The translations under genes were made by a program, and so were the position numbers. A DNA stretch of 32,000 nt from Cylindrospermopsis raciborskii Cr2010. GTDB lineage: Bacteria; Cyanobacteriota; Cyanobacteriia; Cyanobacteriales; Nostocaceae. The notes beneath the pieces were generated by a model that was given only the letters and a program-made list of their open reading frames with translations, made no database searches and was not told the origin of the DNA. Below are positions 1-32,000 of the stretch, in pieces. The stretch covers positions 60,001-92,000 of the forward strand of contig NZ_CP065936.1 in assembly GCF_003367075.2 (NCBI RefSeq), in the 5' to 3' direction. Every line of letters begins with the position of its first letter. Position 1 is the first letter of the stretch.

Positions 1-85
1 AAGCATCTACTACGATACCTTTGTCTAGGATTCTGTCGATTACTTCTGCCAAGCTAGAGGAAGAATTGGTCTTTTCAACTGCCAT
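1..85 (-). CDS. gvpA: Gas vesicle structural protein GvpA, first 28 codons only (gene continues past the left window edge)
   Basis: nt 1-85 match nt 300-384 of the complete copy at 169-384 except for two silent changes; ATG (CAT on + strand) at 83-85. Confidence 0.9.
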
Positions 86-126
86 TGTTTTGCACCTTTA
101 ATTAATTGTTGTTAGTTAGATTTTTC

Positions 127-152
127 TAGCAGAACATATTGTTGTTCTGCTA
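127..152 (-). other. Perfect 10-bp stem / 6-nt loop hairpin in the class-A gvpA spacer
   Basis: tagcagaaca-tattgt-tgttctgcta; lies 16 nt downstream of the stop of the preceding gvpA copy; no U-tract follows on the coding strand. Confidence 0.6.
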
Positions 153-168
153 AATCAAAGTCAGAAAA

Positions 169-384
169 TTAAGCAGGTACAGCTGCGGATTGGGTCAATC
201 CTACTGCTTCTGCATACTTCAAGTAGGTTTCTACGGAAGCAATAACGATACGAGCTTCAACTGCTAGTAGTTCGATACCTACTAAGGATACACGAACCCA
301 AGCATCTACTACGATACCTTTGTCTAAAATTCTGTCGATTACTTCTGCCAAGCTAGAGGAAGAATTGGTCTTTTCAACTGCCAT
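169..384 (-). CDS. gvpA: Gas vesicle structural protein GvpA (copy 2)
   Basis: 71-aa [74 protein letters not shown] is the highly conserved cyanobacterial GvpA sequence; AAGGTG 7 nt upstream of the ATG. Confidence 0.97.
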
Positions 385-425
385 TGTTTTGCACCTTTAA
401 TTAATTGTTGTTAGTTAGATTTTTC

Positions 426-451
426 TAGCAGAACATATTGTTGTTCTGCTA
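426..451 (-). other. Perfect 10-bp stem / 6-nt loop hairpin in the class-A gvpA spacer (second instance)
   Basis: Sequence identical to 127-152, same position relative to the gvpA stop at 468-470. Confidence 0.6.
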
Positions 452-467
452 AATCAAAGTCAGAAAA

Positions 468-683
468 TTAAGCAGGTACAGCTGCGGATTGGGTCAATCC
501 TACTGCTTCTGCATACTTCAAGTAGGTTTCTACGGAAGCAATAACGATACGAGCTTCAACTGCTAATAGTTCAATACCTACTAAGGATACACGAACCCAA
601 GCATCTACTACGATACCTTTGTCTAAAATTCTGTCAATTACTTCTGCCAAGCTAGAGGAAGAATTGGTCTTTTCAACTGCCAT
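468..683 (-). CDS. gvpA: Gas vesicle structural protein GvpA (copy 3)
   Basis: Translation identical to the other copies; same RBS context. Confidence 0.97.
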
Positions 684-790
684 TGTTTTGCACCTTTAAT
701 TAATTGTTGTTTTCTGGAAACACTGGGCAGAACAACCAGTTTTTTTCTAGCTTGCCCTGCCTTAGTAAATAAAATTACGAATCAAAAAAA

Positions 791-1006
791 TTAAGCAGGT
801 ACAGCTGCGGATTGGGTCAATCCTACTGCTTCTGCATACTTCAAGTAGGTTTCTACGGAAGCGATAACGATACGAGCTTCAACTGCTAATAGTTCAATAC
901 CTACTAAGGATACACGAACCCAAGCATCTACTACGATACCTTTGTCTAAAATTCTGTCAATTACTTCTGCCAAGCTGGAGGAAGAATTAGTTTTTTCAAC
1001 TGCCAT
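791..1006 (-). CDS. gvpA: Gas vesicle structural protein GvpA (copy 4)
   Basis: Translation identical to the other copies; same RBS context. Confidence 0.97.
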
Positions 1007-1113
1007 TGTTTTGCACCTTTAACTCATTGTTGTTTTCTGGAACCACTGGGCAGAACAACCAGTTTTTTTCTAGTTTGCCCTGCCTTAGTAAATAAAATTA
1101 CGAATCAAAAAAA

Positions 1114-1329
1114 TTAAGCAGGTACAGCTGCGGATTGGGTCAATCCTACTGCTTCTGCATACTTCAAGTAGGTTTCTACGGAAGCAATAACGATACGAGC
1201 TTCAACTGCTAATAGTTCAATACCTACTAAGGATACACGAACCCAAGCATCTACTACGATACCTTTGTCTAGGATTCTGTCGATTACTTCTGCCAAGCTG
1301 GAGGAAGAATTGGTTTTTTCAACTGCCAT
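1114..1329 (-). CDS. gvpA: Gas vesicle structural protein GvpA (copy 5, promoter-proximal)
   Basis: Translation identical to the other copies; followed upstream (higher coordinates) by a 795-bp non-coding region. Confidence 0.97.
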
Positions 1330-2124
1330 TGTTTTGCACCTTTAACTCATTGTTGTTTTTGTTGACTGAACCTAATTATAACAACCTAACTGACTAACAC
1401 GGAGAGGAATCGGGTGAAACAACTCATTTGAGTGCTTACCCCAAACCGGTTTTGACCTGGAAGATTGTTTTGGTGGTTCACATAAATATGAATACCACTA
1501 TTTGTTTTTGATGTAAAGCATTTCCAATTGAAAAACAAAAAACTTTACAATTGTTATGGGTGTCATTCTATACTCTTAATAGAAATTACTTATTGTTTGT
1601 ACTTGCATTTATTACATTGATAAAGAAAATGATTCAAATATGAGAAGGTAAAATTTTACTTTCTTAACTGTATACAAATCCATATTTATACTGAAAATAT
1701 TACAAGTAAAATACATTTCTATTGTAATGTAAACTATAAAAAAGCACGAATTATCTAGTTAAATACTTTGAGTATAATATTTTCATACATAGTAGTATTT
1801 GTCAGATTTGAATAGAAGAAATTAGAGTTTACGAATCCCAACCTTCACTGCAGTGATTACTTTCCTGAGAATTTGGTTCAATTTCCCAACAGCTCTAATA
1901 TAACTTGTTTAAAATTCTAGCTAGTAGAATGGTGTAAGGTCTCGAGTCATACTAATGAAATTTATTATGTAAAATTAGGCGCGGTTAATTTAATAAATGT
2001 TTACAAAAATTAACATTTATTTAAGGAATAGGCTGAATTTCCGGCAAGCGTGAATGAATGTGATCTGTAATTCTTAGTTAGCTAGGCACACCTTCGTGTT
2101 ACGATGGTTGACATATAATTTTCT

Positions 2125-2562
2125 GTGTCTCGAATTATGTTTAACAATCCAAACCCGCAAATAAGTGATAGAAAATGGCATAGGCAGCTAGATAAGTTTG
2201 TCAAAGAAAACCAGCAGGAGTTAGCAGCTTTATATTGGGGGTTGTGGTTAGAAAATGGCAGTAGTCAGGGGACTATTGGTATTGATTTACAACCTCAGCC
2301 TCATTTTGTCTATTGTCCTCAAGAAGCAGTAGAAAAATTAAATGAGCGGGTGGAAAAACGACTCCAAGAACTTTTGGGAATCATAGATAATAATAACCCA
2401 GAAACCGAGGTTTTGATGATTGGGATTGGCCAAGGAGAAATTAAGTTGATTCAGTTCGCTCCTGAATCGTCACCCCGCACATGCTTTGAACGGGTGAACC
2501 AAGATGTGGATACTTTACTAGACTTGTTGGAGCAGAAAATGATTGAGCAAATAGTGGTTTAA
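2125..2562 (+). CDS. Hypothetical small soluble protein (about 141-145 aa)
   Basis: Long uninterrupted ORF with no overlapping competitor; GTG at 2125 or ATG at 2137 (MFNNPNPQ...). I recognise no motif. Confidence 0.6.
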   Translation: MSRIMFNNPNPQISDRKWHRQLDKFVKENQQELAALYWGLWLENGSSQGTIGIDLQPQPHFVYCPQEAVEKLNERVEKRLQELLGIIDNNNPETEVLMIGIGQGEIKLIQFAPESSPRTCFERVNQDVDTLLDLLEQKMIEQIVV

Positions 2563-2633
2563 TTACCTAACTCTCCTGTTTGTCAAAACATTTATGTATA
2601 AAACAAGATAATATATTTAACACGGAGAATATA

Positions 2634-3224
2634 ATGCCTAGAAAACGTCTCACTGATCTACTACAAGAGGAAGTTCAAAAGTTCACTCCCGATGAATCTG
2701 TGGTTGAAACCACAGCAAAAAAGATTCCAGATCTGGAACTCCCTGAAGATGGATCTAACTCTGTCACCATAGTCTCAAGTAATTCCACCAGTGATAATTC
2801 TAACGGTCTGCACTGGGGAGTTACAGTACAAGAACTTCAGGAGTCCCTGAACAGATACCATGTCCGAGAAACTGCTATGCAGCAGGAAATATGTGAATTG
2901 AAGAACGCCTTATCAGAACAAAGGTCTCTCTCGGAGAAATTAGGTAAGGAACTCTACGAGACGAAAAAAACCGCTCTAAAATTAGCTGAATCCAATTCTA
3001 CTCTAATAGAGGAAAACAATCAACTCAAACAGCAAACAGCTCAACAAGTCATACCCAATTCTACGGGGGAATCTGTCCAATCCACACAACCAACAAAAGA
3101 GGTTGCCAAGTCCTTAGTTATCAACCCCAGAAAATCTTACAGTCCTCCGGAAATATTTATAGACAAGTCTAAAGCAGATACAAAAAAGGACGACTTTTCT
3201 AATAACACTTGGTTGTATGATTAA
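2634..3224 (+). CDS. Coiled-coil, Gln-rich protein with charged disordered N-terminus and Trp 4 residues from the C-terminus (McdB-like features, unverified)
   Basis: ATG at 2634 preceded by GGAG 7 nt upstream (the TTG-extended start at 2580 is unlikely); heptad-like central region ...ICELKNALSEQRSLSEKLGKELYETKKTALKLAESNSTLIEENNQLKQQTAQQ...; ends ...NNTWLYD. Confidence 0.65.
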   Translation: MPRKRLTDLLQEEVQKFTPDESVVETTAKKIPDLELPEDGSNSVTIVSSNSTSDNSNGLHWGVTVQELQESLNRYHVRETAMQQEICELKNALSEQRSLSEKLGKELYETKKTALKLAESNSTLIEENNQLKQQTAQQVIPNSTGESVQSTQPTKEVAKSLVINPRKSYSPPEIFIDKSKADTKKDDFSNNTWLYD

Positions 3225-3238
3225 AGTTTAAGGTAACC

Positions 3239-3472
3239 CTAGGTTTTGCTTTTGCGTTCCCATTTCCATAATAAGGCCATTATAGCAACAATTCCTACTT
3301 GCAGGGCAAAATTAGGTAGAGCTTGGTTCCTACCGGCCAATATTTGAAAGAAAAACACAAAGGCACCTATAAGACCAGAAGCACCCATACCAATATAAAT
3401 AAATTGTCTTAGTCCTTTATAGGGCGAACCTATTTCAGCTTTTAAGCGATTTTTAATATTTGGGTCTAGCAT
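3239..3472 (-). CDS. Small two-TM membrane protein (DUF3493-like, tentative)
   Basis: 77-aa ORF with two hydrophobic helices (GLIGAFVFFFQILAG; LQVGIVAIMALLW) and a basic C-terminus. Confidence 0.55.
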   Translation of the reverse strand: MLDPNIKNRLKAEIGSPYKGLRQFIYIGMGASGLIGAFVFFFQILAGRNQALPNFALQVGIVAIMALLWKWERKSKT

Positions 3473-3509
3473 TTTTTCCGAGATTGTGTTATGGTTATAT
3501 ATTGTTTGT

Positions 3510-3581
3510 GCCGATGTAGCACAGTGGTAGTGCAGCTGATTCGTAATCAGCAGGTCGTGGGTTCAAATCCCATCATCGGCT
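3510..3581 (+). tRNA. tRNA-Thr (anticodon CGU)
   Basis: Hand-folded cloverleaf: acceptor GCCGATG/CATCGGC; D stem GCAC/GTGC; anticodon stem GCTGA/TCAGC with loop TTCGTAA (CGT at 3542-3544); T arm GTGGG-TTCAAAT-CCCAT; discriminator T; CCA not encoded. The 3' end abuts the stop codon (3582-3584) of the convergent pgeF-like gene. Confidence 0.93.
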
Positions 3582-4376
3582 TTAATTTCCATCTAGTTCC
3601 ACACTGACAATTCCCGACCACTGAACTTTTTTCTCCCTTTGTCTTCGGTAAGAAAAAAAGTGTTCAGGGCATTGATACGTGCAATAAGGAGCAACAGCAA
3701 TTTGAGTTGAATTAATTCCTAACTCTTCCAATTGTAAAACATTAATCCGACGGACATCTAAACGAATCTTGCCTGGTTCTGCATCGGGTAAAAGGGGAGA
3801 ATCTGATAAACTCTGTAAAGTAGCAACTATTCTCTCCGGTTCATGGTCGGGTAAAATCGAACTTCCGATTTGAATTGCCACTTCCAGAGAAACCTGGTAA
3901 ACCTCTCCAGCAATCGCAGGACCCATAGCAATGCGTAAGTCCTCCAATCTACTACCATGAGATAGCATTTTTTCAATTGCTTGAGGAACAATTCTAGCTG
4001 CTGTACCTCGCCAACCCGCATGTAGGGCTGCCACTTTTCCTGTTTTTGCATCAGCGATTAAAACGGGCGTGCAGTCAGCAGAAGCAACCCAAACAGCTTG
4101 TTGCGCTTCCTGGGTAATTAAACCATCTGCTAACGCCAGTTCATCACCAAATTCAGTTAAATACTGATTTACCTCCTGGGGTGTCAACACTATATTACCA
4201 TGAACTTGTTTTAAACGATAAGTGCTGGCCTGTGGTTGTAATACCCTAGTCAATTCATGAGGTGGGAGAGGCCAAAACTGCTGGGTAAAAAACCCATGGG
4301 ACCAGGGTGTCAAAATACTACAAGTAAGATATGGTAGACTTTGCCATTCTTGCCATTGCCAAGTGTGCATCTGCAA
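3582..4376 (-). CDS. pgeF: Purine nucleoside phosphorylase/laccase-domain protein of the YfiH/PgeF (DUF152) family
   Basis: Family motifs ...ASADCTPVLIAD... and ...AALHAGWRGTA...; the start at 4376 is TTG, alternative ATG at 4370. Confidence 0.8.
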   Translation of the reverse strand: MQMHTWQWQEWQSLPYLTCSILTPWSHGFFTQQFWPLPPHELTRVLQPQASTYRLKQVHGNIVLTPQEVNQYLTEFGDELALADGLITQEAQQAVWVASADCTPVLIADAKTGKVAALHAGWRGTAARIVPQAIEKMLSHGSRLEDLRIAMGPAIAGEVYQVSLEVAIQIGSSILPDHEPERIVATLQSLSDSPLLPDAEPGKIRLDVRRINVLQLEELGINSTQIAVAPYCTYQCPEHFFSYRRQREKKVQWSGIVSVELDGN

Positions 4377-4617
4377 AATAAAAAATAAATTAATAAAAAA
4401 ACGACAAAACCAACAATCTAATTAATTAAGGTAACACTATTATACATCATAATTTTTTGGTTTTGGTTACATTAACATCGGAAGGAAATTTGATATTAAG
4501 GTTAACATAATCTAATCAAAATCTAATTAAAATCTATAAGTTTCCGCTTCTCTGTGTATTTTTACCTTAAAACGACTGCAAACTAACAACCTTCCCCATC
4601 ACGACACAATATACCCA

Positions 4618-5580
4618 ATGACTAATGTACTTTGGCTACAAGGTGGTGCTTGTTCTGGTGACACCATGTCCTTTTTAAATGCGGAGGATCCCACCGCTTG
4701 TGACCTGATAGCTGACTTTGGAATTAAGATTCTCTGGCATCCCTCCCTGGGTTTAGAAATGGGCACCAACCTACAAACCCTATTGTGGGAATGTATTTTG
4801 GGTAAAACTCCCCTGGATATCCTGGTGTTTGAAGGTACTGTCGTCAACGCTCCCAATGGTACTGGGGAGTGGAATCGCTTTGCTGACCGTCCCATGAAAC
4901 AATGGTTAGAAGATTTGGCCAAAGCTGCTAATTTTGTAGTTGCTATTGGAGACTGTGCTACTTGGGGGGGTATTCCCGCTATGTCACCTAACCCCAGTGA
5001 ATCTCAAGGTTTACAGTTCCTCAAACGGAAAAAGGGCGGGTTTTTAGGTGAAGATTTTATTAGTAAGGGCGGGTTACCAGTAATTAATATCCCCGGATGT
5101 CCCGCTCACCCCGATTGGATATCGCAAATATTAGTGGCAATTGCTACTGGACGTATAAGTGATATTGCTTTAGATGAACTACATCGTCCCCAAACTTTCT
5201 TTAATACCTTTGCTGAAACCGGTTGTACCCGCAATATTCACTTTGCTTATAGGGCAACAACTACAGAATTTGGCGATCGCAAAGGTTGTTTGTTTTATGA
5301 CTTAGGTTGTCGTGGACCCATGACCCATTCCTCCTGTAATCGGATTTTGTGGAATGGAGTATCATCAAAAACCCGTGCTGGTATGCCCTGTATTGGTTGT
5401 ACAGAACCGGAATTTCCTTTTCATGATCTAAAACCGGGAACAGTATTTAAGACCCAAACCATTATGGGTGTTCCCAAGGAAATACCCCCAGGAGTTAATC
5501 CTAAAGATTATGCGGTATTCACGGTTGTAGCCAAGGATACTGCACCAAAATGGACTGATGAGGATTTCTTTTTGGTTTAG
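4618..5580 (+). CDS. hupS: [NiFe] uptake hydrogenase small subunit HupS
   Basis: 320 aa, begins directly with the conserved LWLQGGACSGDT motif (no Tat signal peptide, as in cyanobacterial HupS); multiple FeS Cys motifs (GCPAHPDW, CIGCTEPEFP); immediately upstream of hupL. Confidence 0.95.
   Translation: MTNVLWLQGGACSGDTMSFLNAEDPTACDLIADFGIKILWHPSLGLEMGTNLQTLLWECILGKTPLDILVFEGTVVNAPNGTGEWNRFADRPMKQWLEDLAKAANFVVAIGDCATWGGIPAMSPNPSESQGLQFLKRKKGGFLGEDFISKGGLPVINIPGCPAHPDWISQILVAIATGRISDIALDELHRPQTFFNTFAETGCTRNIHFAYRATTTEFGDRKGCLFYDLGCRGPMTHSSCNRILWNGVSSKTRAGMPCIGCTEPEFPFHDLKPGTVFKTQTIMGVPKEIPPGVNPKDYAVFTVVAKDTAPKWTDEDFFLV
5273..5280. repeat. HIP1 (highly iterated palindrome GCGATCGC)
   Basis: Exact octamer, inside hupS. 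Confidence 0.9.
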
Positions 5581-5623
5581 ATCTAAACAATTACTGTCAA
5601 CCCATTGCTAATGCTGTAAAAAT

Positions 5624-7219
5624 ATGCCAATTCAAACATTAGATATTGCACCCGTTGGTAGAGTTGAGGGTGATTTAGATGTCCGAGTGGAAATAGAAGA
5701 TGGATACGTGACAAACGCTTGGACTCATGCAGAACTTTTTCGCGGTTTTGAAATCATTTTACGCGATAAGGATCCTCAAGCTGGACTAATTGTTACTCCC
5801 AGAATTTGTGGTATTTGCGGTGGTTCTCATTTAAGTTCTGCATCTTGGGCCTTAGATACTGCTTGGCAAACAGAGGTTCCTAGAAATGCAATTTTGGCTA
5901 GAAATTTAGGTCAAATTGTGGAGACGATTCAAAGTATCCCTCGTTATTTTTACGGATTATTTGCTATTGATTTAACTCACCAGAATTATCGCAGTAGTCA
6001 TTTTTATGATGAAGCTTGTCGTCGCTTTGCTGCTTTTACAGGCAAATCATACGAACTTGGTGTCACTATTTCTGCTAAACCGGTGGAAATCTACGCTTTA
6101 TTAGGAGGGCAATGGCCTCACAGCAGTTATATGGTGCCCGGTGGTGTGATGTGCGCCCCCTCTCTCAGTGATATTACCCGCGCTTGGGGAATGTTGGAAT
6201 ATTTTCGCACTAATTGGTTAGAACCGGTGTGGTTGGGTTGTTCATTGGAAAGATATGAGGAAATTCAATCATATCAGGATTTTCAAACTTGGTTGGAGGA
6301 GGATATTAAACACAGAGAATCTGATCTGGGTTTGTATTGGCGTATGGGTTTAGAGATTGGACTGGATAAGTATGGTGTGGGTGTGGAAAAATTTGTTACC
6401 TGGGGATATTTACCTCATGAGGATAAATATAATAAACCTACTATTGATGGGCGCAATGCAGCAGTGATTATGAAGGGTGGTGTTTATGATGGTCACAAAG
6501 ATCAACATTCTATTATGAATCAGGCTTTTACTCGCGAAAATTTAACCCATTCTTGGTATGATGAAGGTACTCAGGATTGGCATCCAAGCGATCGCAAGAC
6601 TTCCCCAACTATTAACAACCAAAAGGATTTTGTCGGTGCTTATTCTTGGTCTAGTGCAGTCCTTCATCAAGATTTAGGTAGATTGGAAGCAGGTCCTTTG
6701 GCACGTCAATTAGTTGCAGGTGGGAATGGTGGAGAAACTTGGCAACATTATGACCCATTTATTTTGGATGTTTTTAAAAAAATGGGTGGTGCAAGTGTTC
6801 ATCTCAGACAATTGGCTAGGGTTCATGAGCTGGTTAAGTTATATCGTCAAGCAGAACGTTGTTTGAGAGAGTTTAAATTAAACGAACCTTGGTATATTAA
6901 ACCCCAAGAAAAAGATGGTAAAGGTTGGGGAGCGACGGAAGCAGCTAGAGGTGCTTTATGTCACTGGATAGAAATTGCTGAGGGTAAGATTAAGAGCTAC
7001 CAGGTTATTGCTCCCGGAACTTGGAATATTGGACCTCGTGATGGTAATGGTCATCTTGGACCTGTGGAGCAGGCGTTAATTGGTACTCCCATTACTGATC
7101 CTACGGATCCGGTGGAAGTAGGACATGTTGCTCGTTCTTTTGATTCTTGTTTGGTCTGCACGGTTCATGCTCATGATGCTAAAACCGGTCAGGAGTTGGC
7201 TCGCTTTCGCACTGCTTAA
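5624..7219 (+). CDS. hupL: [NiFe] uptake hydrogenase large subunit HupL (uninterrupted)
   Basis: 531 aa; N-terminal Ni-binding motif RICGICGGSH; C-terminal DSCLVCTVH (7142-7168) followed by a 16-aa tail AHDAKTGQELARFRTA of the kind removed by the maturation protease. Confidence 0.96.
   Translation: MPIQTLDIAPVGRVEGDLDVRVEIEDGYVTNAWTHAELFRGFEIILRDKDPQAGLIVTPRICGICGGSHLSSASWALDTAWQTEVPRNAILARNLGQIVETIQSIPRYFYGLFAIDLTHQNYRSSHFYDEACRRFAAFTGKSYELGVTISAKPVEIYALLGGQWPHSSYMVPGGVMCAPSLSDITRAWGMLEYFRTNWLEPVWLGCSLERYEEIQSYQDFQTWLEEDIKHRESDLGLYWRMGLEIGLDKYGVGVEKFVTWGYLPHEDKYNKPTIDGRNAAVIMKGGVYDGHKDQHSIMNQAFTRENLTHSWYDEGTQDWHPSDRKTSPTINNQKDFVGAYSWSSAVLHQDLGRLEAGPLARQLVAGGNGGETWQHYDPFILDVFKKMGGASVHLRQLARVHELVKLYRQAERCLREFKLNEPWYIKPQEKDGKGWGATEAARGALCHWIEIAEGKIKSYQVIAPGTWNIGPRDGNGHLGPVEQALIGTPITDPTDPVEVGHVARSFDSCLVCTVHAHDAKTGQELARFRTA
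6588..6595. repeat. HIP1 (GCGATCGC)
   Basis: Exact octamer, inside hupL. Confidence 0.9.
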
Positions 7220-7224
7220 AGGGG

Positions 7225-8190
7225 TTAGGGGTCATTATCCCTTTTTTGGGTGAGTTTTTGCTCTATTCCTAAATTTCCCTGTAACCCACCAGTATGTATT
7301 AGTAATATTTTACTCGGTGGGAAAAATCCTTGTTTTAACAAGTTTATAACTCCATAAAACATTTTACCAGTGTATATATAATCTAGTGGTATATGATGTT
7401 GTTGATGGAATTGGTGACAGAATTGAATTAGTTGTTGATCTATTTTTCCGTATCCGCCAAAATGGTAATCATAGATTAATTGCCAAGACGTAGGATGATT
7501 TACCAAAGTGGGTAGCTTAGAGTTTAGGTAGTCGCTGATTAGTCTGTCTATTTCCCTCTCTAAAAATCTGGCATCTTTCAATACGGGAAAGCCCATAATT
7601 CTTGTTGGTAAGTTGGTTCTACCCCCGGGTGATAGAGCAATACCTGTGAGGGTGGTAGCTGTACCACAAGCTAGGCAAATTATATCAAAAAATTGTAGAT
7701 CTTGCATGATTTCCATACACCCGCGCACGCCATTTAAATTACCACCACCTTCAGGAATAATAAAGGTTTCATTTGAGGATCTTGGTAACTGTTTTTTGAA
7801 CTCTTCCTGAACTTCTTGTGTATGACGTTGTCGGTAAGTTTGGCGATCGCAATATAATAATTTCATACCTTGTTCCTGGGCGAAGCGCAGGGTAGGGTTA
7901 AGAGGTAGGGTTGGTTCTCCCCGGATAACACCAATAGTTTCAAAGCCAAAAATCCTACCCGCAGCTGCAGTAGCAAAAATATGATTGGAATATGCACCAC
8001 CAAAGGTTAGCAAGCTGGTACACTGGTTATGTTTCGCTTCCAAGAGATTGTATTTCAACTTAAACCATTTGTTACCATTTATCTGTAAATGTATTAAATC
8101 TAAGCGTAAAACATATAACTCAATACTTAAATGGTCAGCTAGGGGATTGTGAATTTTTTGGATGGGAGGAGATAAAAATATTGACGACAT
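7225..8190 (-). CDS. PLP-dependent enzyme of the 1-aminocyclopropane-1-carboxylate deaminase / D-cysteine desulfhydrase family
   Basis: 321 aa; NGNKWFKLKYNL (GNKxRKL-type Lys motif), FGGAYSNH, C-terminal HTGG motif typical of this Trp-synthase-beta-like family. Confidence 0.7.
   Translation of the reverse strand: MSSIFLSPPIQKIHNPLADHLSIELYVLRLDLIHLQINGNKWFKLKYNLLEAKHNQCTSLLTFGGAYSNHIFATAAAGRIFGFETIGVIRGEPTLPLNPTLRFAQEQGMKLLYCDRQTYRQRHTQEVQEEFKKQLPRSSNETFIIPEGGGNLNGVRGCMEIMQDLQFFDIICLACGTATTLTGIALSPGGRTNLPTRIMGFPVLKDARFLEREIDRLISDYLNSKLPTLVNHPTSWQLIYDYHFGGYGKIDQQLIQFCHQFHQQHHIPLDYIYTGKMFYGVINLLKQGFFPPSKILLIHTGGLQGNLGIEQKLTQKRDNDP
7843..7850. repeat. HIP1 (GCGATCGC)
   Basis: Exact octamer, inside the ACC-deaminase-family gene. 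Confidence 0.9.
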
Positions 8191-8260
8191 TTGTATCAGC
8201 AGTTAATCTGGGAATATAAAATAACCGCTCAAGAAAAATATTAGCAAATCCCAATTATTT

Positions 8261-8824
8261 ATGGCTAAGGTTTTTAACTCTATTACGGAGGAGTTACAAG
8301 GATTTATCGCCAAGCAGCATATTTTTTTGGTTGGCACAGCTCCTCTAAGTTCCACAGGCCACGTTAATGTTTCTCCCAAGGGATTAGACAGTTTCCGAGT
8401 CATTTCACCCCACCGGGTTGCTTATTTGGATTTAACAGGTAGTGGGAACGAAACCTCTGCTCATCTGTTAGAAAATGGCAGAATTACTTTCATGTTTTGT
8501 GCTTTCCAAGAACCTCCCTGCATTCTCAGACTCTATGGTCAGGGAAGAACTATTTTACCTGATGATTATGAGTGGGATCAATTATATTCCTTATTTCCTC
8601 CCATAGTTGGAACGAGACAAATCATTGTTGCGGATATTGACAGAATACAAACTTCCTGTGGTTTTGGAGTACCACTTTATGAATACCTTGGACAAAGACA
8701 AACTTTGATCGGTTGGGCTATGAAAAAGGGCCAACTAGGTATTAGAGAATATCATCAGCAGAAAAATTTTGTTAGTATCGATGGGTTGTTAACTCCTTTG
8801 TCCCAATTGCATCATCAAAAATAA
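8261..8824 (+). CDS. Pyridoxamine 5'-phosphate oxidase family (FMN-binding split barrel) protein
   Basis: 187 aa; N-terminal ...FIAKQHIFLVGTAPLSSTGHVNVSPKG... resembles the PNPOx-like family. Confidence 0.6.
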   Translation: MAKVFNSITEELQGFIAKQHIFLVGTAPLSSTGHVNVSPKGLDSFRVISPHRVAYLDLTGSGNETSAHLLENGRITFMFCAFQEPPCILRLYGQGRTILPDDYEWDQLYSLFPPIVGTRQIIVADIDRIQTSCGFGVPLYEYLGQRQTLIGWAMKKGQLGIREYHQQKNFVSIDGLLTPLSQLHHQK

Positions 8825-8876
8825 CTGAAGGATATGATATATGAATAAACTCCAAGTAGACTTTTAACCAATTATC

Positions 8877-9797
8877 ATGTCAAATCAACGCATAATTAAA
8901 AGTATATATACCGATGGAGCTTGCAAGGGAAACCCAGGTCCTGGTGGTTGGGGTGTGGTTGTTTACTTTCATGATGGTTCAATTCATGAAATGGGGGAAG
9001 CATCTGACTACACTACAAACAATCAAATGGAAATCCAAGCTGCGATCGGGGCACTTCAATTATTAGCTCAATCCGGACAAGTTGAACCTATTACTCTATA
9101 TAGCGATAGCGAATATCTAATTAATAGTGTGACTAAATGGATACATGGATGGAAAAAAAAGGGTTGGAAAAAATCAGATGGCACTCCGGTGCAAAACCAA
9201 GAGCTACTAAAAATTATAGACAAGCTGAACACCAAGCTAGTCAGGTGGCAACATGTACGTGGACATGCGGGTGATATAGGTAATGAAAGATGCGATGTTA
9301 TTGCCCGTTCTTTTGCGAGTGGCAAAATTCCCCCTTTGCAACAATTATCCCCCCAACAGTTGCTAACTAATTGTCAAGAAACCTTAACCCAAATAACTCA
9401 AAGAGATGTAACAAAAGTATCTGATTATCCAACAAAATCAACAAAAATTGCTCAAAATATGTTGGAAGGTAGAACTTGTTTATTGGAAGAAAGAACTATG
9501 GAAACATCTACAGGAATATCTGTGGTGACACAGGAAGAAAAACCCCCGGAAATGAGAATATTACAAATCCGTAATCTCATGGAAACCCTAAAGATTGCGG
9601 ACGAAATTGCCCAGAAAGGTTACTTAATCACCAGTTCCGAACTAGCAGATTTAATGGATGTTCATGCCAGTGCAGTGACAAGTCGCGGTGATCAGTGGAG
9701 ATGGCGTAACTGGATAGTGTCACGAGTCAGACGAGAAGGGAATCAGATTTTGTGGGAGCTGGAAAGGGGCGATCAAGTGGAAAAGGATGATAATTAA
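8877..9797 (+). CDS. rnhA: Ribonuclease HI with a ~155-aa C-terminal extension of unknown function
   Basis: N-terminal 150 aa carry the RNase H DEDD residues in context (YTDGAC, NNQMEIQA, YSDSEY, NERCDVIA); residues ~150-306 have no motif I recognise. Confidence 0.88.
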   Translation: MSNQRIIKSIYTDGACKGNPGPGGWGVVVYFHDGSIHEMGEASDYTTNNQMEIQAAIGALQLLAQSGQVEPITLYSDSEYLINSVTKWIHGWKKKGWKKSDGTPVQNQELLKIIDKLNTKLVRWQHVRGHAGDIGNERCDVIARSFASGKIPPLQQLSPQQLLTNCQETLTQITQRDVTKVSDYPTKSTKIAQNMLEGRTCLLEERTMETSTGISVVTQEEKPPEMRILQIRNLMETLKIADEIAQKGYLITSSELADLMDVHASAVTSRGDQWRWRNWIVSRVRREGNQILWELERGDQVEKDDN

Positions 9798-9807
9798 TTA
9801 ACACTAA

Positions 9808-10986
9808 TCAATACTTTCTACCACGCCACTCTTTAGGAGTGCGAAGTGCTGATAAAAAGATGCGTATAACTGCTAGAGGGTCAGAGAAAGGGGAAAGCCA
9901 AAATAACCAACCACCATAAGCATTTGTTCGGTCATAGGAAGGAGAAATTGCCAGCAGTAGAGCAAAGCGGATGCTCAATAAAAAAACATTTAACGCCAAT
10001 AAAAGGGAACCAGGGAGATAGGGGGATGGGGAAACCAGCAAGAATGCTAAAATCACCGGTAGGGGTAAACCTTGAACACAGAACAATAACCACAGATCCC
10101 CCCAAACTTGACCAGGTGGGGAAGCATCCTTTAAATCCAAACTACGACCCCATTCTTTCCAGGTTTCCATGGCGCCCTCATACATTCGCACTTGAAAAAC
10201 CCTAGCTCCATCTAAAAAACCCACTTTAAACCCCGCAGCAGCAATATTGCGAGCCAAAGTAACATCATCACAAAAGGAACTCCTGGCACTAGTATAACCA
10301 TTCATAGTGGCCAAAACTGAGCGTCGACATAGGAAACACTGCCCATTGGCCATTACCCTTTCAGGCTGGGATGTACGAGTACCAGCCGGATCAAATCTGT
10401 ATAACAGTGTTAATAACAGGGAGGGTTGCAACCAACATTCACCCGGATACTTAAGGATAAACTGAGGAGACAGGGAAACCAAATCATAGCCTTCAGCTTC
10501 AGCAGTTCTAACTAGACTAGCTACTAGCCCAGGATGGGGTTGAATATCCGCATCCATTCCCAAAAACCACTTACTCTCCTCACAGCTAAACAAAAAGCCA
10601 TTATGTAAGGCCCAAGGACGACCTACCCAACCAGTAGGTAGGGGGTCATCTGTCATAACCCGAAATCGAGGATCTTTTTGTTGTACTGCTTTAACTAAAT
10701 CCGGAGTGCCATCCTTGGATCTGCTATCAACAACAATTACTTCCCTAACCTCGTAGCTTTGTCGAGTCAGACCGCTTAGTAAAGGAGTGATGCGTAGGGC
10801 TTCATTTAAAGTCGGCACAATCACACTTACACTGCCTAACATATCAGGGGTGGGTTGTTGTGGTTCTATGGGTGGGTGTCTTGTTGGTCCTTTCAGCAAC
10901 CGTGAGATTAAAATTAGCACTGCTGGAACCTGAAACACTAGCAATATTAGGGGTAATTCTAGGGAAATACTGGCTTCTCTAATCAA
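9808..10986 (-). CDS. cruG: Family-2 glycosyltransferase, membrane-anchored; possibly the carotenoid 2'-O-glycosyltransferase CruG
   Basis: VSVIVPTLNE...VIVVDSRSKDGT GT-A motifs and DAD motif (GMDADI); directly downstream of a CruF-like gene on the same strand. TTG start at 10986. Confidence 0.5.
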   Translation of the reverse strand: MIREASISLELPLILLVFQVPAVLILISRLLKGPTRHPPIEPQQPTPDMLGSVSVIVPTLNEALRITPLLSGLTRQSYEVREVIVVDSRSKDGTPDLVKAVQQKDPRFRVMTDDPLPTGWVGRPWALHNGFLFSCEESKWFLGMDADIQPHPGLVASLVRTAEAEGYDLVSLSPQFILKYPGECWLQPSLLLTLLYRFDPAGTRTSQPERVMANGQCFLCRRSVLATMNGYTSARSSFCDDVTLARNIAAAGFKVGFLDGARVFQVRMYEGAMETWKEWGRSLDLKDASPPGQVWGDLWLLFCVQGLPLPVILAFLLVSPSPYLPGSLLLALNVFLLSIRFALLLAISPSYDRTNAYGGWLFWLSPFSDPLAVIRIFLSALRTPKEWRGRKY

Positions 10987-11036
10987 GATCTTTATACCGT
11001 TACTTCTATTAACTTTCTCTAAAGAGATTTATGACG

Positions 11037-11079
11037 CAGTGCTGAGTGAAAAATCTGATCTTTTATTCACCCAGCACTG
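11037..11079 (-). other. 14-bp stem hairpin between the cruF-like and cruG-like genes
   Basis: cagtgctgagtgaa / ttcacccagcactg with a 15-nt loop; the single A/C mismatch on the + strand becomes a G-U wobble on the minus (mRNA) strand. Confidence 0.55.
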
Positions 11080-11084
11080 GAGGA

Positions 11085-12044
11085 TTATTTTAAAACAACA
11101 TTAACATTATTAACATTGCTCATCACCGACTGATTTCCTGACTCTAGTCCTGCAGAAATGGATTTACTAGGCGCTTTTGACCATAATAGGATAGCAGGTG
11201 CAACTCCTAGGAATAGACCCAAAATTATAGGAATAGGGAACCCAGCAGCTAAACTCATAACAGTAGCAAAACCAAAGTTGGCTAGATACACTATTAGGGC
11301 TACGTTTAATTGGGATCTTTCCAAATTAATTGGGTTATTTCTCCATAATAAGGCTGATACTGTCATAAACAAAGAACCGGTGCCAAACCAACCAGCAAAA
11401 TTTTGATAAGGCATGCCAAAGAAAGAACCTGGTTGATGCCAATACCAAAATGGTAAGGACGTCTGACTCATTGCTGGATCCAACACAAAATCCCAAGAGG
11501 TGAGCAATAAAGCTCCCAATGCGATCGCACCTAAATGACGCAGTAAAGTAGGTTTTCTATCTACATCGAAACCAGTACGTCCTAACAAGTATGATACAAT
11601 TCCCACATAAAACCAAGATAAAGGAATAGTGAAAGGTACGAGACCTGCAATTTTATAACCCAAACCACTTAAATAGCTATAGTGACCAAAAGGAAAACCT
11701 GTACTGGTTCCCAATAACTCACTAGTCAAAGAAATAGATAAAGATGGAATCAAGAAATATAGGGATCTTGCCAAACCTAAGTTTCGGACAGCATAGAGGA
11801 AAACACCTACAGCACCTAAAATCATGTAAGCAACACCACCACCAGCCATACTCCACTGCATGGCTGTTTGTCCTACTTCTGATAAATTTAGTACCTCTTC
11901 AAAAATTAACTCAGCATTGGGAATTACCAGTAGTATTCCCACGAGCCCGAAAACCATAGAAACGATATGACCAATCAGGCATACGCGCTCAAAAATCACT
12001 AGTTGTCTCATGATTAGTCCCTGACCTTTCTTGAAAGATGACAC
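11085..12044 (-). CDS. cruF: Polytopic membrane protein of the carotenoid-biosynthesis (Caroten_synth/CruF-like, gamma-carotene 1'-hydroxylase) family
   Basis: ~8 TM helices; motif ...SWDFVLDPAMSQ...WYWH...; paired with a GT2 gene as in the myxoxanthophyll cruF-cruG pair. GTG at 12044, alternative ATG at 12011 preceded by AGGGA. Confidence 0.55.
   Translation of the reverse strand: MSSFKKGQGLIMRQLVIFERVCLIGHIVSMVFGLVGILLVIPNAELIFEEVLNLSEVGQTAMQWSMAGGGVAYMILGAVGVFLYAVRNLGLARSLYFLIPSLSISLTSELLGTSTGFPFGHYSYLSGLGYKIAGLVPFTIPLSWFYVGIVSYLLGRTGFDVDRKPTLLRHLGAIALGALLLTSWDFVLDPAMSQTSLPFWYWHQPGSFFGMPYQNFAGWFGTGSLFMTVSALLWRNNPINLERSQLNVALIVYLANFGFATVMSLAAGFPIPIILGLFLGVAPAILLWSKAPSKSISAGLESGNQSVMSNVNNVNVVLK
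11521..11528. repeat. HIP1 (GCGATCGC)
   Basis: Exact octamer, inside the cruF-like gene. Confidence 0.9.
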
Positions 12045-12214
12045 TTGGTTACACTAATTTACAAATCTTTAATATCTTAACCCAACTAAATTTCCAGGGT
12101 TAGAAAGTCCATCAAAAAGTTAAAAGTTAGTTAATCTTATAGCATATACGGTAAAAATGGGAAGTATAAGTAAGTATAAACGTCCGTGGACTCAAATAAC
12201 CATCTCCCCCTAAT

Positions 12215-12640
12215 ATGTCAATATTGCAAAAAGTTCCTTGGTTGTCTCTAATTTTGGTATTTCTTAGCTACATCGCCCTGGGTTGGCTAGTATCGGAGAC
12301 TAACCCCCCCCTATTTTTCTGGTTTATACTTGGGGTTGGACTATTGCTCTTGTTAAACAGCTTAACTACTCCACTGTCAGAAATAGTCAGTTTTTACACT
12401 ATATTGTTCGAATCAAATCTCAAGAGTTTTGCAGTGACAATTTTAGCGGCTTTTTTGTTTTTCCTGATGATTGCTTGGTTTAGAGTATTTCTAGATGCTT
12501 TACTAATTATTTCCTCAACCATACTAGCTAAGATAGACTTTCAGTCCCAAGGATTGAAACCAGGCCTAACTTTTTGGTTGATCTCCCTATTTTCCTTTTC
12601 AGGCTTAGGATTAGGCGCTTTGTGGAAGACCTTTGTTTAA
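12215..12640 (+). CDS. Hypothetical four-TM membrane protein
   Basis: 141-aa ORF, strongly hydrophobic in four segments; no recognisable motif. Confidence 0.5.
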   Translation: MSILQKVPWLSLILVFLSYIALGWLVSETNPPLFFWFILGVGLLLLLNSLTTPLSEIVSFYTILFESNLKSFAVTILAAFLFFLMIAWFRVFLDALLIISSTILAKIDFQSQGLKPGLTFWLISLFSFSGLGLGALWKTFV

Positions 12641-12712
12641 GAACACTAGAATTAAAGCAAGTGCAAGGGGGCTTAATTTTTACCCATTTCCCCCTATTCC
12701 ACCCACGGATAA

Positions 12713-12991
12713 CTAGCTGGCTACCGCTTCCTCAGTAACACGGGGATAAACACTAACCTTTTTGCGACTTTTGCCCTTTCTTTCAAAAGTGACCACACCA
12801 TCAATTAAAGCAAACAAGGTGTCATCATTGCCAATGCCAACATTATTACCAGGATGGAACTTGGTGCCACGCTGGCGTACTAGGATGTTTCCTGCACGTA
12901 CAACCTGTCCACCAAAACGCTTTACACCCAGGCGTTGAGCATTAGAATCGCGACCATTTCGTGTACTTCCTGTACCTTTCTTATGAGCCAT
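12713..12991 (-). CDS. rpmA: 50S ribosomal protein L27
   Basis: [29 protein letters not shown]... is the canonical L27 N-terminus; downstream of rplU. Confidence 0.97.
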
Positions 12992-13040
12992 ATTTTCCTC
13001 TCAAACTTGTCAAATTAAATTCAAATTAAGGTTAAACTTA

Positions 13041-13442
13041 TCATTCACCTTGCAAATCAAGACCTGGGTCTTCCAGTGGAAGGAGTTCAGGAGAAAGGGG
13101 AGAGTCTTGATGGGCAAGAGTTTCGCCATTAAGCTTAATAGAGTTAATCAAAAGCCTAGTAATTTCCTGACGGTGCCCACGTTTTTTGCGAGTTTTCTTC
13201 TTGGGTTTCATCTTGTAAACCAAGACCTTACGACCTCGGAAATGCCGTAAGACAGTTGCTTCTACCGTTGCACCAGAGACTCTTGGTTGCCCTATGGACA
13301 GTCCATTCTCATGTTGCACAAGTAACACTGCGTCTATAGTTACTTTTTCATCTGGTTGAGCGTGGAGTAGTTCAATATCGTAGAAACGACCTGCTTCTAC
13401 TTTTAACTGTTTGCCACCGGTTTCAATAATTGCGTAAGTCAT
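13041..13442 (-). CDS. rplU: 50S ribosomal protein L21
   Basis: [24 protein letters not shown]... canonical L21; rplU-rpmA order conserved. Confidence 0.96.
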
Positions 13443-13756
13443 GGGATTGTCCTTAAATTTGCCGTACAGGTAGCTGGCATTGATCTATAAAGATCTTCTG
13501 TCTATAGCTGTAGTATGCTTTTTACCAGCCTTTGGTGTCTACCTGATCCGAGCGAGAATGAGAGAGACGATTGGCACTGATTCCACTTGACGTGGTTTTG
13601 GTATATACTCCCAAATTAGTGCACAACCAACCATAATAAACCGTTCCACCGTGTTTGTCAAGGTGAATTTGCAACTTGGGCTTGACTTCGTCTAATGTAA
13701 GAAGCCAACTGCGTGTGGCAATTTTCGAATGAACCAAAATACATTCCCTCATCATC

Positions 13757-15028
13757 ATGAATACTAAGGATCCCTATCAAAGAATCACAACCTATTGGAT
13801 TGGGTTGAAAAGCTGGATTATTAACACTCCCCACAGAGCTGTTTTAGCGGCTTATCGAGCTGCTTGGGAGATTAGAAATATTGAAATTCAACAGTTTAAC
13901 GGGCAAAAAATTTCCCCTCAGTCTGCAAACTATAGTGGTAATCTCATGGAATTTTGGCAAGGGGACCTGAATAGAAATTTAACTACCATTAAAATTCGAC
14001 TGGCAGAATTTAATTTAGGCATGACTTTTACCGATAGATCTACCGATACCAACAATCAATATGTTTATGATAATGATCTCTTAGAAAAACTTAAATTTAT
14101 TGATGAAGTTATCGGCAATTATACTCAAAAGCGTAATGATAGTAAATACATGGAAATTACACAACCATTAAAAACCAGTGATAAAGAAGTTCAATTCAAT
14201 AATAAATCAACAGATGTAGACTCCAATGATAATCAAAAAAAAGGAGTATTTCCCGGGTCAATTGCCAGAACTTTGAGTAAAATTGCTAAGGACTTCACCC
14301 CAACAGCAGAGAGTGATTTCATCAACAACTACCGCATTTCTAGAAATAAAACTAGGATAGGAATTAGATTCCTCCTATTAATAATAATTATCCCATTAAT
14401 AGTACAAAATTTTTCTAAAAACTTATTATTTACACCTCTATTTACTCAGTGGATGAGTCAAGATAATCAAAGAGTGTTTTTAAACCGAGAAATGGAGGAA
14501 AAAGCACTGAATGAACTGAAAACCTTCGAGAGAAAATTGCAGTTCCAAAATTTATTACATACGGCACCCCCTTTATCTGTTGAAGAAATAGAACTAGAGG
14601 TAAAAGATAAAGCATTGGATCTAGCAGAGGAATTTCGTCGTGATAGTAGTCTGGCTATAGGTAATATATTTGCCGATGTCATATCATTAATCTCCTTTGC
14701 CATTATTATTGGTTGGAGAAAAAAAGATATAGAGGTAGTTCAGTCATTGTTAGATAAAATAGCCTATGGGTTAAGTGATAGTGCCAAAGCTTTTCTAATT
14801 ATTTTAATAACGGATATATTTGTAGGTTTCCACTCTCCCCATGGTTGGGAAATTATTTTAGAAAGTCTAGCAGAACACTTGGGATTACCCGCAAATAGAA
14901 ATGTCATATTCCTTTTTATTGCTACTTTCCCCGTAATTTTAAACACCATCTTCAAATATTGGATTTTCCGTTATTTGAGTCGGTTATCCCCCTCCGCTTT
15001 AGCCACCTTAAAGGAAATGGATGAATAA
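13757..15028 (+). CDS. pxcA: Proton-extrusion / envelope membrane protein PxcA (CemA/CotA family)
   Basis: 423 aa; C-terminal membrane domain ending ...FKYWIFRYLSRLSPSALATLKEMDE matches the CemA signature. Confidence 0.85.
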   Translation: MNTKDPYQRITTYWIGLKSWIINTPHRAVLAAYRAAWEIRNIEIQQFNGQKISPQSANYSGNLMEFWQGDLNRNLTTIKIRLAEFNLGMTFTDRSTDTNNQYVYDNDLLEKLKFIDEVIGNYTQKRNDSKYMEITQPLKTSDKEVQFNNKSTDVDSNDNQKKGVFPGSIARTLSKIAKDFTPTAESDFINNYRISRNKTRIGIRFLLLIIIIPLIVQNFSKNLLFTPLFTQWMSQDNQRVFLNREMEEKALNELKTFERKLQFQNLLHTAPPLSVEEIELEVKDKALDLAEEFRRDSSLAIGNIFADVISLISFAIIIGWRKKDIEVVQSLLDKIAYGLSDSAKAFLIILITDIFVGFHSPHGWEIILESLAEHLGLPANRNVIFLFIATFPVILNTIFKYWIFRYLSRLSPSALATLKEMDE

Positions 15029-15093
15029 TAGACAAAATCTACAATTTCTGAAATAATTCTTTTTACAAAGTCTAAAAAGTCTAAACACAGCTT

Positions 15094-16284
15094 ATGATTA
15101 ACATGCGATTGGGTCTCAAAGTTCAAATTTTAGCGGGTATGATCACCTTTCTATCAGTTATCGGTGTAAATCAATATCAATTTCTACACGCAACCAATAA
15201 GCCCTTACATACACAGCCAAGAATTGAGCAACCCCAGGATTCATCTGTCTTTTATTCGGTGATTGATGAATGGCAAAAATATAAATATAGTCTGAATGGG
15301 AAGTCTATTTTAGAACCCATGAAATTACCAAATACAAAAGTGAGTTTTAATGCCAACGATTTATTGTTTGTACTGACAAATACCAGGAAATATTTTCAAG
15401 ATTATTCTCAAAAGGATCAAAATATTTCTCGAAATGGATTATTAGTAAGTCAAGGCGTTAAGGTAGAAGATGTGCTAAAAACCCTAGATTTTATGATTAG
15501 CACCTTACGGGAAGATCTGAAGAAAAACCGACCTCCCCGACTGCAAGATCCTAATTTTATTAATGCCAATTTTCGGGTAATTAAATGGAAAGCTTATAAT
15601 CCAGATAAACCAGAACAAAAACAACTGAGAATTACAAAGTATGCGGTTTTCACTCATCCTGGTTCTCATATCAAAACAAGTACATACAACATACCAATTT
15701 ATAGCTTAAAAGACAATTTAGCCACCGATAAATTTTACACTAAATACACCAAGCAGGACGTACTATCTGGAATTTATGAACCAGGTGGAAAGGAATTTGG
15801 CAAAGTAGAAACTCTAGCATATTTGACTCGTCAAGGACTGGAGGAAGCATTAATGCAGGGGACAATATTAATTAATTTTACCGATGGTTCTAAGGGATTT
15901 TTTAACGTAGACAGAAATAATGGCATATCCTACATAAGAGGAGTCAAGGACACACTACAAAAGCGTTATTGGTATTTCAGACCAGTTGACCAAATCAAAG
16001 GTTATGGATATAAAATAGACGCGAAAATTTCCATTAAACCAGGTGTCACTTTTGCTGGAGACGTGCTGAATATTGGTTTAGGAAGAGTGGTATTAATTGA
16101 ATATAACCAGGGAAAAAATAAACGTCTACAAATGGGAGTGGTAGCGGACACGGGTGGAGCATTCTTACCCAACCTACATCAGTTAGACTACCTAGCGGGT
16201 GTTTTTAAAAATCAAACGGAATTTAGGCAGTATATTAGACAACTACCAGAATATGCCAGTGCCTATATTCTGGTGAAAAAGTGA
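15094..16284 (+). CDS. MltA-like murein transglycosylase (MltA + 3D domain), tentative
   Basis: 396 aa with N-terminal anchor; C-terminal ...GVVADTGGAF...LDYLAGVF resembles the 3D-domain DTGGAIKG...D motif of MltA. Confidence 0.5.
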   Translation: MINMRLGLKVQILAGMITFLSVIGVNQYQFLHATNKPLHTQPRIEQPQDSSVFYSVIDEWQKYKYSLNGKSILEPMKLPNTKVSFNANDLLFVLTNTRKYFQDYSQKDQNISRNGLLVSQGVKVEDVLKTLDFMISTLREDLKKNRPPRLQDPNFINANFRVIKWKAYNPDKPEQKQLRITKYAVFTHPGSHIKTSTYNIPIYSLKDNLATDKFYTKYTKQDVLSGIYEPGGKEFGKVETLAYLTRQGLEEALMQGTILINFTDGSKGFFNVDRNNGISYIRGVKDTLQKRYWYFRPVDQIKGYGYKIDAKISIKPGVTFAGDVLNIGLGRVVLIEYNQGKNKRLQMGVVADTGGAFLPNLHQLDYLAGVFKNQTEFRQYIRQLPEYASAYILVKK

Positions 16285-16310
16285 AAAAAAGCAAAATTAA
16301 TAAATGCAGT

Positions 16311-16697
16311 TTATTCTTCCGGTGATTTAGCTGTTATTTCAACTGTTGTCACATCCACTGCTGTGACATCAATTGTACCTTCTGGTGTTAAACGGCTAAA
16401 TCTACCATTTTTCACTGATAGTTGCTCACCACAATTGGGACATTGGAGTTGGGTATTATTTAAACCGGTTGATTCAAATGCACAAACTGGACATTTATCA
16501 GTCACTAAATTCCCTTGCAACCACCAGCGAAAACCAAAAAATGCCACAAATGGTATAATCAGGAACAGAGTGAAAATAACTATTAAAGAGTTTACCAACC
16601 AACCTAGACCCAAAGATGCTAACAACCAGGTTACTGCTAATAAGGTTAACCAGGGACGGAACCTATCAAGATTTTGTTGTAAGTTATTAGAATTCAT
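16311..16697 (-). CDS. Hypothetical membrane protein with C-terminal zinc-ribbon
   Basis: Two TM helices followed by CPVC-x15-CPNC. Confidence 0.55.
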   Translation of the reverse strand: MNSNNLQQNLDRFRPWLTLLAVTWLLASLGLGWLVNSLIVIFTLFLIIPFVAFFGFRWWLQGNLVTDKCPVCAFESTGLNNTQLQCPNCGEQLSVKNGRFSRLTPEGTIDVTAVDVTTVEITAKSPEE

Positions 16698-16827
16698 TCG
16701 TTTAATTTTTTATACTCTATTCCTATTCTACCATTTTTATTGATCGAGCAACCCGACAGGAGCCAAAACGCATGCACTCAATTTTATTCATCTACTCTGT
16801 TTATCGCGTTTTGGCACAAACTATATT

Positions 16828-17649
16828 TTAGAGGATTTTTACAATCTCTCTTACATTATCTATCTGTTCTTCACTGAACCCAGCTTGTTTAAGGTTAATT
16901 AAAAATTTAGATTGTCCATAACGAGAGTCCAACTGTACTGCTTGGTTATAAGTTTGTCGTGCTTGTGTTTTCATCCCTTGTCCCCAATAAACCAATGCCA
17001 AAGCAACCCAAGGATGGGGATTGGTGGGTTCTAAAATTGTGGCTTGTTTACCCCGTGCTATTGCTAAATCATACTTCTTTAGACGTTGATAAGCGAGAGT
17101 TAGATTATAATAGGCGATTTCATTATTTGCCCTTATTTCTTTTGCACGCTCATGAGTTATTACTGCTTTGTCTAAATCTCCACTCACTAGATAAACTATT
17201 CCCAAAGCATTTAATGCAGGAATATAATTAGCATCTTTCTCTAATACTTGCTCTAATACCTTCATAGCAGATGCTTCTCTACCACCAAGGTGTAAAGTCC
17301 AACCCAATAAAACCTGTCCAGAAAGATTTTCTGGTTCCACAGAGGTGGCCTCTTCTAAGGAGATAATAGCATCTGTATAACGCCCTTGCTGGCGATATCT
17401 CAGTCCTAATTGTCGCAACTTAGCCGCAGCAGTTTTAGACTTACTAGAACTAGTGAAAGTGGGGGAAGGCGTAAAAATAGGGGAAGTTGAGGAATAGTCC
17501 ATATTATTGGGTAATACATTTTTGCTGCATCCCATAATATTACCCACAGCCGTCAAACTTATCATACATATTATACTAGTAATAGCACTATGAATATTTC
17601 TATTGTTAGTGTTACTAATACTTTTAATTTTACCAACCATATTTGCCAT
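16828..17649 (-). CDS. TPR-repeat protein, N-terminally anchored or secreted
   Basis: Hydrophobic N-terminus with Cys (...NIMGCSK...) then repeated TPR-like units (...AIISLEEATSVEPEN..., ...ALNALGIVYLVSGDLDKAV..., ...AYYNLTLAYQRLKKYDLAI...). Confidence 0.75.
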   Translation of the reverse strand: MANMVGKIKSISNTNNRNIHSAITSIICMISLTAVGNIMGCSKNVLPNNMDYSSTSPIFTPSPTFTSSSKSKTAAAKLRQLGLRYRQQGRYTDAIISLEEATSVEPENLSGQVLLGWTLHLGGREASAMKVLEQVLEKDANYIPALNALGIVYLVSGDLDKAVITHERAKEIRANNEIAYYNLTLAYQRLKKYDLAIARGKQATILEPTNPHPWVALALVYWGQGMKTQARQTYNQAVQLDSRYGQSKFLINLKQAGFSEEQIDNVREIVKIL

Positions 17650-17660
17650 TGATTGAGTCT

Positions 17661-19562
17661 CTAATTATTTGGGGATTGGGTAGGAACAGGTTGTGGGTTT
17701 TGAGGTGCTACAAGGACAACCGCATGGGGAACTGGACGAGGAGTATAAGCTACTAAGGATTTGCCTCGATATGAAAGAGAAGTGCTAGCACCCGAATCAA
17801 GCATCACCGCATCCCGAAATCCTAACTGATAGAGAATCTCCCCCAAAGATACAGAACCTACAGGAGTTTTTGTCACCCCAATTACTGGCATTCCTGCTAA
17901 ATTGATCCCCCAAAAGGCTCGATGACGAGCAGCATCATAGTCATATAAGTTACCAAAATCAGCAGCAGGTCGAGGTGTATTATTTCTTACTAACCATGCT
18001 GCACCCACGAAGGCATCCGTTACGCCCTTATTTTCCGGTGAAGTTGCTTGAATTCCCTCGAGGGTATTGTGGGTTTCCGGAACAAAAGGTATAAAACTAA
18101 CCGAATGGGGGTTAATTAGGACTAGGGGACGGTCTCGCAATTTCAAGTTTTCACTGGCATTACCAGGAATAAAACCACGATTGCCACTCAAAACTGGTCC
18201 AATCATCGTATTAGAGTCTAGGTATTTTAAGGAAAAGAAACCTCCATCAACCGCAGCAACTACTTGTGTATCTTTTAGCATATCTGGTAATTGATAGCGG
18301 CTGTCGGCATGAAATGTACCTGGAATACCTCCGCCAATAAGAATTAGTTCTGTGTTATTTACCTTGTATTCTCGTTTTTCAATGTCAACATTAAAGTTGA
18401 AATTTGTAGGATCTACCGGTGCTGGATATCCACCCCAAGCTAGGGGAGCGATTTCTCCAAGACGGGACTGTCCAAACCTACCTAGGGTAAATAAATCGGG
18501 GGAATCACCAACAAATTTTTCATCTACATCATCCATGGAAAAAGCCATCTGATAACCAGCAGCAATTACCCGCGCCCTAACTCTTTCATCTAATTTCCCC
18601 TCAGGATAGGTAAAATAGTTGATCGGAATACCTAAACGCTCCTGTAAAATCCGTTTTGAATCTATCACTTCCGATGAAAGTTCCTCCTCGGAAAGTTGTC
18701 GTAAATCCCGAGGATGGTTGACAGAATGGGAAGCAATGGTTACCAAGGGACTGGCTGCCATTTCCCTTAACTGTTCCCATGTTAGACTAGATCTTGCCGT
18801 CTTACCCTCCATTTTTTTAACATAGACGGAAAAAATAGCTGGGAAACTGTATTTTTTTAAAAGAGGATAAACATATTCGTAATGTCCCCCATAACCATCA
18901 TCAAAGGATAGCAATACGGGTTTGGCGGGGAGAGGTGCACCAGTTCGCAAATGGGCTAACAACCAATCTGGGCTAACGGGAGTAACCCCCTCTTTTTGTA
19001 GCTGTTGAAAGTGAGCTTCTAATTCTTCCGGTGTAACATCAAAAAACACTTGTTTTTGTGGTAAGATGTCATGATACATGAAGATAGGAACTCTAGCCAG
19101 TCGTGCTTGACGGTTCAATTCAGGGAAAGGGGTAACTGACTGTAGTTTAGGTGGAGGTGTGTTTTGCTCTTGGGTATTGGCATTCCCAGTGATAATGTGG
19201 TTGAGAGATTGAAGCCACCCAGGTGACTTTTTCTCTGGGACGGTTGCTTCTGGTTTTTGGAATGATGTTTCTAATATCCTTTCTCCAGGAACCCAGTTGG
19301 GACAGTGAGGGGTTAATAGAGCCTGTGTATTTTCAGATGGGGATGGTGGTGATTCACAATACTTTTGCAAGCTGAGGAAGCCTTGACTTAAAAGAGCTTC
19401 AGGAGATTGGGTAGTAGAAACTACAGGTGTAGGTGTGGATTTAGCCTCTTGGAATGACCTTGATCTCTGATACCAAGAAAATGAAAGGGCAGCAATTACC
19501 ACAGGTAGGGCTGTGATTAGGAAAAGCGTTGGGTGGGGGAGCTTAGGCAACCGAGAAGTCAT
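17661..19562 (-). CDS. Polysaccharide deacetylase (NodB) domain fused to a phosphodiester-glycosidase-like C-terminal domain
   Basis: N-terminal TM; ...VPIFMYHDI... and ...LLSFDDGYGGHYEYVYPLLKKY... NodB motifs; C-terminal ...AAVDGGFF... and ...AVMLDSGASTSL... resemble the NAGPA/DUF2233 family. Confidence 0.75.
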   Translation of the reverse strand: MTSRLPKLPHPTLFLITALPVVIAALSFSWYQRSRSFQEAKSTPTPVVSTTQSPEALLSQGFLSLQKYCESPPSPSENTQALLTPHCPNWVPGERILETSFQKPEATVPEKKSPGWLQSLNHIITGNANTQEQNTPPPKLQSVTPFPELNRQARLARVPIFMYHDILPQKQVFFDVTPEELEAHFQQLQKEGVTPVSPDWLLAHLRTGAPLPAKPVLLSFDDGYGGHYEYVYPLLKKYSFPAIFSVYVKKMEGKTARSSLTWEQLREMAASPLVTIASHSVNHPRDLRQLSEEELSSEVIDSKRILQERLGIPINYFTYPEGKLDERVRARVIAAGYQMAFSMDDVDEKFVGDSPDLFTLGRFGQSRLGEIAPLAWGGYPAPVDPTNFNFNVDIEKREYKVNNTELILIGGGIPGTFHADSRYQLPDMLKDTQVVAAVDGGFFSLKYLDSNTMIGPVLSGNRGFIPGNASENLKLRDRPLVLINPHSVSFIPFVPETHNTLEGIQATSPENKGVTDAFVGAAWLVRNNTPRPAADFGNLYDYDAARHRAFWGINLAGMPVIGVTKTPVGSVSLGEILYQLGFRDAVMLDSGASTSLSYRGKSLVAYTPRPVPHAVVLVAPQNPQPVPTQSPNN

Positions 19563-19715
19563 AGGTAATCAATTTTTGAGACTCAGATATATCATATATA
19601 TATCCCTGGCTTAGTGGCTATAGATCCGGTTACCATTGGGTTAGATAGACTCATTGCTTTTTTTGAGTACTACATGACGATTGCGAAGCACTCCCTATGG
19701 GATCTCGCGAAGTAA

Positions 19716-20138
19716 TCGCCCTTTTCAGGTGGAGGGGAACTGTCTTTTTCCTCCTTCCCATTTTTAGACGCAAATTCTATCACAAGAAAATCGCCGAAAG
19801 GCACGGAAGCCACTTGGCTTTTCACATGGATTGTGAAAATCAAAGAGAATCTGGAAATACTATTTAAGTCTAATCCAGATGTGTTTGTGGCTGGGGACTT
19901 ATTTTGGTATCCAGTAGAGGGTAATAACAAAATTAAACTGGCTCCTGACACTATGGTGGTGTTTGGGAGACCCAAGGGGCACCGGGGGTCTTATCGACAG
20001 TGGGAGGAGGATAATATTCCTCCCCAGGTGGTGTTTGAAATTTTATCTCCCGGTAATACTCAAGATGAAATGGACAAAAAAAAGCTTTTCTATATCTTGC
20101 CCTATACAATAGTCTCCGCTGGGATGGATTTCTTCTAG
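19716..20138 (+). pseudogene. Remnant of a Uma2-family (DUF820) endonuclease gene: no proper start, degenerate N-terminus, truncated C-terminus
   Basis: Core ...WIVKIKENLEILFKSNPDVFVAGDLFWYPVEGNNKIKLAPDTMVVFGRPKGHRGSYRQWEEDNIPPQVVFEILSPGNTQDEMDKKKLFY matches the Uma2 family. The frame is open back to 19716 with no ATG, and similarity stops near 20096 where the YGVEEY...DP C-terminal part is expected. Confidence 0.65.
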
Positions 20139-20182
20139 CAAGGGTTCAATATCTTTCAGTGCTGGTTAGGGGCTAATTATCT

Positions 20183-20244
20183 GCACGTTATCGGCATAAT
20201 AGTAATACCATTAGATGCAGATAACGTGCCGATATTATGCCGAT
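20183..20244 (+). promoter_or_regulatory. Two interleaved inverted repeats in the fic leader, the second covering the start codon
   Basis: gcacgttatc (20183-20192) / gataacgtgc (20220-20229); atcggcataat (20190-20200) / attatgccgat (20234-20244, includes ATG 20237-20239). Confidence 0.5.
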
Positions 20245-21328
20245 GAATTTCTCACCTAACTACACGATTACCCCGAAGATAGCAAAATTCCTGATGCGTA
20301 TTGAGACTGTGAGGGAAAGAGTTTGTTATCTACCTATAACAGCAATGGTGCTGGCTTCCCTGCGCGAGACAGCGCGGCTATACACGACTCACTACTCAAC
20401 AATGATCGAGGGAAACCGCCTCGCACCAGATGAGATTGAGAATGTTGTCAAGTATGAAGGACATTTTCCTGGTAGGCACAGAGATGAGCGAGAAGTGAAA
20501 GGTTACTACGCCGCCCTGGCAAAGCTTGAACAATGGGTAGCAGCAGGTGTGCAGGTAAGTGAAAAGATTATTCAGACCTTACATGCTGTTGTGATGTCTG
20601 ACGGAAGAACTACAGCCCAACCTTCCGCCTATAGGGATGGGCAAAATGTGATTTGGGATGCATCTAACGGTACAATTGTCTATATGCCTCCTGAAGCAAA
20701 AGACGTACCATTTTTGATGAAAGCAATGGTGAAGTGGATTCATCAGTCTCAGGAAGTTCCTTGTCCCGTAGTAGCTGGCATTGCCCACTACCAGTTTGCC
20801 ACGATTCATCCCTACTACGATGGTAATGGTAGAACAGCGCGGCTACTAACAACCTTAATTCTGCATCTAGGAGGATATGACCTAAAGGGTCTGTACTCAT
20901 TGGAGGAATACTACGCTCGAAACCTAACTGCTTATTATGAAGCCATCAGTGTGGGAGAGTCTCACAATTATTACTTAGGAAGAGTGGAAGCTGACATCAC
21001 TAAGTGGGTCGAGTATTTTGTGGAGGGTATGGCTATCGCCTTTGAAAATGTTTTGAAACGCATGGCTGAAGCTGAATTGCAAGGTTCAGTAGATCAAGAT
21101 CCCATACTTAGGCAACTAGATCCCAGACAGAGGAAGGCTTTGTCTTTGTTTCAGCAGTTTGAGGTAGTTACCAGTAAGCAGATCGGCGAGTTGTTTGGTT
21201 TTAAACCACGCACCAGCGCTCAAATTTGTAAAGACTGGGTTGAAAGTGGGTTTCTGGAAATGGTTGACCCTTCAAACAGAGGTAGAAAGTATAAACTTTC
21301 TACCCAATATAAAGATTTGCTCAATTAA
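20237..21328 (+). CDS. Fic-family protein (AMPylase-type), class II with N-terminal inhibitory helix and C-terminal winged-helix-like region
   Basis: Fic motif HPYYDGNGRTAR (20807-20842; Tyr at the usual Phe position); inhibitory motif S-TMI-E-G ([ST]xxxE[GN], Glu58 at 20408-20410). 56 G+C in the 100-nt sample 20341-20440. Confidence 0.9.
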   Translation: MPMNFSPNYTITPKIAKFLMRIETVRERVCYLPITAMVLASLRETARLYTTHYSTMIEGNRLAPDEIENVVKYEGHFPGRHRDEREVKGYYAALAKLEQWVAAGVQVSEKIIQTLHAVVMSDGRTTAQPSAYRDGQNVIWDASNGTIVYMPPEAKDVPFLMKAMVKWIHQSQEVPCPVVAGIAHYQFATIHPYYDGNGRTARLLTTLILHLGGYDLKGLYSLEEYYARNLTAYYEAISVGESHNYYLGRVEADITKWVEYFVEGMAIAFENVLKRMAEAELQGSVDQDPILRQLDPRQRKALSLFQQFEVVTSKQIGELFGFKPRTSAQICKDWVESGFLEMVDPSNRGRKYKLSTQYKDLLN

Positions 21329-21434
21329 ACTTGAAAAAAATCAAGAGTAAGTGGGTGGGCGGAATTAAATATAAATGGATATTCCGGGAGATTTGTCAAT
21401 ATCTGTGTAGAAATTTCGTTTCAGCCCAACCTGT

Positions 21435-21881
21435 TCAAGATCCCTTAGGCCAATTTCCTAGCCATTCCCCACCGCGAAATCGCCAACGGGGAAACAGCAA
21501 TCGCATGACTATCCATGCTGATAAATAAATCCCTAACCACACTAGTCCATAATGTTGAATAAATGTTACTAGCTGAAATTCTGCTCTAGGAATTTTTGGT
21601 AATCCTATAGTCCCTAGAATTAGACCCAGAAACACTCCCTCCACAATTCCTGCATAGAATTGAAATACACCTGGCCAATCATGATCCCATAAGTATTTCT
21701 GCAGGAAATCATATAGTAGGTCCCAAGCTAACCCAAATAATCCCACATAAAACACAACCCAAAAGTAAATGGCAGACCCATGTCCTAAAAATCCCCAAGC
21801 AAAAGGTAAAGAAACTAAATTACCCACCGTCAATAACAACAAAACCCGCGTTTGCCAACGCCCTAATAATGTTGGAGTCAT
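21435..21881 (-). CDS. Hypothetical four-TM membrane protein
   Basis: 148-aa hydrophobic ORF; no recognisable motif. Confidence 0.5.
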   Translation of the reverse strand: MTPTLLGRWQTRVLLLLTVGNLVSLPFAWGFLGHGSAIYFWVVFYVGLFGLAWDLLYDFLQKYLWDHDWPGVFQFYAGIVEGVFLGLILGTIGLPKIPRAEFQLVTFIQHYGLVWLGIYLSAWIVMRLLFPRWRFRGGEWLGNWPKGS

Positions 21882-21936
21882 AACACCTAATTGCTAATTA
21901 AAGTTGATTACAGCTGATTAAAATTCCTAGTCCCAA

Positions 21937-24003
21937 TTAAGGTTGTAAATTTAAGGCCCATTTGAACCATTGCCAAACAGAATAAATACCCTGAATGTAT
22001 CTTACACCTGGTGCTTTAATTGCTGCTAGAGCTTCCACTGATCTATGGGCGGCGTATTGCAGTCCTAAAAATGTATCCACCGGTGCATAGGGACCCCCCA
22101 GAGTAATAATCCCAGCTGCATACACACGAGATTGAGAATCTCTAGGGTGACGCAATTGCCTAATTTCAAAGTTATTTTTTACATAAAATCTTCTATCCGG
22201 ATTTAAATCCAAATCATAGTGATTAATTAAATCCTTCAAAAATGGACTTTGGAGCGGGTCGGAAATTAACCCGGTACAATCAATGACAAAATTAGCCTTT
22301 ATTTCCTTGTATCCCTCATTAGTTACCAAAGAAGCAACTATTCTACCTTCCGAACCGCGCTGTATTTTATCCGCCAAACCATAATAGAGTTTATACCATC
22401 CCTGTTGTTTACCCTCCTGCACAATTTTACGCCATTGTTTGCGACTTGCAGTGGTTGTGCCACCCCAAAGATCTAATAATTCCCTACGCTTAAACGGTTC
22501 CGATGCTTCCAATAGTTTTCGCATATCCCCGCCCCAGGTGGCTTTAGGCCAATTATATGGTTGAAATTCCCAATCATTTTCTACATATCTTTGGGATCTC
22601 TCAAACTTATTCCCACTACGCGGATTACGATTCAAATGAATGACATCAATATTTTTATTTCTTTTACGAGCTTGGTATATTCTATCCAACACCTGTGATG
22701 CTACAATTCCTGAACCTCTTAAAATTAGAGTTCCACCATGTTTCTCCAAATGAGTATAAATGTGGTCGTGTTCCTCATAACCCTGGACAACTGTTCGACT
22801 ATTTCCCGTCTCTTGAGGATATTCCTGACGGTATTTTTCTAAATCTGGTAATAGTTTCAGTCCAGGATAACCAGTGCAAATGTGAACATATCTAGCTAAC
22901 AAAAACTGGTAATGCCTACGATTTTGTGGATCGCTACAGTATGCAATACAATATCTCCCATCCTCTGTTTGACGTAAACTGAGAATAGCTCCAGGTTCTA
23001 ACATTTTCTGCCAATTTATGCGTTCCGCCTCCCGATCCATAGAGTCAAATACATCTCCAGCTATAGGAGTATAAGTATCAGCATAAACAGGTTCTGCAAA
23101 CACCTGCCATAAAAATCCTATAGCAGCACCTATTTGTCCAGAAAACAAAGCCTTTTTAGCATCTCTTAATCCATATCCTGGCCATCCCCAAATATTATCA
23201 GGACAAGAATCAGAACCGGAGCGAATGCGTTTATCTTCAGAGATTTGGCAGTTTTTAAGCAGGGTTTTATATCGTTGATAGGGTTTTTCTTGATTGCTAA
23301 GGATTTTAATATTTTCTGTTTTAACCCCTGCAATTCTCAACATATCCACCCAGACAAAACTGCCCATTCCTCCCCCACAGGCGAGATATTCCGTTTCTCG
23401 CACCAGGAACCCACTACTCTCAATTTCTCTTAGGGAAATCTGTGGTCTGTGCCAAAAGCTTAAATTATAAGGGAATTCAGAACGGGAAATAGATGGGGAA
23501 GAACTTACTTGCTGTTCTAGAATGCCCGTATGAGGATTAAAAGAGATAGATGAGGCAACATTTGGTATAGGTTCCAGTCGTGATGCTGGTAATACTTGAC
23601 TTTGAGGGTCAAAATTAAAAACCGTTGCAGCATCACCCACAATAACTGTTCCCTCATCCTGACCACCACCTTCAAGAATCACCACAGTTATCGTGTAACC
23701 ACCAATGACTATGGTATCACCAGTGTTTAAAACCTGACCTTGTTTTACCAGTAATTTGCCATTAACCTTAGTACCATTACTACTTTGGTCTTCTAAATAA
23801 ACCCGATTATTATTCAATCTGATTTGAGCGTGAAATCGAGAGATTTGGCGGTTATTATCTAATAGCACTATTGGACTAACCGGTTCATTGTTCAAATTGG
23901 GAGGTAAAGCAGATAAATCTCTACCAATAGCGATCGGCAAGTTAAAAACCTGCTCTACCTGTTCTTGAGTAATTTTATTTTCAGAAACCAGTTTTATTTG
24001 CAT
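21937..24003 (-). CDS. FHA-domain protein fused to a two-dinucleotide-binding-domain flavoprotein-like region
   Basis: FHA signature at aa ~22-108 (IGR..., ISRFHAQI, SSNGTKVNG, 23680-23940); glycine-rich motifs GGGMGS (aa 210-215, 23359-23376) and GSGIVA (aa 430-435, 22699-22716). Confidence 0.75.
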   Translation of the reverse strand: MQIKLVSENKITQEQVEQVFNLPIAIGRDLSALPPNLNNEPVSPIVLLDNNRQISRFHAQIRLNNNRVYLEDQSSNGTKVNGKLLVKQGQVLNTGDTIVIGGYTITVVILEGGGQDEGTVIVGDAATVFNFDPQSQVLPASRLEPIPNVASSISFNPHTGILEQQVSSSPSISRSEFPYNLSFWHRPQISLREIESSGFLVRETEYLACGGGMGSFVWVDMLRIAGVKTENIKILSNQEKPYQRYKTLLKNCQISEDKRIRSGSDSCPDNIWGWPGYGLRDAKKALFSGQIGAAIGFLWQVFAEPVYADTYTPIAGDVFDSMDREAERINWQKMLEPGAILSLRQTEDGRYCIAYCSDPQNRRHYQFLLARYVHICTGYPGLKLLPDLEKYRQEYPQETGNSRTVVQGYEEHDHIYTHLEKHGGTLILRGSGIVASQVLDRIYQARKRNKNIDVIHLNRNPRSGNKFERSQRYVENDWEFQPYNWPKATWGGDMRKLLEASEPFKRRELLDLWGGTTTASRKQWRKIVQEGKQQGWYKLYYGLADKIQRGSEGRIVASLVTNEGYKEIKANFVIDCTGLISDPLQSPFLKDLINHYDLDLNPDRRFYVKNNFEIRQLRHPRDSQSRVYAAGIITLGGPYAPVDTFLGLQYAAHRSVEALAAIKAPGVRYIQGIYSVWQWFKWALNLQP

Positions 24004-24138
24004 AGGTTTAATGATTTGTACTTGTTTTCCCTGATATGACCATAAACGAAAACTAGTTTACCATACCAGTATCCGCAATAAAATTGCAGCCACTCCCTAT
24101 CATCATCCAAAGTGACTTTGTTGGGGTGGGATTACTTC

Positions 24139-24146
24139 GCGATCGC
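24139..24146. repeat. HIP1 (GCGATCGC)
   Basis: Exact octamer, intergenic between the FHA gene and the thioredoxin-like gene. Confidence 0.9.
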
Positions 24147-24169
24147 ATTTTTACTCTAATTTAGCCAAC

Positions 24170-24736
24170 ATGGTAAAATATGAGGAGAATAAAATCCAGA
24201 AAGGAAATTTAACCATGTTTCAGAAATCAACCTCATTTTGGCCTGGCCTATACTTACTCAGCCTTGCTATTCCTGTTACTCTGACTATTCCCAGTACCCT
24301 AAATGTTTCTGCTTCTACTGGTATGTTAACTTCACAGAGCCAGACTAGTTCCTATACGGCTAATGCCTATATCGCAGGAAATGTTGGCGGAGCCTTAGCC
24401 AAGGAATTACAAGGTAAACCAGTGGTAGTTGACATTTATGCCAGTTGGTGCCCTAAGTGTAAAAACATTGCCCCTACCCTCTCTCAATTAAAAAAACAAT
24501 ATCAAGGAAAAGCACATTTTATTGTCCTTGATGTAACCAATAAAACCAAGGTGAGTGAATCAGAAGTTAAAGCCAAAAAATTAGGTTTGGGTGAATTCTT
24601 AGCCAAAAATAAATCACAAACAGGTAGTGTTACTATTATTTCCCCTGGCAATGGTAAGATTCTAGCTGAGTATCGCAATAACACCAATTTAAGTGATTAC
24701 ACCTCCGTATTAAACTCTGCAATTTCCCAGAGATAA
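24170..24736 (+). CDS. Membrane-anchored thioredoxin-like protein (TlpA/TxlA/HCF164-like)
   Basis: N-terminal hydrophobic anchor then thioredoxin fold with WCPKC active site; alternative ATG at 24215 (MFQKSTSFW...) has an AAGGA upstream. Confidence 0.8.
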   Translation: MVKYEENKIQKGNLTMFQKSTSFWPGLYLLSLAIPVTLTIPSTLNVSASTGMLTSQSQTSSYTANAYIAGNVGGALAKELQGKPVVVDIYASWCPKCKNIAPTLSQLKKQYQGKAHFIVLDVTNKTKVSESEVKAKKLGLGEFLAKNKSQTGSVTIISPGNGKILAEYRNNTNLSDYTSVLNSAISQR

Positions 24737-24792
24737 GGGTAAGGATTAGGGATTTGACGGATAAAGCAACTAAACAATTTGAGGACATTATT

Positions 24793-25644
24793 ATGAGCGA
24801 AATAGAAAAAGTACCAAGGGGGAAAAAGCCTATATATATCCTTAAAAAATCCCGGAAGATGCTGTTATATATAGCATTAGGACTAGTAGCTTTAATTCTT
24901 GTTATTACCCTAGGTTCAGTCATTAGTGAACCCTTAGAAAGAATAATTTCCGTTGCAGAGAACCTTTATCAAAAGTGGTTTGAAAAACAGAACACAGCCA
25001 ACCCCTTTGTTTTACTACCTCTGGCATTTATTGGTGGATTATTAGCCAGCATTTCTCCCTGTATTCTTGCCCTACTTCCGGTTAATCTAAGTTATATTGG
25101 TACCCTAAAAATAAAATCCCGTTGGGATGCTTTTAGTCAGGCCGGTTTATTTGTGCTAGGTAGTGTTACCATTTTAAGTCTATTTGGTTTGGTTTCATCC
25201 TTTGCTGGAATGGTAATCATAGAATACCGAGGTTATATCAACATAGTAGTTGGCTTAATTATGGCAGTGATGGGACTATGGTTAATAGGAGTAATTAAAA
25301 TTTACCTCCCCCAGATAGACTTAAAACTTCCTAATACAGGTCCATACAGTGTAGGTCTAACCTTTGCTCTGGTTAGTTCTCCCTGTGCTAGTCCGGTGTT
25401 ATTTGCAGTGTTAGCAGCAGCTGCTGCTACTGGTTCTCAAGTTTTAGGTACACTTACCATGGTCAGCTATGCTTTAGGATATACAATTTTGATTTTTCTA
25501 GCCAGTCTATTTACAGGGTTAGTTAAACAAAGTAGGAACTTGTTACAACACTCAGAAACTATTATTCAACTAGGCAGTGTAGCTTTAATGCTTACAGGCA
25601 TTTATTATTTGTACACAGGTACAGTATGGTTTTTTGGTGGTTAA
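24793..25644 (+). CDS. ccdA: Cytochrome c biogenesis / thiol-disulfide transporter CcdA (DsbD transmembrane-domain family)
   Basis: Polytopic membrane protein with the two conserved Cys-containing helices (...LASISPCILALLPV... and ...ALVSSPCASPVLFAV...). ATG at 24793 preceded by GAGGA; the ORF track extends to TTG at 24754. Confidence 0.85.
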   Translation: MSEIEKVPRGKKPIYILKKSRKMLLYIALGLVALILVITLGSVISEPLERIISVAENLYQKWFEKQNTANPFVLLPLAFIGGLLASISPCILALLPVNLSYIGTLKIKSRWDAFSQAGLFVLGSVTILSLFGLVSSFAGMVIIEYRGYINIVVGLIMAVMGLWLIGVIKIYLPQIDLKLPNTGPYSVGLTFALVSSPCASPVLFAVLAAAAATGSQVLGTLTMVSYALGYTILIFLASLFTGLVKQSRNLLQHSETIIQLGSVALMLTGIYYLYTGTVWFFGG

Positions 25645-25760
25645 AGTTCAGAGCAATCAATAAAGTTTTGCCAAAAACTTGGAACATTTTTTCCGTGTCT
25701 CTTCGTCTTGATTCCTTGATTAGTATCAACAAAGACCACCTATAATTCGCGGAAAAAAAA

Positions 25761-26672
25761 ATGAAAAAGAACTTATTTCCCACACTATCTGGCATAACTC
25801 TATTAGCTCTCCTCGGATCATTGCCAATGATTGCAAGCGCCCAAACAGCTGATCGCTCAGCCCCAGTTCCCACTCTACAACTAAATATCACAACAGGTGG
25901 TGATGACTTGCGGGAAGGTAGCGTGGCCTATGCTGAAATTCGTCTTCGAGACGGTAGAACCTTACCAAAAACCAATTTAAATGGTGGTAGAGGTTTGGGT
26001 GGTAACTCCAGAAACTCCTTTTCCGTATCTTTACCCACTGGGATACAACTGGGCGATCTAGATGGATCCCTTCTTACTATTAGTCACGACGGCGCACCCC
26101 GCCGCTTTCCTGATGGATATGACAACTGGAATGTGGATGCTATGAGTGTAACAACTGCACGAGTTTGCTCCGGTGGGTTGTCTGTATCTAGCGCTACGGG
26201 TAGTCCTTGGGTTCGTTTTACCGGCGGCAAAACCTTTGAAGCCGTACCCTTTCGTGCCCCAGATACATCCCGTGAAGCCAGTCCTTCATCTCTAGGATTA
26301 AAGATAGTAACAGGTGGTGATGACCTACGAGAGGGTAGTGTGGCCTATGCTGAAATTCGTCTTCGAGACGGTAGAACATTACCTAGGGTGAACTTGACTG
26401 GTGGTAGGGGACTGACGGGTAACTCAGTTCGCAATTTTTCTGTATCTCTACCTGCAGGTACACGACTGGGCGATCTTGCAACCTTCACCTTGTCCCATGA
26501 TGGTGCGCCGCGTCGTCCCTTCGATGGCTATGATAATTGGAATGTGGATAGTTTGAATGTGACCACACCTGAAGTTTGCTCTAGCGTATCACTTGCTAAC
26601 CTCTCTGGCCGTCCTTGGGTTCGTTTTACCGGTGGCAAAACCTTTGAAACGGTAACACTACGTGTGCGATAA
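25761..26672 (+). CDS. Secreted protein made of two tandem ~127-aa PLAT/LH2-like repeats (family assignment tentative)
   Basis: Signal peptide MKKNLFPTLSGITLLALLGSLPMIASA-QT; each repeat reads TGGDDLREGSVAYAEIRLRDGRTLP...FSVSLP...LGDL...SHDGAPRR..DGYDNWNVD...V, echoing the PLAT pattern (...LG.L..I.I.HDN.G...W.L..V.V). Confidence 0.8.
   Translation: MKKNLFPTLSGITLLALLGSLPMIASAQTADRSAPVPTLQLNITTGGDDLREGSVAYAEIRLRDGRTLPKTNLNGGRGLGGNSRNSFSVSLPTGIQLGDLDGSLLTISHDGAPRRFPDGYDNWNVDAMSVTTARVCSGGLSVSSATGSPWVRFTGGKTFEAVPFRAPDTSREASPSSLGLKIVTGGDDLREGSVAYAEIRLRDGRTLPRVNLTGGRGLTGNSVRNFSVSLPAGTRLGDLATFTLSHDGAPRRPFDGYDNWNVDSLNVTTPEVCSSVSLANLSGRPWVRFTGGKTFETVTLRVR
25875..26669 (+). repeat. Internal tandem duplication (period 417 nt = 139 codons) within the secreted-protein gene
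   Basis: Repeat 1 aa 39-165, repeat 2 aa 178-303; a 38-nt block is identical between them (25923-25960 = 26340-26377). Confidence 0.9.
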
Positions 26673-26793
26673 TTATTAATTATGTGATACGTTGAGTATT
26701 CGAGAGCGGTAGGCTTCAAAATCACCGATTTTAATTGAACGCCAATAAGCCGATCGCTTTTCCTGGGTTGAGTGGGAATTACTTTAGTACCAC

Positions 26794-27027
26794 CTATTCT
26801 CCATAAATCTCTTCGAATACAGATGTTAGCCCCGCATTTAAATCTTGCAGTGCTGCATCGATACTTTCATAAGTTTCTTTTCCTTCCCAAAGTGTTCCAC
26901 CACAATCTAGTGCACGGATAAAAGAATTTAAGGGACCATTGTCATCGTAGCCAATTTCAATCAAACCTTCATGTTCATCAACCCATCGAGCAATATTCGG
27001 ATAGGTTTTTTCGAATGAAACTTTCAT
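26794..27027 (-). CDS. Small acidic hypothetical protein (77 aa)
   Basis: Clean ORF on the same strand, 102 bp downstream of the nuclease gene; no motif recognised. Confidence 0.5.
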   Translation of the reverse strand: MKVSFEKTYPNIARWVDEHEGLIEIGYDDNGPLNSFIRALDCGGTLWEGKETYESIDAALQDLNAGLTSVFEEIYGE

Positions 27028-27129
27028 ATTTTCCCAAGTTCGCTAAAATACTAACTATATCTTACCAAAAGTGTTGCAAGAATGCACCCTCAAATCGGGG
27101 ACCTCCATTATCATAAAATTACCTCCTGC

Positions 27130-28548
27130 TTAATTATCACCTAGTACAATCAGATCACGTAGATAATAAAACTGATCAGTCCTCCAATCCGTACCTCTTT
27201 TTTTACCCAAATATCCTGTCAGAGGTGATGATAGTTCTATCAATATTTCGTGCATCTCTTCAAGTTTTAATGGGACTGATGAGGGTGTGCCAAAATAAAC
27301 GCCATGTAAATTACCTACCATTGCAAATTCTAGTCCTGAATTGCGCAAATATTCCTTGACTAATCTCACCAGATGGGATCGTATCTTGATTTGCTTCTCT
27401 ACTTTTTCTATATATTCGTCAATCCCATCATCTATTTGACCAGGTTCTAAATATTCCTTTAATTCTAGAAGATTTACTGCTCCTGGATATGTGGCTTTTA
27501 GTTGCACTAATTTTTGTAATGTCATGGCTTTGATAATACTAGTTTTGGAAATTTTGGCAGATCTGATCAACGATTGTTGCAGCTGTTTGGTAGGACCACC
27601 CGGTCCAATAATTAAACGCACTGCTTGCAAATAATTTTCTTGCAAGTGTCTTTTAGCAATTCTATCTAATTCTTCTACTGCACGGTCTGGAATACTTTTA
27701 CCAGATTTACATTCACAAACTAGAGGAAACGGGTCAGAACAATATAAATCTAACCCTCCTACACCCCCTTTATAGCTATTTTCTACTCTAAATCCCAAAA
27801 ATTCTAAACCTCGTCGACAAATATTCTCAAAGTCTGTACCTGCTTGATAGTTACTTTTCCTCTCTTCTAGTTCTATACTTCTATCCCCTAAAAAGGAAAT
27901 GGTTTTTATCCAATCTAAATCAGAATTTACAGTCCCTTTCTGTTTAACATTACTCCATCCTAGAAATTCTCTAATTTCCTGTTGTAATTGCTGGTAAACA
28001 GGAAATTCTGGGCTACTTTTCATCAGGGATGATAACAGACTATCTAGTTTTTCTATTTGAGGGTGTAAAGGAGGTTGGCGATTTTCTAGTCTTTTCTGAC
28101 GTTGAAGAAACACATAATCATCTAATACAGGTTGATTTTCTGACGTATATATATCATCTAAAGGTATGAATTTTCCCAGCTTTTGCTCAATGTTGGGGAA
28201 TGTTTTAACTTTGACAAATGTATCTAAATAGTAAACCCGTAAATGAGCTAGAAAAAAATGCGGACGTTTTTCTAGTATTTGCCGAAAAAAATCTGGTTCC
28301 CGCATGGTTAACTGAGCTAGAATGTCTAAAGGACCGGTTTTATCAATAATTTGACAACCTTGACATCTAGCCCAACATTTTATTAAAACTTCTTGAGAAT
28401 TCAGATCAGCTGGAAACAAGGCAAAAGCCTGTCCACTACCCATTAGTAACTTCTGTGGTATAACACTAATAATTCGTCCTTGTATTAGGTGTTCAATATC
28501 AATATCTGGTAAGCAGAGGGCATTATAAATTAAGACAGATTTACTCAT
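27130..28548 (-). CDS. PD-(D/E)xK (Mrr/restriction-endonuclease-type) nuclease fused to unassigned N- and C-terminal domains
   Basis: ...TDFENICRRGLEFLGFRVENSYKGGVGGLD267LYCSDPFPLVCE279CK281SGK... (27706-27750) fits the Mrr_cat pattern FE..(h)..G(F/Y).V...GG(I/L)D(I/L)...(h)(h).(E/Q)CK; starts 22 bp after the ATPase stop. Confidence 0.75.
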   Translation of the reverse strand: MSKSVLIYNALCLPDIDIEHLIQGRIISVIPQKLLMGSGQAFALFPADLNSQEVLIKCWARCQGCQIIDKTGPLDILAQLTMREPDFFRQILEKRPHFFLAHLRVYYLDTFVKVKTFPNIEQKLGKFIPLDDIYTSENQPVLDDYVFLQRQKRLENRQPPLHPQIEKLDSLLSSLMKSSPEFPVYQQLQQEIREFLGWSNVKQKGTVNSDLDWIKTISFLGDRSIELEERKSNYQAGTDFENICRRGLEFLGFRVENSYKGGVGGLDLYCSDPFPLVCECKSGKSIPDRAVEELDRIAKRHLQENYLQAVRLIIGPGGPTKQLQQSLIRSAKISKTSIIKAMTLQKLVQLKATYPGAVNLLELKEYLEPGQIDDGIDEYIEKVEKQIKIRSHLVRLVKEYLRNSGLEFAMVGNLHGVYFGTPSSVPLKLEEMHEILIELSSPLTGYLGKKRGTDWRTDQFYYLRDLIVLGDN

Positions 28549-28570
28549 AATTCATTAATACTAGGCAATT

Positions 28571-30511
28571 TTAACCGAAAAGATCAGCTAAGTCATCTTC
28601 TTTTTCTGCTTCATTTATATCAGAATTAGAGAACAATTCCTCTATAATGTCTTCATCACTGACCTGAATCATGGTTCCAGATGGATCACTGAGAATTTCT
28701 CTCAATAAGAGATTATCAAAGGTAATTTTGTTTTGGCGAATAATATCAAAAATCTCCTGTTCAGTTAGTTGGTAATTTTCTCGCTTTTGATAAATATGCA
28801 ATATTGCTATGAGTGGTCGAATTTGATTGTCGATTAGATCTACATTTTCTCCTCCTTTTTCTGATATCAATTCATTGAGTAACTTATAGCTCTCTGATTT
28901 TTTCTTCATTTGTTCTATCTTAGCATAAGAACGAACCAAACAGCCACGAGTCAAATCAAATGTTTCATAATCATTTAAGCGCTTCAAGCAAGCATTTAAT
29001 GTGAAAAGAGTATCCTGAACAACTGCTAAACCAATTTTTACCAGTCTTCCATTCTCATGTCCAACAATTTTGAACCTGATAAAATTCTTATTTTTACTCT
29101 TTGGTTGCACATCATCAATAATTTCTTCTATCATTACTTGTTCTAGCACCTGTCCTTTTAAAGTGGTAAATCCAAAATACAGAGCTTCTGCAATCAGGTC
29201 GCTATCCTCTGAATAATCTTTAATATCAGTAGCCATTTCCCTAGTAAATCCCAGTTCAAATCTGGAAGCAGGATCTTGAGGAAGCTGTTCTTCTTGTACA
29301 CGAAAATTGTTGGCGCACCATTGTAAGGCCTCTCTAACAGTTGGTTTATTTTTACCATATTCTTTAAGTTGGCTTTCTGAAAATGGATAAAGTATATGGG
29401 GAGGAATTAAATTTTTTGAAGTATAATATTCATTGAGCCATATAGCGACTATATCTAATATGGAGTTTGTGTTGAGAGGTTCTAAATCTATGGGTTTTCG
29501 TTGGGTAAACTTAGAAATTCGGTGAGGTGTACCATCGAGGAGAGAATTGACCTGCTCTTTCCATACTGCTGGTAACATTACCGTAATAATAACTACTCCT
29601 TTGCCCAAGTCTGAGTTTTCTAGGGTGTCATGAAGAATTTTTACAAAAGTGGCGATCACGGTTCCTGTAGGATACCCATCTTCTGTTGAGTTATTTTTGA
29701 CATCCATTTCATCAAAACAAATGACAACTGAGTTATAATAACTAACCAAATTGAGAACTTGTTGGATATTTTTCAGAGCTTCTGCTTCTCTCTCCTGATT
29801 AGTTCTACTAGGATTAGGTAGTCCCAACTCATGAGCATTTGCTTCAGATAACTCTTCACCAGATAGCCATCTAATAGCAAAGGGAGCTTGAGTTTCTGAC
29901 AGTGTCCACAGGATGGCACGAATAATATAGGGATCTGCATCGGGTCTATTTTTCATTACCATTCTTTGGAGAACATTCATCAAGTCTTGATTAGTTCCTT
30001 GCTTCTTCTTATAGGTTTTATCAAAGTTTTTTATTAATTCTGCAGCAGGTTTAGTATTCTCTCTATTTTCACTAGCCATAGCTGTAGCAACTTCTTGCCA
30101 TTGCATTACTCCTTGACTACCAGTTTTGCTCAAACTATCTGCTAGGGTTTGTTGAAATTGATACTTTACTAAATTTAAATCAGTATAATTATTAGCACTT
30201 GCATAAATAAACAAAGCACCTCCCTCTTTTTCTAATTGATGACGAATTCGACTCAAAAGATGAGTTTTACCAACTCCTTGCTGTGCGGTAATGGCAATAG
30301 AAGTTATTTTATCTTGACTATGTTTTGTCTGACGAACAAACTCAATGGCTTCAAATATCTTTTTAGAAGCATGCTGGTTTAATGTTGTCACATCAGGAAA
30401 TCCTTTACCCCAAATATTCTGTTCTTTAACAATGCCCGCATTGATAAAAGGATTGTGACTATTAATAGCAGCATTGACGGATTCTATGGGCGAACTCGGT
30501 GTGTTTGTCAT
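28571..30511 (-). CDS. P-loop NTPase (AAA+/STAND-like) of unknown family
   Basis: Walker A AQQGVGKT (30263-30286), Walker B VVICFDEMD (29702-29728), then VVIITVMLP (sensor-1-like strand); acidic C-terminal tail ...DEDIIEELFSNSDINEAEKEDDLADLFG. Confidence 0.8.
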   Translation of the reverse strand: MTNTPSSPIESVNAAINSHNPFINAGIVKEQNIWGKGFPDVTTLNQHASKKIFEAIEFVRQTKHSQDKITSIAITAQQGVGKTHLLSRIRHQLEKEGGALFIYASANNYTDLNLVKYQFQQTLADSLSKTGSQGVMQWQEVATAMASENRENTKPAAELIKNFDKTYKKKQGTNQDLMNVLQRMVMKNRPDADPYIIRAILWTLSETQAPFAIRWLSGEELSEANAHELGLPNPSRTNQEREAEALKNIQQVLNLVSYYNSVVICFDEMDVKNNSTEDGYPTGTVIATFVKILHDTLENSDLGKGVVIITVMLPAVWKEQVNSLLDGTPHRISKFTQRKPIDLEPLNTNSILDIVAIWLNEYYTSKNLIPPHILYPFSESQLKEYGKNKPTVREALQWCANNFRVQEEQLPQDPASRFELGFTREMATDIKDYSEDSDLIAEALYFGFTTLKGQVLEQVMIEEIIDDVQPKSKNKNFIRFKIVGHENGRLVKIGLAVVQDTLFTLNACLKRLNDYETFDLTRGCLVRSYAKIEQMKKKSESYKLLNELISEKGGENVDLIDNQIRPLIAILHIYQKRENYQLTEQEIFDIIRQNKITFDNLLLREILSDPSGTMIQVSDEDIIEELFSNSDINEAEKEDDLADLFG

Positions 30512-30594
30512 TGTTGTTGTTATGTTTAAGGAATAGGAAACTTCAAAAAGAAAAATGAAGTTCTTGTATTGAGTTAAATTGAGTTGGAAGCATT

Positions 30595-31278
30595 TTAAAC
30601 TAACCGTTTAGCGTAAGACCGCAGTTGAGTTCCGGGAATAAGAATACTGTCTTCCTGTTTATCAGCGGTGAAATCTGGTATTTCCCCGGAAATGAGCTGT
30701 AAAATATCATCAGCTTGCATTTCTACTAACCACTGATTGAACTTTCCCCTCTCCACTCTTTCTCCTATTTCTCTTCTCAGTCTATAAATTGGAACTAAGT
30801 TGTCAAAATTGTATTGATTATCCAAAAGACTATAAACTTCTAATAATACGGATTTAAATTCCTCATAGGAAGCAATAACCTTACTATTAGTAGATTCACT
30901 AGCTTTTATTTCCGGTGTTGATGGTGTTGAGTGGGATTGACGTAGTAAAAGCAATAAAGCATTAGCAACCCAAGCACCAACGTTCTTATCAAATTTAAAT
31001 TCCTTATTAGAGAGTCCATTGTGTAAAGTATTAATACCCACAGGTATGGTGATTGTATAACTAACCGTCGCACCTTTCTTTGTGATGGTAATAGCACCAT
31101 CTGCTTCTAAATGTTCTATTATTTGCTGATAGTCAATCATTCTTTGACCTTTAGAGACTATGCGCTTGCCTAACTGACCTTTGGTTACCTTCTGCTCCCC
31201 TGCTCCTAAATCCCATAATGCCAGTAGCAGTCTGGTCTGAGCATAGTTTCCTTGTAATCCTTGTTTTTTTGAAGCCAT
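30595..31278 (-). CDS. Predicted DNA-binding protein with winged-helix-like N- and C-terminal halves
   Basis: N-terminal ...TRLLLALWDLGAGEQKVTKGQLGKRI...IIEHLEADGAITITKKGATVSYTIT... has helix-turn-helix plus beta-wing character; C-terminal ...LVPIYRLRREIGERVERGKFNQWLVEMQADDILQLISGE... is similar in type. Assignment by eye only. Confidence 0.55.
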   Translation of the reverse strand: MASKKQGLQGNYAQTRLLLALWDLGAGEQKVTKGQLGKRIVSKGQRMIDYQQIIEHLEADGAITITKKGATVSYTITIPVGINTLHNGLSNKEFKFDKNVGAWVANALLLLLRQSHSTPSTPEIKASESTNSKVIASYEEFKSVLLEVYSLLDNQYNFDNLVPIYRLRREIGERVERGKFNQWLVEMQADDILQLISGEIPDFTADKQEDSILIPGTQLRSYAKRLV

Positions 31279-31342
31279 ACTTCTTAGTTCCTAAACAACT
31301 CTAACAATCTTAACACTTAATGGTACTCTTTTTATTACCAAA

Positions 31343-31356
31343 ATTCACGGGTGAAT
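31343..31356. promoter_or_regulatory. Perfect 6-2-6 palindrome upstream of the wHTH gene (candidate operator)
   Basis: ATTCAC-GG-GTGAAT, 65-78 nt upstream of the ATG at 31278. Confidence 0.35.
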
Positions 31357-31397
31357 AACTACCTATCTGAGACTTCCTAACTTTTACTTAGACGCAA

Positions 31398-31847
31398 CTA
31401 CCCCTTGTTTTTAATCAACATAACATCAACAATTTTTGAAGCTACTTCCTCCGATAAGTCTAAAGCTTTATATAAATCACCCAAAAGATCTTCTTCCTCC
31501 TGAGTAACTTCCCCATCTGCTAAAATAAGATCCGAAACCACAGCAAAAGCAGTTTCATGCAAATCACGAGGTAGGGAAGAAACAGCAGATTGAAGAAGAT
31601 TACTAAATCCGTCTCTTTTTATCAAAAACAACAATCTATCAAACAACTTTCGTATCACATCAGTAGAATAACTACGAAATAACTTCATCCTATTTAGCGA
31701 AGCCATTAAACCTAATACCTCTTCATCTGAACAGTATCCATCTGCAGTAATTGAAATAAGGGCAATACCAGCTAAAGCCTCTGCAGGACTCATAACGGTC
31801 TGATTTTCATTACGCAACTGTGAAAAACGATTTCCAAACAAAGCCAT
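31398..31847 (-). CDS. TerB-family (tellurite-resistance TerB domain) protein
   Basis: 149 aa; two TerB-type repeats ...ISITADGYCSDEEVLGLMASL... and ...DLILADGEVTQEEEDLLGDLYKALDL... Confidence 0.75.
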   Translation of the reverse strand: MALFGNRFSQLRNENQTVMSPAEALAGIALISITADGYCSDEEVLGLMASLNRMKLFRSYSTDVIRKLFDRLLFLIKRDGFSNLLQSAVSSLPRDLHETAFAVVSDLILADGEVTQEEEDLLGDLYKALDLSEEVASKIVDVMLIKNKG

Positions 31848-31909
31848 AAGTGCCTCCTACAAGACGTGTTAAATTTAGAACAAAAACGGCTTTTACATCT
31901 AGCGCAAAA

Positions 31910-31938
31910 ATTATACTAGACTTTCACCTAAGTTTCAA
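31910..31938 (-). promoter_or_regulatory. Near-consensus sigma-70-type promoter for the TerB gene (and possibly the genes downstream)
   Basis: On the minus strand TTGAAA (31938-31933), 17-bp spacer, TATAAT (31915-31910); about 63 nt upstream of the ATG at 31847. Confidence 0.5.
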
Positions 31939-31970
31939 AATGACCATAGCAAGTTACATCATCCCGTTAC

Positions 31971-31988
31971 ATCTATCTCAAGATAGAT
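31971..31988. promoter_or_regulatory. Perfect 8-2-8 palindrome upstream of the predicted promoter
   Basis: ATCTATCT-CA-AGATAGAT; 33 bp upstream of the -35 box; could be an operator, or a hairpin ending a gene outside the window. Confidence 0.35.
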
Positions 31989-32000
31989 ATTTAACTCGTT

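What the first reader, a model, noticed from the sequence alone, without database searches (positions are those of the whole stretch)
27130..31278. Candidate undescribed defence-like system: wHTH protein + P-loop NTPase + PD-(D/E)xK nuclease fusion
Three co-directional genes are separated by short gaps (83 bp and 22 bp). The first is a 227-aa protein with two winged-helix-like halves. The second is a 646-aa P-loop NTPase (Walker A AQQGVGKT at 30263-30286; Walker B VVICFDEMD at 29702-29728). The third is a 472-aa protein with an Mrr/restriction-endonuclease-type core (FENICRRGLEFLGF...GGLD267-x11-E279-C-K281, 27706-27750). A DNA binder plus an NTPase motor plus a nuclease effector is the recurrent logic of restriction-like and abortive-infection immunity (McrBC, Lamassu, Septu, Gabija, Hachiman). 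The architecture here does not fit those systems as I remember them. There is no McrB-type GTPase signature, and Walker B is not C-terminal as in SMC-like LmuB. There is also no helicase, HNH or TOPRIM domain, and no methyltransferase partner. The genes are AT-rich relative to core genes and lie among other accessory-looking loci (TerB, Fic, Uma2 remnant). From the sequence alone I cannot exclude that it belongs to a described but less familiar family.
Basis: partly seen in the sequence, partly recalled or inferred. Interest (0 to 1): 0.85.

Follow-up and report, generated by a model that had tools for sequence, protein, structure and literature searches.

The report
Cyanobacterial ATPase–nuclease restriction-like gene triad
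Three linked genes in this cyanobacterial genome (a small DNA-binding protein, an ATP-driven motor and a DNA-cutting enzyme with a module likely to read modified bases) look like an untested anti-invader restriction system, and relatives carry very different versions at the same chromosomal spot.

Summary
Three co-directional minus-strand genes lie at 30595-31278 (A, 227 aa), 28571-30511 (B, 646 aa) and 27130-28548 (C, 472 aa).

- **Identities:** B is an Orc/Cdc6-STAND-type AAA+ ATPase with a formal Pfam KAP_NTPase hit. A has only weak winged-helix support.
- **Conservation:** The A-B-C order holds in essentially all 80 cyanobacterial loci examined. Some relatives fuse B to the nuclease half of C.
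- **Evolution:** In Nostocales the triad occupies a fixed mutM-pgi locus. Genomes with at least 95% identical Pgi carry B alleles only 62-96% identical and C alleles 53-91% identical. Tandem copies and broken copies also occur.
- **Database status:** PADLOC, PHROGs, plasmids, phages and viral contigs gave no meaningful hit.
- **Prior description:** This domain architecture was noted in one sentence by Krishnan et al. (NAR 2024) as a predicted anti-invader operon. It has not been tested experimentally.

Verdict: a real, probably restriction-like system and a new member of a computationally predicted kind. Interest is moderate.

The parts
30595..31278 (-). Gene A: 227-aa small protein, predicted multi-winged-helix DNA-binding or adaptor subunit
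   Evidence: ORF. 1244 homologs, all unnamed. It lies upstream of B in nearly all loci. Weak recurrent wH Pfam hits: SelB-wing_2 in 6 of 35 members, HTH_45 in 3 of 35. No PDB hit by profile.
31024..31251 (-). A residues ~10-85: N-terminal winged-helix-like half (TRLLLALWDLG...GAI...)
   Evidence: Conserved block in alignment A5. Only weak wH hits. No structure prediction was made.
30598..30876 (-). A residues ~135-227: C-terminal winged-helix-like half. Its tail (residues 186-227) co-varies with the C-terminal domain of B and the ASCH domain of C.
   Evidence: LVPIYRIRREIG...W..EMQ block invariant. Segment correlations of the tail are 0.64 with C_ASCH and 0.52-0.58 with B_CTD, but 0.23 with A_N.
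28571..30511 (-). Gene B: 646-aa Orc/Cdc6-STAND-type AAA+ ATPase (formal KAP_NTPase Pfam hit)
   Evidence: Pfam KAP_NTPase 28.4 bits (cut-off 20), plus AAA_16 and AAA_22 below their cut-offs; NCBIfam Sll1717 family at 33 bits, below cut-off. Foldseek hits to mS29, an NLR resistosome, BrxC 9zdx, Orc1/Cdc6 2qby and RdrA, probability 0.92-0.99 but low TM. The AF2 model has mean pLDDT 66.5.
30392..30454 (-). B residues 20-40: invariant N-terminal motif NPF...W...PD in a segment predicted disordered; possible docking motif
   Evidence: N20, P21, F22, W34, P39 and D40 are invariant in A4, and P21 is invariant even at 25% identity. pLDDT is about 30.
29477..30376 (-). B residues ~46-345: AAA+ core, with Walker A at 30263-30286 and Walker B at 29702-29728
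   Evidence: G79, G81, K82 and D267 are invariant in 76 of 76 triads and E268 in 75 of 76. This is the most conserved part among close relatives, at 80-94% identity.
28574..29251 (-). B residues 421-646: hypervariable C-terminal domain, with alpha-beta-beta-beta-alpha-beta topology then a helical part. Possibly an inactive REase plus wHTH; a candidate sensor or specificity module.
   Evidence: pLDDT 80-90 and secondary-structure order from AF2. Identity is 54-71% among genomes whose Pgi is at least 95% identical. hhalign against the REase of C gave nothing, so the inactive-REase assignment is only an inference by analogy with Krishnan et al..
27130..28548 (-). Gene C: 472-aa ASCH - PD-(D/E)xK - winged-helix nuclease
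   Evidence: Pfam DUF1802 at 1.8e-16 and Mrr_cat at 22.7 bits (cut-off 21). AF2 mean pLDDT 79.9. Foldseek against PDB and BFVD.
28084..28548 (-). C residues 1-155: ASCH/PUA-like beta-barrel (DUF1802), predicted modified-base or nucleotide reader; variable among alleles
   Evidence: Foldseek: ZmASCH 5y6c (probability 1.00, TMt 0.58), TTHA0113 2dp9 (TMt 0.61), YqfB 9kyf (TMt 0.68). Viral ASCH proteins also match. Identity is 55-72% among close relatives.
27514..27858 (-). C residues 231-345: PD-(D/E)xK (Mrr-type) nuclease core, with E241 at 27826-27828 and D267...E279-x-K281 at 27706-27750
   Evidence: Mrr_cat hit on residues 237-301. Foldseek hits to HindIII 2e52, Nt.BspD6I and NucS 2vld. All four catalytic residues are invariant in 76 of 76 triads and are kept in the B-C fusion proteins.
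27154..27336 (-). C residues ~405-465: C-terminal helix-helix-hairpin, probably a winged helix (IELSSPLTGYLGR...FYYLRDL)
   Evidence: AF2 secondary structure H411-419, H429-439, E447-450, E459-462. The block is invariant. The fold class was not independently confirmed.

Best explanation
The triad is an ATP-dependent, restriction-like anti-invader system. C is the effector: an Mrr-type PD-(D/E)xK nuclease whose N-terminal ASCH (PUA-superfamily) domain inspects a flipped base or a nucleotide, so it probably reads a DNA modification state. B is an Orc/Cdc6-STAND-type AAA+ ATPase that binds C and uses ATP to assemble or load the complex on DNA and to license cleavage. A is a small multi-winged-helix protein acting as a DNA-binding or target-discriminating adaptor. 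The variable cassette (B C-terminal domain, C ASCH domain and A tail) sets what is recognised. Shown here: domain identities, intact catalytic and ATPase motifs, strict operon linkage, B-C gene fusion, mosaic allelic diversity at a fixed locus, and purifying selection. Inferred: complex formation, the DNA target, modification dependence, and a defence phenotype.
For: Domains: ASCH plus Mrr_cat in C; Orc/Cdc6, BrxC and STAND-like AAA+ in B. Motifs are invariant in 76 of 76 triads. The A-B-C order is kept in about 80 loci, including a relative of B only 27% identical. The B-C gap is 2 bp in 56 junctions and a 4-bp overlap in 9, out of 79 junctions. Fusion proteins join B to C residues 233-487 (P0365, P0395, P0404), and in L084 such a fusion follows an A gene. 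Conflict-type evolution: at the same mutM-pgi locus, genome pairs with Pgi at least 95% identical have B at 62-96% and C at 53-91% identity, and B identity correlates with Pgi identity at only r = 0.24. The variability is concentrated in the B C-terminal domain and the C ASCH domain. The A tail co-varies with those two segments 2 kb away. Tandem triads occur in L031 and L081, extra C copies in L029, L077 and L078, and broken copies in L054, L055 and L082, plus a C. raciborskii strain with a split B. TA-like genes (PIN, HicB, HEPN/MNT, Uma2) flank several loci. No methyltransferase partner recurs, as in Type IV systems. Literature: PUA-superfamily sensors fused to nucleases are the standard modification-dependent restriction architecture (PMC6765204, PMC11037411). 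An ASCH-like 5hmC glycosylase defends against T-even phages (PMC13160076). The same three-part architecture is predicted to be anti-invader by Krishnan et al. (PMC10853773).
Against: There is no experimental evidence for any member. There are no hits in PADLOC, plasmids, phages or IMG/VR, so no mobility signal, and in Nostocales the locus is fixed among housekeeping genes. Its wide occurrence across filamentous cyanobacteria (467 related loci among GTDB species genomes, of which only the best 80 were examined) is unusual for a defence system. The ligand of the ASCH domain is unknown, and characterised ASCH proteins act on RNA or on N4-acylcytosine. Nostocales DNA is itself heavily methylated (my own knowledge, not tested here), so a simple 'cut methylated DNA' model needs a self-protection rule that I cannot identify. 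The B model has low confidence and its C-terminal fold is unassigned.
Confidence: 0.55

Rival explanations
1. A STAND/Avs-like abortive-infection switch. The hypervariable B C-terminal domain (perhaps with the ASCH domain sensing a nucleotide danger signal) recognises a phage protein or product. ATP-dependent oligomerisation of B then activates C to degrade DNA indiscriminately, which kills or arrests the infected cell in the filament.
For: Relatives of B give weak NB-ARC, NACHT and nSTAND Pfam hits. Foldseek hits for B include an NLR resistosome and RdrA. A hypervariable C-terminal sensor-like domain is typical of STAND proteins. Mrr-like REase effectors occur in NTP-dependent conflict systems of multicellular bacteria (PMC7159879). 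A PUA domain that senses m6-dAMP has been reported (PMC12871103 abstract). The distribution is restricted to filamentous or multicellular cyanobacteria in the 80 loci seen.
Against: No PADLOC Avs, NLR or other STAND model matches. B lacks repeat-type (TPR, LRR or WD) sensor arrays. The presence of a dedicated DNA-binding wHTH partner and a base-reading domain on the nuclease fits direct DNA discrimination better.
Confidence: 0.2
2. A housekeeping DNA-transaction system of filamentous cyanobacteria, for example methylation-aware repair, replication-fork or chromosome-copy processing. It would be inherited vertically at a fixed site next to mutM.
For: The triad has a fixed syntenic position, fibrillin-mutM-(mdh)-...-ABC-...-pgi, in most Nostocales loci. 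It occurs widely in filamentous cyanobacteria. It shows no association with mobile-element, plasmid or phage sequences. Every segment is under purifying selection. Some B relatives carry a SeqA_C-like domain, a reader of hemimethylated GATC, although the hits are just below the Pfam cut-off.
Against: Housekeeping genes do not usually show 62-96% allele divergence between genomes whose flanks are 97% identical. Nor do they usually show mosaic module swapping, tandem amplification and frequent pseudogenisation. The mutM linkage is interrupted by unrelated genes, and it is lost in this window, in Anabaena sp. 90 and in Microcoleus.
Confidence: 0.1
3. A domesticated or selfish remnant of a mobile element: a transposon-derived AAA+ regulator, REase and wHTH target selector in the manner of TnsC, TnsA and TniQ, or an addiction module maintained by post-segregational killing.
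For: Orc/Cdc6-related ATPases coupled to REase domains derive repeatedly from transposons (PMC10853773). Krishnan et al. call the related neighbourhoods 'mobile'. The triad duplicates in tandem.
Against: No transposase, integrase or terminal repeats were seen next to the triad in the recurrent flanking families. The locus is fixed. No plasmid or virus carries it.
Confidence: 0.05

Closest known systems
Orc/Cdc6 ATPase + ASCH-REase + DndG-like multi-wHTH operons (unnamed; Krishnan, Burroughs, Iyer and Aravind, NAR 2024, PMC10853773)
   Same: The three-component domain logic is the same: an Orc/Cdc6-type AAA+ ATPase, a REase fused to an ASCH domain, and a small multi-wHTH protein in one operon. 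Their Orc/Cdc6 version carries an inactive REase between the AAA+ core and a C-terminal wHTH. The predicted alpha-beta-beta-beta-alpha-beta plus helical C-terminal domain of B is compatible with that.
   Different: That description is a single sentence with no accessions that I could read, and it calls the neighbourhoods 'mobile'. Here the triad is chromosomally fixed in Nostocales. A shows only two recognisable wH-like halves and no detectable DndG/DptG similarity. The inactive REase in B is not confirmed.
McrBC (Type IV, NTP-dependent modification-dependent restriction)
   Same: It works similarly: a modified-base reader, an AAA+ NTPase and a PD-(D/E)xK nuclease encoded in adjacent, translationally coupled genes, with no methyltransferase. 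Some McrB homologs use PUA-like (YTH or EVE) readers.
   Different: B is not a McrB-type AAA_5 GTPase and C is not a McrC family member. The reader domain sits on the nuclease subunit, not on the NTPase. There is also a third, wHTH subunit.
Single-chain PUA-nuclease modification-dependent endonucleases (MspJI, VcaM4I, the PvuRts1I class and PUA-PD-(D/E)xK fusions; PMC6765204)
   Same: C alone has the canonical architecture of a PUA-superfamily sensor plus a PD-(D/E)xK nuclease. MspJI appears among the weak Foldseek hits.
   Different: Those enzymes are NTP-independent and stand alone. C is always coupled to, and sometimes fused with, an AAA+ ATPase. The sensor is an ASCH domain, whose role in reading modified DNA is predicted but hardly tested.
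BrxC / DUF499 ATPases of BREX and BREX-related systems
   Same: B gives a Foldseek hit to BrxC 9zdx (probability 0.99), and a relative of B gives a weak BrxC_BrxD Pfam hit. BrxC and DUF499 proteins share the layout of an ORC/Cdc6 AAA+ core followed by wHTH and alpha+beta modules with hypervariable C-termini (PMC12839542).
   Different: There is no PglZ, PglX/BrxX methyltransferase, BrxA or BrxB nearby. B is about half the size of BrxC. The similarity has low TM (0.21-0.25).
Mrr (Type IV restriction endonuclease)
   Same: The nuclease core of C scores above the Pfam Mrr_cat gathering threshold and has the E...D...ExK residues.
   Different: Mrr has an N-terminal winged-helix reader and acts alone. 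C has an ASCH N-terminus, a C-terminal wH and obligate partners.

Membership tests
Orc/Cdc6 + ASCH-REase + DndG-like wHTH operon (Krishnan et al. 2024) | REase domain fused to an ASCH domain in one protein | tested here: met
   Pfam DUF1802 at 1.8e-16 plus Mrr_cat at 22.7 bits against a cut-off of 21. Foldseek ASCH hits with probability 1.0 and REase hits with probability 0.97-0.99.
Orc/Cdc6 + ASCH-REase + DndG-like wHTH operon (Krishnan et al. 2024) | Orc/Cdc6-clade AAA+ ATPase encoded in the same operon | tested here: inconclusive
   Operon linkage is met. The fold class is STAND/ORC-Cdc6-like: Foldseek hits to Orc1/Cdc6 2qby, BrxC and NLR proteins (probability 0.99, TM 0.2-0.4) on a model with pLDDT 66. 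The clade is not resolved, and Pfam calls it KAP_NTPase or AAA_16.
Orc/Cdc6 + ASCH-REase + DndG-like wHTH operon (Krishnan et al. 2024) | Inactive REase inserted between the AAA+ core and the C-terminal wHTH of the ATPase | tested here: inconclusive
   AF2 predicts alpha-beta-beta-beta-alpha-beta at B residues 437-526 followed by helices, with no acidic catalytic residues. hhalign against the REase of C gave probability below 1%. No domain-level fold search was possible.
Orc/Cdc6 + ASCH-REase + DndG-like wHTH operon (Krishnan et al. 2024) | DndG-like triple-wHTH protein | tested here: inconclusive
   A gives only weak wH hits (SelB-wing_2, HTH_45). It has no NCBIfam DptG hit and no PDB profile hit. 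Two wH-like halves are visible, not three. No structure prediction quota was left for A.
McrBC | McrB-type AAA+ (AAA_5) GTPase subunit | tested here: not met
   B gives no AAA_5 or McrB hit in Pfam or PADLOC.
McrBC | McrC-family nuclease subunit | tested here: not met
   C matches Mrr_cat, not McrC. There is no PADLOC hit.
Modification-dependent (Type IV) restriction endonucleases | Cleavage requires a modified base in the substrate | not testable with these tools
   Only the architecture supports it: a PUA-superfamily sensor plus a nuclease, with no recurrent methyltransferase.
KAP family P-loop NTPases (PF07693) | Score above the Pfam gathering threshold | tested here: met
   28.4 bits against a cut-off of 20, but only profile positions 18-126 of 293 align.
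KAP family P-loop NTPases (PF07693) | Transmembrane helices inserted in the P-loop domain (the classical KAP feature; from my own knowledge of Aravind et al. 2004) | not tested
   No TM predictor was run. The insert between Walker A and Walker B (residues ~105-260) is predicted as amphipathic helices.
Avs/AVAST and bacterial NLR-like STAND systems | Match to a STAND NTPase family model, with repeat-type sensor arrays | tested here: not met
   PADLOC gives 0 families for B at E up to 1. No repeat arrays are present. Only sub-threshold NACHT or NB-ARC hits occur, and only in one distant relative.
BREX | PglZ phosphatase and PglX/BrxX methyltransferase together with BrxC | tested here: not met
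   None occurs in the window or in the recurrent flanking families. The only link is a low-TM structural resemblance to BrxC.
Lamassu / Septu / Gabija / Hachiman / other PADLOC v2 systems | Profile match of any component | tested here: not met
   No hit for B. Only noise-level hits for A (HEase, 0.0086) and C (CARF4--CARF_PDDEXK, 0.0047).

The most novel reading that the evidence does not exclude
The triad is a new class of ATP-dependent Type IV-like restriction machine. An ORC-like loader and a multi-wH adaptor deliver an ASCH-reader nuclease to invader DNA. It is kept as a chromosomally fixed 'immigration-control' locus in multicellular cyanobacteria. Ancient alleles of a swappable specificity cassette (B C-terminal domain, ASCH domain and A tail) are maintained by balancing selection and recognise different phage DNA modifications. 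That would give the first experimentally testable DNA-modification ligand for restriction-associated ASCH domains.
Probability: 0.3. Interest if true: 0.7.

Novelty: new member of a known kind. Interest (0 to 1): 0.5.

Why it matters
Anti-phage immunity in filamentous, bloom-forming cyanobacteria (Cylindrospermopsis, Dolichospermum, Nostoc, Microcoleus) is poorly charted, and this triad was found at 467 related loci among species genomes. The standard defence-system library I could run, PADLOC, did not detect it. If it restricts DNA, it adds an Orc/Cdc6-driven branch to the NTP-dependent restriction enzymes and gives a tractable system for learning what ASCH domains read in DNA.

The allelic mosaic found here also suggests swap experiments for specificity, because variable sensor modules sit beside a conserved ATPase and nuclease core at one fixed locus. 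A practical point is that such a nuclease could be one of the barriers to genetic manipulation of these organisms.

Tried and rejected
- **Sequence searches against PDB.** Single sequences of A, B and C gave nothing. Profile searches gave only noise for A and C.
- **Marginal YTH hit in B.** The B profile matched the YTH domain at residues 193-266 (E 1.5e-3). It aligns W202 and W215 with tryptophans of YTHDF1 (by my own knowledge of YTHDF1, W202 falls on the m6A-cage residue W465). I rejected it as probably spurious, because the alignment runs into the Walker B strand and AF2 predicts helices there.
- **hhalign between internal domains.** I compared the B C-terminal domain with the C REase, the A halves with the C wH, and the A halves with the B C-terminus. 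All gave probability below 1%.
- **Genome scan with the broad alignment A3.** It failed for lack of conserved stretches. The narrower alignment A4 worked, but only the best 80 of 467 loci are visible, so the full taxonomic range is not established.
- **Mobility searches.** Plasmid, phage and IMG/VR searches for B found no relatives.
- **Promoter and terminator scan.** Counts were not above shuffle expectation.
- **Literature.** 'DUF1802' appears in one unrelated paper. My guessed PCC 7120 locus tags gave no papers.
- **Neighbouring ORFs.** The downstream 77-aa ORF (26794-27027) and the upstream TerB-like ORF are not conserved next to the triad elsewhere, so they are not parts of the system.
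- **Positive selection.** No segment has a median dN/dS near 1. Recombination among old alleles, not recent positive selection, explains the diversity.

Full report
**1. Observation**

The window carries three co-directional minus-strand ORFs:

| Gene | Coordinates | Length |
|---|---|---|
| A | 30595-31278 | 227 aa |
| B | 28571-30511 | 646 aa |
| C | 27130-28548 | 472 aa |

The gaps between them are 83 bp and 22 bp.
- Walker A AQQGVGKT is residues 76-83 of B, at 30263-30286.
- Walker B VVICFDEMD is residues 262-270 of B, at 29702-29728.
- D267...E279-C-K281 of C is at 27706-27750.

The genes are real and constrained:
- Each has hundreds to more than a thousand homologs.
- K82 and D267 of B, and E241, D267, E279 and K281 of C, are invariant in 76 of 76 triads.
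- dN/dS is 0.14-0.35 in every segment.

The best hits are 97-98% identical proteins from Cylindrospermopsis/Raphidiopsis raciborskii, so the window comes from that organism. The triad is only mildly AT-rich, at 35.6% GC against 40.4 +/- 3.5% for the other ORFs. The window is mostly housekeeping: hupSL, rplU, cemA, a carotenoid gene and glycosyltransferases. It also carries a Fic gene and a weak TerB-like ORF.

**2. What the three proteins are**

*Gene C.*
- Pfam finds DUF1802 in residues 51-152 (1.8e-16) and Mrr_cat in residues 237-301 (22.7 bits, cut-off 21).
- An AlphaFold2 model built on 33 homologs has mean pLDDT 79.9.
- The N-terminal beta-barrel matches ASCH proteins in Foldseek: ZmASCH 5y6c (probability 1.00, TMt 0.58), TTHA0113 2dp9 and YqfB 9kyf.
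- The middle domain matches restriction-type nucleases: HindIII, Nt.BspD6I, NucS, and MspJI weakly.
- Viral 'ASCH domain-containing' and 'restriction endonuclease' proteins also match.
- The C-terminus is predicted as helix-helix-hairpin, probably a winged helix.
- So C is ASCH - PD-(D/E)xK - wH.

*Gene B.*
- Pfam gives KAP_NTPase above its threshold (28.4 bits, cut-off 20) and AAA_16 and AAA_22 below theirs. NCBIfam gives a sub-threshold Sll1717-family hit.
- The AF2 model is mediocre overall (pLDDT 66.5) but good in the C-terminal domain.
- Foldseek matches include mS29/DAP3, an NLR resistosome, BrxC, Orc1/Cdc6, DnaA and RdrA. That places B in the STAND/ORC-Cdc6 group of AAA+ ATPases.
- After the ATPase core, residues 437-526 are predicted as alpha-beta-beta-beta-alpha-beta, followed by helices.

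*Gene A.*
- It has no significant family hit. Across 35 homologs there are only weak, recurrent winged-helix hits.
- Two conserved halves are visible in the alignment.

*Libraries without hits.* PADLOC gave no meaningful match for any of the three proteins, and PHROGs gave nothing useful.

**3. Linkage**

- In Anabaena sp. 90 and a Nostoc genome the same A-B-C unit is present with different flanks.
- A scan of one genome per species found 467 related loci. The best 80 are all cyanobacteria, apart from two MAGs labelled Acetobacteraceae and 'uncultured bacterium' that carry the same Nostoc-type triad. The taxa are Nostocales, Microcoleus, Oscillatoria, Lyngbya, Coleofasciculaceae and Waterburya.
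- A-B-C order is kept in essentially every locus long enough to show it.
- B and C are separated by 2 bp in 56 junctions and overlap by 4 bp in 9, out of 79 junctions.
- The triad persists with representatives of B that are only 27-34% identical: L089 has A 234 aa, B 596 aa and a DUF1802 C; L088 has A 221 aa, B 788 aa and a C-like gene of 431 aa.
- About 895-aa proteins fuse B to residues 233-487 of C, which is the nuclease plus wH without the ASCH domain. In L084 such a fusion follows an A gene. This fusion argues that B and the nuclease work as one machine and that the ASCH domain is an add-on sensor.
- The B family is small, with 374 cluster representatives at E up to 1e-3.
- B is absent from plasmid, phage and IMG/VR collections.

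**4. Evolutionary behaviour**

- In Nostocales the triad sits at one syntenic site: fibrillin - mutM - (mdh) - a 162-aa gene - A-B-C - 0 to 3 pairs of small genes - pgi.
- The alleles at this site are nonetheless very divergent. Among 56 genome pairs whose Pgi is at least 95% identical (MutM about 93%), B is 62-96% identical and C is 53-91% identical. B identity is almost uncorrelated with flank identity (r = 0.24), whereas A follows the flanks (r about 0.8).
- Divergence is concentrated in the C-terminal domain of B (residues ~420-646) and the adjoining ASCH domain of C. The ATPase core and the linker-nuclease core of C are conserved.
- Pairwise-identity correlations resolve three modules:
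  - the A tail (residues 186-227), the B C-terminal domain and the C ASCH domain; the A tail co-varies with ASCH (0.64) but not with its own N-terminus (0.23);
  - the nuclease-proximal part of C, which exists in two allelic forms;
  - the variable linker of C plus its wH.
- dS reaches about 1 in the modules of C even when B is 80-97% identical. The diversity therefore reflects recombination among old alleles.
- There are tandem triads (L031, L081), extra C copies (L029, L077, L078), two separate copies in Sphaerospermopsis NIES-73 (L007, L017), and broken copies (L054, L055, L082; a split B in one C. raciborskii strain).
- TA-like genes (Uma2, PIN, HicB, HEPN/MNT) often lie alongside.
- This pattern is what one expects of a conflict or immigration-control locus, not of a housekeeping operon.

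**5. Mechanism**

*Best-supported reading (confidence about 0.55).* The triad is an ATP-dependent, restriction-like complex.
- C cuts DNA through its Mrr-type site.
- The ASCH domain of C interrogates a flipped base or nucleotide.
- B binds C and uses ATP to assemble or load the complex on DNA and to license cleavage.
- A contributes DNA binding or discrimination.
- The variable cassette sets the specificity.

What is shown: domains, motifs, linkage, fusion and allelic mosaicism. What is inferred: the complex, the substrate, modification dependence and a protective phenotype.

Support from the literature:
- PUA-superfamily sensors fused to nucleases are the canonical modification-dependent restriction architecture (PMC6765204, PMC11037411).
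- ASCH domains are predicted readers of 6mA or 4mC, with little experimental support so far.
- An ASCH-like 5hmC glycosylase has recently been shown to defend against T-even phages (PMC13160076).
- Nuclease-NTPase defence systems generally act as complexes (bioRxiv 10.1101/2025.07.10.664194).

*Rival explanations.*

| Rival | Confidence |
|---|---|
| STAND/Avs-like abortive-infection switch | 0.2 |
| Housekeeping DNA-transaction role | 0.1 |
| Domesticated or selfish mobile-element module | 0.05 |

The evidence for and against each is given in the structured fields.

**6. Comparison with what is known**

- *Closest description.* The closest is one sentence in Krishnan, Burroughs, Iyer and Aravind (NAR 2024, PMC10853773). 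[quoted passage not shown] The same paper says that this Orc/Cdc6 version carries an inactive REase between the AAA+ core and the C-terminal wHTH, and that the systems are predicted to be anti-selfish-element immunity. The triad here has that architecture.
- *Membership.* Two defining features are met: the ASCH-REase fusion and the operon linkage. [quoted passage not shown] The supplement I could read lists no accessions.
- *Functional analogue.* The system works like McrBC, with a reader, an AAA+ NTPase and a PD-(D/E)xK nuclease and no methyltransferase. It is not a member, because no McrB or McrC family match was found.
- *Other families.* It is not Avs, BREX, Lamassu, Septu, Gabija or Hachiman. 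It resembles BrxC and DUF499 ATPases in general layout only.

**7. Novelty and verdict**

The finding is real and the defence-like reading is reasonable. 'Undescribed' is too strong, because the architecture was predicted computationally in 2024. It remains unnamed, experimentally untested and invisible to PADLOC.

New in this analysis:
- the assignment of Pfam DUF1802 to the ASCH fold in this context;
- the B-nuclease fusions;
- the wide conservation in filamentous cyanobacteria;
- the fixed-locus, mosaic-allele behaviour with co-variation of the A tail, the B C-terminal domain and the ASCH domain.

I rate it a new member of a known (predicted) kind, with interest 0.5.

Noticed in passing
window 31318-31921 (TerB-like ORF 31398-31847): This stretch of about 600 bp next to gene A is absent from Raphidiopsis brookii D9 (L004). 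Similarity resumes at 31922, and on the other side it stops 24 bp after the gene C stop codon (27106). The triad is therefore bracketed by strain-specific indels.
   Followed up: partly
L005, L017, L041, L045, L061 and others, between gene C and pgi (e.g. L061:10679-11355): Zero to three tandem pairs of a 120-aa retropepsin-like aspartyl-protease protein (weak Pfam Asp_protease_2 hit) and a 105-aa unknown protein lie just downstream of the triad in Nostocales. It may be a TA-like module with variable copy number.
   Followed up: partly
window 27514-27700 (gene C residues ~283-345) and alignment A1: Right after the ExK motif, C exists in two discrete allelic forms (SIPDRAVEELDRIGKRHL... versus SIPSGTVEELLKLGGMHLG...). 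These forms assort independently of the ASCH domain and of B.
   Followed up: partly
window 30392-30454 (gene B residues 20-40): The motif NPF...W...PD is invariant across the whole family, yet it lies in an N-terminal segment that AlphaFold leaves disordered (pLDDT about 30). It may be a partner-docking peptide.
   Followed up: no
window 29714-29935 (gene B residues 193-266): The B profile gives a marginal match to the YTH (m6A reader) domain, E 1.5e-3, aligning W202 and W215 with YTHDF1 tryptophans. It is probably spurious, because the region is predicted helical and the alignment includes the Walker B strand.
   Followed up: yes
proteins P0362, P0363 (relatives of B, about 805 aa): Some B homologs carry a C-terminal SeqA_C-like domain (a reader of hemimethylated GATC) in place of a nuclease fusion. 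The Pfam hits are just below the family cut-off. This hints at a link to adenine methylation.
   Followed up: no
L031 (Oscillatoria princeps MAG), L081, L007 and L017 (Sphaerospermopsis NIES-73): Whole triads occur in tandem (three B genes in L031) or as two separate copies in one genome. L054, L055 and L082 carry fragmented B or C genes.
   Followed up: partly
window 25761-26672 (+): A 303-aa protein with a signal-peptide-like N-terminus, built of two internal repeats of about 135 aa (GGDDLREGSVAYAEIRLRDGRTLP...). It has no Pfam family.
   Followed up: no
window 20237-21328 (+) and 21937-24003 (-): A Fic/DOC-family protein lies next to a 688-aa protein with an N-terminal FHA domain and a large uncharacterised C-terminal region.
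   Followed up: no
L085:1-4994 (GCA_011390275.1): A distant homolog of B that aligns mainly over the ATPase half (904 aa, with no A or C partner) sits beside a ResIII helicase, an N6_N4 methyltransferase-DUF559 fusion and an HNH_2 gene. That is a restriction-like cluster in a high-GC genome.
   Followed up: no
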